Shown here: piece by piece, positions 1 to 64,000 of the stretch | Numbering within the stretch: position 1 is the first letter of the stretch | Layout of the letters: each line of letters begins with the position of its first letter | DNA from: an uncultured delta proteobacterium | GTDB lineage: Bacteria; Desulfobacterota; Desulfobaccia; Desulfobaccales; 0-14-0-80-60-11 | Direction: 5' to 3' | Assembly (NCBI GenBank): GCA_963808395.1 | Contig: CAWEFJ010000006.1 | Coordinates: forward strand, 38,845 to 102,844 | DNA: 64,000 nt | Position numbers and translations under genes: made by a program | Notes under the pieces: generated by a model | Told to the model about the DNA's origin: nothing | Databases searched by the model: none | What the model saw: the letters and a program-made list of their open reading frames with translations, nothing else

Positions 1-2096
1 ATCCTCCGGAGTGATCAGCACCGCGGGGGCGGCCGCCTTGCGGCCCGGAGCGGCGGCCACCGCCCGCCGCACCGCCTGGAGGGCGGCCCGGTGGCAAATC
101 CCCCCGATCTCGGCGCCGCTCAAGCCTTCGGTGCGAGCCGCCAGCTTGGCCGGGTCAATTCCCGGAGTTAATGGCTTGCCCCGCAGGTGCACCTGGAAGA
201 TCTGCCGGCGGTCCGCCTCGTCGGGAAGGGGCAGTTCGATGATCTCATCGAAGCGTCCCGGCCTCAGGACCGCGGGGTCCAAGATATCCAGACGGTTGGT
301 GGCTCCCAGCACCAATACCCCCTTCAGCTCCTCGATGCCGTCGAAATCCGCCAGAAACTGGCTCAGCACCCGTTCCGACACATGGGAATCGCTGCTTCCG
401 GCGCTGCGGGTGGGCAGCAGGGCGTCGATTTCGTCAAAGAAGACGATGCAAGGGGCCGCCTGCCTCGCCTTGTGGAACACCTCCCGCACCCCCCGCTCCG
501 ATTCCCCCACATACTTGGACATCAAGGCCGGCCCTTTGACCGACATGAAGTTCACCCCGCTTTCGTTGGCGAAGGCCTTGGCCAGCATGGTTTTGCCTAC
601 TCCCGGAGGCCCGGAGAGGAGGATGCCCTTGGGCGCCCGGATTCCCGCCTGCTCGAAAAATTGGGGATATTTCAGGGGCCACTCGATGGCCTCCTGGAGA
701 CGCTGCCGCACCGTCTCCAAACCTCCCACGTCCTCCCAGCGGACGTCCGGGACTTCCACAAACACCTCCCGGATGGCCGAGGGCTCCACGTCTCGCAGGG
801 CCGCCTGGAAATCGTCCCGGGTCACCTCCAGTTTGGCTATCTGTTCGTAGGGGATGCTGGCCAGGCCAAAATCGATGTCCGGCATGATGCGGCGCAGGCA
901 GATCATGGCGGCTTCCCGGCACAGGGCCTCCAGATCGGCGCCCACATAACCGTGGGTGATTTCCCCCAGATGCGGCAGGTCCACGTCCGGGGCCAAGGGC
1001 ATGCCCCGGCTGTGAATCTCCAGGATTTCCAGGCGGCCGTGGCGGTCGGGGATGGGGATGGAGATCTCCCGGTCGAAGCGGCCCGGCCGCCGCAAGGCCG
1101 GGTCCAAGGCGTTGGGAATGTTGGTGGCCGCGATGACGATGACGTTCTGGCGCCGGTTAAGGCCGTCCATCAAGGCCAGGAGCTGGGCCACCACCCTTTT
1201 CTCCACGTCCCCCACGGTTTGCTCCCGCTTGGGGGCGATGGCGTCCACTTCATCCAAAAAGACGATGCTGGGGCCCTTGCGGGAGGCTTCTTCAAAGATC
1301 TTGCGCAGGTGGGCTTCGCTCTCTCCGTAGAACTTGTGGATCACCTCGGGACCGCTCACCGAAAAAAAGTTGGCCTCGGTGGCGTGGGCAATGGCCCGGG
1401 CGATGAGGGTCTTCCCGGATCCCGGCGGGCCATGGAGCAACACCCCTTTGGGCGGGTCGATCCCCAGGCGCTCGAAGACCTCCGGGTAGCGCAGGGGCAG
1501 CTCGATCATCTCCCGGATGCGTTGCAACTGGGGCCGCAGTCCGCCGATGTCTTCGTAGGCAATGGCCTGGGGCCGATCTTCCACCCGCTCCTTACCCACT
1601 ACCAGGGTGGTGGTGGGGTTGATCATCACCGGCCCCTGGGGGGAGGTGCTTTCCACCTTGAAGTCGGCCCAGCGGCTGCCGAAGAGCACCGCCCGGATGC
1701 GGTCCCCGGCCACCAGGGGCAGTCCGTCCAACAGAGAGCCGATGTATTTCAGATCCCGCTCCCCGGGAGTAATGGTCATGGGGGTCAGGAGCACCCGGGC
1801 CGCGGCTTTGAAGGGAACCGGCCTTACCTGGACGGATTCATCGATCCCCGCGCCGGCGTTTTCCCGGCTCAGCCCATCCAACTGGATGCGGGACTGGCCC
1901 CGGAGTTCCTGGTAAGCGGGCATGGCCTTGCATACGGTCTGCCTTTTCCCGCCACCTCCACCAGGTCGCCGATGGCCACCCCCAGTCTCTCCAGGTCTTC
2001 CGGCCCCATGCGCGCCATAGCCCGCCCCACGTCCTTGCTCAGGGCCTCGGCCACTTTCAGTTTCAGGGGAGTTTCCTTAGGTAAAGGTTCAGGCAT
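1..2096 (-). CDS. CDC48/VAT-like double AAA+ ATPase (C-terminus runs off the window; one frame change near 1945-1950)
   Basis: Minus-strand translation gives an N-domain (LKVAEALSKDVGRAMARMGPEDLERLGVAIGDLVEVAGK). Two Walker A boxes follow: LLHGPPGSGKT (~1400-1430) and LLSGPPGVGKT (~590-620). Listed ORF 1869..2096 is only the N-terminal piece. After a G-run the next frame reads KRQTVCKAMPAYQELRGQSRIQLDG. The body is absent from the track, probably because it is open at the window edge. Confidence 0.85.
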
Positions 2097-2254
2097 CCAT
2101 CTTCTCCTTGATGAATCGGACCCAGATAGAGGATCACCAGGGGGATGATCCCCTGGTCTCTAATTTCTTAACTGACCGCGACCGCAGGCCAGGCGGCGAT
2201 CAGCCAGGGCTCATGATTTTCCGGGGACCGGAAACCGAAAACCGCGCCACTGCA

Positions 2255-2773
2255 TCACTTCCGGCACCTGATCTCCAGGATGCCGTTATTGCAGGTGATC
2301 TTCATCTTCTCCCGGGGATAGATCCCGGGCAGGAGCAGCTCCTTGCGGTACCTCTTCTCGTCTCTTTCCGCGATAATGGTCAGGAGATCGCCCTGGACCT
2401 CCAGGCGGATGTCCCCCGCCCGGATACCGGGCATCTCGGCGATGATCTGGAGGTGGTCCTTCTCTTTAAAGATATCCACCACCGGCTCCCGCACCTCCTG
2501 AACCACGGTTTCGCCGGACTTGGCATCCCGGCGCAGGTTGCCAAAGGGCTCCACCCGGACTTCCTCGCCCTTGAGCCCTCCCATGCGGACGTTGACGCCA
2601 TAGATTCCCCGGAGGCCCTCTTTGGTCTCAAATTGACCGGATCTTTTCAGCTGTTCCCCTTTTTCCGCCAGGTCTCCCAGCTTTTCCACCAGGTTGGCCA
2701 GGCCCTTGAACATGCTGCCGACGCCGGCGCCCCATTCCGCTTCCCTTTTCGGGCTCTCTCCCTTTTTGGTCAT
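2255..2773 (-). CDS. Hsp20/alpha-crystallin family small heat-shock protein
   Basis: 172-aa ORF with a readable alpha-crystallin domain (VDIFKEKDHLQIIAEMPGIRAGDIRLEVQGDLLTIIAERDEK...NNGILEIRC). It starts 8 nt after the stop of the regulator gene on the same strand. Confidence 0.85.
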   Translation of the reverse strand: MTKKGESPKREAEWGAGVGSMFKGLANLVEKLGDLAEKGEQLKRSGQFETKEGLRGIYGVNVRMGGLKGEEVRVEPFGNLRRDAKSGETVVQEVREPVVDIFKEKDHLQIIAEMPGIRAGDIRLEVQGDLLTIIAERDEKRYRKELLLPGIYPREKMKITCNNGILEIRCRK

Positions 2774-2781
2774 GTTCCCCC

Positions 2782-4209
2782 TCAGAGGTAATTGATGCCG
2801 TGCTGTTTGACTTTCAGGTGCATGGTCTTGTAATCGATGGAAAGTATCCGGGCGGCCTTGGCCTTGTTGCCATGGGTTTGCTGCAAGGCCTGGATGAGGA
2901 CCTCCTTTTCCACCCGGTCCACGTTGCGGCGCACGATCTCCTTGAGGGAGAGGTCGCGCCAGGAGGTCTCCGGCGTCCGGGAAGGCAGGGATTGCGCCAG
3001 CGCCCCGGTCCCCTGGATATTAAGATGGCTCGGGGTGATGAGCTCCCGGGCCAGGAGCACCGCGCGCCGGATCACGGAGCGCAGCTGCCGGACGTTGCCC
3101 GGCCAAAGATAAGAAGACAGGACCTCCAGGGCGCCGCTGGAGAACCCTTTCACCTCCTTGCGGAGCTCGGCGTTGGTCAGGTCCAGAAACCGCCCGGCCA
3201 GGTAGGGAATGTCTTCCTGGCGGTCCCGGAGAGGCGGGAGGTTGATGCTGAATTCATTGAGGCGGTAGTACAGGTCCCGCCGAAAGGCGCCAGCCGCCAC
3301 CACCGCCTCCAGGTCCTGATTGGTGGCGGCCAGCAGCCGGATATCCACTTTCAAGGGGGTGTGGCCTCCCAGCCGCTGGATGGTCTTTTCCTGCAAGACC
3401 CGGAGCAGTTTGGCCTGGGAGCCCGAGGGCAGGTTGGAGATCTCATCCAAAAACAGGGTTCCTCCCCCGGCAATCTCCAATTTGCCTGCTTTCCTGGCGT
3501 CGGCGCCGGTGAAGGCCCCCTTTTCATAGCCGAACAGCTCGCTCTCCAACAAGGCCTCGGGGATGGCGCCGCAGTCCACCGCCACAAAGGGGCCGGCGGC
3601 CCGGGGGCTGTGCCGGTGGATGGCGGCGGCCACCAACTCCTTGCCGGAGCCGGTCTCGCCCAGGATGACCACGGAGAAATCGGAATGGGCCACCCGGTTG
3701 ACCTCGGTGATCAGCCGGGCGACGGCATCGCTGGGGCCCATGGACTCCCGGAGGCTGCCACCGCTATTGCTATCCGCTCCGCCCCCCCCCATGCCCTTGC
3801 GGCCCTGCCGCTCATCCAGGGCCCGGTGCAGCAGGCGGATGACCTCCCGGTGCTGGAAGGGCTTGGCAAGATAATCGTGGGCCCCGGCCCGCATGGCCGC
3901 CACTGCCTGGTTGACCCCGGCATAAGCGGTGATCATGATGACCGGCAGGTCCGGGTCCATCTCCCTGGCCTTCTTTAACAGCTCCAGGCCGTCCCGGTCG
4001 GGCAGATGCACATCCGCCAACATCACCTCGGCTCCCCGGAGGCGGAGCAATTCCAGGGCCGAGTGGCCGTCCGCCGCGGTCAGCGGAGTGAACCCCTCCT
4101 TGCGAACCAGGCGCGCCAGGATCTCCCGGAGATCCTGGTCGTCATCGACAATCAATACCCCTGAGCCCCTGGGCATTTCGCTACCTCCATGAGATAATGA
4201 GCTGCGCAT
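2782..4209 (-). CDS. NtrC-family sigma-54-dependent response regulator (REC + AAA+ + Fis-type HTH)
   Basis: Receiver domain (VLIVDDDQDLREIL...ADVHLPDRDG). Sigma-54 interaction core (GETGSGKELVA, EKGAFTGA, LFLDEISNL). C-terminal HTH (GNKAKAARILSIDYKTMHLKVKQ). An alternative start lies at 4176 (MPRGSG). Confidence 0.92.
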   Translation of the reverse strand: MRSSLSHGGSEMPRGSGVLIVDDDQDLREILARLVRKEGFTPLTAADGHSALELLRLRGAEVMLADVHLPDRDGLELLKKAREMDPDLPVIMITAYAGVNQAVAAMRAGAHDYLAKPFQHREVIRLLHRALDERQGRKGMGGGGADSNSGGSLRESMGPSDAVARLITEVNRVAHSDFSVVILGETGSGKELVAAAIHRHSPRAAGPFVAVDCGAIPEALLESELFGYEKGAFTGADARKAGKLEIAGGGTLFLDEISNLPSGSQAKLLRVLQEKTIQRLGGHTPLKVDIRLLAATNQDLEAVVAAGAFRRDLYYRLNEFSINLPPLRDRQEDIPYLAGRFLDLTNAELRKEVKGFSSGALEVLSSYLWPGNVRQLRSVIRRAVLLARELITPSHLNIQGTGALAQSLPSRTPETSWRDLSLKEIVRRNVDRVEKEVLIQALQQTHGNKAKAARILSIDYKTMHLKVKQHGINYL

Positions 4210-4570
4210 CTTGCCTCTTCCCAGGAAGCGCCCGGCTGTATGGGGCGATAGGGGGGGAAGCCTCGCAGCAGGATTTCAAGTTTCTCTTAGGGGACCAGAA
4301 GGCTCCTCGGGCTTCGCCAGTCTGCAGGCAGATGGAGACATGACCCGAAACCACTCTTAAGGTGGCCAGGGCAAACTTTCTGTTACGGGAAAACCGCCCG
4401 CTCCCGGAAGCAGGCAGGCCGGGTCAGGCGGCATGGGGGGAGATACCAGGCAGCGGACGGGAGCCCACGCCGCCATGACCCGACTGCCAATAGCATCGGC
4501 TCAGTTGCCGAAAAACTTAACAGGTCATCTATTTTTCTGACCCACTTTTGAAAATTCTCATCGCGCCTAC

Positions 4571-4586
4571 TTCAAGAATAGTGCCA
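4571..4586 (-). promoter_or_regulatory. weak sigma-54 promoter-like motif upstream of the regulator-hsp20-cdc48 operon
   Basis: The minus strand reads TGGCAC-TATTC-TTGAA. The -24 box is perfect, but the -12 box has TTGA instead of TTGC. It lies about 365 nt upstream of the regulator start. Confidence 0.25.
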
Positions 4587-4987
4587 GCGACCCCCAAATT
4601 AGATAAAGCGGGGGATATCAGGAGGGTAGGTTAAAAGGCAGGCAATCTTTACCTAAATAATTCTCATTTTTTTTGAATTTATTCTTGTATGATAATAATT
4701 TCTTATTTGGCGAGAAAAAGGCCGCGCCCCCCGGGGCGCCTGTGGAGGAGGGCGCCGCGGCAACCCCGGGGCGGCTGCGCGGCTCGCCGCGGCCAATAAT
4801 CGGGAAAAATTAGGCCGGCGGCATAATCCCCAGGTGTTCTTGACGGCCCGGCATGATATATTGCTCATCCAAAGGCGCCGGGGCGCCGGGGAGCTACGGG
4901 GAAACCCGGGTGCGCCCCGGAAGGAAACGGCTTTAAGACCGGCTGCCAGCCAGGCCAGCCCCAGGGTGGGGCAGCGGGAGAGTCCTC

Positions 4988-6448
4988 ATGTCGGCCAGGG
5001 GGAAGATCGACAAGATTCTGATCGCCAACCGGGGCGAGATCGCCGTGCGCATCATGCGCTCCGCCCAGGAATTGGGCCTCAAGGTGGTGGCCATCTACGA
5101 GGAGACCGACAAGGACGCCTTCCATATCATGCGGGCCGATGAGGCGGTGTGCATCGGCCCCGGCCCCCGGAAGGATTACCTGAATATCGACAAGATCATC
5201 GAGGCGGCCAAGAGAGACCGGGGCCCAGGCCATCCACCCGGGCTACGGCTTTCTGGCGGAAAATCCCGACTTCCCCGAAGCCTGCACCAATGCGGGCCTG
5301 GTGTTCATCGGGCCGCCCCCGGAGGTGATCCGCAACCTGGGGAGCAAGGTCATCGCCCGCAAAATCGCCCAGGAGACCGGCATCCCGGTGATTCCCGCCA
5401 CCGCCAGCCTGCCCCCGGGGGCCCCGGGGGAGAGGCAGGCCCTGGAGTTCGCGGCGACCCACGGCTATCCCCTGATGATCAAGGCGGTTTCGGGCGGCGG
5501 CGGCCGGGGGATTCGCCAGGTGGAGGATGAGAAGCAACTGCTGGCCGGGCTGCGAGCAATCCCGGGCCGAGGCCCTGATGTCCTTCGGGGACGACGACAT
5601 CTACCTGGAAAAGCGGGTGCACCGGCCCCGGCACGTGGAGGTCCAGATCCTGGCCGATGACTACGGCAACGTGGTGCACCTCGGCACCCGGAACTGCTCC
5701 ATCCAGCGCCGCCACCAGAAACTCATCGAGATCGCCCCCGCCGGGCTGGACCCGGCTTTGACCGCAGGAGATCTGCGACGGCCGCGGTGCGGGTCGTCCG
5801 GGCCGCCAATTATCTCAGCGCCGGCACGGTGGAATTTCTGGTGGAGCCCGACGGCACCTATTACTTCCTGGAAGTGAACACCCGCCTCCAGGTGGAGCAT
5901 ACCGTCACCGAGGTGGTGACCGGCATCGATATCGTCCGGGAGCAGCTCCTCATCGCCATGGGCGAGCCCATCAGCTTTTCCCAGGACCAGGTGGTGGAGC
6001 GCGGCTACGCCATCGAGCTGCGGATCAACGCCGAAGACCCGAAAAACGATTTTCTGCGCCAGCCCCGGCGTGGTGCAGGTCTACCAGTCCTCCGTCGGCC
6101 ACGGGGTCCGGCTGGACGGCGCCATCTACCAGGGTTACGAAATCACGCCCGTATTACGACTCCCTGATGGTGAAACTCACGGTCTACGGCTTCACCTGGC
6201 GGGAGGCGGTGGACCGCATGGCCCGGGCCCTCAAGGGGTTTCTCATCATCGGGGTGAAGACCACCATCCCCTACTTTCAGCAGATCGTCCACGAGCCGGA
6301 TTTTATCGCGCATGCAGCTGGACACCGCCTATATCGACGACCACCCCCAACTCCTGGATTACCGGGAGGAGGAGCGGGAGGTGGACAAGATGGCCCGCCT
6401 CATCGCCGAAATCAACGCCCATGGCAAGAACCCTTATGCGTTAAGTGA
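4988..6448 (+). CDS. biotin carboxylase subunit (pyruvate carboxylase subunit A / AccC-like), at least 6 frame changes
   Basis: ATP-grasp biotin carboxylase pieces are spread over ORFs starting at 4988, 5301, 5527, 5787, 6070, 6167 and 6312. Readable pieces: [86 protein letters not shown]. The 3' end is uncertain: TAA at 6442 and TGA at 6446 lie in the two other frames. Confidence 0.85.
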
Positions 6449-6450
6449 AG

Positions 6451-6508
6451 CAAGGTCAAAGTTCAAGGTTCAAAGTTCAAGGTTCAAAGTCTGGAACTCG
6501 AACTCAAC
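6451..6508. repeat. tandem heptamer array (CAAAGTT/CAAGGTT units, then GAACTCG/AACTCAA)
   Basis: caaggtcaaagttcaaggttcaaagttcaaggttcaaagtctggaactcgaactcaac, located between the two carboxylase genes. Confidence 0.9.
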
Positions 6509-6575
6509 TAGACTGGGCGACTCGATTACATGCTGGCCTTGCCCCTACCTTGAACTCTTTTGGAGGGAAAGAACC

Positions 6576-8318
6576 ATGGCAGGGCGAATTTACCAGAGGA
6601 TGGAGCCGGCGCGACATCCTGGCAAGCTCCGGGAGGCGGAGGGCTATTACCTGTGCAACAACGAGCGGGATGTGTCCCAGTCCGACTTCAAGAACCGGCT
6701 CATGCCCATGACCACGGTGCGGGTGGCGCCGTCCCGGGACGCCGCGGGTTTTTTCTCGGTGGAGGTGAGCGGCGGCGCCTCCGTCCACGTGGACCTGATG
6801 CGCAAGCAGGTGAACCCCTTCGAGCGGCTGCGCATCATCCGCAAGGCCATGCCCCGGACCCTGCTGCAGACCGTCGTGCCGGGGGCTCCAGCCTCTTCGG
6901 CTACCGCCATTATCCGGAAAACGTCATCCGCCTGGTGGTGCGGGAGTTCGCCCGCTACGTGGACGTCTGGCGGGTCTATGATTTCCTCAATCACGTGCCC
7001 AACCTGGTCCCGGTGTTCGAGGAGGTGCAGCGGGCCGGGCGGCTGCTCATGCCCAGCATCTGCTTCTCCACCGGCAAGGAGCACACCGACGGCTATTATG
7101 TGGACAAGGTGGGGGAGATCCTGACGGTCACCGGCCCCGACGTCATCATCTCCATCAAGAATTACGCCGGCCTGGGGACCCCCAAGCGCCTGGGCCACCT
7201 GGTGGAGGCCATCTGAGCCGGCCTTTCCCGGCATCATCCTCCACTATCACGGCTGCAACACCGACGGCAACGACATCGGCCGCATGAGCGCCGCGGTCCT
7301 GGCGGGGGCGAAGATCGTGGACGTGGCGGACCACGGCTACGGCGCGATCTACGGCCAGGCCCCGGCCCTCACCCTGATCCAGGCCCTGGAGGACTACGGC
7401 AAAAAGGCCGTGGGGGTGGACATCCCGGCGCTCATCAAGTCTTCGGATCTCCTGCGCCAGGAACGGAAGATCTATGAGCCCTTCGAGAGCCCCTTCCGGG
7501 GGCACGACCCCACCGTGGCGCACTACAAGCTCACCGGCGGCGCGGTGGGCAGCGCCTTTGAGCAGGCGGACCAAGGGGGGTTTTCTGGAGCGCATGCCGG
7601 AAATCCTCAAGGAAATGGCCCGGGTGCAGGTGGAGCTGGGGAACTGGTGGTCGGTGACCCCGGGGTCCCAGATCCTCTGGACCACCGCGGTGAACAACGT
7701 CCTCTACGGGCGCTACGAGCGGCCCTCCCTGGACCTGCAGAACCTCCTCCTGGGGCGCTACGGGCCCCTGCCGTTTTATGAGCCGGAGGCCTGGATCTGT
7801 GAAAAAGTCCTGGAATACCAGCGCTACGACGGCAAGAAGTGGCGGCAGATCCTGGCGGAGGAGCGGGGCCTGGCGCACCCGCCGGGACGCCGACCTGGAG
7901 CTGGAGCGGCGGCGCCTGGAAGCCGAATTGGGGCGGCCGGCCTCCGACGAGGACCTGGTCCTCTACCTGCAGTTTCCCTTCGATGCCCTGTCGTATTTCA
8001 AGTTCGAGGCCCAATACGGCAAGACCTGGCTGTTGCCGCCGGAGGTCTGGTTTCGCCGGGGCGGCTTCAAGGACGGCGAGCGCCTCAGCTTCGCCGACGA
8101 ATACGGGGTGCCCCACTGACATCGAGGTGATCTCCACCCGCCGGGAAGGGGGCAACGTCATCACCACCCTGGTGGTGGACCATAGTTTGCGGACCTTCAG
8201 CGTCCAGGTGGAAGGCCGAGGGAGTCGCCGCGGCGGCCGTTTAGCCGGTGGGCGAATCCTCAAAGCCTCACCCGCCCGGATGCCCCAGGGGAAACTCAGG
8301 GAATTCTCGCCGGCCTGA
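6576..8318 (+). CDS. carboxyltransferase subunit (pyruvate carboxylase subunit B / oxaloacetate decarboxylase alpha-like), at least 5 frame changes; 3' end uncertain
   Basis: ATG at 6576 is preceded by GGAGGG. Domain pieces lie across ORFs 6312, 6560, 7284, 7474, 7778 and 7839: NNERDVSQSDFKNRLMP, FSVEVSGGASVHVDLM, DVWRVYDFLNHVPNL, IISIKNYAGLGTP, ILHYHGCNTDGNDIG, GSQILWTTAVNNVL, DIEVISTRREGGNVITTLVVDHSLRTFSVQVEG. One frame stops at 8119 and the following frame runs to 8318. No complete biotinyl (AMKM) domain is seen. Confidence 0.75.
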
Positions 8319-8336
8319 GGGGAGAAGGAGAAATCG

Positions 8337-8741
8337 ATGAGAACAAAAGTGGGTTTGTGGATTGACCATAGAAAGGCGATTATCGTGGCTGTTACGGACA
8401 AAGGGGAAGAGATAGGACTGATCATATCGAAGGTTGAAAAACAGCTCCGCCGTTCTGGTGATTCACCTCTTAAGGGTCCCTATGAACCACAGCAAGTACC
8501 GGCACAGGATAGCCGCCAGAGAAGGGTTACGGGACATCTCAACATTTACTACGATGCGGTAATTGCGTGTATCCGGGATGCAGAATCTATTCTGATATTT
8601 GGTCCTGGTGAGGCAAAGGGCGAACTGAAAAGACGTCTTGAAAGAAACAACCTCGGTGGACGCATCGTGGGTATTGAAACAGTTGACAAGATGACGGATC
8701 GTCAGATTGCGGCGAAAGTTCGACAGCACTTTCCAACCTAG
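8337..8741 (+). CDS. hypothetical 134-aa protein on an AT-rich islet (possible eRF1-fold / host-attachment-like small protein)
   Basis: Clean ORF with GGAGAAGGAG just upstream. The function guess rests only on remembered pattern resemblance (WIDHRKAIIV...ILIFGPGEAKGELKRRL...KMTDRQIAAKV). Confidence 0.6.
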   Translation: MRTKVGLWIDHRKAIIVAVTDKGEEIGLIISKVEKQLRRSGDSPLKGPYEPQQVPAQDSRQRRVTGHLNIYYDAVIACIRDAESILIFGPGEAKGELKRRLERNNLGGRIVGIETVDKMTDRQIAAKVRQHFPT

Positions 8742-8790
8742 CGTTCGGGAATTGGATATTCCCGAGTTTAACCCCGCAAACGTTCCACTA

Positions 8791-8830
8791 TCTCAGGAAT
8801 GAGGCCCAGCCAGCGGCCTCATTCCTGAGA
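8791..8830. terminator. perfect 16-bp hairpin between convergent genes (bidirectional terminator candidate)
   Basis: TCTCAGGAATGAGGCC-cagccagc-GGCCTCATTCCTGAGA, followed by TTTGCC. Confidence 0.7.
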
Positions 8831-8867
8831 TTTGCCAGTCGTTTTAAGGAGCCAGGTATCGGCAGGT

Positions 8868-9312
8868 TTACTTAGCCGCCGCCTTCTTCCTGCCTCCCTG
8901 TTTTCCAAAGCCTCTATCCTTGGCCATCTGACTGCGCTTGGCCGAATACTCCCTGCACACCAGAGGAAATTTTTTCGGATCCAGCCCAAATTGTTTATGG
9001 TATTCCTTGGGCAGTAATCCATGGGCTTTCTTGAGATGTGCTTTCAAGGTGCGGCATTTTTTGCCGCACTCCAGACAAACCACAAATTTTTCCGTAACGA
9101 TGTCTTTCAAAGGTATCGGCGGTTTCTTCACCACTGGGGCCCCCGGAGCTTTTTCAGAAGCCATGATCTCTGGAGACCACACCGGCTTCCAGAGAAGACA
9201 AGACGCCGTAGATCTCTTTAATTTCGTCGACTAATTCCTGGGGAGATAATTCGGTCATAGATGCATGGGAAATGACAACCTCTGCTGTTAATTTCAAAAT
9301 TTCAGTGGCCAT
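8868..9312 (-). CDS. mucR: Ros/MucR family zinc-finger transcriptional regulator (one frame change between ~9157 and 9200)
   Basis: The N-terminal piece from ATG 9312 (MATEILKLTAEVVISHASMTELSPQELVDEIKEIYGVLSSLEAG) stops at 9154. The C-terminal piece is ORF 8868..9182 (KFVVCLECGKKCRTLKAHLKKAHGLLPKEYHKQFGLDPKKFPLVCREYSAKRSQMAKDRGFG). Confidence 0.8.
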
Positions 9313-9705
9313 GGAAGTTCTCCTCTCTCTTTGGCGTAATGGATAAATCGATGTAAGGATGTTATTATTTTTTAGTTTCCTTTTGTCAAGGAAATTATGT
9401 CAATAAACAGGAGTCAGGTTAAAGTTAACATGAGATATCTGGGTTCGCAGGCTGGTATGCCAATATTTCTGACTTATAATCGGAGCTCTATAGGATATTG
9501 AGCCTTGCGGTTTTCAGGTTTTACTTTTGCTAATCCGACCTCTTTCCGGGCGAGCGGCCAAGGTGCGCATCCGGCGCGAATTTCCGGGCCGATTTAACAT
9601 TGGGGCCGGGGTTGACATCAAAGAATACTCAGCGGCCACTGCCGCGGGGAATTCCTCACAAATATTTATGTGGCATTATTTCCGCATAAACAATATAATG
9701 TATAT

Positions 9706-9800
9706 GAAAGGTGAACGATTGAGGTTATCCCCCTCCTTGATTCATCCCTTTCGCCAAAGCAGGCTGGCCGGAGGAACTCCCTTCCTCCGGCCAGTTTTTT
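9706..9800 (+). ncRNA. candidate ~95-nt small RNA (promoter-like TATAAT to strong intrinsic terminator)
   Basis: Perfect TATAAT at 9694-9699, with weak TGGCAT 17 nt upstream. The body contains CCCCCTCCTT (9729-9738). It ends in a 13-bp GC-rich hairpin plus T6. No stop-bounded small ORF is present. Confidence 0.3.
9764..9800 (+). terminator. rho-independent terminator
   Basis: CTGGCCGGAGGAA-ctccc-TTCCTCCGGCCAG followed by TTTTTT. Confidence 0.8.
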
Positions 9801-9904
9801 GCGCGGCACCTAAGATCCCGGCCGGAGCGGGGTGGCCGCCCAGGATGGGAGGCAGCCAGGAGAGTGCCCCGGCGCCGGGGCAATCTGCTCCCCGGCGGCC
9901 GCAG

Positions 9905-10276
9905 TTATTCTGCCGCGGGGCCGGGCTCGTTGGTCTGGAGCGCGCCGATCCTTTGCAGGCAGTCCTCGGCGCTGAGGCGGCCGTGGAAATAATCCTGCAA
10001 GGCCTGGAGCAAGGGGTTGGCCGCGAAAAACTGCTGCATTCCCAGGCGGTCTCCCAGGTCGGGGAGAGGCAAAGGGATTTTGAAGTGGGCGGCAATTTCC
10101 CGAAAGAATTCCAATTGTTGGATCTCGGCCTGGCGCATCTGCGCTTCCACCTGGAACAGGAGCTTCCGCAGGCGCAGCAGATAATCCTCCCTTTCGCGGT
10201 ATTCCCGGGCTTTGTGACTCAGAAAGTTGAGCTGGTGCTGTCTGGCCAGGGTGCTGTAGGAGATGACTTTGCTCAT
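9905..10276 (-). CDS. hypothetical protein (123 aa)
   Basis: This is the downstream part of listed ORF 9905..10552. The internal ATG at 10276 (MSKVISYSTLARQH...) avoids overlap with hisI on the other strand. No family recognised. Confidence 0.5.
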   Translation of the reverse strand: MSKVISYSTLARQHQLNFLSHKAREYREREDYLLRLRKLLFQVEAQMRQAEIQQLEFFREIAAHFKIPLPLPDLGDRLGMQQFFAANPLLQALQDYFHGRLSAEDCLQRIGALQTNEPGPAAE

Positions 10277-10451
10277 GGGCGGGGGCCTTTCTCTGCCTGG
10301 AAAAGTGTGTAGCGCCGCCGCCCCCGGCAGCGCGGGAACCGGATACCAGAGGGTGGGTATCCCACAGTGAGCCGGTGGATCATGAGCGACTATTGGAAAA
10401 ATTATCATCCAACCTTGCAGAATCAAGGCAAAAAGGTTAATTTCGACAGAT

Positions 10452-10842
10452 ATGAAAAGCACGGAGATACCCGACTTCGCTAAAATGGGGGGCCTGGTGC
10501 CCGCCATCGCCCAGGACGCGGCCAGCGGCGAGGTGCTGATGCTGGCCTTCATGAATGAAGCGGCCTGGGTCGAGACCTTGAAAACCGGTGAGGCCCATTA
10601 TTTCAGCCGCAGCCGCAACCAGCTCTGGCACAAGGGCGGCACCTCCGGCCACGTGCAACGGGTCAAGGAGATCTACCTGGACTGCGATAACGATACGGTG
10701 CTCCTGAAGGTGGAGCAGGTGGGAGGCGCCGCCTGCCACACCGGTTACCGCAGTTGTTTTCACCGCCGCCGCCTGGGGGACCGGCTGGGAAGTGGTGGGC
10801 TCGCCAATCTTTGATCCCAAGGAGGTGTATGGAGGTGCCTAA
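10452..10842 (+). CDS. hisI: phosphoribosyl-AMP cyclohydrolase (one frame change near 10770-10780)
   Basis: [26 protein letters not shown]...[46 protein letters not shown]. After the shift the conserved tail [19 protein letters not shown] ends at TAA 10840. Confidence 0.85.
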
Positions 10843-11710
10843 ACTGCGACTGGGGCTCCCCAAGGGCAGCCTGGAGAAAGCCACCCTGGAGTTGTTTCGC
10901 CGTTCCGGCTGGCATATCCAGGTGAATGGCCGGAGCTATTTCCCGGACATCGACGACCCGGAGATCAGCTGCTCCATGTGCCGGGCCCAGGAAATGAGCC
11001 GCTACGTGGAGAACGGCACCCTGGACTGCGGCATCACCGGCAAAGACTGGACCATGGAAAACGACTCCGGGGTGACGGTGGTGGCGGACCTGATGTATTC
11101 CAAGTCGAGCCTCAACCCGGTGCGCTGGGTGCTGGCGGTGCCGGCGGATTCGGAGATCAAGAGCCTGCGGGACCTGGCGGGCAAGAAGATGGCCACCGAG
11201 CTGGTGAATTACACCCGCCGCTATTTCGAGCAGCGCCAGATCCCGGTCCAGGTGGAGTTTTCCTGGGGGGCCACCGAGGCCAAGGTGGCCGCCGGCCTGG
11301 TGGACGCCATCGTGGAGGTGACCGAGACCGGCAGCACCATCAGGGCCCACGGCCTCAAGATCATCCACGAGCTGTTCCAGAGCAATACCCAGTTCATCGC
11401 CAACAACCAGGTGTGGGAAAACGACCCGGTGAAGCGGGAGAAGATGGAGGGTCTGGCGGTCCTGCTCCTGGGGGCGCTGCGGGCCGAACGCATGGTGGGC
11501 CTGAAGATGAACATCCCGGAAAAGCAATTGAAGAACATCGTGGAACTGCTCCCCAGCCTGCTGGCCCCTACCATCGCCAGCCTCTTTGAAACCGATTGGT
11601 ATTCGGTGGAGGTGGTGGTGAACTCCTCCGAGGTCAGGAGCCTCATCCCCCGCCTAATCCGGGCCGGGGCCCAGGGGATTGTGGAGTATCCGCTGCATAA
11701 GGTGATTTGA
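10829..11710 (+). CDS. hisG: ATP phosphoribosyltransferase, long form
   Basis: [23 protein letters not shown]...GITGKDW...VEVTETGSTIRAHGLK. The ATG at 10829 overlaps the hisI 3' end. Confidence 0.9.
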   Translation: MEVPKLRLGLPKGSLEKATLELFRRSGWHIQVNGRSYFPDIDDPEISCSMCRAQEMSRYVENGTLDCGITGKDWTMENDSGVTVVADLMYSKSSLNPVRWVLAVPADSEIKSLRDLAGKKMATELVNYTRRYFEQRQIPVQVEFSWGATEAKVAAGLVDAIVEVTETGSTIRAHGLKIIHELFQSNTQFIANNQVWENDPVKREKMEGLAVLLLGALRAERMVGLKMNIPEKQLKNIVELLPSLLAPTIASLFETDWYSVEVVVNSSEVRSLIPRLIRAGAQGIVEYPLHKVI

Positions 11711-11759
11711 GTTATCCGTTTAAAGCCTCGCGATATTTAAGTGAAGGAGGATAACTAAC

Positions 11760-12275
11760 ATGGCAGAACGCCCCGGAGCAATCACCATGAAGGGCAATCC
11801 CCTGACCCTGGTGGGCCGGGAAGTGCAGGTGGGGGAGAAGGCCCCGGATTTTGAGGTGATCGCCAACGATTTGAGCCCTTTCCGGTTTTCTACGCTCCAG
11901 GGCAAAGTGGCCATTATCTGCACGGTGCCCTCCCTGGACACCCCCACCTGCAATATCGAAACCCGGTGGTTCAATGAGGAGGCCGCCAGGCTGGGGCCTG
12001 ACGTGGAAATCCTGACCATCAGCATGGACCTGCCCTTCGCCCAGAAACGCTGGTGCGGCGCGGCGGGGGTGGAGCGGGTCAAGACCTACTCGGACCACAG
12101 AGACGCGGCCTTCGGCACGGCTTACGGGGTGTTGATCAAGGAATTGCGCCTCCTGGCCCGGGCCGTGTTCCTGGTGGACAAGGGGGGTGTGCTGCGTTAC
12201 GTCCAGATCGTCAAAGAGTTGTCCAATGAGCCGAACTATGACGAGGTTTTGCAGGCGCTGGGCAAGCTGGCCTGA
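11760..12275 (+). CDS. tpx: thiol peroxidase (atypical 2-Cys peroxiredoxin)
   Basis: 171 aa. VGEKAPDFEVIANDL...VPSLDTPTCNIETRWFNEEA...MDLPFAQKRWCGA. Confidence 0.9.
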   Translation: MAERPGAITMKGNPLTLVGREVQVGEKAPDFEVIANDLSPFRFSTLQGKVAIICTVPSLDTPTCNIETRWFNEEAARLGPDVEILTISMDLPFAQKRWCGAAGVERVKTYSDHRDAAFGTAYGVLIKELRLLARAVFLVDKGGVLRYVQIVKELSNEPNYDEVLQALGKLA

Positions 12276-12313
12276 GAAGGGACGTCTTTGAGGCAAGTTG
12301 CCCTGTCAGAGCC

Positions 12314-12528
12314 CGTAGGGCGGGAAAGCGAAGCGCATCCCGCCATTAGCATTATTCCATGTCTAGACTTCGAACGTTATCCTCTGCCGCCCATTCAAGG
12401 TTATAAAGGCCGCGTTCCACAAATCGATGAAAGCTTGAATACGGCCAATCCGCGACCCTCGTAACCTGACCGCTTTACCGGATCGTAGTGGAAGGCGGGA
12501 TCGCGCTTTCGCTATTCCTCGCCCTACG
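12314..12528. repeat. REP/BIME-like pair: two inverted ~31-35-nt GC-rich palindromic units flanking ~150 bp
   Basis: Left unit is CGTAGGGCGGGAAAGCGAAGCGCATCCCGCC (12314-12344). The reverse complement of the right unit (12494-12528) is CGTAGGGCGAGGAATAGCGAAAGCGCGATCCCGCC. Confidence 0.7.
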
Positions 12529-12572
12529 ACTACTACGGCAAAAATAGGGCCAATAAATTTACCTAATCCCTA

Positions 12573-14355
12573 TTAAACCGAACAGAGGCGGCAATCTTCG
12601 GAGAATTCCTGGGACAGGGTGAGGGCCCGGGTTTCGGTGGGCAGGCTCAGGACCTGGCCCGGCTTGGAGCCGTAGCGGTAAACCGTGATGCCCTTGAGGC
12701 CCAGTTTGTAGGCCAGCCGGTAGGCCTGGGCGATGTCCGCCGCGGTGGCGTCCGGAGCCAGATTGATGGTCTTGGAGACCGCGTTCTCCACGTGGGCCTG
12801 GAAGGCGGCCTGCATCCGCACCTGGTAGTCGACGCTCACCTCGAAGGTGGTGGGGAACAGGCGCCGCAGCTCTTCGGGCAATTCCTTAAAGGGCCGCACC
12901 CGGCCGCTGCCGAGGGTGGGGGGCAGCCAATCCTCGCCCCTCAGGCCGAACTCCTGCAACTTTTGCAGGAACAGCGGATGGACCTCTTCAAATTCCTCCC
13001 CCTCCAGGGCCCGGCGCCGGTAGGCCACCGCGAAGAGGGGTTCGATGCCGCTGGAGGCTCCGGCGATAATGCTGATGGTGCCGGTGGGAGCGACGGTGGT
13101 TACCGTCGCGTGGCGCCGCGGGTTTTCTGCCCTCCTGAAAAAAGCGGCTGCGGGGGAAATTGGGGAAGGGGCCGCGTGCCGCGGCCAGGGTTTCGGAGCA
13201 GGCCACCGCCCGGGCCTGGATGCGGGCCATGATCCGCCCCCCCAGGTCCAGGGCTTCCGGGGAATCGTAGGCCAACCCCATCTGGATGAACAGGTCCGCC
13301 AATCCCATGACCCCCAGGCCGATCTTGCGGTTGGCCCGGGTGATTTCGCTGATCCGGGGCAGGGGGTAGTGGCTCTGGTCGATGACATCGTCCAGGAAGG
13401 TAACCCCCAGGGCCACCAGGCGGTCCAACTCCTCCCAGTCCAGGCCGCCGCGCTTAACCAGGCGGGCCAGGTTGATGGAACCCAGGTTGCAGGATTCATA
13501 GGGCAGCAAGGGCTGTTCGCCGCAGGGGTTGGTGGCCTCCAGCCGGCCCAACTCCGGGGTGGGGTTGGCGCGCTCGATGGCGTCCAGAAAGATGAGACCC
13601 GGATCGCCGGTCTCCAGGGCGCCGCGGCAGATGAGGTCAAAGACCTCCCGGGCCCGGAGCCGCCCGGTTTCCTGTTGGGTCCGGGGATTAATCAGGGGGT
13701 AGGTTTGGTCTTGAGCCTCCTGTTCCATGAAGCGGTCCGTGACCGCCACGGAGAGGTTGAAGTTGCTGAGCATCCCCGGTTCGCCCTTGGCCTTGATGAA
13801 CTCCAGGATGTCAGGGTGATCGACATTGAGGATGCCCATATTGGCGCCCCGGCGCCGGCCGCCCTGCTTCACCACCTCGGTGGTGGTGTCGAAGATCCGC
13901 ATGAAGCCGACGGGTCCGGAGGCCACCTGGCCGGTGCTGCGGACCTGGTCCCCCCGGGGCCGCAGGTGGGTGAAGGAGAAGCCGGTGCCGCCCCCGGTCT
14001 GGTGAATCAGGGCCATGTCCCGCACCGCCTCCAGGATGGCGCGCATGTCGTCCGCCACCGGGATGACGAAGCAGGCGGCCAACTGCCCCTGCGGCAGGCC
14101 GGCGTTCATCAAGGTCGGGGTATTGGGCAGGAATTTTAGGGAGCGCATGGCCTCGTGAAAGGCCGCCTCCTGGCGGGCCACCGCCTCGGGGCCTCCGTAG
14201 CGCCCTTCCGCGGCGGCCACCCCCCGCGCTACCCGGAGAAACATCTCCGCCGGGGTTTCCACCACTTTTCCGGCCGGGTCCCGGCGCAGATAGCGTTCCC
14301 GCAGGACCCGCAGGGCCAGGGGACGAAACTGCGGCGGGGGAGGGGGGGCGGCCAT
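12573..14355 (-). CDS. nrdJ: class II (adenosylcobalamin-dependent) ribonucleotide reductase (one frame change in the A/T run at ~13139-13145)
   Basis: ORFs 12988..14391 and 12573..13640 join across a TTTTTT run. Readable pieces: FLPNTPTLMNAG, ACFV, GGGTGFSF, EATNPCGEQPLLPYESCNLGSINL, TVAPTGTISIIAGASSGIEPLF, KTINL. The likely true start is ATG 14355 (MAAPPPP); the listed TTG start lies inside a tandem repeat. Confidence 0.9.
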
Positions 14356-14370
14356 GGATGGCTCCTCGGG

Positions 14371-14443
14371 AGTTTCGAGTTCAAAGTTCAAAGTTCAAAG
14401 TTCAAAGTTCAAAGTCAAAGTCAAAGTCAAAGTCAAAGTTCGG
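14371..14443. repeat. tandem array: five AGTTCAA heptamers then four AGTCAA hexamers
   Basis: agtttcg(agttcaa)x5(agtcaa)x4agttcgg, lying immediately upstream of the nrdJ start on the opposite strand. Confidence 0.95.
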
Positions 14444-14602
14444 GAGGTCCTAATTTGACCTTCCGTTATCTGTCTTGAGAGCCGGAAAGAATCCCGGAAT
14501 ATCCCGGGATAGCAAGATATTAAGAATTGTTGCGGCGGGAGGCAAGGGCATCCCCGCCTTTTCTCTTTGGGGGCTGCCGGGTTAGGGGATAGAATAACGC
14601 CT

Positions 14603-17349
14603 ATGGCGTCCGCGATCAGCAATCCGCAGGTCCTGAGTGCCGAGGAAGTTCTAAAATTGCTGGGGAGCAGGCCCGGCGGCCTGAGCCAGGCGGAGGCTGA
14701 GGAGCGCCTGCGCCTTAACGGCCCCAATCTCCTGGCGCCGGTCAAACAGAGTTCTCCTCCTGGCTGATTCTGCTGCGGCAATTCTTCAATCTTCTCATCA
14801 TTATCCTCCTGGCTGCCAGCGTCATCTCCTTTCTGCTGGGAGAGAACCTGGACGCCTGGCTCATCCTGGCGATTATTCTGGCATGCGTGGTTTTGGGGTT
14901 CATCCAGGAATACCGGGCCGAACAGGCGGCCGCGGCCTTGCGGCGGCTGGCGGCGCCGGAGGCCACGGTGGTGCGGGAGGGGGAACGAGGTCGCGTTGCC
15001 GGCCCGGGAAGTGGTGCCTGGCGACGTGTTGGCGCTGCGCCAGGGAGATATGGTGGCCGCCGACGCGCCGCCTGTTGGCGCAGTTTAACCTGCAGGCGGA
15101 TGAATCCCTGCTTACCGGAGAGTCCGTGGGGGTGGACAAAGACCTGGCTCCCCTGGCAGCGGCGGATGCCGCCCTGGACGAGCAGCGCTGCATGGTGTTC
15201 GGAGGCACCGTGATCACTTACGGGCGGGGCCGGGCGGTGGTCACCGCCACCGGCATGGAGACCCAGTTCGGGAGCATCGCCCGTCTGCTGGCGGAAGTCC
15301 CCGAGGAGGCCACGCCCCTGGAGCAGCGCATGACCACGGTGGGGCGCCTCCTGAGCGTCATCTGCCTGGCGGCCGCGGTGGGCGCCGCCCTCCTGGGGGT
15401 GCTCCGGGGCCACGCCTGGCTGGAGATGCTCATCTGGGGCATTACCCTGGCGGTGGCCGCGGTGCCGGAGTCATTGCCGGCGGTGGTCACCGGGGCCCTG
15501 GCCATCGGCACCACCCGCATGGCCCGGCGCCACGCCATCGTCAAGCGCCTGCCGGCAGTGGAAACCATGGGCTGCACCACGGTGATTTGCACCGACAAGA
15601 CCGGCACCCTCACCCGAAACGAGATGACCGCCAGGCGCCTCTTTCTGGACGGCCGGGAAATCGAGGTGACCGGGTCGGGATATGAACCCCTGGGGAAATT
15701 TCGGGAGGCGGGCCGGGATTTGCGGCCGGGCCAGGAGCCGCTTCTGGCCGTGGCGGCCCGCATCTCCCTGCTGTGCAACGACGCGGGCCTGGAAGTCCGG
15801 GACGGTCTCTGGACGGTGCGCGGCGATCCCACCGAAGGAGCGTTGCTGGCCCTGGCGCGGAAGGCGGTAGCCAATAGCCGGCAGGTGCTGGCCGCCTTTC
15901 CCCGGGTGGCGGAGATTCCCTTTTCCGCGGAAACCAAGAGGATGAGCACCTTCCACCAGGGGCCGGAGGGCTTTCTGCAGTGCCTCAAGGGGTCTCCCGA
16001 GGGCCTGCTGCATAATTCTTCCAGAGTTTTGACGGCGCAGGGGGAAAGGCCCGTCACCGAGGAGGACCGGCGGCTGATCCATCAAGAGGCGGGCCGCATG
16101 GCCCAGGACGCCCTGCGCGTCTTGGGGCTGGCTTACCGCCCTCTGAAAAGTCCGCCCCCAGGCGCACTCGAGTCCGAGGCCAAGGTTGAGGATCTGGTTT
16201 GGGTAGGTCTGGTGGGCCTGATGGACCCTCCCCGGCCCGAGGCCCGGAAGGCGGTAAGCCGGTGCCGTCGGGCCGGCATCCGGGTCATCATGGTCACCGG
16301 CGACCATCCGGACACCGCCGGGGCCATCGCCCGGGAGGTGGGGCTGATTCCGGAGGGGCAGGATTCAGGCGGTCCTTTCCGGGAAAGAGATTGACCAGCT
16401 AAGCGATGCGGAGCTTAAGGAGGCCCTGAAAAACATCCGGGTCTTCGCCCGGGTAAACTCGGGCCATAAACTGCGGCTGGTGGCGCTCCTCAAGGGCCAG
16501 GGGGAGGTGGTGGCCATGACCGGGGACGGGGTCAATGACGCCCCGGCCTTGAAACGGGCCGACATCGGGGTGGCCATGGGGCAGAGCGGCACCGCGGTGG
16601 CCAGGGAGGCCGCCGCCATGATCCTGGCGGATGACAACTTCGCCAGCCTGGTGGCCGCGGTGGAGGAAGGCCGCGCCATCTTCGACAACATCAAGAAGTA
16701 CCTGGTCTTTCTGCTGAGCAGCAACATCGCCGAGATCCTGGTGCTCAGCGGGGCCTTCTTGTTCGGCCTGCCCTTGCCTCTCGTCGCCTTGCAGATCCTT
16801 TGGGTCAATCTCACCACCGACGGACTGCCGGCCCTGGCCCTGGGGGTGGACCCCAAGGCCCCGGACATCATGAGACGCCCGCCGCGGCCGCCCCGGGAAG
16901 GAGTCTTCACCCCCACCGTGAATTTCCTGCTGGTGGTGATCGCCCTCTATCTCACCGCCCTCCTCATACCTCTGTTTGCCTATTATGTTTACTGGAATCC
17001 TAACGGCCTGGGCTCGCCGGAGCAGGTCGTGGTCCGGGCCCGGACCATGGTGTTCACCACCCTGGTGCTGGTGGAACTGGTGAATGCCTTCAACTGCCGC
17101 TCCGATTACCACTCCCTGTTCACCACGGGCCTCTTTCCCAACCGCTTTCTCAACCTCTCCGTGCTGCTGTCCTTGCTGATGATGGTGGCGGTGATCGAAT
17201 GGCCGCCCCTGGGCCGGCTGTTCCATACCACGCCCCTGGGGTGGCATGACTGGCTGCTGGCGTGCGCTCCTGAGCCTCAGTATCCTGCCGGTGGTGGAAG
17301 CGGCCAAGTGGTGGCTGCGGCTTGTTGGGAAGGCAAAAGGAAAAAGTAA
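14603..17349 (+). CDS. cation-transporting P-type ATPase (type II, Ca2+/Mg2+-like), at least 5 frame changes
   Basis: N-terminal cation-ATPase domain (LSAEEVLKLLGSRPGGLSQAEAEERLRLNGPNLLA). Also TGES (LLTGESVGV), the phosphorylation site ICTDKTGTLT, MVTGDHPDTA and AMTGDGVNDAPALKRADIGVAMG. The gene is split across ORFs 14567, 14887, 14883 and 16480. Confidence 0.9.
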
Positions 17350-17456
17350 AAAGGCAAAGAAAAGAATAAAAAGGACCTTTTTCCTTTTACCTTTTGCCTT
17401 TACTCAGGGGTGGCACAGGGTCCCCGCCTGGCGCACCGGCTGGAAGCCGGTGCCAC

Positions 17457-17483
17457 CAAAAGGGGGCGACGCTGGGTCGCCCC
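17457..17483 (-). terminator. hairpin plus T-run directly after the argJ stop
   Basis: The minus strand reads TAG-GGGCGACC-cagc-GTCGCCCC-CTTTTGG. Confidence 0.6.
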
Positions 17484-18736
17484 TAAAATGGCAGAAGAAC
17501 CGAAATCGCAGACAGGAGTATTTCTTCCAAATTCCGAAATTTGATTATCGCTCCTATCTGCCGGTAACTGGCATTAATCCGGATATAGTCCTCGGTGAGG
17601 TCGCAGGTGTCGTAGTAGTCGGAAAAGGTCCCGTGGTGCAGGTGGATGGTCAGGTTGAAGGCCCCGCTGCGGATGATCTTTTGGGCCCGGGCTTCCGCCG
17701 CCGGCCCCAACCCCTGGCCTTTTTGCACCACCAGGGCGTCGCCGTAGGAAATCTCCACCTGGTGGGGTTCGAAGCGGGCCCCGGAGCGGCCCAGGGCCGC
17801 CATGACGCGGCCCCAATTGACGTCCGCCCCGGCCATGGCGGTCTTCACCAGGGGGGAGAGGGCCACGGCCCGGGCCGCCTTCAGGGCCTCAGCCGGGGTG
17901 GCCGCGCCCTGCACCTCCACCCGGTAAAGGTGCCGGGCGCCCTCGCCGTCGGCCACCACCTGGGAGGCCAGATCCCCCATCACCTGGTGGAGCATCTCTT
18001 CCAGGGCAGCCAGGGAGGGCCCTTCCTCCCGGATCAGGGGATTCCCGGCCCGGCCGCTGGCCAGCAGGAGTACGGTGTCGTTGGTGGAGGTGTCGCCATC
18101 GACGCTGATGCGGTTGAAACTGAGGGGCAGGGCCCGGCGCAGTATTTTGCGCAGGATTTTAGGAAGAACGGCCGCATCGGTAAACAGGAAGACCAGCAGG
18201 GTGGCCATCTCCGGATGGATCATGCCGGCCCCTTTGGCCATCCCGGCCAGGGTCACCTGGCGGCCGCCGATCTCCTCCCGCAGCAGGGCGGTCTTGGGAC
18301 GGGTGTCGGTGGTCAGGATGGCCTCGGCCGCTTCGGGAAACCCCTGGGGGTGAAGCCGGTCCGCCAGCCCGGGCAGGGCCCGGGTGATCCGGTCCAGGGG
18401 CAGAGGCTGGCCGATAACCCCGGTGGAGGCGGGCAGCACCAGGGACTCCGGGATTCGCAGCAAGCCGGCGGTAATCCTGGCGCTCTCCCGGGCGTCCGCC
18501 AGGCCCTCGGGGCCGGTGCAGGCGTTGGCGTTGCCGGCGTTCACCAGGATGGCCTGGGCCTTGCCGGACCTGAGGCGCTCCCGGCTCAGGAGCACCGGGG
18601 CCGCCTTGACCAGGTTGGTGGTGAAGACCCCGGCCGCGGCCGCGGGGGTGTCCGCGGCCATCAGGGCCAGATCCAGGGCGCCGGTCTTCTTGAGGCCGGC
18701 CGCGGTGGCGGCAAAGCGGAATCCGGGAATAATCAC
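17483..18736 (-). CDS. argJ: bifunctional glutamate N-acetyltransferase / amino-acid acetyltransferase
   Basis: 417 aa. GFRFAATAAGLKK...TNLVKAAPV...ATLLVFLFTDAA...DGDTSTNDTVLLLASG...CDLTEDYIRINASYR. About 25 extra residues follow the usual C-terminus. Confidence 0.92.
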   Translation of the reverse strand: MIIPGFRFAATAAGLKKTGALDLALMAADTPAAAAGVFTTNLVKAAPVLLSRERLRSGKAQAILVNAGNANACTGPEGLADARESARITAGLLRIPESLVLPASTGVIGQPLPLDRITRALPGLADRLHPQGFPEAAEAILTTDTRPKTALLREEIGGRQVTLAGMAKGAGMIHPEMATLLVFLFTDAAVLPKILRKILRRALPLSFNRISVDGDTSTNDTVLLLASGRAGNPLIREEGPSLAALEEMLHQVMGDLASQVVADGEGARHLYRVEVQGAATPAEALKAARAVALSPLVKTAMAGADVNWGRVMAALGRSGARFEPHQVEISYGDALVVQKGQGLGPAAEARAQKIIRSGAFNLTIHLHHGTFSDYYDTCDLTEDYIRINASYRQIGAIIKFRNLEEILLSAISVLLPF

Positions 18737-19002
18737 GGCTCACCTCCCAGGAAAATTTACCACAGGAAAACAGAGAACCAAGAGAAAAAATAGAAACACC
18801 GGCGGGACGCCGGCGCTACTGACCATATTTGAAAGACTGGCGGCGTTCGAAATGCGCACAGGCGAGATGCCTGGGCTACCGATACTTACAACTTATAAGG
18901 CGTAGTGCCAGGCGGGTCGCCCCTAGCTTATACGGGTTGGGACGGGGGACTTTGGGGGGAGGGCAGGCCTTGAACTGACCCTGGCCCTCCCCCCAAAGAA
19001 AA

Positions 19003-21504
<2,502 letters not shown>

Positions 21505-21639
21505 AGGTCAGATAGGTATTGATTCCGGCCCCTCGGCCTCCGGGCGTACCTAATTATATCTCTTGCCGAGACGCGAAGAACCCAAATAATGAAATAAGGG
21601 CAAGCGATCTCCCGCTGCCCTTGCAGATAGCTCTCCAGG

Positions 21640-22098
21640 CTAAGGCCCCAGCTCCAGGAGCATGGGGACTTCGTCGCAAAAATCCGGGTATTTGATGCAG
21701 TCTTTACATTCGCTCCAAATGTGGGGCGGCAGTTCCTCTTTAGGAAATTGTCGAAAGCCTAATCTCTTGAAGAAATCAGGGCGGGTCGTAAGTGCGAAAA
21801 CCTTTTTCAAGCCAATGGCCTTCGCTTCTTCCAGGCATTTTTTAACCAAATCGGAGCCCATGCCTTTTTTTTGAAATTCCGGCAAGACTGCCACGGAGCG
21901 AATCTCCCCGAAATCTTCCCAAAATATATGCAGGGCGGCGATGCCCATTACCGGGCCTGGATCATGGCGATAGACGAAGTATTCCCGTACCTGGCTGTAA
22001 AGATCAGCTTTAGTCCGGGGCAAAACATCCCGATCGGCGAAGTCATGCAACATCCGCCAGATTTCCGGGACTTCGTGAATTTGCGCTTTGCGTATCAT
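21640..22098 (-). CDS. GNAT N-acetyltransferase (short ArgA-like amino-acid N-acetyltransferase)
   Basis: 152 aa. GEIRSVAVLPEFQKKGMGSDLV...VFALTTRPDFFKRLGF...CKDCIKYPDFCDE. Confidence 0.8.
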   Translation of the reverse strand: MIRKAQIHEVPEIWRMLHDFADRDVLPRTKADLYSQVREYFVYRHDPGPVMGIAALHIFWEDFGEIRSVAVLPEFQKKGMGSDLVKKCLEEAKAIGLKKVFALTTRPDFFKRLGFRQFPKEELPPHIWSECKDCIKYPDFCDEVPMLLELGP

Positions 22099-22279
22099 CT
22101 TGCCACTAGATGGTTACGGAGAGCTATCAGTTAAGATATAATCGTCATGTAAGGCGGGCACGGAGGCCCGCCCCGCCGAGGCCCCCTCACCGGGAGCATT
22201 CGGGTTTGGTAAAGCGGCCGTTTCTGGCCGCCAGCCCTACTCCAAAAATTATATCATTATTTCAAAGGTAGAACCATAG

Positions 22280-22786
22280 ATGACTGTCATTGCCAAAGAC
22301 CGATACGTGGTCCTGGAATACCGCATGCGCCTCGATTCCGGGGAGCAGATTCGGGGGAGCGCCGAGACGCCGGTCTATCTGCAATTCGTGGCCGGCTACG
22401 GCGAGGTTCTGCCCGGGCTGGAACGCCGTCTGTGGGGCCTGCGGGAGCAGGAGGCGGTGGAGTTCGTAGTGCCCGCGGCAGAGGCCTTCGGCGCTTATGA
22501 GCTGGAAAACATTCAGGCCTGGAGTCGCAAGGTCTTTCCGCCGGACCTGGAATTGCGGGTGGACCTTAAGGTGCTGCCGGCGGATCTGCCTTTCCCGCCG
22601 GAATATCCCCTGACCATCAAGGAAGTAAGGGAGGACGCGGTCATCCTGGATATGAACCACCCCTTTGCCGGCCACGACCTGCACTATCAGGTGCGGGTAC
22701 TGGAGGTGCGGCCGGCGACCCCGGAGGAAATAGAGCCGCTGAAGCAGTGCAAGTCCTGCCGGGAAGCGACGAGTTGCGGGACCTGA
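22280..22786 (+). CDS. FKBP-type peptidyl-prolyl cis-trans isomerase (SlyD-like)
   Basis: 168 aa. VVLEYRMRLDSGEQI...LQFVAGYGEVLPGLERRL...HPFAGHDLHYQVRVLEVR, with a Cys-containing tail. Confidence 0.85.
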   Translation: MTVIAKDRYVVLEYRMRLDSGEQIRGSAETPVYLQFVAGYGEVLPGLERRLWGLREQEAVEFVVPAAEAFGAYELENIQAWSRKVFPPDLELRVDLKVLPADLPFPPEYPLTIKEVREDAVILDMNHPFAGHDLHYQVRVLEVRPATPEEIEPLKQCKSCREATSCGT

Positions 22787-22806
22787 GGGCAGTTCACCAA
22801 ATTTTA

Positions 22807-22994
22807 GGTTCTAAAGAATAGGTGGCAGTGCCCACCCTAGATTTTCTTGTCTGCTGGACACGCTGAGCGCCGCGAAGCATCTCATATTTAGAGATGCTTC
22901 GGTCGCCTCCGGCTCCCTCAGAATGACAAGCAATAGCCTCGTATTATCTTGTCGCTTAAGTCTTATAGGGCGGCCTATGGCCGCCGACACGGCG
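22807..22994. repeat. ~190-bp structured dispersed element, copy 1
   Basis: Collinear with 28999-29191 at roughly 80 percent identity by eye. Shared blocks: GGTTCTAA(A/G)GAAT.GGTGG(G)CAGTGCCCACC, CGAAGCATCTC...GAGAT.CTTCGGTCGCCT.CGGCTCCCTCAGAATGA, TCTTATAGGGCGGCCT.TGGCCGCCGAC. It contains a perfect 11-bp hairpin, CGAAGCATCTC/GAGATGCTTCG. Confidence 0.85.
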
Positions 22995-23271
22995 GGCCCG
23001 CTCCGCCCCTCCGTCACTTCTGCACTTATTCGGGTCGACTTCCACGCGAACAGACATTAAACCTCACCTCATTGGCTTTAGTAACGGGCCGCTCTTCCGA
23101 ATGGCCGCGTTATAGCGAGCCGCCGTCAACCGGTTTGTTTTATGTAGGGGCGGACCCGCGTGTCCGCCCTATGGTGGGCGCAAACATGGGCTGCCTGCCT
23201 ACAAAAGATTCTTCAACTTTTGATGGTAGCTTGGGAACTATCCGGGAGGAGCTGGCTGTCCTTACCGCGGG

Positions 23272-24732
23272 TTAGCGGGATTGGGAGGCGCGCCGCTCCC
23301 GGCCCAGAGAAGCCGGGCGGGCGGGAACGCCTGCCGGGGCGAGGGCTTGCCGCTGATACTCCCGGGCGCGCCGCACCAGGCCCGGGGCCCATTGGGGCGA
23401 TCCCAAGGCGTGGAGGTGGGTGTAAGTGGCCAGGACGTTGTGCAGGATGAGACCTTCCCGCTGCCCCCCCATGCCGGTGCCCCGGGTGAGCCGGAAGGCC
23501 ATGGCGGCCCCGGCTGCCGGTTCCGGGGAGATTTGGGAGTAGTGGAACTCATGGCCCCGGAGCCGGGCCCCCACGGGGAAGAAGGGGTTTTCCCGGACCA
23601 CTTCCAGGGTGGTGTAACCGTGACCCTGGGGTCTTTTTTCCATGACAAAGTCGTAGGGGAAGAGCCCCACCATGGGAAATCTTTCTCCCTGGACCTGGAG
23701 GTTCTCCCCTAAATACATGAGGCCGCCGCATTCGGCGTAGATGGGAAGGCCGGCCAGGGCCGCGGCCTTGACCGCGTGGCGGAAACTGAGGTTATCGGCC
23801 AGACTCCGGGCGTGGGTCTCGGGAAAGCCGCCGCCGATATAGAGGCCGTCGAGTTGGGGAGGCAGGAGGGGATCGTCCAGGGCGCTGATCTCCACCAGTT
23901 TGGCGCCTTGACGCTCCAGGGCCTCCAGGTTTTCCGGATAGTAAAATTGAAAGGCGGAGTCCCGGATGACCCCGAGGGTTACCGGCGTTCCCGGGCCGGC
24001 CCCGGGAGAGAGGGAGAGGCCAGGCCGCCGCGGCAGCGGCGGCGCCTGGGCCGCCAAGCGCCAGAGGCCCTCCAGATCCAGGTAACGGTGGGCCAGGTCC
24101 CGGGCGGTGCGGATGGCCTTGATGGCAGTGGCGTGCTCCTGCGGGGGCACCAGGCCCATGTGCCGTTCCGGAAAGACTTCACACTTGAGACGGGGAATGG
24201 CCCCCAGCACCGGGAGGCCGCAGTAGCGTTGGATGGTGCTCCGCAGCATCTCTTCATGGCGCGGCCGGGCCACCTGGTTGAGAATCACGCCCCGGAGGGG
24301 CACCTGGGGGTCGAAGTGCTGGCAACCCAGCACCAGGGCGGCGGCGGTGCGGGTGGTCATGGTGCAGTCCACCACCAGCACCACCGGAGTGGCCAGAAAT
24401 TTGGCCAGCTCGGCAGTGCTATAAGTTCCCTGGGCATCCAGGCCGTCGTAAAGACCGCGGTTGCCTTCGATGAGGAGGGCGTCTGCCTGGTCGGCGTGGC
24501 GGACCACCATGGCCATAATCTGGTCCCCCTCCATGAGGAAGGGGTCCAGATTGTGGCTGGGGCAGCCGGCGGCCAGGGCGTGCCAGGCCGGGTCGATGTA
24601 GTCGGGACCCTTCTTGAAGGGCACCAGCCGCCGTCCCTGGTCGCGCCAGGCGGCCAGGAGCCCCAAGGTCAAGGTGGTTTTGCCCGCCCCACCCCGCAGG
24701 GCAGCCAGCAGCAGGCGGGGGCAGTTCATCAA
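23272..24732 (-). CDS. dsrN: cobyrinic acid a,c-diamide synthase homologue in dsr context (DsrN-type siroheme amidase)
   Basis: LLLAALRGGAGKTTLTLGLLAAW...FKKGPDYIDPAWH... plus a C-terminal glutamine amidotransferase-like half (YAECGGLMYLG). The start overlaps the dsrD stop (TTGATGA). Confidence 0.85.
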   Translation of the reverse strand: MMNCPRLLLAALRGGAGKTTLTLGLLAAWRDQGRRLVPFKKGPDYIDPAWHALAAGCPSHNLDPFLMEGDQIMAMVVRHADQADALLIEGNRGLYDGLDAQGTYSTAELAKFLATPVVLVVDCTMTTRTAAALVLGCQHFDPQVPLRGVILNQVARPRHEEMLRSTIQRYCGLPVLGAIPRLKCEVFPERHMGLVPPQEHATAIKAIRTARDLAHRYLDLEGLWRLAAQAPPLPRRPGLSLSPGAGPGTPVTLGVIRDSAFQFYYPENLEALERQGAKLVEISALDDPLLPPQLDGLYIGGGFPETHARSLADNLSFRHAVKAAALAGLPIYAECGGLMYLGENLQVQGERFPMVGLFPYDFVMEKRPQGHGYTTLEVVRENPFFPVGARLRGHEFHYSQISPEPAAGAAMAFRLTRGTGMGGQREGLILHNVLATYTHLHALGSPQWAPGLVRRAREYQRQALAPAGVPARPASLGRERRASQSR

Positions 24733-24974
24733 CTTCTCTTTGCCGCGCCTTCTTCGTGGGGGATCTCGACGAAGCTCCCGCCGAAGTAAGTGTAAACGCA
24801 GCGAGCGCTGTCGATCAGTTCCTTGATGGCGAACTTCACCATGGTCTTGTCCTGGTCAGGATGGGCTTTGAGCACGGCCTTCTGCAGGTCCATGGCCTTG
24901 AGCTGCTTCTTGCCCTGGGCCGATTTGACCAGGTCGTAGATGAATTCCACCAACTCTGCTTTGGATAGTGCCAT
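24729..24974 (-). CDS. dsrD: DsrD (small winged-helix protein of reductive dsr operons)
   Basis: 81-aa lysine-rich ORF 13 nt downstream of dsrB. The call rests on size, position and the C-terminal YTYFGGSFVEIP pattern. Confidence 0.75.
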   Translation of the reverse strand: MALSKAELVEFIYDLVKSAQGKKQLKAMDLQKAVLKAHPDQDKTMVKFAIKELIDSARCVYTYFGGSFVEIPHEEGAAKRS

Positions 24975-24987
24975 TTATCCCACCTGC

Positions 24988-26058
24988 CTAGAATTTAAAA
25001 TGCATCGACGTCCGATAGGTATCATAAGCCCAGCGGTAGTCGTCGATGTGCTGGAAGGTGAAGGGAATGTCGCATACCTCGAAGAACTTCTCCCAACCGA
25101 TGCGCTCCACCCATTCGCCGACGCGTTCCCACTTGTTGGCGCCTTCGGCGTACTTGGTGATGATCTTGCGGACCGCCTGCACCACTTCCGGCCAGCGGGG
25201 CGGGTTGTTGGGCAGATAGGGCACCGCCAGTTTGGAGAACATGGGCGGGGTCTTGGAGTTGGAGACCTTGCCGCCCACCAGCAGGGCGACGCCGCCTTTC
25301 TGGGCGTCGAACACCGGCAGGGCCGGGCACATGGTGTAGCAGTTGCCGCAGTACATGCAGCGCTCTTCGTTGATGACCACGCTCTTCAAGGTCTTGTCCG
25401 GATGGGGCCGGATGGCGCCGGTGGGACAAGCGGCGATGGTGGTGGGAATTTCGCACAGGTGGCGCAGCCTCTCGTGATTCACCTTGGGCGGGGTGCGGTG
25501 GATGCCCAGGATGGCGATGTCGGAGCAGTGCACCGCGCCGCACATGTTAAGGCAGCAGGCCAGGGCGATGCGCACCTGGGCCGGCAGCTTGTGGCTTCCG
25601 AAATATTCAAACAGATCATCCATCACCGACTTGACGATGCCTGAGGCGTCGATGGCCGGGGTATGGCAATGGACCCAGCCCTGGGTATGGACGATGTTGC
25701 TCACCGAGTGGCCGGTGGCGCCGATGGGCACGCCCAGCTTTTTGCAGGCGTCCTTGACGCCGGCGATCTTGCTCTGATCGGTGAGGAGAAACTCGACGTT
25801 GTTCCGGCTGGTGAAGCGCAGATAGCCGTCGCAGAATTTGTCGGCCACGTCGCACAGTTCTTTGACGAAGTCGGTGGTTACCAGCCGGGGAGACCCACCC
25901 CGGACGGAAAAGACCTTGGCCCCGGACTCGGATACGTGCACCAGCACCCCGGGTTCCAGGATCTCGTGATATTTCCACTTGCCGTAGTTCTCTTTGATAA
26001 TGGGAGGCAAGAATTTGTCAAATTTCGGCGGTCCAATATCAGTAATACGCTCAGCCAT
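24988..26058 (-). CDS. dsrB: dissimilatory sulfite reductase beta subunit
   Basis: 356 aa. [24 protein letters not shown]...[17 protein letters not shown]...[17 protein letters not shown]...CPTGAI...[12 protein letters not shown]. Confidence 0.95.
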
Positions 26059-26121
26059 TGTCTTAATTCCTCCTTATCTAATCGCCCTTAATCAGCTAAG
26101 GGACTTGAATGGGCGATGACC

Positions 26122-27363
26122 TTAAAGCTTGATGTATTTGCGGCCCTTGCCCTCGGCCTCGAAATCTTCCGCATGCCAGAAGAAGAAGGGGTTGGCCCGG
26201 GGGGTCCGGATGGTCTGCGGGGGCGGCTCCAGGCCCACGGACTGGAAGAAATTCCGCATGCCCAGGCGCAGCATCAACTCACCGGTGCGCTCCCGGTTCT
26301 TGCCATGTTCCGACCACCATTCATGGATATTGCCCACCAGCTCCATGAATTCGTCATAGGGCGCCTCCATGGGCATGAAGGGCACGATAACCCAGCTCAT
26401 CTGGGCGCCTTCCAGGATGGGGGCGTGGGAGCCCAGGAGCAGGGTGGCGCCGGTTTCGGTGCCGATCCGCAGGGCCTGGGGCATCAGGCTGATGCAGTGC
26501 ATGCAATGGTTGCAGTTCTTATTGTCGATGGCCAGCTTCTTGCCGTCATATTTCATGCAGATAGTGGGGCAGAGGTCGGTGACGTCGGCCTTGATATCCA
26601 GCTTGGCATAAGGGGTGCCACCGGCCCGGGGTTTCAGTTCGCCGGCCGCATAGGCCGCCACCGCAGCCTGATCGATGCGGATGTCGTCCTTCCAGACGCC
26701 GATGACGCTCATATCGGCCCGGGCCACCGCGGCCACGCAGTCGTTGGGGCAGCCGGAGCATTTGATCTTGAACTTATAGGGGAAGGAGGGGCGGTGCATA
26801 TCGAACTGGAAGTTCTGGGTGACCTGGTAGCACAGGTCCATGGTGTCATAGCAGGAGTATTCGCACCGGGCCTTGCCCACGCAGCAACTGGGGGTACGCA
26901 TGGCGGAGCCGGAGCCCCCCAGGTCCCAGCCCTTGGCGGTCAGGGCCGCAAAAGTGGGCTCCAGCTCATCGGTGGTGGTGCCCAGGAAGACCAGGTCGCC
27001 GGTGGAGCCGTGCACGTTCAGGGCGCCGGAGCCGTGCTCGTCCCAGATGGCGCAGAGCTCCCGCAGGGCCTTGCTGGTGTAGAACCACCCTGAGGGCTGG
27101 TTGATCCGAATGGTATGGAAGTGCTCCACACCGGGGAATTCGTTGGGCAGGTCGGAGTAGCGGCCGATGATGCCGGAGCCGTAACCCAGGACGCCCACGA
27201 TGCCGCCGTGCTTCCAATGGGTGATCTTGTCCTTATAGGAGCGCTCCAACTGCCGTAGTAAGTCCCGGGTTGCCGGCTTTCTGGCGGCCACCCGCTTCAG
27301 GTCCTTGACAAAGCTGGGCCAAGGTCCGGTTTCGAGTTGATCCAACAGCGGGGTTTCGGACAT
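26122..27363 (-). CDS. dsrA: dissimilatory sulfite reductase alpha subunit
   Basis: 413 aa. GPWPSFVKDLK...HWKHGGIVGVLGYGSGIIGRYSD...RTPSCCVGKARCEYSCYDT...KCSGCPNDCVAAVARADMSVIG...CNHCMHC. Confidence 0.95.
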   Translation of the reverse strand: MSETPLLDQLETGPWPSFVKDLKRVAARKPATRDLLRQLERSYKDKITHWKHGGIVGVLGYGSGIIGRYSDLPNEFPGVEHFHTIRINQPSGWFYTSKALRELCAIWDEHGSGALNVHGSTGDLVFLGTTTDELEPTFAALTAKGWDLGGSGSAMRTPSCCVGKARCEYSCYDTMDLCYQVTQNFQFDMHRPSFPYKFKIKCSGCPNDCVAAVARADMSVIGVWKDDIRIDQAAVAAYAAGELKPRAGGTPYAKLDIKADVTDLCPTICMKYDGKKLAIDNKNCNHCMHCISLMPQALRIGTETGATLLLGSHAPILEGAQMSWVIVPFMPMEAPYDEFMELVGNIHEWWSEHGKNRERTGELMLRLGMRNFFQSVGLEPPPQTIRTPRANPFFFWHAEDFEAEGKGRKYIKL

Positions 27364-27430
27364 GAAACTCTCCTCCCTCTTGTAATGGTCCCCAAAGGGC
27401 TTATTCTTTTTTTCACAAAATCATTCCTAT

Positions 27431-27457
27431 CTCATAACATCGCAAGACATTTGTCAA
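27431..27457 (-). promoter_or_regulatory. possible sigma-70-type promoter for dsrA
   Basis: The minus strand reads TTGACA (27457-27452), a 15-nt spacer, then TATGAG (27436-27431). The spacer is short. A strong RBS, GGGAGGAGAG, precedes the ATG. Confidence 0.25.
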
Positions 27458-27472
27458 CTAAAAAATTGGAGC

Positions 27473-28786
27473 CTAAGAGGCCTCCAGGAATTGCACCGCT
27501 CCCAGTTCCTGCAAGGCCTCGGCGTAGCGGGCCGCCGGCCCCATCACCAGGATGACCAGGGACTCGGGGTGCAGATGCTCCTGCGCCGATTGGGCCGCGG
27601 TCTTCAGGGAAACGCCGCGAATTTGCTCACAATAACCCTGCAGGTAATCCCGGCCCAGGTCGAAGAGATCGATGGACAGCAGTTGCCGGCTGATGCCCCC
27701 GGGGTTCTCCAGGCCCAGGGGGAAATGCCCCACGTAATAACTCTGGGCCTCCTCCAGTTCCTGGGAAGTGAGCCCCTGTTGCCTTAAGTCCCGGACCACC
27801 CGGCCGATTTCCTGCACCACCGCGGCGGTGTTGGCCGCCGGGGTGAAGGTGGAGATGATAAAGGGGCCCGGGGCCCGGCGAAAGGAGAAGCTGCTGCGGA
27901 TGCCGTAGGTGAAACCCAGATCCGAGCGGATGCGGGTCATGAGGCGGGAGGAGAAGCCGCCCTCCCCCAGGATGTAGTTCACCAGCTTCAGGGGGAAGTA
28001 ATCCGGGTGGGAGCGGGGCAGGCCCAGGTGCCCAACCCGAATCTCACTTTGGGTCAAATCGGGGCGGTCCAGGAGATAGATGCCGGGGGAGCAGACCTTA
28101 TCAGGCGGCGCAGTGAAGGCCGGGCTGGCGGGGCCGCCGCCGCGAAAGTTCCCCCAGAGGCGCCCGGCTTCCCGAACCAGGGTGGCGAACTCCACCATGC
28201 CCACCGCCACCAGGGTGGCGGTCCCGGGAGTGAACTCCCGCTGATAAAAGCCTTGCAGATCAGCGAGGGAGAGGGCGTCCAGGGTCCGCAGGTCGCCCGG
28301 CGCCGGGTGGCCATAGGGCGAATCGCCGAAGAACAGGCGCAGGTAACGCAGACTGGCCATCTCCCGGGGGTCCTGCAACTGTTGCACCAGCTCGGCGCGG
28401 CGGCGCTCCCGGATCAGCAGGAACTCATCCTCCGGAAAGGCCGGGGTCTGGACGATCTCCGCCAGGGTGGCCAGATGTTCCTCAAAATCCTCGGCCAGGC
28501 CCTCGAGAGAGATCAGGGTGGCGTCAAAGCCGGAGCGGCCCGAGAGGGACGCTCCCCGGGCTTCAATATCCTGGGCCAGTTGCAACTGGCTGCGGCGGGA
28601 AGATCCCAGGGTGAGGAGCTCCGCGGCCCAGTCGGCCACCCCGGCCTTGCCCGGCGGGTCGGTCTCGGAGCCCCGCTTGGCCATGAAGGTGAGACTCAGC
28701 CAGGGCGCCCGGGCGTACTCCACCCCCAGCAGGTTCATGCCATTGGGCAGGGTAGCCTGGTGGATTTCGGGGATATAGTTTGGCAT
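27473..28786 (-). CDS. M16 (pitrilysin) family peptidase-like subunit lacking an obvious HxxEH motif
   Basis: 437-aa two-lobe M16 architecture (LPNGMNLLGVEYARAPWLSLTFMAKRGSETDP...). It lies downstream of the HxxEH-containing M16 gene. Confidence 0.8.
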   Translation of the reverse strand: MPNYIPEIHQATLPNGMNLLGVEYARAPWLSLTFMAKRGSETDPPGKAGVADWAAELLTLGSSRRSQLQLAQDIEARGASLSGRSGFDATLISLEGLAEDFEEHLATLAEIVQTPAFPEDEFLLIRERRRAELVQQLQDPREMASLRYLRLFFGDSPYGHPAPGDLRTLDALSLADLQGFYQREFTPGTATLVAVGMVEFATLVREAGRLWGNFRGGGPASPAFTAPPDKVCSPGIYLLDRPDLTQSEIRVGHLGLPRSHPDYFPLKLVNYILGEGGFSSRLMTRIRSDLGFTYGIRSSFSFRRAPGPFIISTFTPAANTAAVVQEIGRVVRDLRQQGLTSQELEEAQSYYVGHFPLGLENPGGISRQLLSIDLFDLGRDYLQGYCEQIRGVSLKTAAQSAQEHLHPESLVILVMGPAARYAEALQELGAVQFLEAS

Positions 28787-28800
28787 ATTAAGGTCCTTTT

Positions 28801-28833
28801 AGTGAGCAGTGAGCAGTAAGCAGTGAGCAGTGA
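28801..28833. repeat. tandem heptamer array (AGTGAGC/GTGAGCA) about 4.7 units
   Basis: agtgagcagtgagcagtaagcagtgagcagtga. It is the reverse complement of the array at 29221-29248. Confidence 0.95.
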
Positions 28834-28998
28834 ACCCCTGGTGGATTTCGGGGATATAATTTGCCATCTTAACTCCTGTTTTCGGTTTTCAGGCGGTTTC
28901 GTTGCAAAAAAATTAATAATGGCAGCGGCATCCTTTATAGGCGCCTTAGCAACCTCAACAATCAAAGCGATTTAAATTCAATAAGGTTCATTTAAAGA

Positions 28999-29191
28999 GG
29001 TTCTAAGGAATCGGTGGGCAGTGCCCACCCCAGTTTCTAGTCTTCATCTCATGCTGCGCGAGGCGAAGCATCTCCATTCAGAGATTCTTCGGTCGCCTGC
29101 GGCTCCCTCAGAATGAGAAGAAATGACCTGGTATCATCTTGGTGCTTTAATAAACAGTCTTATAGGGCGGCCTGTGGCCGCCGACCCGGCG
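28999..29191. repeat. ~190-bp structured dispersed element, copy 2
   Basis: See copy 1 (22807-22994). This copy lies between the two inverted heptamer arrays. Confidence 0.85.
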
Positions 29192-29220
29192 CGGCCAGAC
29201 CCCCCTGGTTTGGCTTTTTC

Positions 29221-29248
29221 TGCTCACTGCTCACTGCTCACTGCTCAC
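29221..29248. repeat. tandem heptamer array (TGCTCAC)x4; contains the stop codon of the upstream M16 gene
   Basis: tgctcactgctcactgctcactgctcac. On the minus strand the gene ends ...CCG TTG GCG TGA GCA GTG AGC. Confidence 0.95.
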
Positions 29249-30522
29249 GCCAACGGCCCTAAAGAGGCGCTCTCTTCCGGGGAGACCGGCTGCAGGGTGA
29301 CCACGGTGCGGTTGTCGGGGCGCAGGTAGGTCTGGGCCACGCGCCGGATGTCCGCCTCGCTGACCGCCTCGAAGGAGGCCAGGATGCGGTTGGCCCGGGA
29401 GGCGTCGCCGGTCTTCAGGTGAAAGAGCCCCGCCAGCAGGCCCCGGAAGAAGTTGTGAGCCAGGCTTCTGACCATTTGGGCCCGCAGCAATTTCTTGGCC
29501 CGGGCCAACTCCAGGGATTCCACTCCGTCCCGGCGCAGACGCTCCAGGGACTGCCAGACCTCCTCTTCCAGGGCCGCCAGGGGGGAGCCCGGAGCAGCCA
29601 CCGCCACCACCACCAGGAGGTCGGGATCCTGGGCCGAAAAGGGCAGGGGGGCCAGCTCCACTTCCAGGGAGGCGGCCTTGCCGGGGCGCACAAACTCCTG
29701 GTGAAAGCGGGAGGCCTTGCCGCCGGTGAGGATGGTGGCCAAGAGCTGCAAGGGATAATAGTCCGGATGCCCCATGTCCACCACATGGTAGCCCGCCAGC
29801 AGGGCCTCCACCTGGGAGACCTTCTTGACCACGGCGCGGCGTTCGCCCCGCTGGGGCGGCTCGGTGAAGGGGTGGGGCGCCGGCGCCCCGGGGTTGGGGA
29901 TAGCCCCGAAGTGGCGGGCCACCAGGTCCCGGGCCTGGCCGGGGTCGGCGTCCCCGGCGATGACCACCGTCAGCTTGCCCGGGTGGTAGTGGCTGCGGTA
30001 GTAGGCCAGGCAATCCTTCAGGCTCAGGTGGCGCAAATCCTGGTCCCAGCCGATCACCGGCCACTGGTAGGGGTGCTGGGTGTAGGCGGTGGCGAACAGC
30101 TCCTCCTCCACCAGGCCCAGGGGACTGTCCACGCTCCGCAGTTTGCGCTCGCTGATCACTACCTGCAACTCCGGGGCAAAGGTGTCGTTATCCAGCTTCA
30201 GGTGCAACAGGCGATCGGCCTCCAGCTCGAGCCCCAACTCCAGGTGCTCGGAGGGCAGGTTTTCGAAGTATGAGGTGTGATCCCGGGTGGTGAAGGCGTT
30301 GATCTCGCCGCCCCTGGACTGGAGGATGCGGGAGAACTCTTCGGGTCCCCGGGTCTCGGTGCCCCGAAACATCAGGTGCTCGAAGAGGTGGGAGATGCCG
30401 GTGATTCCCGGCAATTCGTTCCGGGAGCCCACCTGATAATGGAGTTGCAGGGAGACGATGGGGAGACTCCGGTCGGGCAAGACCAGGAGGGTGAGGCCAT
30501 TATCCAGGGTGTCCTGCACCAT
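29245..30522 (-). CDS. M16 (pitrilysin) family zinc peptidase, active-site subunit
   Basis: HxxEH motif in GISHLFEHLMFRGT. Start taken at MVQDTLDNGLTLLVLP (30522). The listed ORF extends upstream through a palindromic repeat and is probably too long. Confidence 0.85.
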   Translation of the reverse strand: MVQDTLDNGLTLLVLPDRSLPIVSLQLHYQVGSRNELPGITGISHLFEHLMFRGTETRGPEEFSRILQSRGGEINAFTTRDHTSYFENLPSEHLELGLELEADRLLHLKLDNDTFAPELQVVISERKLRSVDSPLGLVEEELFATAYTQHPYQWPVIGWDQDLRHLSLKDCLAYYRSHYHPGKLTVVIAGDADPGQARDLVARHFGAIPNPGAPAPHPFTEPPQRGERRAVVKKVSQVEALLAGYHVVDMGHPDYYPLQLLATILTGGKASRFHQEFVRPGKAASLEVELAPLPFSAQDPDLLVVVAVAAPGSPLAALEEEVWQSLERLRRDGVESLELARAKKLLRAQMVRSLAHNFFRGLLAGLFHLKTGDASRANRILASFEAVSEADIRRVAQTYLRPDNRTVVTLQPVSPEESASLGPLA

Positions 30523-30657
30523 TTCGATTCCCGGCTGCCAGGCCGCCGGCGCGAACTTGGGGGATGGGGTCACGGGTTCCTCCTGCCGATTTTGCGCTTC
30601 CCGCGCACCGCGGGGGAGGCGCTTGGATTGATATCGTGTTCTAAAATCTGGTTTCCA

Positions 30658-30692
30658 AATCTGGTTCCCAAGTTTAACTTGGGAACCAGATT
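30658..30692. repeat. perfect palindrome family, copy 1 (17+1+17)
   Basis: AATCTGGTTCCCAAGTT-T-AACTTGGGAACCAGATT, preceded by a degenerate half-site (30644-30657). Confidence 0.95.
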
Positions 30693-30724
30693 TGACCAGA
30701 TTGGAGAGATCCGCAAGATCCCTC

Positions 30725-31697
30725 TCAGGGAACCGGGCGAGGGGGTGGATAGCCGCTCCAGCGGCGCAGCAGGTCCTCATCCACTTCCATGGTTATGGGC
30801 GTCATTTGGGCGATGGGAATGCTCTTGGGGGACTCGCCCCGGAGGACCCGCCGGGCCAGGGCGGCGGTCTCCGCCCCCAGGCGGCGGTAGTCCAGGGCCA
30901 GCCACAATAATGCCCCCCGGTGCGATCCTTCGGGATAGCCGCTCACCACCATGACCTTGAGGCGGCGGCCCCAGTCCAGCAGCAAGGGGGCGTAGCGGGC
31001 GGCGCTGGCCGCGGGGGGGAGATAGATCACCCGGGCGCCCCGGGCCAGGAGGCGTTCCAGTTGGGGGCGATCCGTGGCCGCGGCGCGGCTCTCCTCGATC
31101 AAGGGTTTGATCCCCAACCCGGGAGCTAATTGGCCAAATTCCCGGGCCAGGTCCGCGGCCACCCCGTCGGTGGGATCGTACAACAGACCCCAGGGGGCGC
31201 TCCCCAGAAGGCCGGAGCCCTCTTTCAAGGCTGCTTCCAGGGGGGGCGGCGAGGCGATGCCGGTGACGTTCTCCTGATGATTCTCGGGATGCGCCGCGCG
31301 CATAGGCGGCCTTGGTGAAATAGGGATTGGCCACCAGGGCGAAGACCACCGGGGTGCTCTTCTCCACCGGGGCCACCTGCAGCAAGGCCGGGGTGCCCAG
31401 GACCACCAGCAGCCGGGGCCGGAGCTGCCGCGCCCGCCCCAGTTGCTCCCGGATTTCCCGGTCGGAGTCCGGGGCGCACACCACTTTCAGGGGAAGGTCC
31501 TGCAGGTTTTCTTCCAGGCCCGCAATGGCCTGGCGCATCCGCGGCGAATCCGGGGAGCAAAAGATGACGACGGGAGCCTGCCGGGAAGGGCGGCAGCCCC
31601 AGGCGGCCAGCGCCAGGGCCAGGAAAAGGATCAGGAGCTTGCGGTTTGGGGGTTGCGGTTTTCGGTATTTGCATCTCTGGGTTGGAATGGCAAACAT
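30725..31697 (-). CDS. ABC transporter substrate-binding protein (ABC_sub_bind-type), one frame change near 31290
   Basis: Signal/lipobox-like N-terminus (LLILFLALALAAWGC). Pieces lie in ORFs 30777..31793 and 30725..31303 (PVVFALVANPYF...NVTGIASPPP...VIYLPP...MVVSGYPEG...LDYRRLGAETAALARRVLRGESPKSIPI). Confidence 0.7.
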
Positions 31698-31744
31698 TAT
31701 CGAACCGATACCGGTTAATCGGTGCGCCTCATCGCGGTGATCTG

Positions 31745-31777
31745 ATCTCGTTCCCAAGTTAAACTTGGGAACGAGAT
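31745..31777. repeat. perfect palindrome family, copy 2 (16+1+16) with a compensatory change
   Basis: ATCTCGTTCCCAAGTT-A-AACTTGGGAACGAGAT. G to C in the left arm is matched by C to G in the right arm, relative to copies 1 and 3. Confidence 0.95.
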
Positions 31778-31786
31778 TGCAAAGGG

Positions 31787-31828
31787 AACTCAAAACTCAA
31801 AACTCAAAACTCGAAACTCGAAACTTAA
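31787..31828. repeat. tandem heptamer array (AACTCAA x3, AACTCGA x2, AACTTAA)
   Basis: Starts about 10 nt downstream of the lepB stop. On the lepB strand the units read GTTTCGA/GTTTTGA. Confidence 0.95.
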
Positions 31829-31836
31829 ATCGCCTC

Positions 31837-32638
31837 TCAGTGGATGATTTTTCCAATCCGGTCCCAGCGCACCTGGAATTGGCTGGTGTCCCAGGAGAGG
31901 TGGTGGATCAGCCCATTCAGTCCCCCCAGTAAGCTTAAGAGGAATTTGGGCTCCCCGGGAGGCCCCTTCCAGGAGAAATAGATGATGGTGGCCTTCCCCT
32001 TGATGGCGTCCAGGTTCACGAAACCCCAAAAACGGCTGTCGAAGCTGCGGTCCCGGTTATCGCCCATGCAGAAATAGCAGTGCGGCGGGACCACCACCGG
32101 GCCGTAATTATCCCGGGGCGCCTGATCGGCCGGGATAAATTCTTCATGTCCGTTGCTGTCTTTGAAGATTGCCTGGGGTATTTTGAATTCCTGGTCGTTA
32201 ATGAAAACTTTTTTATTGATAACCTGCACTTTATCCCCGGGCAGGCCGATGACCCGCTTGATATAGTCTTTGGGTTCGATATAGGCCGGGTTATCGCGGT
32301 ACATACTGGTGGGCGGTTGATTGATATAGTCTTTGCTGGGATCCAGGGTGAAGATGAAGACCACCACGTCGCCCCGCTGGGGGGCGCCCAGGGGGACCAT
32401 TACCCGGTTGGTGAAGGGATTGCGGACGCCGTAGCTTAATCGGTTTACCAGGAGGTAATCCCCGATCAGCAGGGTGTTCTCCATGGACCCGGAGGGAATG
32501 GAAAAGGCCTCGAAAAGAAAGGCCCGGATGATCAGGGCCAGGATAATGGCGATGCCCAAGGCCTCGCCATACTTCGCGGAAGATGGATTTCTCCGCGGGA
32601 CGCGGGCGCGGGGCGGATTGCGGAAGTTTGGCGAACAA
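31837..32638 (-). CDS. lepB: signal peptidase I (one frame change near 32575)
   Basis: IPSGSMENTLLIGDYLLVNR...GDVVVF...YIKRVIGLPGD...GDNRDRSFDSRFWGFV. The N-terminal TM segment is in ORF 32291..32638 (TTG start). Confidence 0.88.
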
Positions 32639-32701
32639 TGTTTCTATTTTCCTTAAAATAATGGTAATGGGGCCAGCGGCTCCGGGCCGCGGCCGGATCC
32701 G

Positions 32702-32863
32702 TTAATCCATGGGGATGAATTGATCCTGGGGGGCGCCGCACACGGGGCAGACCCACTCCGGGGGCAGTTTTGCAAAGGGGGTGCCGGCAGGGACGCCGTT
32801 GTCCGGGTCACCCACGGCGGGATCGTAAACATAACCGCAAATCTGGCACTGATATTTCTGCAC
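32702..32863 (-). CDS. rubredoxin (53 aa; not in the supplied ORF track)
   Basis: Own translation of the minus strand: [53 protein letters not shown]. Two CxxC pairs are present. GTG start at 32863 is preceded by AAGGAG; TAA stop at 32702. Confidence 0.85.
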
Positions 32864-32873
32864 GGTGGACTCC

Positions 32874-33509
32874 TTATAAAGGGGATGTGACCCGGTTGAG
32901 TCTCCGGATCAGGGCCGGTGCGGCCGCGAAGGACTCGAGATGATGGGCCGCCTGGAGACGGGGGTTGCGGTAGGCCACCAGGGGCACCCCGGCATTGGCG
33001 GCAAAGTCCTGGTCCACCTCAGAGTCCCCGATATAGATGGCCTCCCGGGCCTGAAGACCGAAGTGGCCCAGGATGCGGGCAAAGGATTCCGGATCTGGCT
33101 TGGGGCGGGAGACGTCCTGGGCCGAAATCACCAGGTCAAAGCCCTCCGTCAAGCCGTGATAGCTAAGCACCGCCTGGGTAGTGGTGGTGCGATTGGTGGC
33201 CAGGGCGGTGAAACAGGCGGGGCGCAAAAAATCCAGGAATTCCCGGAGGTGCGGTTCTTCCACCATCATCGGGATAAAGGGCCGGTAATCGAAATTGCGG
33301 GCAAAATCGAAGACCGCCTCCAGGCGGGGATAGCCCTGGAAGAGATACGCCAGGGATTCCTGGACGGTATGGCTGTGGACATAATCCTCGGCCTGGGAGC
33401 TTAAGCGCGGGCGCTCAAAACGGGCCAGAATGGTATTATAAAAGGCGATGTTGGCCTGCCGGGAGTCGAACAAGACCCCATCGCAATCAAAGGCTACCAG
33501 CTTGATCAA
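32874..33509 (-). CDS. HAD-superfamily hydrolase (phosphoglycolate phosphatase-like, subfamily IA)
   Basis: [16 protein letters not shown]...ATNRTT...KPDPE...[17 protein letters not shown]. Confidence 0.85.
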
Positions 33510-33674
33510 ACCACGTGTCCCGGAATAAAGAGAAATGAAGGCGTCCCCAGCTGCGGCGGGGGCGGAAACCCTGCTCAGGATCAGGATTTAACTCCTGATA
33601 AGTTAATTTGAAATCTCCGGGTTGTCAATAGCCCAGGCGCCGGAACCGGACCGGGTAAGGATGCCGGCAGGCTG

Positions 33675-33792
33675 CCAGGCCAGAGGCCCAGGCTACCAAG
33701 GCGGGTGGCATAGGCGTCGCCTGTGCAAAGTAGTGGTTCAGCCCAGGCCAGAGGCCCAGGCTACCAAGTACGGGTAGCCTAGGCGTCCCGCC
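33675..33792. repeat. two tandem ~50-69-nt hairpin-containing repeats
   Basis: CCAGGCCAGAGGCCCAGGCTACCAAG occurs at 33675-33700 and 33744-33769. Each is followed by a segment complementary to GGCTACC (for example GGTAGCCTAGGC). Confidence 0.8.
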
Positions 33793-33879
33793 GTGTGGTA
33801 TTTTCAGGAGAGCAGCTCGCTCCCCTTAAAAAAGAGCTTTTCCCTTGATTTTCAACCGGGTTTTTCCCAGAATGCAGGA

Positions 33880-34986
33880 ATGCCTACTACTTCCGTAAGC
33901 TCGCGGCTCTCGGCCCTGAGAAACCTGCTGTCGTCCCGGGAGGTGGACGCCCTCCTGGTCTCCGGCCCGGAGAACCGCCGTTATCTCAGCGGCTTCAGCG
34001 GGGAGGATCCCGATTGGGGATTGCTCCTCATCACCCAGGCCGCGGCGTTGCTCATCACCGATTGCCGCTACCAAATTTGGGCCCAGCGGGAAGCCGCGGC
34101 CTTTCGGATTGAGGTTTACCGGCACAACCTGGGGGACAGCCTGGCGGAGCTCCTTAAGGAGTTGGGGGTGCGCCGCCTGGGCTTCGAGGCGGCCCACTTG
34201 AGCTACCGGCAGTATCAGCGGCTGAGCGCCGCCGCGGCCGCGCAGGGCCTCCGGGTGGAGTGGGAGCCCCTGGAAGATTTGGTGGAAGAGCTGCGGGAAA
34301 CCAAGTCGCCGGATGAATTGGCGGCCATGCGCCGGGCTCTGGAACTGAGCGAGCTGGTCCTGCGCCGGGTGGCCGCGGCGCTGGCCCCGGGGAAGACAGA
34401 GCGCCAGGTGGCCTGGGAGATTGAAAAGGGTCTGCGGGAGGGGGGGGCGGAGGCCCTGGCCTTTCCACCCATCGTGGCCGCGGGGACCAACAGCGCCTGC
34501 CCCCACCACCAGCCGGGGGAGCGGGTCATCGAGGCCGGGGAACCCATCATCATCGATATGGGCGCCCGGCTGCACGGCTACTGCGCGGATATCACCCGCA
34601 CCTATCTCCTGGGACCTGCGGATGAGCGGTTCCAAGAGATTTACACCCTGGTGCGCCAGGCCCAGGCCCGGGCGGAGACGGGGCTCCGGGCCGGGATGGA
34701 CAGCCTGGCGGGAGACGCCCTGGCCCGGGAGGTGATCGCCGCGGCGGGCTACGGCGAGGCCTTCGGCCATTCCCTGGGTCACGGGGTGGGCCTGGGGATT
34801 CATGAAAACCCCTCCCTGAACCCGAACCCGGAGCGCCGCACCTTACTCAAGTCCGGCAGCGTCTTAACCGTGGAGCCGGGCATCTACCTGGCGGATTGGG
34901 GCGGGGTGCGCCTGGAGAATATGGTGTGGTTGCAGCCGCAGGGGGCGGAGGTCTTGAACCGTTATCAGGAGTTTTATAGATGGTGA
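33880..34986 (+). CDS. M24B family Xaa-Pro aminopeptidase/dipeptidase
   Basis: Creatinase-like N-domain (NRRYLSGFSG). Metal ligand pattern (IIDMGARLHGYCADITRT...HSLGHGVGLGIHENP...LTVEPGIY). Start taken at MPTTSV. Confidence 0.88.
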   Translation: MPTTSVSSRLSALRNLLSSREVDALLVSGPENRRYLSGFSGEDPDWGLLLITQAAALLITDCRYQIWAQREAAAFRIEVYRHNLGDSLAELLKELGVRRLGFEAAHLSYRQYQRLSAAAAAQGLRVEWEPLEDLVEELRETKSPDELAAMRRALELSELVLRRVAAALAPGKTERQVAWEIEKGLREGGAEALAFPPIVAAGTNSACPHHQPGERVIEAGEPIIIDMGARLHGYCADITRTYLLGPADERFQEIYTLVRQAQARAETGLRAGMDSLAGDALAREVIAAAGYGEAFGHSLGHGVGLGIHENPSLNPNPERRTLLKSGSVLTVEPGIYLADWGGVRLENMVWLQPQGAEVLNRYQEFYRW

Positions 34987-35161
34987 GGGGGGGTAATCCC
35001 GGCCCCTAAAAGGCGGACGCAGTTCATGTAGAACCGCCGCCCCCGGCGGTTCTAGCCTTTATGCAGGCGCCGCCGGGGGCGGCGGCGCTACATATTCCCC
35101 CCCTGCCATCCATCCCCGCCCCAACCAGGGATAATCGTCTAATTCCCTAACCAGACCCTGG

Positions 35162-35202
35162 TCCGATCTGGTTCCCAAGTTAAACTTGGGAACCAGATCG
35201 GA
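35162..35202. repeat. perfect palindrome family, copy 3 (20+1+20)
   Basis: TCCGATCTGGTTCCCAAGTT-A-AACTTGGGAACCAGATCGGA, about 70 nt upstream of the RNase II/R start. Confidence 0.95.
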
Positions 35203-35272
35203 TAATTTTTACGCCCAAGAGCAAAAACCCTCTGCGTTGACATTTCCGGGGATTCTGGTAATTTTGCCCCAC

Positions 35273-37264
35273 ATGGAACCCGGCAGCATCGTGGAATTTT
35301 TCGAGGAAAAGCGCATCCTTTGCGGCGTGGTCCTGGAGCTCAAAGGGGAGCGCCTGCATGTCCTGAGCCAGAACGGCCGGGAATTTACCCTGCCTCCCAA
35401 GCGTCTCTTGCACGCCGGGCCCTCTCTGCCCCTGAACCGATTAATCCGCCAGGATTTGCTGAAGCGTCTGGAGGAGACCGCCGGGAGGCGGGAAGTCCTG
35501 AAAGCCGCCATTAATCTGGAGGAGCTTTGGGAGCTGCTGGCCCCGGAGGACCATGCCGCCACCGTGACGGAGTTGGCCGAGCTGTGGTTCGGCCGCGCCT
35601 CCCCGGATGAAGTGGCGGCCACCGGGAGAAGGCTGCGGGAAGATCGGCTCCTTTTCAAGCTCCGGGACGAGCAGGTCGAGGCCAACCCGCCGGAGCTGGT
35701 GGCCCAACTGCGGCAGCAGCAGGAACGGGAAGCGGCCCGGCGGCGGCAACTGGCGGAGGTGGGCGCCTGGCTCCAGGCGGTCTGGGAGGGGCGGGAGCTT
35801 GCCCGGCACTATCCCTGGCGGGAAGAGGTGGTGGCGCTGCTGCGCCGGATGGCGGTTAGCGGCGCGGAGGCCCCGGACTATGACCAGGGCAAGGCTTATC
35901 TGGACCAGGCCGGCCTGAGCGCCGCTGCGGCCCCTTTCCGGCTGCTGGTGCGCCTGGGGGTCTTTCATGAAGATGAAGACCTGGAATTGCACCGCCTGGA
36001 AACGCCGGTGGAGTTTTCCCCCGCGGCCCTGGCTCAGAGCCGGCAACTGGCCAGTTCGCCTCCCGCTCCGGACCCGTACGCGGCCCGGCGCCGGGACCTG
36101 AGCCACCTGGCGCTGATCACCATCGACGGGGAGCACACCCGGGATTTCGATGACGCCCTCAGCCTGGAAGAGCTCCCGGAGGGCTGGCGTCTCGGCATCC
36201 ACATTTCCGATGTCTCCACCGTGGTCCAACCCGGCGCCCCCCTGGATCAGGAAGCCGGGGAACGGGGCAGTTCCATCTATCTGCCGGAACGGCGCCTGCC
36301 CATGCTGCCGGAGGAGATTTCCGAAGACCTCTTGAGCCTCCTGGCCCACCGCCCCCGCCGGGCCCTGAGCTTCATGGTGACCCTGAGCCCGGAGGCGGAG
36401 GTCCTGGATTGGGCCATCGAACCCAGTCTCATCCAGGTGAGCCGCAGGCTGACTTACCACGAGGTGGAGGCCCTGATTCAACAGGAGCGAACCCTGGCGG
36501 TTCTCTCCCGGTTGACCCGGAGGCTCAAGGAGGAGCGCCTGGCCCAGGGCGGCTACGAGCTGCTACTGCCTGAGGTTTGGGTGATGTTCGGCCCCCAGGG
36601 GGAGTTGCAGGTGTCGGTGGAGGACCAGGAGACTTCCAGCCGCCAATTGGTGGCGGAGGCCATGGTGCTGGCCAATTCCCTGGCGGCCCGCTTTCTGGCC
36701 GACCGGGGCATCCCCGCCATCTATCGCAGCCAGCCGGAGCCCCGGGAACCTATTCAGCCAAAGGAGCACAAGGGTCTGTTGGAATTATGGCGGGACCGGC
36801 GCAGTCTCAGCCGGGTGGTAATGGGCGTTTCGCCCCTGCCCCACTGGGGTCTGGGGTTGAGCTGCTATACCCTGGCCACTTCCCCCATCCGCCGCTACCT
36901 GGACCTCTTGATCCACCGCCAGCTTCTGGCGGCCCTGAGCGATACCCCGCCCCCCTATGGCCGCCAGGACCTGGAGCAAATCCTGCCGCGGCTGGAGCCG
37001 GCCATGCGCCGGGGTGGCAGGCTTAAGGCCCGGCGGCTGCGCTATTGGCTGCTGAAGTACCTGGCGGCCCGGCTGGGACAGAAGAAGGAGGCCCTGGTGC
37101 TGGAGTCCTTGCCCCACCGGTACCGCCTCATCTTCCCCGACCTGTTGCTGGAGTTGTTTATGACGGCGCCCCCCGGTCTGCGGCTCTCCCCCGGGGACAC
37201 CGTCCTGGTGCGGCTGGACCGGGTTTCACCCCGGGAGGACCAGATCAAGGTGTCGCTGGCCTAA
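35273..37264 (+). CDS. RNase II/R family 3'-5' exoribonuclease
   Basis: RNB domain (ITIDGEHTRDFDDALSLE...SIYLPERRLPMLPE...SPIRRYLDLLIHRQL) and a C-terminal S1-like tail. Start taken at MEPGSIVEFF. Confidence 0.88.
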   Translation: MEPGSIVEFFEEKRILCGVVLELKGERLHVLSQNGREFTLPPKRLLHAGPSLPLNRLIRQDLLKRLEETAGRREVLKAAINLEELWELLAPEDHAATVTELAELWFGRASPDEVAATGRRLREDRLLFKLRDEQVEANPPELVAQLRQQQEREAARRRQLAEVGAWLQAVWEGRELARHYPWREEVVALLRRMAVSGAEAPDYDQGKAYLDQAGLSAAAAPFRLLVRLGVFHEDEDLELHRLETPVEFSPAALAQSRQLASSPPAPDPYAARRRDLSHLALITIDGEHTRDFDDALSLEELPEGWRLGIHISDVSTVVQPGAPLDQEAGERGSSIYLPERRLPMLPEEISEDLLSLLAHRPRRALSFMVTLSPEAEVLDWAIEPSLIQVSRRLTYHEVEALIQQERTLAVLSRLTRRLKEERLAQGGYELLLPEVWVMFGPQGELQVSVEDQETSSRQLVAEAMVLANSLAARFLADRGIPAIYRSQPEPREPIQPKEHKGLLELWRDRRSLSRVVMGVSPLPHWGLGLSCYTLATSPIRRYLDLLIHRQLLAALSDTPPPYGRQDLEQILPRLEPAMRRGGRLKARRLRYWLLKYLAARLGQKKEALVLESLPHRYRLIFPDLLLELFMTAPPGLRLSPGDTVLVRLDRVSPREDQIKVSLA

Positions 37265-37302
37265 AGAGCCGGCAGGAACGAGCTGAGCCCCTGAAATGCC
37301 GT
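37256..37302. repeat. left copy of the 47/48-nt direct repeat (includes the last two codons and stop of the RNase II/R gene)
   Basis: CTGGCCTAAAGAGCCGGCAGGAACGAGCTGAGCCCCTGAAATGCCGT. Confidence 0.95.
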
Positions 37303-37560
37303 TTAAATTAGAAATTAGGATCGCTGACCACGCGGGTCTTTGGGTAATATCAGAAGTGAGATAAAAAATAGATATGAGGTAGAGATCAGCAGCAATATCG
37401 CGGAAGGCTGGGAGCAAATAGATAGCAGTTATCGGGGATTACTCCGTCGAGAGGCATGAGGATTCCGTGGCGGTGGAGCGAAAGGAAGGGAGAGGGCGAA
37501 GGATTAAGCTCACTTGCCGCTATGGAGCGCAGCGAAGTGGCGATCAGGTGGAGCGCCTTG

Positions 37561-38872
37561 TTAGGGAATACATTTTCTGAGCGTACCCTTTACCCAATCA
37601 GGCATTGACCAAAAGAACAGGTAGAGCAGACCAAAAAAAACGCCCCAGTTAGATAGTTCATCAAGCACAAAACTTACATAACCGCCATACGGTAGATGGT
37701 GTGTAATTTTGATTATCAGTAGATACCATTGCGATAGAAATATGAATGACACAATGACCATAGAACCCAATGAAATATCGCGAATGTAACATTTTCCCCA
37801 TACGACCAGCTGAGGGATGGTGAGTATGAGGAACATGAGTCTGTAATCCCAGTTATTGCCCAGCAGGAATGTTCCCAAATAAATTGCAGTTCCTGCTCTA
37901 AATGCATCGAGATACTCTGCTTCGCTTTGACTTTCTGTTAGAAAGTCATCGCGGAGCAAGGAAGTAAACGCGAACCATAACGCCAACAAAACTATTAGGT
38001 AGGATAAAAACCTTGCATACCATCCTAACGTATGATTGAAACTCATTGCTTTCATCCAAAATACATCTAATCCATAAGACAGGCTTATGCTTCTTGGTGT
38101 TGCATCTCTAATCAATGAAATGTCCGAATAAGTTAGAAATATATAACTAGCGATGAAGGCAACAGAAAATTAAAACATATCTCAAAAACAATGGTCGGAT
38201 TGCTCTAAGTAAAACTGCACACCCAAAAATAGGATATAGTTTCAAGACGAACCCAAGCAAGACAGCTAAGGCAGATAATATGTGCCACCTTTTAATTGCT
38301 ACAACTGATATAGTGACAAGAAAAAACATAAATAAATCAATATTACCCCGCTCGATACCCAATAAAGTGGCTGGAGACAAAACAGCTGCCATAACAAGCA
38401 CGATAATTATATTGCTGGCATGTGGTAATAATAAGCAGATACTAACCATAAATAACAAAATAAAACTAATTCCTATGTATGTTGTATGACTTTGATTAAC
38501 ACCAATTGAATATAAGCTTTGCCAAACTCTGGGGTAATTTAGTCTTCTTTGCCAAGGGTCTCCAGGATTCTCAATCATTGGATCAAACCCTTGTGCGTAT
38601 GATTCTGCGCCGCCGGTAATAACGCGAAGATCAGCAAAATGCGGAGACATTGTGGGGATATTCCATAGCCTCCATGTCCTATCGTAACCGTATAAACTAA
38701 ATAGCAATCCAAAAACCAGCGTTACTAAAACGCAAGCCAATATTACTTTCCTTCTTGATATCCATATTGTTGCCCAAACAATAATTAGATTGATCCCGAT
38801 AAGATGTGGAGATTCGGTTTTCTGTCCGTATAAGACGCCATTGTATCGCGTCTTCCAATGACCATAAATCAT
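37561..38872 (-). CDS. AT-rich polytopic membrane protein, GT-C-like (possible glycosyltransferase or polymerase-type); one frame change near 38125-38150
   Basis: ORFs 38147..38872 and 37561..38115 join. The frame carrying AFIASYIFLTYSDISLIRDATPRS is open across the listed stop, and a TTTT run lies at the junction. The protein has many hydrophobic segments and a loop FADLRVITGGAESYAQGFDPMIENPGDPWQRRLNYPRVWQ. The function call is weak. Confidence 0.55.
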
Positions 38873-39293
38873 GATATATCATTGGCTTGCATCGAGGCTG
38901 CCCCCTTATCACGGTTCTTCGGACCTCTTTGCCCGGAAAAATCCCCCAAAGTTTCTGTTCTTGAAGCTGAATCCTCTGTCGACGCCATGATAGCACAAGT
39001 TTCCTTGGAAAAATATCTTTGCTGTGGAGCTTACTGACCCCAGGCCAGCACTGATCGGTGGTGGTGAGCCGGGGAAAGGGCTGCGGTGAGATACGCATAC
39101 CAGCCCCTTTGAGAAGCAGGATTAAAAAATAGCAGATCACTTGCCAGAGCGACAATTATCCCCAAGCCCATAAAAATTGCGGATATTCCCCGGATATACC
39201 TTCTAACTTTTCGCCGGCTCCGTGGTCTTTACCATTGAAAGCCTGGATTCGATCCTCTTTCCGGAAACCTAGCAAAACACCAGGGAGGGAACC

Positions 39294-40259
39294 ATGTTAT
39301 CTCCGCAGCAAGCCTTAATTGTGGCGGCGTCCTTGTTGCTCTTCTGGGGCGCAGGGCAAGCCGGGGCGGGCCAGGGGGGCCTCTCCGCGGCTGACTCTGA
39401 CTTTCAAAGGGTTAAAACCAGAGTCGCCGAACTGCAAGAGGATATCTCCACCATTAATCTCTTAAACGGACTTAACCTCTCCCAGGACCAGGAGAAGCAA
39501 ATCCTGCAATTGGCCCAGGAGGCCCGCCAGGTCCGGGAACGGGCCACCATCAATTCGCCCTCCCTCCTGGAGGCCATGCGGCAGGCTGAAACCTCCTACG
39601 CCAACCTTAAAGAAGAGATCGAGAAAGGCGCGCCGGCCAGGGGTCAGATTCCCACCCAGGCAGCCCAGGTCAATCATCACCTGAAGGAGTTGCAAGACCA
39701 GGGCAACCGGCAGATGTCCACGGAGTTCAGCGCCCTGGAGGGGAAGCTCAGGGGGGTGCTGAGCCCCGAACAGCTCCAGGTGGTGGAAGATTTCAGCCCC
39801 TGCCTGATCCCTCCGGTGGATTTGCGCTCGCCGGTGCGGGCCGGCCAGGCCGCCTCCAACCAGGGAAGCGTAAACCTGCTGCGGCGGTTGCGGGCGATAC
39901 CCGAGGATAAATGGCAGGCGCGGCGGCGAATGATCGCCCAGAAGATTGTGAATAATATCAATGAAAACCATTACCGGATGACCGAAGCCGAAAAGACCGC
40001 GGCGGAAGCCCGCCTCCTGGCGGTGTTGGACCAGGCGCGGCAGATGTCGGATATGGATTTTGAGCTGGCCAAAGAAAAACTGGCCGCGCAGATTGCGCCC
40101 CCAGACAAAATTAAGAACCTGCGGAATGAAATCGAAGCGCGCCTGCCTCATGCGAGAAGGCCGCAAATGTCCCGGTTGGGACGCTCTTTGCTCAGCGACA
40201 ATATTATTCCCATCCTGGAGCAGCGCCTCGCCAACAACAACCTGGCAGAGGCGCGCTAA
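39294..40259 (+). CDS. secreted helical protein with LTxxQ-like motifs (CpxP/Spy-like periplasmic protein)
   Basis: Signal peptide MLSPQQALIVAASLLLFWGAGQAGA. Motifs LNLSQDQEKQI and LSPEQLQVV. RBS is GGGAGGG. Confidence 0.6.
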   Translation: MLSPQQALIVAASLLLFWGAGQAGAGQGGLSAADSDFQRVKTRVAELQEDISTINLLNGLNLSQDQEKQILQLAQEARQVRERATINSPSLLEAMRQAETSYANLKEEIEKGAPARGQIPTQAAQVNHHLKELQDQGNRQMSTEFSALEGKLRGVLSPEQLQVVEDFSPCLIPPVDLRSPVRAGQAASNQGSVNLLRRLRAIPEDKWQARRRMIAQKIVNNINENHYRMTEAEKTAAEARLLAVLDQARQMSDMDFELAKEKLAAQIAPPDKIKNLRNEIEARLPHARRPQMSRLGRSLLSDNIIPILEQRLANNNLAEAR

Positions 40260-40272
40260 AGGAGAGCCGGTG

Positions 40273-41451
40273 ATGGACCTGAAGCTGATGGAGCCCGGAA
40301 GCCGCCGCGCCTTCCTGGCCTGGACGGGCCGCCTGGGTCTGAGTGCGGCCCTGGCGCCCGTGGCCTGGCAGGCGCTGCAGGTCTTGGGCCTGCTGGCTGG
40401 AGAGCAAGCACAGGCGGCACCCTTACCCCTCCAGCCAGGACCGGCCCCGGCCCGCTATTATACCCGGCTGGAAGGGGGTAAAGTGCAGTGCCAGTTGTGC
40501 CCCCGCCACGAAGTTCTGGCCCCGGGGCAGATGGGCTTTTGCCGCGTCCGGCAGAATCTCGGCGGGGTGATGATGACCCATGCCTATGGTCAGCCGTGTG
40601 TCCTGAACCTCGACCCCATCGGCAAGAATCCCCTGGGCCATTTTTACCCGGAGATGACGGTGCTGGCCCTGGCCCATGCCGGTTGCAACCTGCGCTGCCT
40701 CTATTGCCAAAACTGGCAGTTTTCCCAGAAAAGCCCCACCCAGACGAAAAATATCGTCCCCTTCGATTTCCGGCAAACCGCGGCCAGGATGCAATCCAGG
40801 CGCATGGGCGGGGTAAGTTTCACCTACACCGAAGCTGACTGCGCCCCGGAATTCGCGGGAGATTTCGCGGGATTCTGCGGCCAGTTTGGCCTCCAACGCA
40901 CCCTGTGCACTTCCGGTTACCTGAGAAAACAGCCCTTCCAAGACCTGCTGCGGAACTTCGAGGCGGTGACCATCACCTACAAGGGCGCCACTGATGATTT
41001 TTACCAGCGGGTGGTGGGAGGCAACCTGAATCCGGTCCTGGAATCCATGGTGCTGGCCAAAACCGAGGGCAAGTGGCTGGAGGTGGCCACGCTCATTGTA
41101 CCCACCCTCAATGATAGCCGGGAGGGGTTGACCGCGATGGCCCGCTGGCTCAAGGGCAACCTGGGGGCCGAGACTCCCTGGCATCTGGAGCGGTTCGACC
41201 CCCAGTTTAAACTGATGAACCTGCCACCCACGCCCCAGCAAACCCTGGAAACCGCCAGGCAAATCGGCCTGGATGCCGGCCTGAAGTTCGTATATATCTC
41301 CAACCTGGCCCCGCACCCGGGCAATCACACTTATTGCCCCTCCTGCAGCCGGGTGTTGGTCAAGCGCCTGGGCTTTAAGGTGCTGGAAAATCACCTGGTC
41401 CATGGGGCTTGCCCTTACTGCGGGACCAGGATTCCAGGCGTCTGGGCTTGA
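40273..41451 (+). CDS. AmmeMemoRadiSam-type (AmrS-like) radical SAM enzyme with an N-terminal twin-arginine signal
   Basis: Tat motif SRRAFLAWTGRLGLSAALAPVAW...AQA. AmrS-like N-terminal motif VQCQLCPRHEVLAPGQMGFCRVRQN. Radical SAM CNLRCLYCQNW. C-terminal CPSCSRVLVKRLGFKV...GACPYCGTRIPGVW. Confidence 0.85.
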   Translation: MDLKLMEPGSRRAFLAWTGRLGLSAALAPVAWQALQVLGLLAGEQAQAAPLPLQPGPAPARYYTRLEGGKVQCQLCPRHEVLAPGQMGFCRVRQNLGGVMMTHAYGQPCVLNLDPIGKNPLGHFYPEMTVLALAHAGCNLRCLYCQNWQFSQKSPTQTKNIVPFDFRQTAARMQSRRMGGVSFTYTEADCAPEFAGDFAGFCGQFGLQRTLCTSGYLRKQPFQDLLRNFEAVTITYKGATDDFYQRVVGGNLNPVLESMVLAKTEGKWLEVATLIVPTLNDSREGLTAMARWLKGNLGAETPWHLERFDPQFKLMNLPPTPQQTLETARQIGLDAGLKFVYISNLAPHPGNHTYCPSCSRVLVKRLGFKVLENHLVHGACPYCGTRIPGVWA

Positions 41452-43928
41452 AAGCCGACCTTTCCCCCGGCCGGCAGGCCCTTAGGATTGTCCCGGTCCT
41501 CACCGGGCTGGGGGGGTTTTCGCAGTTTGGCCAGATTCTCACCTTTCGGGAGATCATGGCCCAGTGCCACGGCTCCGAACTTCTGTTTGGCTTGATGCTG
41601 GGGGCGTGGCTGCTCTGGGCCGCGGCGGGCACCGCGCTGGGGGCCTGGTGGGGAGGCGCCCGGAGGGACTCCCAGGGCCGCCGGCCTCTGAAAGTTTTGG
41701 CGCTCAGCGCCCTGGCCGGCGGGCCGGTCCTGGCCGGGCAGATCCTCTGGCTGCGCCTGGCCCCCTGGGGTTCCGCCGCGGTGGCGGGCCAATGGCTCTC
41801 TCCCGGGCAGAGCGCCTGGCTCAGCCTCCTGGCCCCCGCGCCCCTGGCCCTCCTGGCCGGCTGCCAATTCAGCCTGGCGCTCCGGGCCGCGCCCTGGCAA
41901 TCCGTGGGGCCCCTGTTTCGGGCGGAAGCTTGGGGGGCCATGGGGGGCGGTCTGCTAACCGCCCTGGTCCTGGTCCATCTGGGTGGCGCCTTGTCCCTGG
42001 CCCTGGCCATCGGGGCGCTGCTGACAGTTTTGGTCTTCCTACTCCTCCGGATCCAGACTCAGAGACCCTTGGCCATAAGCGGCGGCTTGCTGGCAGTGGT
42101 AATGCTGGCGGCCGCGGCCCTGCCTCTGGACCGCTGGTCTGAAGAGCGCTCTTGGGGCCACCGGCTTCCCGGCCATGCCCTCCTCGAGGTGCAGAACACC
42201 CGGTACGGGCGCCTGGCCCTGCTGCAAGATCAGGCCGGCCAGCAGCTCTCGGTCTTCCAAAACGGCGAATTCCTGGCCGCGGTGAATGAAGCCGATAACA
42301 CCACGGCCCGGCAACTGGCCGCGGTTGCTTGCGGCCAGCATCCCGCCCCCGCCAGCGCCCTGCTCATCGGCGGCCTCCTGAGCCGCTTGCCGGCCGCCAT
42401 GCTGGAACATGGGCTGAAGAGCCTGGAAGTGGCGGAACTCGACCCGGCGGTGGGGCAACTCGCCACCCGGCTTGGTCTGGCGCCGGTTCGGGATCCCAGG
42501 ATGAGGCTGATCTCCGCAGACGGGAGGGCGCTGGTCAAAGCGCACCGCGCCCGCGACCTGGGATCTGGTGGTGGCAGTGCTGCCCGAGCCGGACAGCGCC
42601 CTAACCAACCGCTATTGCACCCGGGAGTTCTTCCGGGAAGTAAAACTAAGGCTCAAGCCCGGCGGGGTGTTTTGCCTGTTCTTGCCCGCCTATGGAGCCA
42701 CGGCTTCATATACCGGCCCCATTCTGGCCCGGCGCACCGGAGCCGTCCTGGCCGCGCTGGACCAGGTTTTCGCAGAGACCCGGGCGGCTCCCCTGGGAGG
42801 ACACCTGCTGGTGGCCAGCGATCGCCCGGGGCAGTGCAGTTTCGATCCGGACGTGCTGGCGGGGCGCATCTTCAAGCGGCCGCAGGCCCGGCCCTATAGC
42901 GAAACCCTGGAAGGGGGGCGGTTAACGCGGCAGGACCTGGGAATGGCCCAATGCCGTCTCTACTTTGAGACTATGCTGGGCGGGGCGCTGGCGCAGGAAC
43001 CCTCCTGGCTGGATGATACCCTGCACCAGCCTTTGCTGGAGAATTTTCAAAAGACTTTGCGGAGTTACCCGGTGAAGGCCAACCGGGATGGCCAGCCGGT
43101 GGAGATCCCTTACAGCTTTATCCTCTCCGGAATGATGGCCCAGGGGAATGAGGCAGCCACGGAAAACTTCGGCTATTGGTATGTGCGCCTCACGGAAGGG
43201 CTCGACTCCCGGACCGCCTCGCTGCCCCTGGCGGCGCTGTTCCTGGTAGTCATGAGCGTGGGCGCCGCCTGGCCCTGGAACCAGAAGCTGGCCGCCAGGC
43301 GCCCGGCGGCTGAGCCTTCCCGGAGCTTTTTCGCCTGGCGCTCCCCGCCTATGCCACCGGCGTCTTCGCCATGACCTTCCTGATAACTCTGCTGGAGATT
43401 TATCAGAATCTGTGCGGTTACGTTTACGTGGACGTGGGCGTGTTTTCGGCCATGTTCATGGGCGGCCTGGCGCTGGGGGCCTTGGCCGCGGAGCATTGGC
43501 GATCTGCGGCCTGGGGCAGGCCGGCGGCGCTGCTGGGCGCCATGATGGTTTTGTGTCTGCTGCCCTCCCTCCTGTTTGGGGGGCTCGCGGCCGGCGGGTA
43601 CATCCGGCCCTTGATGGGGGCCCTGCTCCTGGCCGCGGGTTTTGCTGATGGGGCGATGTTCCTGCTCCTGAGCCGGCAAGGGCCAGGCTGGCTTCCGGGC
43701 GGCCCCGGCCCCTGGGTCTATAGCGCCGATCTGGTGGGGTCCGGGCTGGCGGCTTTCCTGACCGGCGCGCTGCTGCTCCCGGCCCTGGGAATCGCCTGGA
43801 CCCTGGGGCTGACGGCCGTCCTGTTAGCCGTGGCCGCCCTGGCGCTGCCGGCCGGGCGCCGCCAGGATGATCCCCAAGCCCGGGCAAGCCGTGGCCCTGG
43901 CCTTAAAGAGCCGGCAGTAACGAGATGA
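41448..43928 (+). CDS. fused membrane-domain / spermidine-synthase-like protein (two frame changes, ~42560 and ~43330)
   Basis: A possible TTG start at 41448 overlaps the radical SAM stop (TTGA). N-terminal TM block (GFSQFGQILTFREIM...). Central SpeE-like domain (RYGRLALLQD...ALLIGGLLSRLPAAMLEH.LKSLEVAELDPAV...WDLVVAVLPEPDSALTNRYCTREFFREVKLRLKPGGVF). C-terminal TM block. The usual GGGDG box reads GGLLS. Confidence 0.7.
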
Positions 43929-43944
43929 GCCCCTGAAATGCCGT
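43897..43944. repeat. right copy of the 47/48-nt direct repeat
   Basis: CTGGCCTTAAAGAGCCGGCAGTAACGAGATGAGCCCCTGAAATGCCGT. It differs from the left copy by 2 substitutions and one extra T. Confidence 0.95.
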
Positions 43945-44933
43945 CAGCGCGTGCGGCTGGGCGGCGCCATAAATTCCGGCCCCACCGGCTCCTTAATGGT
44001 TTCCTGGAGGATTTGGTCGATGGCGTGCATAGCGGGCTGATCCAGGCGCCAGCCAAAAATCTCGGGCAAAGGCTCCATCTGGTCGGGCCTCCTGCCGCCC
44101 CACAGGGCGATCTCGGCCCCATGGTCCAAGACCCAGCGCACCCCCAGGTGGAGCACCCGGCGATCAAACCGCTGCCAGGCGAATTGATCCAGCCGTTTCA
44201 CCGCAGCCAGATACTCGCTAAGGCGCGGCTCCTTAAATTTAGGGTCGATTTTGCGCAGGTCGTCACCCTGATATTCTCGCGCCGCGGTGACTTGGCCCGA
44301 TAAAAGCCCCCGGCACAAGGCGCCGTAGGTCATCAGGGCCAGATGATTCTTCTTGCTGAAGGGCATGAGGTCCGCTTCGATCTCGCGCTCAAAGAGATTA
44401 TAAGGCGGCTGCACGACGTGTACCGGGCCCCCCCGCTGAAATGCCTGGATTTGCTCGGGTGAATAGTTGCTCACCCCCACCGCCCGGATTTGCCCGGCTT
44501 TCAGGAATTGGTGCAGAACCCTGGCAGTTTCCTCGAAGGGCTCCAGGGGATCAGGCCAATGGACAAACAGAATATCCACGTGGTCGGTCTGCAAATTTTT
44601 CAAGGAATCGGCAAAGTTCCGCTTAATAAAATCCGGCGAACAATTGCGGAAGACCTGGCCGTCCTTCCAGTCCAGGCCGGTCTTGGTGGAGATGAAGACT
44701 CGATCCCGGCATTTTTTTTGCGCCAGGGCCTTGCCGACTATCTTCTCGGAGACCCCGAAGCCATACACCGGGGCGGTATCGATGAGGTTGACGCCTTTAT
44801 CCAGGGCGGCATGAATGGTATTAATGGCCTGCTGTTCATCAGTGCCGCCCCACATCCAGCCGCCCATGGCCCAGGTGCCCAGGGCGATGCGGGAAACCTC
44901 CAGATCCGTGCCGGGAATGCGCAGGTATTCCAT
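43944..44933 (-). CDS. aldo/keto reductase
   Basis: MEYLRIPGTDLEVSRIALGTWAMGG...NLIDTAPVYGFGVSEKIVGKAL...DILFVHWPD...GVSNYSPEQ. Confidence 0.9.
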   Translation of the reverse strand: MEYLRIPGTDLEVSRIALGTWAMGGWMWGGTDEQQAINTIHAALDKGVNLIDTAPVYGFGVSEKIVGKALAQKKCRDRVFISTKTGLDWKDGQVFRNCSPDFIKRNFADSLKNLQTDHVDILFVHWPDPLEPFEETARVLHQFLKAGQIRAVGVSNYSPEQIQAFQRGGPVHVVQPPYNLFEREIEADLMPFSKKNHLALMTYGALCRGLLSGQVTAAREYQGDDLRKIDPKFKEPRLSEYLAAVKRLDQFAWQRFDRRVLHLGVRWVLDHGAEIALWGGRRPDQMEPLPEIFGWRLDQPAMHAIDQILQETIKEPVGPEFMAPPSRTR

Positions 44934-45020
44934 AAATGCCCCTTTCCGGTTTACTCCCGTCGATGGCGGCGCCAATGCCGCGGATGATCTCCTTGCGGTC
45001 TTCCCCCGGAGGGTTGATTT

Positions 45021-47715
45021 CTACTTGGGCAGCGGCCCTCGAGTTATCTTCACCAGATCGGCCGGTCTTACCCACTTGGCAAAGGCCGCCTGGACCTGCT
45101 CGGCAGTCAGCGCCGCATAGTCTTTAGCCGCGGTAATCGGTTCATCCGGCGGCAAGTCCAGAATGGAGCGTTTGATCAACCCCATGGCAATGCTCTGCAA
45201 ACTGGATTCGGACAGGGGGATTCTCCGCAGCAACATCAATTTTGCCTGGCGTAATTCGTCGGGATTTACCTTTTGGGACTGCATCTCCATTAAATTACGC
45301 GCCACGATGCCCTGGACTTTGGCAACATTGTCCGGATCGCAGGCATACTCAATGGCATAGAGGGCCCGGGTCTGATTGGCTTCCAGCTCCACCTCCACGG
45401 AATATACGAGACCGGTTTCTTCCCGCAACTGCTGGTAAAGCCGGGTAGCATAAAAGCCACCTCCCAGGACGTGGTTCCCCAGCGCCAGGGCGTAGTAATC
45501 CGGATTGGACCGCGTCAGTCCCAGGGTTTCCGCCAGGTCGACCTCATCCTGCACCCGGCTGGAATCGGGTACGGCCACCGAGGCAGGGGTGTTGGGGGGT
45601 ACGGGCGGCAGCAGGATATTTGGTTTAGGACCGGAAGCCGTCCATGGTCCAAAGTATTGCTCGATTACCTGTCGGGCCTGCTCGGGGGTCACCTTGCCGA
45701 TAACGATGATCACGGTCTGGTCGGGTCGAAAGACCTTGGAAAAATAGTCTTGGATATTCGCCAAAGTCAACCCGGAGACCGTGGCCGGCGTGGCCTGGCG
45801 CAAGGTCGGGTCGCTTTGGGGATATAAAGCTGCTTTGAGTGCCCGGCTCGCCAGATAATCCGGACTTTGGAGCCTGCCGGCCACGGTGGCGGCTACCTGA
45901 GAGCGCACAATTTTGAAGGCGTCCTCCGGCAGAGCCGGATGGAGTTCATTATCCGCCAGGAGCTGCACCCCGCGCTCGGAAGTGGCCGGACAATGCCTGT
46001 AAAGAAAAAGAGGTTCCGGTGGAGACTTGCGCGGCAATATCATCCAGGGCTTTCTGAAAGGCCAACCGATCCAGGGAGGTGGTGCCGTAGGAAAAAAGCT
46101 GGTCCAGTACCTGAGCAATGCCCTCCTGCCCTTGAGGCTCCTGTAAATCCGGCTGATTTTTAATATGGCCGTAAACGCTGATCGTGTCGCTGATCGATTC
46201 AGGCTGCACCATCAGTTTAATCCCGTTAGGCAAGATGCTCACCACCGGGTGCACGGTGGAGGTGGGAATGGACAAGCGCTCCAGGGAACTCTTGGCCCAT
46301 TCGGGCAGGATCACGTTTTTGCCGGGCTGCAGATTGAAGGATTCTTTGCCGCCAAAGCCTTTGGAGGATATGGGTTGGCCGGAGGCCTGGGGAGTAAGGA
46401 TGGCCACCACCGCATGATTGAGATCCAGGTATTGGCGGGCGACGCGATCGACGTCTTTCACCGTAACCCGGCTAATGGCCTGAACGTCGTCCGCGGGAGA
46501 CTGCCGGCCTTCCACCGCCAGCGCTTGGGACCAGGTCGTTGGCCAGATCGGACACGGAATTTTTTTGTTCTTCCAGTTGGGCCAATTCAAGGTTTTTGGC
46601 AGCTTCCACCAGATCGGCGGGGATACCCTGGGCCACGCTTTTGGCTAAGACTTCTTTGACCTCCTGCAGCAACTTCTGCGGATCGCCGCCCTTGGGGAAG
46701 GCGGCGTGGCATAGGCCAGACCGGCCTCGGGGAGGGGGTTCAAGGAAAAGTCGGTGTTTAAGGCCTGGCCCGCAGCCGCCAGGGCATACAGGTCCCCCCG
46801 TTGACTGGCCAAGACATCGGCCAGCACCTCGGAAGCGGCATAATCAGGGCTGTTATAGCCGGGCAAGCGAAAAGCCACCACGACCAACCCGTAAGGCAAA
46901 TCCGTGTTCATCTCGAACTTTTCGGCCGCTACCGGCTGCAGCTGCACCTCCGGCCGGGGAGGCAGATCTTTCCTGGGAATATCCCCGAATAAGTTTTTGA
47001 CGCTGGCCAGGGTTTTTTGGGGGTCCACATCCCCGGTGATCACGAGAATGGCGTTATTAGGGGCGTACCAGGTATCGTGAAACTTCTGGAGCATGGCGCC
47101 GGTGGTCAGGTCGAAAGAGGCGCGGGTGCCCAGGGCATCGAGGGCATAAGGCGTCCCCTTGAACATGGTCGCCAGGAGTTTGATATAAAAGACATATTCG
47201 GGATTGGAAAGGTCCTGGGCCACCTCCTGCTCAATGGCGCCCCGCTCCTGGTTCCAGAGTTCGTCACTGTCGAGGACGCCGCGCATCCGAATGGCCTCGA
47301 TATGCAAGGGCACATCCAGATCCTCGGCGGGGACGGTAAAGGCGTACTGGGTGACCACCTGCTGGGTATCAGCTTCGAACTCCCCACCCATGGCGGCACT
47401 GATGGCCGCCAGTTGGCCGGCCGAAAGCCCGGGGCTGCCGCGAAACATCATGTGTTCCTGAGCGTGGGCCATTCCCGGGAACCCTTCCGGAGCCTCGTTG
47501 GAGCCCACCAGATAATTGACCATGGTCGTGGCCACGGGAGCGATAGGATCTTGAATAATCACCACACGCAGGCCATTGCTCAAGGTAGCCCGCAAAACGG
47601 CAGCTTGCTTTTCCCCGGCGCCACAGGCTGATAAAGCCGCCAGCGCCAGGATCACCATTACTTTTAGGCCGATGTCCGCCAGCCGGTGAAGGTCCAGTCG
47701 TTTTCCGAATAACAT
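45021..47715 (-). CDS. large two-unit M16 family zinc peptidase lipoprotein (about 3 frame changes)
   Basis: Lipobox LAALSAC. HxxEH in GMAHAQEHMMFRGS. Joined from ORFs 46645..47715, 46472..46672, 45949..46590 and 45021..46118. Confidence 0.8.
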
Positions 47716-48200
47716 GTCACCTTATCCTTTTAGAGATGGATAAATTGCCGGGGTTCCGGGATTGACTTAATCCATTAGCGCATGAAGATAATCACTTAAA
47801 AACTTCTTGTCTGCTTTCTAAAGGGAAAGAGCCGGAAATTCCGGGTCCGTTCCCTTTTGCCTGCCATGGGCTCCACTGATAGGCAAGCCTTGATCTGGTA
47901 AAACCCCAAAAAGCCGAAAGATCGGCGGTGCTCCGCGCCAGCCGAGACCCAGGCCCGGGAGGCCAGCGCGCTCCTGGTGCGCCCCGGGTCATGTGAAACA
48001 TTTTGCAAGCATCTTTTTTTATTGCCTAATCTTCATTAAAGCTGTATCCGGAAAGAAGAGCACCTCCGGGAAAAAATCAACAAGATTGGCGATCTGGCAG
48101 TTGGTCGGCAAATTAAGATGCCAGTGGTCCGCAGTTTAAGAGGTCCTGGACGGCGAGGGTCAGGAAGAGAGATTAAACCAAGGCAAAAAGGAGAAGAGCA

Positions 48201-49409
48201 ATGAAAAAAGGTCTAATGGCAGGGTTCTTGGTTTTGATTCTGGCAACCTCAGGAATGGCGGCGGACACCATCAAGATAGGCGGGATGCTGCCCTTGTCCG
48301 GCAGGGCGGCGGACCTGGGCATCACCTGTAAACAGGGGGCGGAACTGGCGGTTAAAGAAATTAACGCCAAGGGAGGCGTGCTCGACAAGAAGTTGGATCT
48401 CATGATGGCGGATAGCAAAGCCAACGTGCAGGAAATTGTCTCCCTTTGCAACCGCTATATCCAGAAGGATAACGTCAATTTCCTTTTTGGCATAGTCAGT
48501 TCAGCCGGGTGTCTGGCCGCGGCCCAGGTTGCCAAACAGGAAAAAGTGATCTTCATGGACACGGTGGGATCGACGGATACGCTCACCAAGGAAAAGTGGA
48601 ATCGCTATACCTTCCGTTCCGGAACCTGCAATTCCCAGGAGGCGAATTCCCTGGCTCTTTATGCGGCCCAGGACAAGAAACTGACGAAATTCTACAACAT
48701 CGGTCCCGACTATGAATACGGGCGCACCATGTGGGATATCTTCAAGGCCAAGATAGCCCAGCAGAATCCCCAGGCCCAATTCATCGGGGAACAGTGGCCC
48801 AAGCTGTTCGCGGCCGATTATACGCCTTACATCAATGCCATTCTGGAAGCCAAACCCGAGGTGGTTTACTGCACCCTGTGGGGTGGTGATCTGGTGGCGT
48901 TTATCAAACAGGCAAAGCCCTTCGGGCTGTTTGACAAGATGAAATGGGTGATCGCCACCGGAGGCGACATCACGGTGACCAAGGCCCTGGGGAAGGAGAT
49001 GCCGACGGGGATGATCGTGGATCAGAGGTATTATTTCTATTGGCCCGCCACCCCTACCAATCAGGAATTCGTAAAGGCTTACCAGGCCGCCTATGGGGAT
49101 TATCCCAGCGCCTGGGCGGCGGAGGGCTATGACGGCATTTATTTCCTGGCCGAAGCCATCAAGAAAGCGGGCTCTTTGGATACCGAGAAGGTCGTCGATG
49201 CCCTGGAAGGGCTGACCCGGGAGGCGCCCCGGGGGAAGGAATCGCTGCGCAAAGAGGATCATCAGCTCTATTGTGATTTCATGGTGGGCGAGACGACCTT
49301 TGTCAAAGAGTATCCTTTCGCCATCACCGGAAAACCCATGGTTTTCCCGGCCGACCAGATCCTTTACTCGATTGCCGATTGGCAAAAGGCGCAAAGCGAA
49401 AACAAATAG
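48201..49409 (+). CDS. livK: branched-chain amino acid-type ABC transporter substrate-binding protein
   Basis: Signal peptide followed by IKIGGMLPLSGRAADLGITCKQGAELAVKEINAKGGV. Confidence 0.88.
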   Translation: MKKGLMAGFLVLILATSGMAADTIKIGGMLPLSGRAADLGITCKQGAELAVKEINAKGGVLDKKLDLMMADSKANVQEIVSLCNRYIQKDNVNFLFGIVSSAGCLAAAQVAKQEKVIFMDTVGSTDTLTKEKWNRYTFRSGTCNSQEANSLALYAAQDKKLTKFYNIGPDYEYGRTMWDIFKAKIAQQNPQAQFIGEQWPKLFAADYTPYINAILEAKPEVVYCTLWGGDLVAFIKQAKPFGLFDKMKWVIATGGDITVTKALGKEMPTGMIVDQRYYFYWPATPTNQEFVKAYQAAYGDYPSAWAAEGYDGIYFLAEAIKKAGSLDTEKVVDALEGLTREAPRGKESLRKEDHQLYCDFMVGETTFVKEYPFAITGKPMVFPADQILYSIADWQKAQSENK

Positions 49410-49460
49410 CGCCTTTGACGCAGCCCCCGGTTTGCGGTCTGGGCGCCAGATGAGGGAAGC

Positions 49461-50337
49461 ATGGGTATTTCTTTCCTGACGGTCGAGGTCTTGAGCGCCT
49501 TGCGCCAGGCTGCCTTACTGTTCCTCATATCTTCCGGGCTCACCCTCATTTTCGGGGTGCTCAATATCATCAACTTCGCCCACGGGGCGCTCTACATGCT
49601 GGGGGCCTACCTGGCTTATGGGATCACCCTTTACCTGGTAGGCCCCGCCGGCTTCTTCCTGGCCCTGTTGATGGCGCCCCTGGGCGTCGCGGCAGTGGCG
49701 GCCCTGATTGAAATAGGACTGCTGCGGCGGATCTATATCCAGGAAGAGACTTACCAGCTCCTCCTCACCTTTTCCCTGGTGCTCATCATCGATGACCTGG
49801 TCAAAATAATCTTCGGGGCCGAATATAAATCCATCGCCAAGCCGGATTTTCTCTCGGGGTCGTTCGTTCTCCTGGGCGGCACCGTCCCCACTTATACCGC
49901 TCTGGTGCTGGTGGTGGCGCCCCTGGTGGCGGCCGCCATGTGGTACCTGCTTTACCGGACCAGGACCGGGAAGCTGGTGCGGGCCACCTCCTCAGACCGG
50001 GAGATGGCGGATGCTCTGGGGATCAATATGGCGGCGCTATTCACCCTGGTATTTGCCTTCGGCGCCATGCTGGCGGGTTTTGCCGGCGCCCTGGCCGGTC
50101 CGGTGCGCACCGTCTTCCCGGGTTTAGGCACCGAAGTTATCATTGAATCCTTTGTGGTGGTGGTGATCGGCGGACTGGGGAGCCTCTGGGGGGCGCTGGT
50201 CGGCCTCACTGCTCATCGGCACCCTGGAGACGGTGGGCATCATCATCTTCCCGGCGTTCGAGATGGCTCTCATCTACCTGCTGATGGTGGTGGTGCTGGT
50301 GGTGAGGCCCTGGGGACTCTTCGGGAGGCCGTTAAAG
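49461..50337 (+). CDS. livH: branched-chain amino acid ABC permease LivH-type (one frame change ~50210; no in-frame stop before livM as assembled)
   Basis: LSALRQAALLFLISSGLTLIFGVLNIINFAHGALYMLGAY...VVIGGLGSLWGALVG...VVRPWGLFGR. Confidence 0.8.
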
Positions 50338-50391
50338 ATCAAATCCCTGTCCGAGAAAAACCTGAGCCTGGAGGCTCAGGAAATCTCGCCG

Positions 50392-51425
50392 GTGCATTTT
50401 TCCTGCCACTATGCGCTGCGGCTGCTCCCCCTGGTGGTGCTGCTGATCCTGCCGCTGTTTATCGGGCGCTATTACCAGTATCTGTTGACCCAGATTTTTG
50501 TGGCCGGGCTCATGGCCATTGCCTTCAACCTGCTGCTGGGCACCACCGGGTTGCTTTCCTTCGGCCAGGCCGCGTTCTTCGGCGTCGGGGCCTACACGGT
50601 GGGACTGCTCCTGACCAAGACCGCCATTGGCACCCTTTCGACCCTGGCCCTGGCGCTGGTCATGTCCGCCGGGGCGGCTGGGGTCATCGGTTTTTTCTGC
50701 ATCCGCCTTTCCGGGATTCATTTTGCCATGCTCACCCTGGCCTTCGGGCAGCTCATCTATACCGTGGCCTTCAAGTGGTACAGCGTCACCGGAGGCGACA
50801 ACGGCATCCAGGGAATCCCGGTGCGGCCCATCTCCTGGGGAATTTTACCTTAAGCCTCGGTTCCACCAGGGAGATGTACTATTTTGTCCTCCTGGTGGCG
50901 GCCCTGGCGGTGGCCTTTTTGAGCCGGGTGCGCGCTTCGCCGTTTGGGGCCACCCTCAAGGCCATCCGGGAGAACGGCCAGCGGGCCTCCTACCTGGGCA
51001 TCAACGTCCGGCTCTACCAGTGGACGGCCTTTGTTTTGGCCGGGGCCTTCACGGGATTGGCCGGGGGGCTCTATGCCCTCATGGAGAAATCCATCTCCCC
51101 GGAGATCATCCACTGGACCAAGTCGGCGGAACCGGTATTGATGACCATTATGGGGGGCATTTATTCCTTCGTGGGGCCGGCCATCGGGGCGGGCATCTAC
51201 ATCGTGCTGAATGCCTACATCGTGGCCTGGACCGAGAACTGGTCTCTGGTCCTGGGACTGGTCCTGCTGACCATGGTGCTGGCCTTGCCGGGCGGGGCGG
51301 TGGGTTATTTTAACGAAAAGGCGCGTAATTTGCTGGTGAGGATCGGATGGCTGCGAACCTGGGATTTCTTGAGCTCCAAGGGATCACCAAAGACTTCGGA
51401 GGCCTTAGGGCGCTCCAGGACGTAA
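50392..51425 (+). CDS. livM: branched-chain amino acid ABC permease LivM-type (one frame change ~50850; both ends uncertain)
   Basis: [40 protein letters not shown]...GDNGIQGIP...[22 protein letters not shown]. The listed frame overlaps the livG start by about 78 nt, so the true stop is probably earlier. Confidence 0.75.
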
Positions 51426-52115
51426 ATCTCTCGGTAGCCAAGGGTGAGATTTACGCGGTCATCGGGCCCAACGGGGCCGGGAAATCGACTTTGTTCAACG
51501 TGATGACCGGCTTGCTGCAGCCGGATGCGGGGGCAAGTGCTCTTCGACGGGGAGCGCATTTCCGGGCTGCCTCCCTACCGGATTATCCGCAAGGGCATCG
51601 GCCGTTCCTTTCAAATCACCAATATCTTCCCCCGCATGTCCGTGTTCGAAAATGTGCAAGTGGCCCTCTTTGCTCATTATGGCAAATCTTCCCGGCCTTT
51701 CGCCCCGGCCCGGAAATTTCAGGGCCTCGGGGAGGAAGTGCTGGGGATCATCGAGCAGGTGGGACTCGGGGAAAAATGTGGCTCCTCCGCCTCGGTGCTT
51801 TCCCACGGCGATCAAAAGCGGCTGGAGATCGCCATCTCCATAGCCTCCCGCCCGCGGCTGCTGTTGCTGGATGAGCCCACCGCCGGGATGTCGAGATTTG
51901 AAAGCCGGGAGACGGTGGGGCTTCTCAAAAAGATCTCCCTGGAACAGGGCTTGACCCTGGTGTTCACCGAACACGATATGGATATCGTCTTCGGCATCTC
52001 TGAAAAGATCACCGTGCTGCATCAAGGGTCGGTGATCGCCGCGGGCAGCGCCGCGGAAATCAAGGCAAACCGCGAAGTGCGCAAGGCATACCTGGGGGAC
52101 GAGCTGCTGAGTTAG
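51347..52115 (+). CDS. livG: ABC transporter ATP-binding protein LivG-type (one frame change ~51530)
   Basis: [48 protein letters not shown], then [14 protein letters not shown]...[31 protein letters not shown]. Confidence 0.88.
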
Positions 52116-52132
52116 CGGCCTGGGAGGTACTC

Positions 52133-52840
52133 GTGGCCTTTTTGGAATTAAGCTCCATCAACACCTACTATGGGCGCAGCCACATCTTGTTCGATGTATC
52201 CCTGGCCATCGAGAAAGGGGAAGTGGCCAGCTTGATCGGGCGCAATGGGGCGGGGAAAAGCACCACTTTCCGGTCGATCATCGGGCTGACCCCTCCCCAG
52301 ACGGGGGAAATCATTTTTAAAGGCGCCCGGGTAAGCGGACTGAGGGCCTACCAGATCTGCCGGAGGGGGATCGGCTTTGTCCCCGAAGACCGGCGCGTTT
52401 TCCCGGATTTAACCGTGCGGGAAAACCTCGAAGTGGCCGAGAGACGGGAGCAGGAAGTGTCCTCGCCCTGGACCGTGAATAAGGTTTATTCCTTTTTCCC
52501 GCGTCTCAAGGAACGGGAAAAAAATCTGGGTTCCCAGCTCTCGGGAGGGGAGCAACAAATGCTCACCATTGCCCGCACCCTCATGACTAATCCGGAGCTG
52601 CTGTTGCTGGACGAGCCCTCGGAGGGGCTGGCTCCTTTGATTGTCAGCCTGCTGGCCGATATGATCCTGGAAATCCGCAAAGAAGGCGTGACCGTCCTGC
52701 TGGCGGAACAGAATTTCCACTTCTGCGCCAAGGTGTCCGACCGGGTTTATGTGATCGATAAAGGCTCACTGAAGTACGAAGGGAAGATGGCGGATCTGTT
52801 GGCCAACGAGGAGATCAAGGGAAAATATCTGGCCGTCTGA
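52133..52840 (+). CDS. livF: ABC transporter ATP-binding protein LivF-type
   Basis: GRNGAGKSTTFRSIIG...LSGGEQQMLTIARTLMTNPELLLLDEPSEGLAP. Confidence 0.9.
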   Translation: MAFLELSSINTYYGRSHILFDVSLAIEKGEVASLIGRNGAGKSTTFRSIIGLTPPQTGEIIFKGARVSGLRAYQICRRGIGFVPEDRRVFPDLTVRENLEVAERREQEVSSPWTVNKVYSFFPRLKEREKNLGSQLSGGEQQMLTIARTLMTNPELLLLDEPSEGLAPLIVSLLADMILEIRKEGVTVLLAEQNFHFCAKVSDRVYVIDKGSLKYEGKMADLLANEEIKGKYLAV

Positions 52841-52875
52841 AATTAGCCATCGGCATGACCTGAGAGGATGGATAG

Positions 52876-54208
52876 ATGAAAGAGCAAAACTATTTTGACT
52901 GGTCCGGCCAATTGTTCTCGGTGGATAAGATCTTCGGCAAACCGGAAGCGCTGAAAGGGGTGCGGGTCCTGGAATTATGCACCCGGGTGTTTGGACCGGT
53001 GACCGCGGACCTGTTGGCGGATTTTGGGGCGGAGGTCATCAAGATTGAGCTGCCCGGGGTGGGTGACCTCATGCGCTACGTGGCGCCTCGAGGCTTTTAC
53101 TGGCAAAATATCTCGCCGGCCTTCACCCATATGAATCACAATAAGTATCATGTGGCCATCGATATTCGCACCGCCGAAGGGGGCGATTTGCTCCGGGCCA
53201 TGGTGGCCAAATCCGATGTCCTGATCGAAAATTTCCGCGCCGGCTCCATGGATCGCTGGGGAGTCGGTTACCGCCAACTCAGCGCCGTCAACCCGGCTCT
53301 CATTTACCAGGCCAACAGCGGTTTTGGCCAGTGGAGCAAGTACAAGGACCGGCCTTCCTATGACGCCACCTCCCAGGCGATGAGCGGCTTTTCGGCCATC
53401 ACCGGGTTTCCGGGCCGGACTCCCCTCAAGACCGGGATTTGGATCGGCGATTGCACCGGGGCTCTCTTTGCCGCCATTGGCATCCTGGCCGCGCTCCACC
53501 ATCGCAAGAAAACCGGCCGGGGACAACTCCTGGACGTCTCCCAGGCGGAGGGGCTGATCCGCATTCTCGACTGGACCTGGCTATACCAAACCAAAACCCA
53601 AAAAGAACGCGGCCTTTACGGGAATCGCGATGTTTCCTGTTCTCCTTCGGGGATTTTTCGCTGCCAGGATGGGTTTATCGCCATTGCCGCCGCTGGATGA
53701 TCAGCAGTTTACCGGGCTTTGCCAGGCCATGGACCGCCTGGAGCTGGCGAAGGACCAGCGGTTTAATACGGTGGCCGCCCGCCTGGAGGAAGACAATAAT
53801 GCGGCCCTATATAAGACGGTGGCAAATTGGGCTGTATTAAAAAAGGCCGGGGAGATCGAAAAATTGGCAGATATCCATGGGTTCGCGGCGCACCGGGTGG
53901 TCAATGCCCGGGACCACTACCATGACGAACACCTGCGCCAGCGGGGAGCGGTTTGCGAGTTTGAAGATCCCCTGTATGGGAAGGTGGTGGAATATGGCCC
54001 GGGCCCCAAACTCTCGGCAAGCCCGGGACGCATGAGATGGATTGCCAAACCGGTGGGGTTTCACAATTCCCATGTGTTTCGCACCCTGCTCAATCTCACC
54101 GAAGAACGGATGCAGCAATTGCTGGAAAAGCAGGTTATCGGCGCCTGGGCGGATCGTGCCGGCGCCAAGCCCCCGGACGATTGGAACGGCCGGGATGGGG
54201 TCATCTAG
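52876..54208 (+). CDS. family III CoA-transferase (CaiB/BaiF type), one frame change ~53690
   Basis: LKGVRVLELCTRVFGPVTADLLADFGAEVIKIE...SDVLIENFRAGSMDRWGVGYRQL...NPALIYQANSGFG. Confidence 0.85.
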
Positions 54209-54339
54209 CCCTGAGGCCGGCGCCGGCGGCAAGGGTGGTAGCACAGGTTTTAAACCTGTGCCACCAAGGGGTCATCCAGCCATGAGGCCGGCGCTCAGTG
54301 GTAGAAGCAAGCCAAAACCAAACTTAGGGGTCAGGGTAA

Positions 54340-54525
54340 ATGGCTAAGAATGTAACCATGCGAATTGAAGGCAAGAAGTTGATAATCGAGGTTGAGCTGG
54401 ATCAGGATTTTGGCCCGAGTAAAAGCGGCAAGACCAGGATCATCGCCAGCACCGAGGGAAATATTTCCGCGCCGGGCGGCGAAGACATCAAGATTGGATT
54501 GAATGTTTACCGGTATAAAAAATAG
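54340..54525 (+). CDS. small hypothetical protein (61 aa) between the two CoA-transferase genes
   Basis: MAKNVTMRIEGKKLIIEVELDQDFGPSKSGKTRIIASTEGNISAPGGEDIKIGLNVYRYKK. This stretch is less GC-rich than its neighbours. No family assigned. Confidence 0.5.
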   Translation: MAKNVTMRIEGKKLIIEVELDQDFGPSKSGKTRIIASTEGNISAPGGEDIKIGLNVYRYKK

Positions 54526-54547
54526 GCTGCCAAGAGGGGACGCCGCC

Positions 54548-55883
54548 ATGAGCAAAGCCAAAGAAACCATCCTTTCCTGGTTTGACTGGGCCAGGGAACG
54601 GACCGATCCCGCCCAAGCCTCCCAGAAACCGGAGGCATTGGACGACTTGCTGGTCCTGGATGTGAGTGCTGGGAATATGGGAGGGCCGGTGTGCTCCTCC
54701 ATGCTCGCCGAACTGGGCGCCCAGGTCATTCGCATCGAACCTCCCGGCGGCGATGTAACCAGGAAATTCAGCCCCTTCGGCATCATGCATCAAGATACCG
54801 GCCTGGGGTATCTCGTGGAAGGCAGAAACAAATACCATATCAGCCTGGATTTAAAGAAAGCGGAATCCCGGGAGATTTTCACTACCTTGGCGAAACATGC
54901 GGACGTTATTATCGAAACCTATCAACCCGGGGTAATGGATGGCTGGGGGATAGGATACCGGCAACTGCGGGAAGTAAATCCCCGCCTGATTTATGCCGCC
55001 TTAAGCACTTATGGACAATTCGGGCCGCGGGCCGGCAGCGGCCGGCCGAGTTCTGAAATAACCAACCAGGCTTACTCGGGCCTGGTTCAGATCAATGGCG
55101 AGCCTGAACATGGCGAGCCTACGGAATATGGCGTCCCCACCAAGGTGGGCAGTTGGTACGGCTGGTATGCCGAGGGCATGTTCGCCGCCTACGGCATCCT
55201 CCTGGCCCTCAACTTCCGCAGCGATACGGGCCAAGGCCAGATGGTCGACGTCTCCGGCGCGGAATGTATTATGAAATTCATCGATTACAATCTCAGTTGG
55301 TTCCATATGGATGGCAAGGTCAAAGAGAGGCTGGGAAATTACGATATCGCGGTCTTCCCCTATACCTTTATCCGCTGCCAGGAGGGCTATACCTTCTTGG
55401 CGGCCTATAACGATGAAGCCTTTGAAACCCTGATGGAAATCATTGAACGCCCCGAAATGGCGAAGGATCCGAGATTTTCCTCCTTTCAGAATCGCACCTC
55501 GATGGAGAATGAAGAGGCGCTGCAAGATCTCCTGGAAGAATGGAGCCTGCGCTATCCGGTGGATGAAGTGATCCAGCGGGTTCAGGACGCCATTTCTAAG
55601 AAAGAAGGTAGAGGCTGCGGCGGTGGTCACCGGCAAGGTCAGCCAACCGCGGGAAGTGCTTCAGGAGCAGAACTGGTGGGATCGGGGCGTGTTTCAAAAA
55701 ATTGCCGACCCGGTCTACGGTGAACTTACGGTCCAGGGGCCGGCGTGGAAAATGAGCGAAACCCCGCCCCGCCTCAAATGGCTATGCCGTCCGGTGGGCG
55801 CCGACAACGAGTTCATCTACTTGAAATACCTGGGAATAGGGAGGTCGCAACTGGCGGCTCTGGAAAGGGCAGGGGTTATTTAG
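54548..55883 (+). CDS. family III CoA-transferase paralogue (CaiB/BaiF type), one frame change ~55610
   Basis: LDDLLVLDVSAGNMGGPVCSSMLAELGAQVIRIEPPGGD...ADVIIETYQPGVMDGWGIGYRQL...NPRLIYAALSTYG. Confidence 0.85.
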
Positions 55884-56024
55884 GCCGTTATCAGGCAGCC
55901 GCCAGCTTCAGCTGGGGGAATCATTAATAAAATAAGCGCAGGCTAAAGCCTGCGGCTACATTGTCATCCTGAACAGAATCTAAGGTCACGAAAAATATGA
56001 GGATCTTCGCTTTATATCAAATGT

Positions 56025-56052
56025 AGCGCCGGCGCCCTCGCCGGCGCTTTTT
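56025..56052 (+). terminator. rho-independent terminator
   Basis: AGCGCCGGCG-ccctc-GCCGGCGCT followed by TTTTT. Confidence 0.7.
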
Positions 56053-56188
56053 CATAGGAGGGTTAAAAAACCGTGGTTGGAAATGTCATAGTAATTATGA
56101 AGTATCACAATAGAAGCTATTGGAAAACCGGAGATTCTTCGCTTCGCTCAGAATGCCATTTCAGGCAGCCCGGGTTTGGCAATAACTT

Positions 56189-57272
56189 CTAATAGCGGCA
56201 ATAGGTAATGGTGTCTTTTTCGAACTCGACACTGACTTCTTCGGTGAGAGAGGCCCGGATTTTGGGGAGGATTTCAAAGATGGTGTCCGTGGTAACCCGA
56301 TAATCCTGCTTGGTAACCAGTTCCTGTTCAAAGGCGAACTGGGCCACCTGCTGGAAGAGATATTCGATATCCGCGGGGGTAAAGCGCGCCGTCATCTTGA
56401 CGATCCGCTGTAAGATCGATTTCCCCGGTATTGAGCATGGAGAGATAGTGTTTCAGAATAGTGGCTCTTTCATCTTCGTCCAGCCCTCCCACCGGGATGA
56501 TGCAATCAAATCTTCCCGGACGCAGCAGGGCGGCATCCAGTTGCCGGATGTAATTGGTGGCGCAAATCAGGAGGATATGGTTCCCCTGGCTTTTGAGCAG
56601 GGGCACCTGTTTGAGAAATTCGTTGGTGATGGACTTGTCCACCCGGCTGGCCTCGTCCCGATTGCCCGCGAGCTCTTCAAATTCATCGATAAAAATGACG
56701 GTTTCCTTAAGGGTGCGGGACTTTTCCATGACCTGGCGCAGATTGGCCCCCACCTTTTCGAGGCCGTCAACCATGAGCATGCTGGGGGCAATTTCGATGA
56801 ACCACCAGGAAAGGGCCCCGGCGATGGCTTTGGCAAAATGAGTTTTGCCGGTGCCGGGAGGTCCGAAAAAAATGATGGCCTTGGGAGGGACGACGCCGTG
56901 CTTTTTGGAGAGATCTTCCTGGGTCAAGGGCAGGATGATCCTTTTCTGCACGATCTGCTTGGGCGGTTGGGAATCCGCAATGGTGTCCCAGATTTCTTTG
57001 CTGATGGTCAGAGCGCCCATTTCCTTTAAAAGGTCTTGCTGTTGATAGGCGAGGTATTCCTCCCGGGCTTGCTCCATATTTTCCAGGAAGTCGATGCACG
57101 CCACCCGCAGGCCCACATCGCGGCCGAGTTTTTCCGACATGAGCCATTTATGCTGCAAAATCCTGGGCCACAGGTCCGCGGCAGCCTCCGGCTCCAATTT
57201 GGTGCCGCTGCACTCAAAGATTTTAGCGGCGGATACTTCCGGCGCCAAAAGATTCGTCAATTCTTCGTCCAT
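56189..57272 (-). CDS. single-module AAA+ ATPase with an N-terminal DUF4032-like domain (one frame change ~56400)
   Basis: N-domain WPRILQHKWLMSEKLGRDVGLRVACIDFLENM. Walker A IIFFGPPGTGKTHFAKA. Walker B VIFIDEFEEL. Also ATNYIRQLDAALLRPGRFD. The C-terminal piece is ORF 56189..56395. Confidence 0.8.
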
Positions 57273-57723
57273 GATTTAACGCCTCGCCAGGCCTGGCATT
57301 TTTGCCAAGCCATATGAAAACCCCTAGTTATCCAAGGGTCATCCTGAGTCCAGCGAATCAGCCGGTATCCTGCCCCTCGCCGTCTCTTTGCCGGGGGAGC
57401 CCTACTCCAGGGGCCTCGGTTAATTCCTGAAGCGCCGGAACTTTATAGGGAAGACACGGGAGTTTGCCCAGGGTCAAGGTCTGCAGAATTTGGCTGGGAT
57501 ATGATTATTGGTGGTTTTTAATATATCTCATTTACTCTGGGGCTTCAAGTTATAAATTGATTAGAGTGCGCCTCGATGGCCGGGGCAGGCCCCAGGGGCG
57601 AAGGGCTGGGAGCACGCCCCAGGCGCCGGGTGCGATGGAGCTGCCGAGGCCCGGGAGAGGTTGGGTTAACTATGCGGGTAGCGGGTTTAATGGGTCAATT
57701 AAGAGAGACCTGGATGGCGCTGG

Positions 57724-57762
57724 CAAAATGACCCCAGATCGCCCTGGGTAGAGCGATCTGGG
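57724..57762 (-). terminator. hairpin after the repeat-protein gene
   Basis: The minus strand reads CCCAGATCGC-tctacccagg-GCGATCTGGG followed by GTCATTTTG. Confidence 0.45.
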
Positions 57763-57782
57763 ATCTGGCATCAGCGGGAGAG

Positions 57783-58773
57783 CTACGGCTGATGTTTTTC
57801 CTCATGGGGAGGCGGAGGAGTTTTCCCAGGAGTGCCACCGCTGGGAGCGGGGGCTTTGGGATGAGTTACCGCCGCGGGGTGACCACCGGGACCTGGAGTT
57901 CCAGGGGCATGATAGCCGGGAGCGGCAGTCCCGGAAGGATGATATCCGGGAGCGGTGGTTGCAGGGCCCCGATAGCCAGGGGTAGCTCCGGATGATATCC
58001 GGGACCGGCAGTTCCGGAAGGACTATATCCGGGACCGGCAGTCCCGGAAGGATGATATCCCGGAGCGGTGGTTGCAGGGCCGCGATAGCCCGGACCGGTG
58101 GTTCCTTGGGGATGATAGCCGGGACCGGCAGTTCCGGAAGGGCTATATCCGGGACCGGTGGTTCCTGGGCCATGGTAACCGGGGCCAGTAGTTCCTGGGC
58201 CGCCATAGCACCTGACCGGTTGTTCCTTGGCCGCGAGATCCGGGACCGGTAGCTCCCTGGCCATGATACCCGGAACCGGTGGTTCCCTGGCCATGATAGC
58301 CGGGACCGCTAACTCCTGGGGCACGGTTCCCCTGCCATCCTTGATTCCATCCTGCCCCCTGGCCGCGGTGGTACCGGTTATAGAAATTCTGGTCATAGAA
58401 GTGACCAACCTGGTGTCCGCGCCATATGAGGATACTGTCGCTCAAAATTACCCCAGTATTGAGGATGTCCCTGATACCATGAATTCCACCCCGGCGCATA
58501 CCAGTTTTCGGGTCTGACAATATAGACGGTAGGATAGGCGTAATACGGGGCAAATCCATATCTGGGGCCGAAAAAGTAGTACAGGATCCCGTTCAGAAAC
58601 CAATCACCTTTGTAATAGGTCCAGGGCGTATTGTTTCCCACCCACGGGGTCACGACAACCGGCTGGCCCGGGGGTGGGTAATAGCCCTGAGCGGCAGCAG
58701 GTCCGGACATCGCGCCGATCGCGCCTCCAGCCAGCAAAATTACCAGTACCAAAAAAGCAATCGACCTTTTCAT
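57783..58773 (-). CDS. secreted Tyr/Trp-rich protein with a Gly/Pro/Tyr/His decapeptide-repeat tail (at least 3 frame changes inside the repeats)
   Basis: Signal peptide MKRSIAFLVLVILLAGGAIGAMSGPAAAQG. Aromatic-rich domain (WTYYKGDWFLNGILYYFFGPRYGFAPYYAYP). About 600 nt of near-periodic 30-nt DNA repeats follow, encoding GPGYHGQGTTG-like units across ORFs 58143..58559 and 57866..58408. A third frame ends HPKAPAPSGGTPGKTPPPPHEEKHQP at TAG 57783. Confidence 0.6.
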
Positions 58774-59033
58774 GGGAACCCCCGCAAATTGTCTTTGTTT
58801 TGCCCAATGATCCCTAGCGTGGCTTCAAGCCTGAGACTCTCCGTGCTTGGATCCTGACACGCCTGATCTGGTAGGTTAGATAACCTTAAGTCTGAATAAG
58901 TTAACTTGCTGATCGCTTGATCCGGCGGTTCTCCGGGAAAGCCTCTAAACCCGGATGATATGTGGACTCGGGCAGCAGCGGGAGTAGCCTTTGGCCTCAG
59001 GATACAGGCGCGGTTCCAGGGTCGGGCCGCGCC

Positions 59034-59696
59034 TTACTTTCCCTGGACCGCCGGCCTCTTTTGGCAGGCCTGGTAAACATCATTGATGATCTGAGCCGAG
59101 AGGGTCTCCATGGCCTGGCTCATCCCCTGGGCCAGGCCCTGGGGGGTCTTCTGGACCAGTGGCTCCTCGGCCTGATAATTTCTCTGGAATACCACCCTTT
59201 GCGGCAACAGCTCCTGGGCCGTATCCAGAAGGGTGATATTCATGGCCAGGGAGGCCTTCCAGCCCTGGGGTTCTTCGAGTTCCTGGAAGGCTTCCACCGT
59301 CCCTTCCAATTGGTAGCGGCTGTTCCCGGAGTTGGGGCCCGGAAACACCCCCCGGAACAGCCGGGAGTTCCTCAGGTCTCTGATGAGATAGTCCGTTGCC
59401 AGGTACCCGGGGTTGACCCGCCAGCGGTGGTAGCGGTAAACCTCGCTTTCATAAGGGTTGGGCCGATATACCATATCCGTGCTGTTATAAGCCTGGGCCA
59501 CTGCGAACTGCTCCACCGTGAGATTCTCATCGAGCTGATGGCGGGCGCTAATCACCGGAGAGGGGTATTCCAGGACATATTTCTCCACCGCATTGGGCGG
59601 GGTTCCACATCCCGATAACAGGAAAATCAGGAAGCACCAGATTATCAGGGTTATCATCGAACGGGGGGGCCGCGGCCAGATTTTAAGTTTTTTCAT
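59034..59696 (-). CDS. ABC-type transport auxiliary lipoprotein (DUF330-like, Mla/MCE accessory)
   Basis: Lipobox FLLSGC. It lies immediately downstream of the MCE-domain gene. An alternative start is at 59657. Confidence 0.7.
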   Translation of the reverse strand: MKKLKIWPRPPRSMITLIIWCFLIFLLSGCGTPPNAVEKYVLEYPSPVISARHQLDENLTVEQFAVAQAYNSTDMVYRPNPYESEVYRYHRWRVNPGYLATDYLIRDLRNSRLFRGVFPGPNSGNSRYQLEGTVEAFQELEEPQGWKASLAMNITLLDTAQELLPQRVVFQRNYQAEEPLVQKTPQGLAQGMSQAMETLSAQIINDVYQACQKRPAVQGK

Positions 59697-59710
59697 CGGT
59701 TCACCTTGGG

Positions 59711-60607
59711 TTATTCATTCCATCTTTTTTCAGGCGCTTTGCCGAAAAAAAGATCCGGCGGCCGCTCCTTGAGGCGGTCCAGGAATTGGTCCAGGGAGGC
59801 CGAGGCGCGCTGGAGATGGTCGCTGAGCGCCGCGGCCTCCACGGCGACGGTGCGGTATCGGGAAGCCGTTTCCGGAAGCTTCATGGCCTGCAAGTCCCGC
59901 TGGACACTGGCCAGGAGTTCATTGATCTGCTTGATGGAATCCCGGGTGCCACCCAGAATCTCGTTCAGCTTTTTGGCGCTCACCGTCTCATCGAGCCGGC
60001 CGGTGAACCTATCCAGATTTCCCGCGGTGCCATGCAGCTTCGCCAGGATTCCGGCCATCTCCTTGCCCTGCAAGAAGTTTTGCATAGCCTTGGTGGTGAG
60101 CACGACCTGGTCGGAAATACCTTTGGTGTCAATCTGTTGAAACTTTTCCACGATGGCGTTGGCTGCATTAATGAGACGCTGGATCTCGGAAGGGCGGGTG
60201 GGGATTATGGGATATTCGGCAGGGAATTCAATTCGGGGCGACAGGGCCCGATCCTCGGGGGTGGACCGGTCAAGCCCGATAAATTTTACTCCGGTGATGC
60301 CCGCACTCCTCAATTGGGCTATGGTGGTCTTGGGTAAATCACCCCGGACGTTGATTTTCATGACCACCGCGACCAGTTTATCATCGGGCGCTACCTGAAT
60401 CTGCACCACCCGGCCCACATCTACGCCCCGGTATTTGACGCTGGAATCCGCCTGCAGGCCCTCCACCGATTCGTCGAAGAAAGAGACGTATTGTTTCCCC
60501 TTCTGAAAGAAGCTGCTGGCTCCCACCCAGATGATGCCGGCCACGACTAATATGAATCCCAGGATTACGAAAAGCCCCAGAATAAAGTCGGTAGATTTCC
60601 TGGCCAT
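59711..60607 (-). CDS. mlaD: MlaD/MCE-domain protein
   Basis: N-terminal TM (FILGLFVILGFILVVAGIIWV) followed by an MCE domain (GLQADSSVKYRGVDVGRVVQIQV...AQLRSAGITGVKFIGL). Confidence 0.85.
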   Translation of the reverse strand: MARKSTDFILGLFVILGFILVVAGIIWVGASSFFQKGKQYVSFFDESVEGLQADSSVKYRGVDVGRVVQIQVAPDDKLVAVVMKINVRGDLPKTTIAQLRSAGITGVKFIGLDRSTPEDRALSPRIEFPAEYPIIPTRPSEIQRLINAANAIVEKFQQIDTKGISDQVVLTTKAMQNFLQGKEMAGILAKLHGTAGNLDRFTGRLDETVSAKKLNEILGGTRDSIKQINELLASVQRDLQAMKLPETASRYRTVAVEAAALSDHLQRASASLDQFLDRLKERPPDLFFGKAPEKRWNE

Positions 60608-60609
60608 AT

Positions 60610-61367
60610 TTATGGCTCCTTAAGCTGGTCGCTGCTGAAAGGCTTGCGGTTAAAGAAGTTTTTCACCCGGGGGTCCGGGGAATGCTCCTTGAGATACCGG
60701 GGAAGGCCTTCGGCGATGATTCCCCGGGCGCTCTTATCCAGCATGATCACCCGGTGGGCAATGGCAAAAATCGACTCCAGTTCATGGGTGACCACCACCA
60801 TGGTCGTGCCCATCCCGGCATTGAGGCTTTTGATCAGGATGTCCAGCTCCACCGCGGTTACGGGGTCCAATCCGGCCGAAGGCTCATCAAAGAAGAGGAT
60901 CGCAGGGTCCAGCGCCATGGCCCGGGCCAGTCCCGCGCGTTTCGCCATCCCCCCGGAGATCTCTTCGGGCAGGTGGTTTTCATACCCGGCCAGATTCACC
61001 AGGGCCAGTTTCATCTTCACGATGAGATCGATGGTTGCCTCATTCAGGTCGGTAAATTCATGGAGGGTTAAGCCCACATTTTGGGCCAGGGTCATGGACC
61101 CGAAGAGGGCGCCGGATTGAAAGAGCACCCCGAGATCCCTGCTCTTAAGGAACGCAGCTTTTTCTCGTCTTCCGTCATAATATCGATGCCGTTGATCAGC
61201 ACTCTCCCGGCCGCGGGCCGATAGAGGCCGATCAGGTGTTTCAGCAGGGTGGATTTGCCGCAGCCGCTGCCTCCCAGGACCACCAGGATTTCCCCCCGGT
61301 TAACCTGGAAGCTGACCCGTTCGAAGATGGTGTTGTCCCCGAAGCGGGCCGTGAGCCCATCCACCAC
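60610..61367 (-). CDS. mlaF: ABC transporter ATP-binding protein, MlaF-type (one frame change ~61135-61150)
   Basis: VVLGGSGCGKSTLLKHLIG...LFQSGALFGSMT...ISGGMAKRAGLARAMALDPAILFFDEPSAGLDP. GTG start. Confidence 0.85.
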
Positions 61368-61412
61368 GATGACCGGGTCTTGACTGGCGTTTTGTTTCCA
61401 AGGAGTTTCCTA

Positions 61413-61450
61413 TTAAGGAATCGGTGGGCAGTGCCCACGCCTAGATTTTT
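61413..61450. repeat. partial third copy of the 5' block of the ~190-bp element
   Basis: TTAAGGAATCGGTGGGCAGTGCCCACGCCTAGATTTTT matches the first ~38 nt of copies 1 and 2. Confidence 0.7.
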
Positions 61451-61508
61451 TTGTCATGCCGAGCGAACGACCAAGTATCTCCTAATGCTTAAATGAACCG
61501 CATTCCGC

Positions 61509-62662
61509 CTAAATCCCCAAATATTGGAAAGCCAGGGCGAAGGCTGAGTCCGTAACGATGATGAGAAACAGGGCGGCCACCACCGCGGAGGTGGTGGCGG
61601 AACCCACCGCCGCGGCCCCCCCCTGCACCTGGAAACCCCGCTGGCAGCCGATGCCGGCAATGAGCAAGGCAAAGACTCCGGACTTAAGGAGGCTGAGGAG
61701 GATATCCAACAAGGTAAGGCTGATCTGGGTCTCCTTCAGGTAAGCGTAAGCCGTCAGGTCCAGACCCATGACCCCCACGACCAGGCCGCCCGGCGATCCC
61801 GAAGAGATCGGCGTAAACGGTGAGGAGGGGCACCACGCTCATGGCTGCCAGGACCTTGGGGACGCGCCAGAAACCTGATGGGGTCGAAACCCATGGTCAC
61901 CAGGGCGTCCACCTCCTCATTGACCTTCATGGTGCCGATTTCCGCGGCAAAGGCGGATCCCGACCTCCCGGCTACCAGAATGGCGGTCATGATGGGACCC
62001 AGTTCCTTGACCATGCCAATGGCCAGCAGGGAGGCCACATAGATATTGGCCCCGAACTGTTTGAGCTGCAGCGAAGACATGAAGGCGATGATCAGTCCCA
62101 GGAGGAAGCTGAGGAGGCCCACGATGGGCAGCCCATCCGCCCCCGCCTTTTTCATGTAGTAGGCGACGTCCTGCCAGCGGACCCAACGAGGGTGAAGCAC
62201 CGCCTGCATCAGGCTGATGAGGATCGCTCCCAGAAAAGTGGTCACCTCCACCAGATCTTTAAAGAACTGCTGGCTGCCCTCTCCCAGTTGCTCCACCACA
62301 TTGGCGCTGCCCCGCTCCCGGATCAAAGGAGGGGTCCGCAGGGCTTCTGGATCGATGAGGCCCATGATGCCCCTGGCCTTTTCGGTGGGATTGACAAACT
62401 CCAGGGGCACGGACCGGGCCTTGGACTCGCTCTCGAGCTGTAACAGCCCCAGGGCTCCGGCACTGTCCAGATATTCCACCCCGGCCAGGTCCACGGTCAG
62501 TTTGCTGGGGGTCATTTTTGCCAGCAGGGCCGCGACCTCCGAGTTAAAGTGGCTCAAGTTTTCCAGGGCGAGGCGGCCGGAGATGGCGAGCTGGAGTTCC
62601 TGACCTTGCTGGCCGGCCACCTTAAGGCTGAAGCTGCGACTCGGTTGGAAGGGCTGTTCCAT
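61509..62662 (-). CDS. mlaE: MlaE-type ABC permease with an N-terminal STAS domain (two frame changes ~61795 and ~61868)
   Basis: STAS-like N-terminus (LAISGRLALENLSHFNSEVAALL...VDLAGVEYLDSAGALGLLQL). MlaE core (GPIMTAILVAGRSGSAFAAEIGTMKVNEEVDALVTMGFDP...LLSLLKSGVFALLIAGIGCQRGF). Confidence 0.8.
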
Positions 62663-62730
62663 AGCATCCCGGAAAACGCCAGTCAGGCAAATTTTCTCTT
62701 CTGGGCCTGGGAATCTCGTACCAGGTTGAG

Positions 62731-63294
62731 CTAATTATTAAAATCCAGAGCCAGAAACTCTTGATCGGTCAGACCCCAGCGGTGCAACGCTTCCGCGGCG
62801 TCCAGGGCCAAGCCCAGCAGCCCTACCATCTGCCCCTCGTGGAGGAGCGGCACGGCAATGATATAAATTTCAGAGCCGTTCTGCAAAAAGAAGCGTTGTT
62901 GGGAAATTCTGCGGCTTTTCTGGACCTGCTCAAACAAACCATAACCGGAGAAATTAATGGTCCCCTCTTTTTTCTCGGGACATCTGGCCACGATGTCTCC
63001 AGTCTCGTTCACGACGCCGATCTGGAAAGGGCACATGCGGCAGAGTTTAATCGACGGCTCGGCCTTTGCCAGAGTCTTATTGATGGCTGGCGCGTCCCGT
63101 TGGGCCACCACTTTCGCCAGCGGCGCCACCAGCCGCGTGATGCAGTCCTTGACCTCTTGCTTAAAATTGGCTGCCCCGGGACTCAAGGGTGGTTCTTTGG
63201 CGGAACAGGCGCAAAAAATCAACAGGATTATTAGAAAAGGGCGATGCAGCAGACGACCGGGCCTAATTTTTTCGGGGAGATTACCGTGTGCCAT
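62731..63294 (-). CDS. hypothetical lipoprotein (possible small sensor-like fold)
   Basis: 187 aa with a hydrophobic N-terminus ending in CAC. No family recognised with confidence. Confidence 0.55.
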   Translation of the reverse strand: MAHGNLPEKIRPGRLLHRPFLIILLIFCACSAKEPPLSPGAANFKQEVKDCITRLVAPLAKVVAQRDAPAINKTLAKAEPSIKLCRMCPFQIGVVNETGDIVARCPEKKEGTINFSGYGLFEQVQKSRRISQQRFFLQNGSEIYIIAVPLLHEGQMVGLLGLALDAAEALHRWGLTDQEFLALDFNN

Positions 63295-63440
63295 TTGCCT
63301 CCTCCCATCCTGCTCTTAATCGAGCCTGAAATCCCACTAGTGAAAAATTTAGCACCTTTTTCCGCCTGGCCGCTAAATCCGCGGGGCGTGGGGTAAAGCC
63401 GGCGGCTGCATGAACCGCACCGCCACTGTCCCTGGCCCCT

Positions 63441-63490
63441 CACTGCTCACTGCTTACTGCTCACTGCTCACTGCACTGCTTACTGCTCAC
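63441..63490. repeat. tandem heptamer array (CACTGCT/TACTGCT, about 7 units); contains the purB stop codon
   Basis: cactgctcactgcttactgctcactgctcactgcactgcttactgctcac. The minus strand reads ...GGG GAG TGA GCA GTA AGC. Confidence 0.95.
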
Positions 63491-64000
63491 TCCCCAAACA
63501 CCCGGGCGAAGATGGCATCGACGTGGCGCAGGGAGCGCCCCAGGTCGAAGATGGCCGCCAGTTCCGCCGGGGTCAGATGCCGGGAGATCTCCGCATCCTT
63601 TTGCACCAGCGAGGGAAACTCGCCTCCCTGCTCCCAGACTTGCATGGCCGGGCGCTGCACCAAGCGGTAAGCCGCATCCCGGCTCAGGCCTTTGCCAATC
63701 AGCGCCAGCAACAGGCCCTGGGAGAAGATCAGGCCGTGGGTGAGGTTGAGGTTCTTGGTCATATTTTTCGGGTAAACCGTGAGATTCTTCAGCAAGCGGG
63801 TGAGGCGGGCCAGCATGAAGTCCAGGAGCACGGTGCTGTCCGGGGCAATGAGCCGCTCCACCGAGGAGTGGCTGATGTCCCGCTCGTGCCACAGGGGCAC
63901 GTCTTCCAGGGCCGCCAGGGCATTGGCCCGGAGCAGCCGGGCCAGGCCGCAGAGGTTCTCGGAGAGAACCGGGTTGCGCTTGTGGGGCATGGCGGAAGAG
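63487..64000 (-). CDS. purB: adenylosuccinate lyase, C-terminal part (gene continues beyond the window end)
   Basis: [46 protein letters not shown]... matches the fumarate-lyase family signature region and the PurB C-terminus. Confidence 0.9.

Follow-up and report, generated by a model that had tools for sequence, protein, structure and literature searches.

The heptanucleotide tandem arrays of this Desulfobaccales-type genome (3.2 Mb, approximately 69 % complete) are a genome-wide, fast-changing system like the cyanobacterial STRR. They lie close to gene edges in a set orientation, pair with inverted arrays of the same family, keep their positions in related species while their units turn over, and are associated with genes of PF05635, the family of the 23S rRNA intervening-sequence protein, copies of which form a decay series. 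The explanation that we propose, to which we give an even chance, is that stem-loop insertions resembling the intervening sequences (IVS) of 23S rRNA have entered gene junctions, and that the arrays are their arms, resized by slippage, or single arms left behind; the arms would pair in the transcript. Of the repeats in bacterial genomes that have yet to be explained, tandem heptanucleotides are among the most abundant, and we know of no explanation for the STRR type since 1990.

In the 64,000-nt stretch of DNA analysed here (the window), Tandem Repeats Finder (TRF) located period-7 arrays at six places, and all six had been named in the preliminary description. The array in the plus strand at 6451-6490, (CAAGGTT/CAAAGTT)x5.4, is on the stop side and starts 2 nt past the TGA (6446-6448) that ends the plus-strand ORFs. 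The other five are assigned to the minus strand. They are the focal array (AGTTCAA, 9.7 copies, 14378-14441), two arrays that flank a single spacer (28801-28833, AGTGAGC, 4.7 copies, start-side 3' arm; 29220-29248, CTGCTCA, 4.1 copies, stop-side 5' arm) and two further stop-side arrays. One of the latter (31787-31829, AACTCAA, 6.1 copies; sense strand (TTGAGTT/TCGAGTT)x6) is found 7 nt past the stop codon of a signal peptidase (S26) gene at 31837-32559, and the other (63439-63491, CTCACTG, 7.9 copies; sense strand (CAGTGAG/CAGTAAG)x7.9) overlaps the stop codon of a gene that runs from 63487 and starts beyond the end of the window. A weak inverted 7-nt pair at 17330-17401, (AAAGGCA-type)x~6, ACC, (TGCCTTT-type)x~4, lies between convergent genes; it resembles a terminator hairpin, and whether it belongs to the same class as the heptamer arrays is uncertain. 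No Rfam family was matched within the window.

Genome-wide, there are approximately 215 non-overlapping heptanucleotide arrays (217 TRF rows). By the calls of a home-made gene caller that covers only 73 % of the genome, the 217 rows divide into 156 between genes, 39 across a gene end and 22 within a crude ORF call. At a minimum of 3.5 copies there are 246 arrays of period 7, compared with 117, 45 and 29 of periods 6, 8 and 9, respectively; at a score of at least 50 the corresponding numbers are 123 and 9, 11 and 7. A reversed-pattern control gave a figure near zero. More than 10 unrelated unit sequences are used, including AAAACCG, ACTGCTC, AAAGTTC, ACTACTG and AAACTCG. The earlier statement that every unit contains TGA in one orientation is correct for the six arrays of the window, but does not extend to AAAACCG/CGGTTTT, the most abundant family genome-wide, which has stop codons in neither strand.

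The arrays are not placed at random, with 40 % lying within 5 nt of a gene edge versus 9 % under random placement, and a three-fold depletion in divergent (promoter-only) spacers. At gene edges, 97 arrays conform to one orientation rule and 6 break it (61 : 5 for solo arrays and 24 : 1 for convergent spacers). This rule is strand-symmetric, namely start and stop edges alike present one arm type when read towards the spacer. The initial view of the arrays as an STRR-like family found between genes and at gene ends is upheld genome-wide by these counts, and the biases of position and orientation that had been proposed as a check on it are both present.

The likeness to the STRR and to the heptanucleotide LSSR (Mrazek et al. 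2007) includes tandem 7-nt units in several families per genome with hundreds of copies, an intergenic location, variable array length and the possibility of hairpins in the spacers of co-transcribed genes, hupS-hupL among them (PMC2670836). The ACTG/CAGT core of STRR1 (CCCCAGT) and STRR3 (CAACAGT) also occurs in many units here. However, the canonical units CCCCAGT, TTGGTCA and CAACAGT are not those used here, the host belongs to the Desulfobaccales-type Desulfobacterota rather than to the heterocystous cyanobacteria, and in the STRR papers searched we found no strict strand-symmetric edge rule, fixed arm polarity or PF05635 genes in loops. A claim that no equivalent is known outside the cyanobacteria would be too strong, as heptanucleotide LSSRs are widespread according to a passage in PMC4679880, and paired arrays have been described in Geobacter metallireducens (PMC2700814).

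Inverted partners are common. Within 600 nt, 61 arrays have one, compared with 2-5 in direct or reversed controls, and 24 of the 49 neighbour pairs are same-family inverted pairs versus 5.1 ± 2.0 when permuted. Approximately 30 % of arrays are in such pairs with the polarity fixed, and inside each family the polarity is absolute (9 : 0, 9 : 0, 6 : 0, 5 : 0, 0 : 7 and 0 : 3). Simple composition was rejected as the source of the polarity, as a count from the listed units shows the 5' arm to be the strand richer in G+T for only about 9 of 12 families. Inverted pairing and fixed polarity, like the link to PF05635, were not part of the preliminary description.

The two arrays at 28801-28833 and 29220-29248 are such a pair, and occupy the edges of the spacer between two M16 peptidase genes. 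In the sense strand, 29220-29248 reads (TGAGCAG)x4 and its first TGA (29245-29247) is the stop codon of the upstream M16 gene, while 28801-28833 reads (CTCACTG/CTTACTG)x4.7 and ends 14 nt ahead of the ATG of the downstream M16 gene, with an AAGGA Shine-Dalgarno (SD) motif between them. Both the MFE and centroid predictions of RNA folding join these arms in a 29-bp stem (z = -6.75). The loop between the arms (386 nt, 28834-29219, minus strand) contains a REP-like palindrome, GGTGGGCACTGCCCACC, at 29013-29029, other pieces of dispersed repeats and a short (GAAAACC)-type run. Positions 28837-28867 are a 31-nt second copy of the start of the downstream gene (28756-28786). This duplicate was considered as a target-site duplication and rejected, as relatives show that two allelic spacer types, a G013/G007-like spacer and a G006-like array and SD, have been joined.

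Orthologous sites hold arrays in 14 species of the genus whose genomes were assembled independently, in one case as a single contig; the arrays are therefore not assembly artefacts, an objection that had been raised at the outset. At the M16 locus, the arms stand at the same two edges in 14 species, and the loop, the copy number and the unit vary, with arms of 1 to 7 units. Both arms have changed family together in G007 and in G011/G001, and a single arm has been lost in G006, G013 and G005. A cross-species matrix of arm duplexes, used as a covariation test, was uninformative because most species share one family, and only G007 and G001/G011 were telling. Upstream of ffh, an array of 7-8-nt units ends no more than 11 nt ahead of the ATG in 19 of 28 genomes of the family, which represent 14 genera. 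At least six unit families are used at this site, hence the position has been kept while the sequence turned over. Loss of mismatch repair was rejected as the cause of the arrays, since MutS domain I is present in 30 of the 31 genomes of the family. Across the phylum, the distribution of arrays is sporadic, with lineage-specific cores.

The focal array differs in copy number between close species, a comparison that the preliminary description had recommended. In plus-strand letters it consists of five AGTTCAA heptamers followed by AGTCAA hexamers, the pattern originally reported, although the limits given at that time (14371-14443) take in one degenerate flanking unit. Read on the minus (sense) strand, some five ACTTTG hexamers precede some five AACTTTG heptamers. 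The array is solo, belongs to the start-side ('3'-arm') type and lies upstream of the gene for the ribonucleotide reductase large subunit (Pfam Ribonuc_red_lgN + lgC; 12988-14355, minus strand). The gap between the end of the array and the ATG (14353-14355) is 22 nt and includes a GAGGAG SD motif. The reductase frame is broken in this assembly, leaving an open frame of 468 aa versus 596-619 aa in relatives with the entire gene. In the nearest species, G006 (98 % amino acid identity), the flanks align closely and the site holds (AACTTTG)x3 with the hexamers absent. The array, with approximately 10 units here versus 3 in G006, would thus have grown from about 3 units, acquiring the hexamer variant, after the split from that species. 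A promoter scan found no promoter-like site overlapping or near the array. Because a TTGCCT-17-TAATAT site, which is conserved in three species, scores only 8/12, we infer rather than observe that the array is in the 5' UTR. Under the proposed explanation, it would be a solo start-side arm in the leader of the reductase gene, and its effect on reductase expression is probably small.

PF05635 genes are multi-copy in 29 of the 31 genomes of the family, and at 17 of 24 loci in the family the gene is within a heptamer-armed hairpin, with inverted arrays of at least nine unit families. The arm duplexes at the 17 bracketed loci range from -19 to -51 kcal/mol, with one very long pair at -150. Within the family, arrays correlate with PF05635 (Spearman rho 0.77-0.80), and across the phylum PF05635 is present in 56 of 64 array-rich genomes versus 156 of 337 others (Fisher p = 4e-10). 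There are also array-rich genomes that lack it (G159 and G278). Among solved structures, the closest relative of the ORF product is XCC0516, a protein of the S23p family (PDB 2GSC, E = 1.9e-22). Five copies or remnants are found in the genome studied here, in loops with heptamer arms and all between protein-coding genes, and they make up a decay series, with a near-intact copy at livG-livF at one end and, at the other, an array pair that contains no gene apart from a 35-aa remnant. At livG-livF, the arms are non-complementary in some species, and at this junction of G014 arrays are wholly absent.

Other cargo found in loops includes REPs, a RAYT-like transposase gene and AT-rich ORFs. This genome has a true REP family, GTAG-GGTGGGCA(C/G)TGCCCACC, with about 100 copies that often adjoin arrays or are in loops. 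REP/BIME are like the arrays in being abundant extragenic, hairpin-forming repeats at gene ends. However, a REP unit is a single imperfect palindrome of about 20-40 nt with a conserved GTAG and a link to a RAYT, whereas heptamer arrays are tandem and not self-complementary, and a heptamer arm is complementary only to a distant partner. RAYT-like genes also track array abundance poorly. RAYT/REP was rejected as the maker of the arrays, as the Y1 transposase-like matches are weak and occur in array-poor genera as well, with only the genera g5 and g7 lacking them.

Of the 215 arrays, only about 9 serve as arms to a PF05635 copy that can still be recognised. Neither the focal array nor any array pair of the window has a PF05635 ORF, and no remnant of such a gene was found up to 1.5 kb from the ffh, M16 and reductase loci of the relatives examined. 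Most arrays are therefore not traceable to a cassette, and that most originated from cassettes is something we infer. As a counter-reading, PF05635 genes may prefer the loops of pre-existing hairpins. A search for a mobility mechanism, a target duplication or an empty-versus-filled pair with exact borders returned none of them.

The closest architectural parallel to the bracketed PF05635 genes is the IVS of 23S rRNA. The Coxiella IVS has a 28-bp stem with an S23p ORF in the loop, is excised by RNase III and shows decay of the ORF (PMC4990558). The IVS of Coxiella burnetii and Leptospira (PMC4990558) share with the elements described here a stem of approximately 28 bp made from terminal inverted repeats and a host that has RNase III and, where the loop here holds a PF05635 ORF, the size of that ORF (about 125 aa) and its decay. 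RNase III is encoded by 14 of the 14 other genomes of the genus, and its gene is missing in the 69 %-complete assembly studied. In contrast to the IVS, the elements here are between protein-coding genes, often in operons, and not in helix 9, 25 or 45, their arms are tandem heptamer arrays of many families, and most pairs have no ORF.

Under the explanation proposed, stem-loop insertions would have occupied gene junctions, and the arrays would be their arms or leftover single arms. Their architecture would be that of the 23S rRNA IVS, namely two complementary arms of approximately 28-35 nt (four to five heptamers) with fixed polarity, and a loop between them, either empty or with cargo, which may be a gene for a PF05635 four-helix bundle or other small mobile DNA. 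Replication slippage would continually resize the arms and replace their units. In vivo, the arms would pair in the transcript and seal off the entire spacer, from the stop codon to the SD or start, and RNase III would probably cut the stem. Insertion within operons would be tolerated because of this cut. When one arm is lost, the other would persist as a solo array that keeps its original orientation.

An alternative that we regard as possible, though improbable on balance, is that the arrays are selected cis-elements of expression. Start-side arrays would be SD-independent leaders for ribosome landing, and stop-side arrays their complementary partners, which would give translational coupling or transcript stabilisation. 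There are precedents for both roles, as TAACTGA repeats in Beggiatoaceae have been proposed to be unstructured, SD-independent ribosome landing leaders (PMC4679880) and a role in coupling or stabilisation has been suggested for the STRR hairpins that separate hupS from hupL in cyanobacteria (PMC2670836). At least 17 recognisable housekeeping genes have an array that ends 0-9 nt ahead of the ATG and no SD, and the array-led genes lacking an SD include etfB, metG, ffh, rtcB, dnaG, guaA and rpsG. The 16S rRNA has a canonical anti-SD, yet an SD core is found in only about 44 % of genes. Retention of the ffh array position in 19 of 28 genomes despite unit turnover, and pairs that join genes for heterodimer-type partners (two M16 subunits), also fit this alternative. 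The TAACTGA repeats of marine Beggiatoaceae, some cyanobacteria and Bacteroidetes (MacGregor 2015, PMC4679880) are similar in that 'forward' heptamers end a few nt before starts and stand in place of a missing SD, essential genes included. The nearest family here is CTACTGA, which is one base apart and accompanied by more than 10 other units. However, there are many unit families here versus one, arrays are equally numerous past stop codons in the complementary orientation, and inverted pairs are frequent, versus only one in the Beggiatoa genome.

Several findings weigh against selected leaders. The SD of ffh is absent in 28 of 28 genomes, including 9 that have no array, and the array is therefore not needed for SD-less initiation there. 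Arrays may adjoin the ATG merely through lack of constraint on that space. The possibility that the leader orientation is that of the less self-structured strand was rejected, as only 6 of 11 families have a start-side orientation that is less structured than the complementary one. At convergent stop edges, to which a leader function is inapplicable, the orientation rule is just as strict, and the livG-livF junction of G014 does without arrays.

We consider it unlikely that the arrays are ordinary slippage microsatellites, free of any element, with an orientation bias that is due only to purifying selection against harmful orientations and with PF05635 genes and other mobile DNA landing in chance hairpins. 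Loops of 7 nt exceed normal mismatch repair, and MutS is present. The copy-number differences between sister species and the amplified hexamer of the focal array are classic slippage products, and the sporadic distribution with lineage-specific cores is also in keeping with such an origin. In a passage of PMC4679880 that refers to Mrazek 2007, heptanucleotide repeats are the commonest class of long SSR in many prokaryotes, where they are abundant and ascribed to polymerase slippage. However, slippage leaves unexplained the same-family inverted pairing at five times the permuted rate, the absolute polarity within families, the joint switching of family by both arms, the hugging of gene edges, and the 17 of 24 PF05635 genes that are bracketed on both sides at similar distances.

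It is very unlikely that the arrays are DNA sites for a nucleoid-associated or global regulatory protein, or polar barriers at intergenic borders. The orientation rule is symmetric at the DNA level, start and stop edges alike, and opposite-strand pairs with variable spacing recall those of PMC2700814. The paired sites of Geobacter metallireducens (Aklujkar et al. 2009, PMC2700814), here likened by description, comprise three to five tandem units of 7-9 nt (e.g. MTYCTGA x5) in opposite-strand, intergenic pairs at variable distance in a related bacterial group. They were read as IHF/HU-type DNA 'global regulator binding sites', and neither an orientation rule, a turnover analysis nor a PF05635 link was reported there. 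A binding partner is conceivable because PF05635 proteins are pentameric four-helix bundles, kin of the DGR accessory protein Avd. However, the use of more than 10 unrelated units per genome and unit turnover at fixed positions disfavour a sequence-specific binder. The three-fold depletion in divergent (promoter-only) spacers also weighs against this alternative.

That the arrays serve to close all three reading frames, as the original proposal would suggest, or that they are phase-variable switches, is scarcely credible: although arrays of the GAGCAGT, AGCCAGT and CAGTAGT types have TGA or TAG in all frames and the post-stop orientation (17 : 0, 8 : 0 and 6 : 2), and the M16 stop codon is the first TGA of its array, frame closing is not a general function, as the commonest families (AAAACCG, AAAACAG and AAACTCG) are stop-free in both orientations and the TGA strand of the AGTTCAA family (TTGAACT) faces start codons rather than following stop codons, and contingency SSRs were rejected as the arrays sit past stop codons or in the leaders of housekeeping genes and occur neither within reading frames nor in the gap from a -35 to a -10 box, which makes the usual mechanisms of phase variation inapplicable.

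For an abundant class of repeats, the near-absolute orientation rule at gene edges, the positions conserved family-wide despite unit turnover and the association with PF05635, which is strong both physically and phylogenetically, the protein family of the 23S rRNA IVS and of diversity-generating retroelements (Avd), are testable handles. Genes that have a repeat leader but no SD are numerous, and they are also relevant to translation initiation in these lineages. We put forward only tentatively, as a broader and rather doubtful extension of the proposed explanation, that heptamer-armed stem-loops are the mRNA counterpart of the 23S rRNA IVS and form widespread cassettes, with the STRR being largely their arms or relics. 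If so, cassettes that typically have a PF05635 gene would colonise gene junctions and be tolerated through arm pairing and excision or looping-out, the PF05635 protein would act on the heptamer arms, and SD-independent leaders would in some instances be relic arms put to a new use. More generally, pairing and processing of the arms in transcripts would, if real, mean that operons of these bacteria carry removable inserts between their cistrons, and these would bear on gene annotation, on operon prediction and on the survival of selfish DNA in essential transcription units.

TRF recovered all six arrays named in the preliminary description of the window, together with a weak inverted pair at 17330-17401. 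The array that is the focus here spans 14378-14441 (9.7 copies), and the sequence at 14371-14443 reads GAGTTTCG, followed by five AGTTCAA heptamers and then AGTCAA hexamers. The window corresponds to C6:38845-102844. Across the whole assembly (3.195 Mb in 33 contigs, 60.7 % G+C, 68.65 % complete), TRF found 246 period 7 arrays of at least 3.5 copies, 123 of them scoring at least 50, versus 117 and 9 for period 6, 45 and 11 for period 8, and 29 and 7 for period 9. This confirms an excess of heptamer arrays far above chance expectation. The most frequent units, named in canonical rotation and strand, were AAAACCG (29 arrays), ACTGCTC (27) and AAAGTTC (21), the last being the family of the array at 14378-14441, and ACTACTG, AAACTCG, AAAACAG and ACTGGCT (15 each). 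They are most economically read as the arms, and the leftover single arms, of stem-loop insertions at gene junctions that are like the intervening sequences (IVSs) of 23S rRNA.

Genes were called with a crude home-made ORF caller that assigned 73 % of the genome as coding, and intergenic placement is therefore over-counted among the 217 TRF rows (215 arrays once overlaps were merged), of which 156 are intergenic, 39 overlap a gene end and 22 are within an ORF call. The suspected positional bias is present genome-wide, as 40 % of arrays are within 5 nt of a gene edge, versus 9 % under random placement within the same spacers. Array density per kb of spacer was 0.25 in co-directional, 0.32 in convergent and 0.095 in divergent spacers. 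Upstream of at least 17 recognisable housekeeping genes, including etfB, metG, ffh, rtcB, dnaG, guaA, gmhB, rpsG, cobQ, xseA and nrdR, the array ends 0-9 nt from the ATG, leaving no space for a Shine-Dalgarno (SD) sequence. The 3' end of the 16S rRNA is canonical (CCUCC), and an SD core was found in only ~44 % of confident genes in the whole genome versus a background of 16 %. The SD-less array leaders match the leaders with TAACTGA repeats in Beggiatoaceae described by MacGregor (PMC4679880).

The main rival reading treats the arrays as cis-elements under selection for SD-independent initiation, coupling or stability. It draws on the conserved leader position at ffh: in 19 of 28 genomes, representing 14 genera, TRF detected a 7- or 8-nt array that stops at most 11 nt short of the ATG. 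At least six unit families are involved (AAACTCG, CGAAAAC, TTGCGTC(T), GCTGAWA, CTGCTCA and AAGCTCA), and an 8-nt unit (TTGCGTCT/TTGGCGTC) is found in some genera (loci L120, L123, L128 and L129 in genera g9, g6 and g18), so that the period is not rigidly seven. However, none of the 28 family genomes has an SD core at ffh, including the nine that lack an array. This weakens the rival, and the arrays may therefore simply occupy unconstrained leader space.

The arrays are also oriented relative to the flanking gene, almost without exception. On the sense strand, GAGCAGT (17:0), AGCCAGT (8:0), CGAGTTT (5:0) and CTGTTTT (5:0) follow stop codons, and their complements precede start codons. In DNA terms the rule is strand-symmetric, start and stop edges showing the same arm type when each is read 5' to 3' into the spacer. 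It is obeyed by 97 and violated by 6 of the arrays lying 40 nt or less from an edge, and the bias in orientation thus extends, like that in position, from the window to the genome. The rule holds in solo arrays, which have no partner (61:5), in convergent spacers (24:1) and in 6/6 window arrays. If the arrays were DNA-level binding sites, the symmetry would be expected but so many different unit sequences would not, and this explanation fits only in part.

An inverted partner was found within 600 nt for 61 arrays (~30 %), versus 2-5 in direct or reversed controls. Arm polarity is invariant in each family (9:0, 9:0, 6:0, 5:0, 3:0 and 3:0, with 0:7 and 0:3 for two families written in the other sense), and 24 of 49 neighbour pairs were inverted and of the same family, versus 5.1±2.0 (maximum 14) in 2000 permutations. 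The window pair at 29220-29248 and 28801-28833 begins inside the stop codon of the first of two M16 peptidase genes and terminates 14 nt short of the ATG of the second. In the predicted RNA fold, both MFE and centroid, a 29 bp stem encloses the entire 386 nt spacer (z=-6.75).

Across 14 species of the genus with 77-100 % protein identity, the M16 spacer keeps its arms at the same two edges and all else varies, namely the number of units per arm (1 to 7), the unit family and the loop (~60 to ~480 nt), which holds unrelated inserts, including REPs and, in relative G005, an AT-rich ORF fragment. The two arms change family jointly, to GGTTTTC/GAAAACC in G007 and AGGGRYC/GRYCCCT in G011 and G001. 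The loss of a single arm in G006, G013 and G005 provides a direct view of how solo arrays originate. Comparison with the relatives shows that the M16 spacer here arose by recombination between two allelic types, one like that of G013 and G007 and the other like that of G006, implying whole-spacer exchange between related species. The start of the downstream M16 gene is duplicated over 31 nt (28756-28786 and 28837-28867). A true REP family with ~100 copies genome-wide (29013-29029 in the window and, for example, C3:79103 and C10:210708 in other contigs) has the consensus (T)GTAG-GGTGGGCA(C/G)TGCCCACC-(G/A)ATTCCTTA and a variant GGTGCGCA(C/G)TGCGCACC. REPs often directly adjoin heptamer arrays or are within their loops, and in G014 the M16 spacer has one inserted within its 5' (stop-side) arm. 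Y1 transposase (RAYT-like) matches, though weak, were found in 27 of 31 family genomes, and in none from genera g5 and g7, both array-poor.

The array at 14378-14441 lies in the leader of a ribonucleotide reductase gene on the minus strand, where it forms a solo start-side arm whose end is separated from the ATG by 22 nt that include GAGGAG. At the same site the nearest species, G006 (98 % amino acid identity), has (AACTTTG)x3, with the hexamers absent and the flanks closely alignable, and the site here has ~5 heptamers and ~5 hexamers. The difference is what slippage typically produces, an expansion with later amplification of a deleted variant, and the expansion is recent. Changes in copy number between close relatives, which the preliminary description had envisaged, are therefore seen both here (~10 versus 3 units) and in the M16 arms. 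A promoter-like site, TTGCCT-17-TAATAT, which scores below the tool threshold, is kept in three species ~95 nt upstream; if it is real, the array would be inside the 5' UTR. The reductase gene (12573-14355) is frame-broken (open frame of 468 aa versus 596-619 aa in relatives), and the carbamoyl-phosphate synthase gene (4834-6448) and MutS domain I of mutS (C10:179177-179510, in two pieces) are also split here and entire in relatives. Such breaks probably stem from errors in the sequencing or assembly of this MAG-like, 69 %-complete genome. The crude caller made few confident gene calls in 37256-39294.

PF05635 (23S_rRNA_IVP), the 23S rRNA IVS protein family, was found in 29 of 31 family genomes (1-8 copies), and Bacteroides was the only match among 14 control genomes. 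When the best match per genome was used, 17 of the 24 loci with full flanks had inverted heptamer arrays bracketing the gene left and right, drawn from at least nine unit families and 5-216 nt (mostly 30-60 nt) from the Pfam match, with the gene in either orientation. The nearest solved relative of the protein is XCC0516 (PDB 2GSC, E=1.9e-22), the S23p-family four-helix bundle. A lineage-specific HMM detected five copies or remnants in this genome: a near-intact copy between the livG stop and the livF start (C10:245250-245549) with arms (GGTTCCC)3 and (GGGAACT)3, a frameshifted, bracketed copy (C6:189234-189588), a degraded copy with degenerate arms (C31:103962-104226), a 35-aa remnant within an otherwise gene-less pair (C10:240393-240497) and fragments adjoining an array (C10:94291-94423). 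The five form a decay series from cassette, the gene with its bracketing arms, to gene-less pair.

The livG-livF junction contains a cassette here and in G007 and G012, and is nearly empty (~52 nt, array absent) in G014. A non-matching 5' arm, REPs and a cassette-type 3' (start-side) arm are found there in G006 and G008, a loop holding a RAYT-like gene with flanking REP-like palindromes in G004 (L187), and a 900-nt AT-rich insert in G011 and G002. In most other species of the genus (L177-L187), a second copy of PF05635 is found just downstream of livF; this genome, G007 and G012 have one upstream instead. PF05635 cassettes have a hot spot in the liv operon. Extra partial tandem copies were seen near livF in G006.

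In the phylum, PF05635 was present in 56/64 array-rich genomes (at least 10 ACTG- or GTCA-core matches, by hand tally) versus 156/337 others (odds ratio 8.1, p=4e-10), and in the family its copy number follows array counts (rho of 0.80 and 0.77), though these statistics ignore phylogeny. It is absent from some array-rich genomes, a recognisable copy is flanked by only ~9 of the 215 arrays here, and around the ffh, M16 and reductase loci the relatives examined yielded no remnant.

The closest named SecA match is a Syntrophaceae MAG (65 %). (AAAACCG)x4, with up to 2 mismatches, was found in 15/15 genus genomes and most family genera and was weak in the sister family; the reversed-pattern control was near zero. 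Of 401 genomes sampled from the phylum, 97 have a generic ACTG-core period 7 pattern. It is abundant in most genera of the family to which the window belongs and nearly missing from g4, g5, g8 and the sister family; a few scattered families are rich in it as well, and other lineages have GTCA/TGAC-core arrays instead. The trait is thus sporadic and its sequence lineage-specific, in agreement with the general pattern reported for heptanucleotide long SSRs (Mrazek 2007, in the summary given by PMC4679880).

The PF05635 cassettes have the same anatomy as the Coxiella IVS, in which terminal inverted repeats form a stem of 28 bp, the loop carries an S23p ORF subject to decay, and RNase III performs the excision (PMC4990558). 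An origin as IVS-like insertions would explain the fixed polarity, because such an element has defined ends, the strand-symmetric orientation rule, solo arrays included, because these come from partner loss as seen in relatives, and the flush placement at stop codons and SD/start sites, because insertion is at the junction. It also accounts for the variable loops and the PF05635 decay series. Pure slippage microsatellites do not explain the arrays, as pairing, polarity and bracketing are left unaccounted for. The initial proposal that arrays close reading frames fails for the major unit families.

Heptamer arrays, hairpin-forming STRRs between cistrons, SD-less repeat leaders and ORF-bearing IVSs are already known. 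In the literature searched, we found no description of the orientation rule at gene edges, of position kept with unit turnover across a bacterial family, or of a quantified PF05635-array association in Desulfobacterota, and no paper linking PF05635 with heptamer repeats. RNase III is encoded by 14/14 other genus genomes and is missing only from this incomplete assembly. For IVS-like insertions, the fold and the IVS precedent suggest that the arms would pair in the transcript and that RNase III may cut the paired stem, while slippage would keep changing arm length and replacing units.

Follow-up and report, generated by a model that had tools for sequence, protein, structure and literature searches.

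An intergenic mosaic framed by inverted heptamer arrays between two M16 peptidase genes of a Desulfobaccales bacterium

The window analyzed here, a 64,000-nt stretch of contig CAWEFJ010000006.1 (assembly GCA_963808395.1), contains two co-oriented genes separated by a spacer of 458 nt (Table 1). An earlier note on this DNA described them as neighbouring M16 genes and, indeed, Pfam domains PF00675 and PF05193 were found in both, identifying both products as M16 peptidases. The host assembly is a Desulfobaccales MAG in 33 contigs, 69% complete. The downstream gene shares ~97% nucleotide identity with its orthologue L001 over its entire length, and both flanking genes are L001-like (the A-type background defined below) from end to end. 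The TGA stop of the upstream gene (29247-29245) lies within the first heptamer of a (GTGAGCA)n array, which begins inside this codon; the stop context, GCG TGA GCAG, is kept in relatives. The coordinates and sequence statements of the earlier note all proved correct on rechecking.

Table 1. Features of the M16 spacer and its flanks, in window coordinates
Feature	Position	Strand	Basis
Downstream M16 peptidase gene	27473..28786	(-)	ORF list; Pfam; orthologues L001-L017
Inner gene-start copy = real start of the downstream gene; AAAGGA SD, A-type allele (ATG CCA AAC)	28756..28791	(-)	Direct repeat D19
22-codon remnant ORF, MANYIPEIHQGFTAHCLLLTAH*	28799..28867	(-)	Translation
3' arm; mRNA strand CTGCTCA CTGCTTA CTGCTCA CTGCTCA; "before-start" orientation	28801..28833	(-)	TRF
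Outer gene-start copy, TTAAG ATG GCA AAT TAT ATC CCC GAA ATC CAC CAG G; B-type allele	28837..28872	(-)	Direct repeat D19
AT-rich B-type leader; degenerate (CCGAAAA)n run, AGGAG SD	28873..28997	(-)	Alignments A1, A3
Composite "190-nt element"	28998..29196	(.)	BLAST of spacer against genome
REP1 hairpin, GGTGGGCAGTGCCCACC	29001-29030		Within "190-nt element"
Palindromic E module	29049-29127		Within "190-nt element"
REP2 hairpin, GGCGGCCTGTGGCCGCC	29149-29186		Within "190-nt element"
5' arm; mRNA strand (GTGAGCA)4, perfect; "after-stop" orientation of the ACTGCTC family	29220..29248	(-)	TRF; inverted repeats I2/I14
Upstream M16 peptidase gene	29245..30780	(-)	ORF list; Pfam PF00675 + PF05193

The spacer is framed by two heptamer arrays, inverted relative to each other with 386 nt in between. 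TRF reports the array at 28801-28833 as AGTGAGC in 4.7 copies (one G>A variant, 92% matches) and that at 29220-29248 as CTGCTCA in 4.1 copies (100% matches). The second of the two to be transcribed, the 3' arm, ends just 5' of the ribosome-binding site of the downstream gene. The earlier note proposed that the arrays pair as a ~28-nt stem around ~390 nt; consistently, folding predicts a 29-bp helix closing a 386-nt loop, with a repeated element (see below) inside. The calculated energy of the arm duplex is -63.7 kcal/mol, compared with -20.7 kcal/mol for shuffled arms (z = -11.7), and the 29-bp stem is present in both the MFE and the centroid folds of a 501-nt RNA (z = -5.8). The single C>T variant of the 3' arm makes a G.U pair in the sense RNA, and the duplex energy is -61.0 kcal/mol for the minus strand versus -55.9 kcal/mol for the plus strand. 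If the two arms share a transcript, the near-perfect helix, at a predicted 29 bp, would exceed the 20 bp set here as the minimum for an RNase III-processed hairpin. A promoter scan of the spacer revealed no sigma-70-like site, and a terminator scan of the spacer gave four terminator-like matches, all weak and all on the plus strand.

Inside the predicted stem, the earlier note had recognized the second copy of a ~190-bp element, and 28998-29196 does align to 22806-22998 with 80% identity over 202 nt. When the spacer was compared with the genome by BLAST, each of three modules within this segment was found to have its own dispersed copies, and ~6 copies of the composite were present. The motifs of the modules account for 165 (REP1), 65 (E), and 37 (REP2) strand matches in the genome. 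The "190-nt element" is accordingly composite: three palindromic modules, each dispersed in the genome, are joined in it, and one of these is a GTAG-headed REP. REP1 has a GTAG head, a CTAC tail, and ~80 copies. A RayT gene is present elsewhere in the genome (NF047646, 193.5 bits, cut-off 80). Its 3.3-kb locus also contains a perfect REP1 copy, ~1.1 kb from the ORF, and a weaker one (3 mismatches) lies ~0.5 kb away; REP1 is a multicopy GTAG-headed palindrome with a RayT gene nearby, as is characteristic of REP sequences. No Rfam family was detected at gathering thresholds in the whole window, and an E-value search of 28600-29400 returned only chance-level matches. In enterobacteria (E. coli), REP/BIME mosaic elements are mobilized by RayT. 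The spacer interior is like them in its GTAG-headed palindromes of ~30-80 copies, arranged as mosaics in operon spacers, and in the presence of RayT with REPs nearby; the heptamer arms, in contrast, are tandem repeats of variable copy number and are not themselves REPs.

The arms of the M16 spacer belong to a genome-wide population. TRF found 241 heptamer arrays, 203 of them intergenic, in ~10 unit families (GTGAGCA, CGGTTTT, AGTTCAA, and AGCCAGT, for example). Perfect arrays of at least 3 copies number 82 at period 7, versus 4, 3, and 3 at periods 5, 8, and 9, a more than 20-fold over-representation. The locus thus belongs with the heptanucleotide tandem repeats: at least 3 copies, an excess of period 7, a mostly intergenic location, and changes in copy number were all observed. 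Fifty-one pairs of neighbouring arrays lie within 600 nt of each other, and in 32 of the 51 the duplex reaches -25 kcal/mol or better; by gene calls from a simple ORF scorer that covers 73% of the genome, the source of the gene positions in the genome-wide statistics, 14 of these 32 strong pairs have each arm no more than 30 nt from a gene end. The polarity of the arrays is specific to the family, and unpaired arrays follow the same polarity: GAGCAGT is in the sense orientation after stop codons in 13/13 cases and ACTGCTC stands before start codons in 6/6. An "after-stop arm with stops in all frames" was tried as the polarity rule and rejected, as it fits GTGAGCA, AGCCAGT, and CAGTAGT and fails for CGGTTTT, CTGTTTT, and AGTTCAA. 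Both full genes for the 23S-IVS protein (PF05635) in the genome are located inside inverted heptamer brackets.

The orthologous spacers of relatives are hypervariable in length (94-474 nt; those of L009-L011 measure 94-97 nt). Most of them carry heptamer arrays next to the stop and/or before the SD, and a significant heptamer duplex between a stop arm and a start arm was found in 7 of 14 loci; in an eighth, L011, pairing is through REP-type hairpins, not heptamers. Different unit families make up the paired arms, e.g., GGTTTTC/GAAAACC in L004 and GGGACCA/TGGTCCC in L010. The stop-proximal array has one copy in L001, one in L002, five in L003, and four in the window, and unit variants occur in L006-L009. 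None of the three closest relatives has the stem, as there is just one GTGAGCA unit in each of L001 and L002 and the 3' arm is lacking in L003; on short time scales the stem is therefore dispensable.

The beginning of the downstream gene is present twice, as a direct repeat (28756-28791 and 28837-28872) with 92% identity, the two copies being 81 nt apart and in frame. The duplication had been noticed earlier as 31 nt long; it is confirmed in the assembled sequence, where its length is actually 36 nt. As the earlier note stated, the outer copy has the better SD (AGGAG-N5-ATG) and opens a 22-codon ORF that passes through the array and stops 12 nt short of the true ATG. The translation agrees: MANYIPEIHQGFTAHCLLLTAH* reads in frame through the 3' arm to a TAA and is followed by KDLN and then by the real M. 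With an SD and a start of its own and an end near the main start, the outer ORF has the formal layout of a leader ORF. When relatives were compared for the same duplication without arrays, which the earlier note regarded as a sign of independent origin, the duplication was found in 0/40, and neither the remnant ORF nor paired gene-start copies occurred in the 40 relatives searched. The conservation expected of a regulatory leader ORF was therefore not observed, and the restriction of the arrangement to the studied genome argues against an evolved function, such as the leader-ORF or RNA-stability role that the earlier note considered possible.

The relatives have one of two leader types each, either A, (CTGCTCA)n-AAAGGA-ATGCCA, or B, (CCGAAAA)n-AGGAG-ATGGCA; B plus 11 codons ahead of A is found only in the studied genome. 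The B-type leader at 28873-28997, which occurs once in the studied genome (BLAST), aligns collinearly with the orthologous leaders of L002 and L004, and the outer copy agrees with the B-form starts of these two loci (ATGGCA/ATGGCG). The 3' arm lines up collinearly with A-type leaders (L001, L006, L007, and L008), and the inner start is the same as in L001 and L007. The copies differ at codon 2, which is CCA in close A-type relatives versus GCA or GCG in B-type ones; more distant A-type loci have other codons at this position. Because each copy is collinear, upstream sequence included, with a different one of the two leader types that relatives carry singly, the 36-nt duplication is best read as a recombination joint that placed B-type DNA before the resident A-type leader. 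The inserted DNA apparently came with a gene start of its own, and the 22-codon ORF would be a by-product of this joint.

The earlier note had taken the duplication for the footprint of array insertion with target duplication. The arms are inverted repeats that close off a 450-nt segment, there are 36-nt direct repeats, and the genome has a RayT transposase; these features could in fact suggest that a mobile inverted-repeat element of MITE-like or REPIN-like kind, the heptamer bracket, inserted here and duplicated the gene start as its target site. However, the direct repeats flank a single arm and not the entire element, the two copies come from two different allele types and match two leader types, the copy number of the arms is variable, and 36 nt is far above the length of any target-site duplications we know of. 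When 120 nt on each side of every array was scanned, a flanking duplication of unique sequence was found at 1 of the 241 arrays, that of the studied locus; the other four array matches, at three loci, were dispersed REP-type modules on both sides. Such duplication is no general property of the arrays. Direct repeats round a whole element, recurring from site to site as in a MITE or IS, were not seen (one arm flanked, 1/241 arrays, loops unrelated), and a mobile hairpin unit was likewise rejected, as loops of same-family pairs share no homology. The target-site-duplication model is already contradicted by these observations, and we regard it as very improbable.

Alternatively, the tandem duplication could be an assembly chimera of co-existing strains with leader A and leader B in the source metagenome. 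The genome is a fragmented and incomplete MAG (33 contigs, 69% complete), closely related populations include carriers of either leader type, and the junction is in no other public contig: pattern scans of public genome contigs and metagenome contigs gave no match to the A/B junction, and an exact-protein look-up for independent assemblies of the locus was without match. Yet the join, CCACCAGG|GGTTCACTGC, has no overlap of k-mer length between the haplotypes, so that a graph assembler would have had no path across it in the absence of real reads, and both flanks are otherwise consistently L001-like. We thus consider a chimera unlikely and retain the recombination joint as the explanation of the duplicated start.

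A broader alternative is that the arrays, their inverted layout, and the tandem leader are all neutral by-products of slippage-prone microsatellites, of recombination (ectopic or between strains), and of REPs multiplying in a spacer that tolerates them, with no function at the RNA level. Several observations agree with it. From one close relative to the next, arms grow, shrink, and switch unit, and L001-L003 have lost the stem; the spacer interior is full of selfish REP-type modules; and the duplication occurs in one genome only. Arm lengths within pairs are uncorrelated (r = 0.19, p = 0.3), and there is no wobble bias toward the sense strand: in a hand count based on rough gene calls, the G.U versus A.C asymmetry of co-directional pairs favoured sense in 5 and antisense in 13, which is not significant and gives no support for RNA-level selection. 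Neutral slippage, however, leaves unexplained the occurrence of ~10 specific units at ~240 sites with unrelated loops, the single polarity of each family at stops and starts, unpaired arrays included, and the re-creation of the inverted pair from different unit families at the same orthologous spacer. We find neutrality throughout rather improbable. We hold it more likely than not that small intergenic repeats make up the spacer as a mosaic and that a heptamer bracket found across the lineage frames it, a judgement that takes the mosaic spacer, the recombination joint, and the RNA-level working proposed below jointly.

Transcription of the M16 pair as one mRNA is assumed here because the genes are co-oriented and the spacers of L009-L011 are so short. 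On such an mRNA, the arms would form the 29-bp helix and loop out 386 nt, so that the stop of the upstream gene would come to lie beside the SD of the downstream one. Such a long perfect helix might be a substrate of RNase III, as are the Haemophilus hmw 5'-UTR hairpin and the stems of rRNA intervening sequences, and in this way the bracket could make junk or cargo in the spacer tolerable to the operon. Once loaded at the outer SD, which is strong, ribosomes would unwind the 3' arm and finish at the real SD, with possible translational coupling of the downstream gene. An RNase III gene was not found in the 69%-complete assembly of the studied genome; it is present in 14/14 congeners. Extended to the whole genome, the heptamer arrays would be RNA "punctuation" of fixed polarity, one strand of a family after stops and its complement before starts. 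Paired arms would then act as an RNase III stalk that excises or insulates spacer cargo (REPs, IVP genes, alternative leaders), operons would tolerate and exchange such cargo, the tandem A/B leader would be a leader-cassette swap between strains caught in the act, and the remnant ORF would serve as a stem-opening coupling device. Taken jointly, the propositions of this wider, genome-level reading are speculative, and we hold it improbable that all of them are right.

Reports of intergenic heptamer repeats go back to 1990, when they concerned cyanobacteria, and were later extended to Beggiatoaceae, Bacteroidetes, and Xanthomonas; to our knowledge the repeats have no accepted function. The cyanobacterial STRR heptanucleotide repeats were reportedly described by Mazel and colleagues in 1990; the units of STRR1-3, found in heterocystous cyanobacteria, are CCCCAGT, TTGGTCA, and CAACAGT. 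The arrays studied here are not STRRs in this strict sense, as their units differ (GTGAGCA, CGGTTTT, AGTTCAA, AGCCAGT, and others) and the host belongs to the Desulfobaccales. The intervening sequences of 23S rRNA are excised by RNase III, and some of them contain an S23p/IVP ORF (PF05635). Like them, the M16 spacer has a long stem, here a predicted one, formed by the ends of the insert in the transcript and an interior that is variable and dispensable; unlike them, it would be part of an mRNA and not of rRNA, has no IVP gene at the locus, and its excision is a proposal.

According to a passage in a later paper, the dominance of heptamers among long bacterial SSRs was noted in 2007 (cited in PMC4692102). 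TAACTGA repeats have been described in Beggiatoaceae, Cyanobacteria, and Bacteroidetes, and heptamer repeats of Beggiatoaceae stand directly 5' of start codons (MacGregor, 2015, PMC4679880). The arrays of the studied genome resemble these known repeats in being strongly over-represented, intergenic arrays of 3-10 copies of 7-nt units that often abut starts or overlap the end of the upstream ORF, with a fixed orientation to the downstream gene. They differ in their host (Desulfobacterota), in their units, and in the presence of several families together; inverted pairing is the rule here, whereas BOGUAY has one inverted set only. Xanthomonas genomes contain 70-75 convergent inverted pairs of GGGAATC heptamer arrays each (Rehm et al., 2015, PMC4692102), which share with our arrays the close spacing of short arrays on opposite strands, an intergenic location, and the capacity to form stem-loops or cruciforms. 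The Xanthomonas units, however, are G-rich and form G-quadruplexes, whereas those of the studied genome lack G-tracts, and here the arms directly adjoin stop and start codons. The closest experimental precedent for the predicted stem would be, by analogy, the hairpin formed by the heptamer SSR in the 5'-UTR of hmw1A/hmw2A of Haemophilus influenzae, which is cut by RNase III (PMC12721329). In both cases a heptamer array of variable repeat number provides an arm of a long hairpin 5' of a gene, with a helix of RNase III length, predicted in ours. At hmw, a single phase-variable virulence locus, a G-rich region that is not repetitive serves as the second arm; the studied locus has arrays for both arms, a predicted loop of 386 nt, and neighbours of housekeeping type, and its bracket is one of dozens in the genome.

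The M16 spacer is thus a well-documented example of a repeat type that has already been described. New are the sulfate-reducer-related host of the heptamer repeats, the clean series of orthologous spacers, where the inverted pair at the same stop/start junction is rebuilt from different unit families, and the family-specific polarity rule, valid for unpaired arrays too. Because the pair is rebuilt by different families and polarity extends to unpaired arrays, the series and the rule together point to a strand-specific role of the repeats, probably at the RNA level. The duplication and the short ORF on their own are an ordinary rearrangement scar, and the hybrid leader provides an example of how spacers may exchange whole 5' regions between strains.

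The features described in the earlier note were all re-found: inverted heptamer arrays between two M16 genes, a direct repeat of the downstream gene start and a 22-codon ORF. The two arrays had been proposed to pair as a ~28-nt stem; consistently, folding of a 501-nt RNA (z = -5.8) predicts a 29-bp arm helix, by MFE as well as by centroid, with an arm-arm duplex of -63.7 kcal/mol, compared with -20.7 kcal/mol for shuffled arms. The plus-strand RNA folds equally well, as expected of any inverted repeat. The duplication of the gene start does lie beside an array but is longer than the 31 nt claimed: it covers 36 nt (28756-28791, the inner copy with the real start, and 28837-28872, the outer copy) at 92% identity, spaced by 81 nt. 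The outer copy opens the ORF (28799-28867; MANYIPEIHQGFTAHCLLLTAH, then a stop), which shares the reading frame of the real start and terminates 12 nt ahead of it.

Features of the M16-M16 spacer and related loci (positions without prefix are window positions; C, contigs of the host assembly; L, extracted loci)
Feature	Position	Strand	Description
Upstream M16 gene	29245-30780	minus	ends ...GCG TGA; PF00675 and PF05193
5' arm, (GTGAGCA)4	29248-29220	minus	TGA of upstream gene within first unit
REP1			GGTGGGCAGTGCCCACC, GTAG head; 165 strand hits in genome
Palindromic module E			TCATTCTGAGGGAGC...GAAGAATCTC; ~37 hits in genome
REP2			GGCGGCCAYAGGCCGCC then CTATAA; 65 strand hits in genome
3' arm, CTGCTCA CTGCTTA CTGCTCA CTGCTCA	28833-28801	minus	386 nt after 5' arm
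Downstream M16 gene	ATG at 28786	minus	TAAAAGGACCTTAAT between 3' arm and ATG; PF00675 and PF05193
Form A leader			(CTGCTCA)n CTAAAAGGA N5-7 ATG; codon 2 CCA in close relatives
Form B leader			REP1, AT-rich stretch, (CCGAAAA)n, CAGGAGTTAAG, then ATG GCA/GCG
B-type cassette duplicated in L004	L004:3650-3700 and 3960-4003		CCGAAAACCGAAAACAGGAATTAAGAT; CCGAAAACCGAAAACAGGA(A/G)TTAAGAT; flanks E + REP1 + leader composite
RayT, REP-associated tyrosine transposase	L039:1330-1857 (C31, ~220.2-220.7 kb)		NF047646, 193.5 bits
PF05635 gene 1	C10:245214-245531		bracket C10:245131-245593, GTTCCCG/GAACTGG, 403-nt loop
PF05635 gene 2	C6:189331-189570 (outside window)		bracket C6:189152-189662, TTTGAGT/TCGAAAC, 445-nt loop
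Further heptamer arrays in window	6451-6490, 14378-14441, 17330-17401, 31787-31829, 63439-63491

The enclosed ~190-nt stretch had been taken for one structured element. When the spacer is compared with its own genome by BLAST, the stretch instead falls apart into independent, dispersed modules, the three-module composite recurring at ~6 loci, and an Rfam search found no family for it. Because each module is dispersed independently, the spacer interior is a BIME-like mosaic, not a single structured RNA gene. A perfect REP1 hairpin lies ~1.1 kb from the RayT gene, and several more REP1 copies occur within the same 7-kb region. A near-perfect palindrome of 41 nt (TCTGGTTCCCAAGTTTAACTTGGGAACCAGA) also occurs three times in the window (30652-30699, 31738-31778 and 35158-35198); in one copy the changes in one arm are matched in the other.

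All relatives of the M16 gene come from Desulfobaccales or "delta proteobacterium" MAGs. Across 13 species (14 loci with the window's own), the orthologous spacers range from 94 to 474 nt, differ greatly in content and present two alternative leaders of the downstream gene: form A in L001, L006, L007, L008, L010, L011 and L014, and form B in L002, L004 and L015. From module E through the ATG to CCACCAGG, the window aligns collinearly with form B; from the 3' array onwards it follows form A. Codon 2 is GCA (B-type) in the outer copy and CCA in the inner copy, as in close A-type relatives, and each of the two flanking genes has its best match in L001 over its full length (~97% nt). The leader switch, the codon 2 types and the L001-like genes suggest that a B-type segment entered an A-type genome and came to lie between the arms of the latter. 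Alternatively, the window genome may have retained both leaders, of which its relatives each lost one. Form-A genomes match positions 52-141 of the query only, form-B genomes 1-49 only, and the A/B junction was present in no contig of public genome or metagenome collections. The earlier idea of array insertion with target duplication does not fit: the copies follow the B and then the A leader type, and flanking duplications are not a general property of arrays. Nor did any relative searched carry both start copies, so the same duplication does not appear at orthologous loci lacking arrays. The cassette repeat in L004, comparable to the duplication in the window, is a second, independent leader-proximal duplication, and such rearrangement therefore recurs at this spacer.

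Other cargo was seen in the same spacer of two relatives: an AT-rich insert of ~400 nt with an open frame (L003:3520-3990) and a ~33-codon ORF with a CxxC motif (MQENRVSETKSYCNKCQKETTF...; L014:3640-3800). Elsewhere in the host genome, both full-length genes for the 23S rRNA intervening-sequence protein (PF05635) lie within inverted heptamer brackets; each match contains one in-frame stop, per the search.

The host assembly (3.2 Mb, 33 contigs, 60.7% G+C; window at C6:38845-102844) has 82 perfect arrays of at least three copies at period 7, versus 4, 3 and 3 at periods 5, 8 and 9. TRF reports 241 arrays in ~10 main unit families (ACTGCTC, AAAACCG, AAAGTTC, AAAACAG, ACTGGCT, AAACTCG, ACTACTG and others), 203 of them intergenic by our own rough gene calls, on which these genome-wide statistics are based. 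Of 51 neighbouring pairs within 600 nt, 32 reach a predicted duplex energy of at most -25 kcal/mol, with loops of 10-445 nt; in 14 of these 32, both arms lie at most 30 nt from a roughly called gene end. No neighbouring same-family pair is in direct orientation. Relative to the rough gene calls each family keeps one polarity, partnerless arrays included: GAGCAGT follows stops (13/13) and ACTGCTC precedes starts (6/6), and AGCCAGT/ACTGGCT and AAAGTTC/GAACTTT each give 8/8 and 4/4. Many called stops fall inside an array or a few bases off. Many roughly called starts directly follow an array with a weak or no SD, with gaps of 0-7 nt lacking a recognisable Shine-Dalgarno (e.g., ...gctcactgctcact ATG, ...ctcataac ATG), echoing start codons near the TAACTGA repeats of Beggiatoaceae. 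Pairs of the same family have unrelated loops, so the arrays do not represent a single mobile hairpin unit that has been copied around. All 14 congeners, as well as two other genera of the family, are rich in (GTGAGCA)n arrays, whereas the sister family has few or none. Within the window, the array at 63439-63491 belongs to the GTGAGCA family and has a 33-nt stretch with 100% complementarity to 28801-28833, and that at 17330-17401 is a short inverted pair (AAGGAAA/ACCTTTT). A long periodic array of 30-nt (also 60/90/113-nt) repeats at 57877-58334 (GATAGCCGGGACCGGTGGTTCC...) is probably part of a repetitive glycine/proline-rich coding region.

At the M16 locus one arm sits at the stop codon and the other at the SD. 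A significant heptamer duplex between such arms is found in 7/14 orthologous spacers, those of L004 and L010 being made of other unit families; L011 is an eighth pairing spacer, via REP-type hairpins rather than heptamer arrays. The M16 pair is probably co-transcribed; the helix would then form with the insert looped out and be cleaved by RNase III. rRNA intervening sequences undergo excision, which we draw on for this step. Experimental precedent comes from the heptamer hairpin in the 5'-UTR of Haemophilus influenzae hmw (PMC12721329). RNase III is encoded in 14/14 congeners; its gene was not found in the host assembly, which is incomplete. Ribosomes that initiate at the outer SD would open up the 3' arm before terminating on the real SD, which would allow coupling. 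Against a maintained function we count the missing stem in L001-L003, the lack of correlation between arm lengths, the absence of a sense-strand wobble preference in array pairs and the restriction of the 22-codon ORF to this genome.

The phenomenon matches bacterial heptanucleotide repeats that have been described yet left unexplained (PMC4679880, PMC4692102), and inverted convergent heptamer pairs have already been reported in Xanthomonas (PMC4692102). We conclude that the inverted pair belongs to an already described type of repeat, and that the hybrid leader, though neat, is an ordinary recombination scar.

What the first reader, a model, noticed from the sequence alone, without database searches (positions are those of the whole stretch)
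39294..43928. Orphan Tat-signal AmrS-type radical SAM enzyme coupled to a membrane-embedded spermidine-synthase-like protein, behind a secreted LTxxQ protein
Three co-oriented genes lie here. (i) A signal-peptide protein with CpxP/Spy-like LTxxQ motifs. (ii) A radical SAM enzyme whose N- and C-terminal Cys motifs and CNLRCLYCQNW box fit the AmmeMemoRadiSam (AmrS) family. It starts with a near-consensus twin-arginine signal (SRRAFL, hydrophobic stretch, AQA). (iii) A protein of ~820 aa with TM blocks on both sides of a SpeE-like domain in which the GGGDG nucleotide-binding box reads GGLLS. Its candidate TTG start overlaps the radical SAM stop (TTGA), which suggests translational coupling. No AMMECR1 or Memo partner gene is present in this window. 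An exported radical SAM enzyme is odd because SAM and reductants are cytoplasmic. Two SAM-related folds plus a periplasmic chaperone-like protein, all on a putatively inserted segment, suggest an uncharacterised envelope or membrane modification module.
Basis: partly seen in the sequence, partly recalled or inferred. Interest (0 to 1): 0.75.

Follow-up and report, generated by a model that had tools for sequence, protein, structure and literature searches.

The report
Exported radical SAM enzyme gene cassette
Three co-transcribed genes in a sulfate-reducer-like (Desulfobaccales) genome form a cassette conserved across several phyla, whose radical SAM enzyme, helical partner protein and membrane protein all appear to work outside the cytoplasm, a location not described for this cytoplasm-dependent chemistry in the literature I could search.

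Summary
Window 39294-43928 carries three co-oriented genes.

- **GI:** a 321-aa, Sec-signal, all-helical protein.
- **AmrS:** a 392-aa AmrS-type radical SAM enzyme (TIGR04337, 298.6 bits against a cutoff of 220) with an N-terminal SRRAFL twin-arginine leader.
- **SPE:** an 819-aa membrane protein with a spermidine-synthase-like domain. Its TTG start overlaps the radical SAM stop codon.

- SPE is broken in this window by three single-base indels. It is intact in 97%-identical strains, so assembly error is likely.
- The cassette is not on the inserted segment. The low-GC island next to it is.
- GI is not a detectable CpxP/Spy relative. It belongs to an unannotated family of about 1155 representative clusters.

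New evidence:
- The RRxF[L/I] leader is conserved in 96 of 120 homologs.
- GI occurs only beside Tat-type AmrS and never in the same locus as Memo/AMMECR1.
- SPE is the commonest AmrS neighbour (37 of 87 loci).
- SPE is built as [6TM]-TM-[domain]-TM-[6TM], with the domain predicted periplasmic and the aminopropyltransferase catalytic residues lost.
- Related AmrS loci carry heme-c motifs with ResB/CcsA, NosR/NapH-like proteins, DsbD-like proteins, and signal-peptide-bearing Memo-AMMECR1 fusions.

Best reading: an envelope-located radical SAM module, with GI as the probable protein partner or substrate. Its function has not been tested.

The parts
39196..39293 (+). Conserved upstream leader of the cassette. 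Homology with relatives L088 and L092 begins here, and the promoter or 5' UTR is presumed to lie in it.
   Evidence: The blastn boundary is at 39196 for both L092 and L088. No sigma-70 consensus was found.
39294..40259 (+). GI: a 321-aa secreted all-helical protein from an unannotated family.
   Evidence: ORF. No Pfam hit. 57 close homologs and 1155 representative clusters. AF2 model with pLDDT 88. No PDB fold match.
39294..39365 (+). GI signal peptide, residues 1 to about 24 (Sec type, with AGQA/GA at its end).
   Evidence: All 35 aligned homologs have an N-terminal hydrophobic segment ending in a small-residue site. In the AF2 model, helix 4-19 is followed by a disordered stretch at 21-29.
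39798..39851 (+). Invariant GI loop, residues 169-186 (SPCLIPPvDLrsPVRAGQA). It is the candidate site recognised or modified by the radical SAM enzyme.
   Evidence: C170, P173, P174, P180, R182 and G184 are invariant. This is the only low-confidence internal stretch of the model, with pLDDT about 58-60.
40273..41451 (+). AmrS-type radical SAM enzyme, 392 aa.
   Evidence: TIGR04337 scores 298.6 bits against a cutoff of 220. AF2 pLDDT is 89.8. The nearest solved fold is PFL-activating enzyme 3cb8, E 8e-15.
40273..40416 (+). Twin-arginine (Tat-type) leader, residues 1-48. The SRRAFL motif is at residues 10-15 and AQA at 46-48.
   Evidence: RR and F are conserved in 96 of 120 homologs, and 81 of those 96 have an AxA site. 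In the model it forms a lone helix (11-37) followed by a disordered linker (38-56), detached from the core. The TIGR04337 model begins at residue 61.
40684..40707 (+). CX3CX2C radical SAM cluster motif (CNLRCLYC, C138, C142, C145).
   Evidence: These columns are invariant. The sequence was read directly.
41448..42540 (+). SPE segment A (frame 0). It holds the TTG start overlapping the radical SAM stop, the first 6-TM repeat (about 41466-42065), TM7 (about 42069-42128) and the first half of the SpeE-like domain, including GGLLS.
   Evidence: NF037959 scores 45.5 bits against a cutoff of 40.
42541..42541 (+). A 1-nt insertion relative to L088, L001 and L092. It shifts SPE into frame 1.
   Evidence: DNA alignments.
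42542..43312 (+). SPE segment B (frame 1). It holds the second half of the SpeE-like domain (WDLVVAVLPEPDS...) and TM8 (about 43210-43278).
   Evidence: It is 90% identical at the amino-acid level to L001 and has no stop codon in this frame.
43312..43313 (+). A 1-nt deletion relative to the relatives. It returns SPE to frame 0.
43313..43928 (+). SPE segment C (frame 0). It holds the second 6-TM repeat (about 43314-43868). A third 1-nt deletion at about 43871 alters the last ~15 residues, and the stop codon used by the relatives lies at about 43911-43913.

Best explanation
The three genes form one conserved operon-like cassette that encodes a radical SAM system working on the outer face of the cytoplasmic membrane.

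Shown:
- The gene order and tight spacing are conserved across phyla.
- The enzyme belongs to the AmrS family.
- The twin-arginine leader is conserved.
- GI carries a signal peptide and is an unannotated, all-helical protein.
- SPE is built as [6TM]-TM7-[SpeE-like domain]-TM8-[6TM].
- SPE has lost the residues specific to aminopropyltransferases.

Inferred:
1. AmrS folds and receives its Fe-S clusters in the cytoplasm. It is then exported, or anchored facing outward, through the Tat pathway.
2. GI is exported unfolded through Sec. In the periplasm it meets AmrS, which has a fold like pyruvate formate-lyase activating enzyme, an enzyme that acts on a protein loop. AmrS would then act on GI's invariant, flexible Cys170...Pro-x-Arg-x-Gly184 loop, by H-atom abstraction or by modifying the Cys or Gly.
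3. GI takes the place that signal-peptide-bearing Memo-AMMECR1 fusions hold in sister systems.
4. SPE keeps the ribose- and adenine-binding acidic residues of the AdoMet fold, and its soluble domain faces the periplasm. It would serve the enzyme rather than make polyamines. The most likely service is bringing AdoMet across the membrane and presenting it, or removing 5'-deoxyadenosine and methionine. Translational coupling would keep SPE matched in amount to AmrS.

The final product and the physiological role are unknown.
For: **Cassette conservation**
- GI-AmrS-SPE occurs in the same order in L001, L002, L003, L004/5, L088, L091 and L092-95, with different flanking genes.
- It also occurs in Planctomycetota and Verrucomicrobia loci L008 and L010.
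- In the less biased set of 80 loci (the best matches to the Tat-AmrS alignment), GI lies next to 9 of 45 Tat-type AmrS and 0 of 35 others (Fisher p = 0.004).
- GI and Memo/AMMECR1 never share a locus.
- SPE is the most frequent AmrS neighbour, in 37 of 87 loci.

**Evidence for export**
- The leader logo is [DSTN]-R-R-x-F(90/96)-[LI](86/96), and 81 of 96 have an AxA site.
- R11 is invariant, and R12 and F14 are at least 90% conserved.
- The leader is a detached helix with a disordered linker in the AF2 model.
- No later start codon could preserve the conserved N-terminal Cys motif.

**Independent support from sister loci**
- Nine Chloroflexota AmrS carry a CxxCH heme-c motif after the Tat leader. 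In L011, L026, L027 and L031, ResB/CcsA-type genes lie directly upstream; the ResB assignment rests on Pfam for L027, the CcsA assignment on reading the sequence.
- Memo-AMMECR1 fusions beside AmrS have signal peptides or membrane anchors.
- Recurrent neighbours are NosR/NapH-like FMN_bind+Fer4 proteins, DsbD_2 proteins and Tat-signal DUF362 proteins.

**SPE topology**
- The two 6-TM repeats are homologous (hhalign probability 98.4%, E 1e-14).
- Averaged over 31 homologs, K/R-rich segments (N-terminus, L2-3, L6-7, L8-9, L10-11; the C-terminal GRRQ in the window protein) all fall on one side, which places the soluble domain on the other side.

**SPE chemistry**
- GGGDGG is replaced by GGLLSR and DSSDP by VLPEP, while E(L)D and D(G)R are kept.
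- Spermidine synthase equivalog models score 27-57 bits against cutoffs of 250-472.

**GI as a partner or substrate**
- The invariant loop is the one flexible internal region of a confident model.
- L007 and L009 have two GI paralogs beside one AmrS.
- Family members with 2-3 tandem GI domains exist, and one is fused to an AhpC/TSA-redoxin domain.
- The nearest solved AmrS fold is PFL-AE crystallised with its peptide substrate.
Against: - No experiment supports any step, and no export predictor (TatP, SignalP) was available.
- The Pfam TAT_signal model did not hit the leader at E <= 1.
- AdoMet and a low-potential reductant are not known to be available in the periplasm.
- GI-type cassettes contain no obvious electron-donor gene.
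- SPE also sits next to AmrS proteins that have no N-terminal extension (9 of 25 such loci). If those enzymes are cytoplasmic, that fits poorly with a purely periplasmic service role.
- The SPE topology rests on hydropathy and the positive-inside rule only, because no structure model could be made.
- The GI-substrate idea rests on context and on loop conservation.
- One GI homolog stands alone without an AmrS within 8 kb (L089).
- In this window SPE is frameshifted, so if the sequence is correct the cassette may be defective here.
Confidence: 0.55

Rival explanations
1. The system is membrane-associated but cytoplasmic. The RR-containing N-terminal helix is only a membrane anchor, or a vestigial or regulatory peptide. 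AmrS stays on the cytoplasmic face, where AdoMet and ferredoxin or flavodoxin are available. There it works with the cytoplasmic loops of SPE on a membrane lipid or isoprenoid. GI is a periplasmic accessory protein, or merely co-regulated.
For: - Every characterised radical SAM enzyme I know of needs cytoplasmic AdoMet and a cytoplasmic reductant (established knowledge).
- Some sister AmrS proteins have plain N-terminal TM helices whose flanking charges are ambiguous or favour N-out/C-in, for example L040 (FICRRERSFR).
- SPE also accompanies AmrS proteins that have no leader.
- The Pfam TAT_signal model gave no hit.
- From memory, Burroughs et al. 2019 (J Biol Chem 294:10211, not held in the library) linked Memo-AMMECR1-rSAM contexts to isoprenoid or nucleotide-base modification.
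Against: - A simple anchor would not need an invariant RR-x-F-[LI] motif followed by an AxA site.
- The partner proteins (GI and the Memo-AMMECR1 fusions) carry export signals.
- The CxxCH insert with adjacent ResB/CcsA-type genes in Chloroflexota members implies that the segment after the leader is outside.
- The positive-inside analysis places the soluble domain of SPE outside.
Confidence: 0.22
2. This is an ordinary AmmeMemoRadiSam system whose AMMECR1 and Memo partner genes lie elsewhere in the genome. GI and SPE are unrelated neighbours.
For: - The enzyme passes the TIGR04337 cutoff, and NCBI names cluster mates at >=90% identity 'AmmeMemoRadiSam system radical SAM enzyme'.
- Only 64 kb of a contig of at least 226 kb was available.
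Against: - GI-AmrS adjacency recurs across phyla with unrelated flanks, and SPE overlaps the AmrS stop codon.
- GI is found only beside Tat-type AmrS (p = 0.004).
- No GI-containing locus has Memo or AMMECR1 within about 7-10 kb of AmrS, whereas 17 other loci do.
- The window enzyme is the most divergent of those scored: 298.6 bits, against 356-640 bits for enzymes that have Memo/AMMECR1 next to them.
Confidence: 0.1
3. SPE is a genuine membrane-bound polyamine aminopropyltransferase, and the cassette makes or exports a polyamine.
For: - Pfam Spermine_synth and NF037959 hits are above their cutoffs.
- The closest solved sequences are spermidine synthases, E 1e-6.
Against: - The dcAdoMet-specific Asp of GGGDG is absent across the whole SPE family. 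The catalytic Asp of D-S-S-D-P is absent in the window's clade and not conserved across the family.
- All spermidine synthase equivalog models fall far below their cutoffs.
- The domain is predicted to face the periplasm.
Confidence: 0.03
4. In this particular genome the cassette is decaying. The three indels in SPE are real mutations, and the module no longer works.
For: - All three indels fall within the 2.5-kb SPE gene. None falls in GI, AmrS, the RNase II gene or the aldo/keto reductase gene.
Against: - The shifted 770-nt segment has no stop codon in its proper frame and remains 90% identical to relatives at the protein level.
- The +1 and -1 indels compensate each other.
- A second gene, the M16 peptidase, is also split in this window but is intact (897 aa) in strains 96-97% identical. 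That pattern is typical of consensus errors in long-read assemblies.
Confidence: 0.15

Closest known systems
AmmeMemoRadiSam system (AMMECR1 + Memo + radical SAM enzyme AmrS; TIGR04335/04336/04337), function unknown
   Same: - The radical SAM enzyme passes the TIGR04337 cutoff.
- It shares the CX3CX2C box and the N-terminal CxxC...C and C-terminal CxxC...CxxC motifs.
- SPE-like membrane proteins also flank bona fide Memo-AMMECR1-AmrS loci.
   Different: - No AMMECR1 or Memo gene lies in the window or in any GI-type locus.
- The partner is instead an unannotated secreted helical protein.
- The enzyme carries a 48-60-aa Tat-type leader that canonical members lack (L086, L082).
- It has the lowest TIGR04337 score among the members tested.
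Pyruvate formate-lyase activating enzyme and other glycyl-radical enzyme activases
   Same: - PFL-AE is the closest solved structure (3cb8: TM 0.81 on the target, E 8e-15) and the closest solved sequence (3c8f: E 6e-16).
- These are small radical SAM enzymes that act on a loop of a protein substrate.
   Different: - Sequence identity is only 17-19%.
- AmrS has extra N- and C-terminal Cys-rich modules.
- No glycyl-radical enzyme gene is nearby.
- The candidate substrate loop (PVRAGQA) does not match the RVxG[FWY] fingerprint.
- The predicted location is extracytoplasmic.
Fused MFS/spermidine synthase (NF037959) and membrane-anchored SpeE (PRK03612)
   Same: - The HMM score is above the NF037959 cutoff: 45.5 bits for the window fragment and 63.6 bits for the intact ortholog.
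- The domain has the class-I AdoMet-binding fold with the ribose-binding Glu and adenine-binding Asp conserved.
   Different: - The residues specific to aminopropyltransferases are lost.
- It falls far below the equivalog cutoffs.
- The domain is inserted between two homologous 6-TM repeats through two extra TM helices, and is predicted to face the periplasm.
- Pfam detects no MFS family.
Tat-exported Fe-S or other cofactor-containing proteins (for example hydrogenase small subunits, Rieske proteins, NapG/NrfC-type ferredoxins)
   Same: - It has an S-R-R-x-F-L motif, a moderately hydrophobic h-region and an AxA site.
- The passenger protein needs cytoplasmic Fe-S cluster insertion before export (established knowledge of the Tat pathway).
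   Different: - The passenger is a radical SAM enzyme. Six phrase searches of the literature library found no described exported example.
- The leader is long, at about 48 aa.
CpxP/Spy/ZraP periplasmic LTxxQ proteins
   Same: - GI is periplasmic and all-helical.
- It has two L[ST]xxQ motifs whose Gln is invariant.
   Different: - There is no Pfam hit, and the Spy model scores 17 bits against a cutoff of 174.
- GI is about twice the length of those proteins.
- Foldseek finds no similarity to any PDB entry.
- The hallmark of GI is a Cys/Pro/Arg/Gly loop that CpxP/Spy proteins lack.

Membership tests
AmmeMemoRadiSam radical SAM enzyme (TIGR04337) | HMM score above the curated cutoff | tested here: met
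   298.6 bits against a cutoff of 220, covering residues 61-392.
AmmeMemoRadiSam radical SAM enzyme (TIGR04337) | CX3CX2C AdoMet-cluster motif plus the family's N- and C-terminal Cys motifs | tested here: met
   C138, C142, C145, C73, C76, C90, C355, C358, C380 and C383 are invariant in 34 sequences.
AmmeMemoRadiSam radical SAM enzyme (TIGR04337) | Partnership with AMMECR1-family and Memo-family genes (adjacent, nearby or fused) | tested here: not met
   Neither is found in the 64-kb window, nor within about 7-10 kb in any GI-type locus. The rest of the genome could not be examined.
Tat (twin-arginine) substrate | Consensus motif [ST]-R-R-x-F-L-K near the N-terminus | tested here: met
   S-R-R-A-F-L-A at residues 10-16. 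RR, F and L/I are conserved in 96 of 120 homologs.
Tat (twin-arginine) substrate | Moderately hydrophobic h-region followed by a signal-peptidase site | tested here: met
   The maximum 12-residue Kyte-Doolittle hydropathy has a median of 1.7. An AxA site lies 12-45 residues after RR in 81 of 96 homologs, and the window has AQA at 46-48.
Tat (twin-arginine) substrate | Match to a curated Tat-signal profile (Pfam PF10518) | tested here: not met
   No Pfam family hit the 60-aa leader at E <= 1. The profile is short and insensitive, so this weighs little.
Tat (twin-arginine) substrate | Tat-dependent export shown experimentally or by a dedicated predictor | not testable with these tools
   TatP, SignalP and DeepTMHMM were not available. 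No tat genes lie in the window, which is uninformative.
Fused MFS/spermidine synthase (NF037959) | HMM score above the curated cutoff | tested here: met
   45.5 bits for the window fragment and 63.6 bits for the intact ortholog L092, against a cutoff of 40.
Fused MFS/spermidine synthase (NF037959) | Uninterrupted reading frame | tested here: not met
   Three single-nt indels are present in the window. The gene is intact (813-819 aa) in L001, L088 and L092-95.
Spermidine synthase / polyamine aminopropyltransferase (SpeE) | GGGDG dcAdoMet loop and the catalytic Asp of D-[ST]-[ST]-D-P | tested here: not met
   The window reads GGLLS and VLPEP. The GGGDG Asp is absent in all 31 aligned SPE homologs, and the catalytic Asp is not conserved among them.
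Spermidine synthase / polyamine aminopropyltransferase (SpeE) | Equivalog HMM cutoffs (PRK03612, TIGR00417, PRK00811) | tested here: not met
   27-57 bits against a cutoff of 472 for PRK03612. No TIGR00417 or PRK00811 hit was reported for the window's clade.
CpxP/Spy LTxxQ family | Profile match (Pfam LTXXQ / NCBIfam Spy or CpxP) | tested here: not met
   No Pfam hit. The Spy model NF007769 scores 17.2 bits against a cutoff of 174.
CpxP/Spy LTxxQ family | Two LTxxQ motifs | tested here: met
   LSQDQ at 62-66 and LSPEQ at 156-160, with Q66 and Q160 invariant.
CpxP/Spy LTxxQ family | Spy/CpxP-like helical hairpin fold | tested here: not met
   A Foldseek search of the pLDDT-88 model against the PDB gave a best E of 0.35, and no Spy or CpxP entry was listed among the 50 matches shown.

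The most novel reading that the evidence does not exclude
A widespread, undescribed class of radical SAM systems operates outside the cytoplasm. AmrS-family enzymes would be exported by the Tat pathway with their clusters in place. They would receive electrons through lineage-specific conduits: a heme-c insert, NosR/NapH-like proteins, DsbD-like proteins, or something still unknown in the GI type. They would be supplied with AdoMet by a dedicated 6+6-TM transporter-like protein that carries a periplasmic AdoMet-fold domain. In the Desulfobaccales cassette, the enzyme would post-translationally modify, or generate a radical on, the invariant loop of a new secreted protein family (GI).
Probability: 0.35. 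Interest if true: 0.9.

Novelty: new variant of a known kind. Interest (0 to 1): 0.78.

Why it matters
Radical SAM chemistry is taken to be confined to the cytoplasm. It consumes AdoMet, needs a very low-potential electron, and depends on an oxygen-labile cluster.

A Tat-targeted radical SAM enzyme is conserved here across Desulfobacterota, Planctomycetota, Verrucomicrobiota, Chloroflexota, Omnitrophota, candidate phyla and some archaea. If it really works outside the cytoplasm, AdoMet and reducing power must be delivered across the membrane, which opens a new compartment for this enzyme superfamily.

It also bears on the long-standing puzzle of what the AMMECR1/Memo/AmrS system does. Human AMMECR1 and MEMO1 are disease-linked, and their biochemistry is unresolved. 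The sister systems found here place Memo-AMMECR1 fusions behind signal peptides. They also show that a different secreted protein can take their place next to the same enzyme. This yields concrete, testable substrate candidates and a recurrent membrane partner (SPE).

Two gene products here have no informative annotation. GI has no family assignment in any library tested. SPE has a misleading family name.

Tried and rejected
1. **CpxP/Spy relationship of GI.** Rejected: no profile match and no fold match.
2. **Cassette on an inserted island.** Rejected: relatives keep the block 39196-43913 with different flanks. The low-GC island is the neighbouring 37.5-39.2 kb stretch.
3. **Mis-start explanation for the Tat leader.** Rejected on three grounds: a Shine-Dalgarno sequence sits at the right distance, the leader is conserved at the protein level, and the next Met lies inside the conserved core.
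4. **SPE as a real spermidine synthase.** Rejected on motif loss and sub-threshold equivalog scores.
5. **Homolog search with the N-terminal half of SPE.** It returned nothing, probably because low-complexity TM words saturated the candidate list. As a result no SPE structure could be predicted under the tool's input rules.
7. **Exact look-up of the window's own GI contig.** It failed.
8. **Literature.**
   - No paper was found on exported or periplasmic radical SAM enzymes, on Tat-AmrS, or on AmrS with spermidine-synthase-like partners.
   - The one relevant analysis of Memo-AMMECR1-rSAM contexts (Burroughs et al. 2019, J Biol Chem) is not held. I could not check whether it already noted the SPE association.
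9. **Promoter and terminator scan.** It gave nothing above chance.
10. **Tat machinery genes.** None were found in the window, which is uninformative.

Full report
**1. What is in the sequence**

Between 39294 and 43928 on the + strand lie three tightly packed genes.

*GI (39294-40259, 321 aa)*
- It starts with a hydrophobic signal-like segment (MLSPQQALIVAASLLLFWGAGQAGA/G).
- The rest of the protein is rich in Glu, Gln, Arg and Leu.

*Radical SAM gene (AmrS)*
- A Shine-Dalgarno sequence (AGGAG) follows 13 nt after the GI stop, and the ATG is at 40273.
- The 392-aa product scores 298.6 bits on TIGR04337 (AmmeMemoRadiSam system radical SAM enzyme, cutoff 220).
- The model starts only at residue 61. 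This leaves an N-terminal extension, MDLKLMEPGSRRAFLAWTGRLGLSAALAPVAWQALQVLGLLAGEQAQA/AP.

*SPE*
- A TTG at 41448 overlaps the TGA stop of the radical SAM gene (cTTGA).
- As it stands in the window, SPE is split over three reading frames.
- DNA alignment with three relatives that have intact genes (L088, L001, L092, at 92-97% nt identity) shows three differences in the window: an extra base at about 42541, a missing base at 43312 and a missing base at about 43871.
- Correcting these gives an 819-aa protein.
- The strains closest to the window (L092-L095) carry an intact 819-aa gene with the same 4-nt overlap. They also carry an intact 897-aa M16 peptidase, which is likewise split in the window.
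- The out-of-frame middle segment has no stop codon in its proper frame and is 90% identical to relatives at the protein level.
- I therefore consider assembly error more likely than decay. Only the reads can settle it.

**2. Organism and genomic setting**

- Cluster mates of the window proteins at >=90% identity are named as coming from Desulfobaccales MAGs. NCBI already calls the enzyme an AmmeMemoRadiSam radical SAM enzyme.
- The gene order M24 peptidase, RNase II, [variable], GI, AmrS, SPE, [variable], aldo/keto reductase is shared with relative L088, and the part from GI onward with L092.
- Homology with these relatives starts at 39196 and ends at 43913.
- The material upstream differs in every strain:
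  - the window has a 38.6%-GC island with two membrane ORFs;
  - L092 has a Dam-type methyltransferase and an IS1-like gene;
  - L088 has an acetyl-CoA synthetase-like gene and a LuxR regulator.
- The cassette is therefore the stable unit, and its flanks are the insertion hotspots.

**3. The Tat-like leader is real and under selection**

- Of the 120 best homologs of the enzyme (2234 hits at E <= 1e-10), 96 carry RRxF[L/I] within their first 45-50 residues. Most of the remainder are truncated.
- In a 34-sequence alignment spanning 42-93% identity, R11 is invariant, and R12 and F14 are at least 90% conserved. The surrounding leader is otherwise variable in sequence and length.
- The logo is [DSTN]-R-R-x-F-[LI]. 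Among the 96 homologs, 81 have an AxA site 12-45 residues downstream. The h-region is moderately hydrophobic.
- The AF2 model (pLDDT 89.8) shows the leader as a lone helix (11-37) tied to a confident core (57-390) by a disordered linker.
- The Pfam TAT_signal profile did not match. I record this as a weak negative.
- No downstream start could give a protein that keeps the invariant N-terminal CxxC...C motif. The 'mis-start' refutation therefore fails.

**4. The cassette is conserved, and GI is specific to Tat-type enzymes**

- Look-ups of six homologs at 46-93% identity showed a Pfam-less gene of about 290-345 aa immediately upstream in five of them. A 629-832-aa Spermine_synth-like membrane protein lay immediately downstream in five, each time in different surroundings.
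- A pattern scan of one genome per GTDB species returned 80 loci. I called ORFs in these and clustered the neighbours.
- The commonest neighbour family is SPE (37 of 87 loci). GI follows in 11 loci by clustering, or 19 by tblastn across the 90 loci then held, including look-up loci.

| AmrS N-terminus | Loci | With GI | With SPE | With Memo-AMMECR1 | Other neighbours |
|---|---|---|---|---|---|
| Tat-type | 55 | 19 | 22 | 4 | DUF362 6, NosR/NapH-like 2 |
| Plain TM helix or signal peptide | 9 | 0 | 7 | 4 | DsbD_2 6, NosR/NapH-like 1 |
| No extension | 25 | 0 | 9 | 9 | NosR/NapH-like 7, DUF362 1 |

  One further locus was typed 'Tat?' (with SPE).
- In the less biased 80-locus set, GI lies next to 9 of 45 Tat-type enzymes and 0 of 35 others (p = 0.004).
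- GI and Memo/AMMECR1 never share a locus.
- Starting instead from GI homologs gave three contexts:
  - L091 (Planctomycetes) has GI, AmrS and SPE, with a restriction-modification insertion between AmrS and SPE.
  - L090 has GI followed by a Tat-type AmrS at the contig end.
  - L089 has GI alone.

**5. GI is a new family**

- Pfam gives no hit. NCBIfam gives only a 17-bit match to Spy, whose cutoff is 174.
- A profile of 35 homologs finds 1155 representative clusters at E <= 1e-3 among 1.84 billion proteins, and 545 at E <= 1e-30. Some have two or three tandem GI domains.
- Nine of ten long members tested have no Pfam domain. The tenth is fused to an AhpC/TSA-redoxin domain.
- Invariant positions include N55, L56, N58, L60, Q66, Q160, C170, P173, P174, P180, R182, G184, F256, E257 and K260.
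- The AF2 model is confident (pLDDT 88, pTM 0.72) and all-helical. The exception is the loop at about 167-189 that carries the PCLIPP...PVRAGQA signature, where pLDDT falls to about 58-60.
- Foldseek finds nothing in the PDB, with a best E of 0.35.
They do not make GI a CpxP/Spy protein.

**6. SPE**

- The intact ortholog passes NF037959 (63.6 bits against a cutoff of 40). A relative (L088) passes Pfam Spermine_synth. Every spermidine synthase equivalog model is failed by a wide margin.
- Against solved spermidine synthases (best E 1e-6), the alignment shows these changes:
  - GGGDGG becomes GGLLSR;
  - D-S-S-D-P becomes V-L-P-E-P;
  - the ribose-binding Glu (VAELDP) and the adenine-binding Asp (SADGR) are kept.
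- None of 31 aligned AmrS-associated SPE proteins has the dcAdoMet-specific Asp of GGGDG.
- Residues 7-206 and 623-807 are homologous 6-TM repeats (hhalign probability 98.4%, E 1e-14).
- One extra TM helix follows the first repeat, and one precedes the second.
- Averaged over 31 homologs, the N-terminus, L2-3, L6-7, L8-9 and L10-11 are K/R-rich and acid-poor. The window's C-terminal tail begins GRRQ. All of these fall on one side if each repeat has six helices.
- This places the 355-residue AdoMet-fold domain on the opposite, periplasmic side. It is a prediction from hydropathy only.

**7. Sister systems point the same way**

- In Omnitrophota, CPR, Anaerolineae and other loci, the neighbouring Memo-AMMECR1 fusion begins with a signal peptide or membrane anchor. 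Pfam confirmed the fusion in L049, with Memo at 27-290 and AMMECR1 at 322-487.
- Nine Chloroflexota enzymes have a Tat-type leader followed by a conserved CxxCH...YCH[IV]PH insert. In L011, L026, L027 and L031, ResB- and CcsA-type cytochrome c maturation genes lie directly upstream; the ResB assignment rests on Pfam for L027 and the CcsA assignment on reading the sequence.
- Covalent heme attachment by that system occurs on the outer face of the membrane (established knowledge).
- Other recurrent neighbours are FMN_bind+Fer4_5 proteins of the NosR/NapH type, DsbD_2 proteins and Tat-signal DUF362 proteins. The first two kinds are known to carry reducing equivalents across the membrane.
- GI-type cassettes contain none of these. 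Their electron source is unexplained.

**8. Mechanism proposed, and its status**

*Shown*
- The family assignments.
- Conservation of the leader.
- Conservation and specificity of the cassette.
- The repeat architecture of SPE and its motif loss.
- The GI fold class and its conserved flexible loop.

*Inferred*
- AmrS is exported through the Tat pathway.
- AmrS meets GI in the periplasm.
- AmrS acts on the GI loop. This follows from its PFL-AE-like fold (3cb8, E 8e-15, TM 0.81 on the target), from the presence of duplicated GI paralogs and tandem GI domains, and from the loop's conservation.
- SPE serves the enzyme, by supplying AdoMet or removing its products, rather than making polyamines.

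I put about 0.55 on the envelope-module reading as a whole. The specific GI-substrate and SPE-supply steps are less certain. The main rival, at about 0.2, keeps the enzyme on the cytoplasmic face as a membrane-anchored protein.

**9. Comparison with known systems, and novelty**

- The enzyme is a member of the AmrS family by its profile score and motifs. It fails the system-level criterion, because there is no AMMECR1 or Memo partner nearby.
- NCBI's names for two of the three genes exist but say nothing about function. The SPE name is misleading.
- Searches of the held literature found no description of an exported radical SAM enzyme, of Tat-AmrS, or of AmrS with GI or SPE.
- The one paper that analysed Memo-AMMECR1-rSAM gene contexts (Burroughs et al. 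2019) could not be read. From memory, its abstract links those contexts to nucleotide-base and isoprenoid modification. It may already mention membrane partners.
- I classify the finding as a new variant of a known kind, with high interest because of the implied compartment.

Noticed in passing
window 37500-39195: A low-GC island sits between the RNase II gene and the cassette. GC is 38.6% at 38-39 kb, against roughly 60% for most of the window. It holds two minus-strand multi-TM ORFs (37561-38115 and 38147-38872) with no Pfam hit, which may be one gene split in two. Relatives carry unrelated genes at this position, so it is a strain-variable insertion hotspot.
   Followed up: partly
window 45021-47715 (- strand): An M16-family peptidase is split into three overlapping ORFs (46645-47715, 45949-46590, 45021-46118). 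Strains 96-97% identical have a single 897-aa gene here. Together with the SPE indels, this suggests consensus errors in the assembly.
   Followed up: partly
L011, L014, L023, L025, L026, L027, L031, L035, L046 (Chloroflexota loci): These AmrS-family enzymes have a Tat-type leader followed by a conserved CxxCH...YCH[IV]PH insert. In L011, L026, L027 and L031, ResB/CcsA-type cytochrome c maturation genes lie directly upstream. This looks like a heme-c-bearing radical SAM enzyme.
   Followed up: partly
L038, L040, L041, L049, L052, L054, L067 and also L016, L026, L027, L068: Memo-AMMECR1 fusion proteins (490-563 aa) lie next to AmrS and begin with signal peptides or TM anchors. This implies that whole AmmeMemoRadiSam systems may be extracytoplasmic in Omnitrophota, CPR bacteria and Anaerolineae.
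   Followed up: partly
L020, L034, L037, L041-L043, L049, L053 (NosR/NapH-like); L024, L038, L040, L052, L053, L067 (DsbD_2); L015, L016, L033, L051, L056, L074 (DUF362): Three kinds of neighbour recur beside AmrS: FMN_bind+Fer4_5 membrane proteins, DsbD_2 proteins and DUF362 proteins (the one read, in L016, carries a Tat signal). The first two are candidate transmembrane electron-supply modules. None occurs in GI-type cassettes.
   Followed up: partly
P0284 (494 aa, from the GI family search): A GI domain (residues 30-321) is fused to a C-terminal AhpC/TSA-redoxin (thioredoxin-like) domain. This hints that the invariant Cys of GI takes part in thiol redox chemistry.
   Followed up: no
SPE family in general (for example L092 7176-9635): The so-called 'fused MFS/spermidine synthase' architecture is two homologous 6-TM repeats separated by TM-domain-TM. 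If membrane-anchored SpeE proteins of the PRK03612 type share this layout, their catalytic domain might also face outward, which would question their annotation as polyamine synthases.
   Followed up: no
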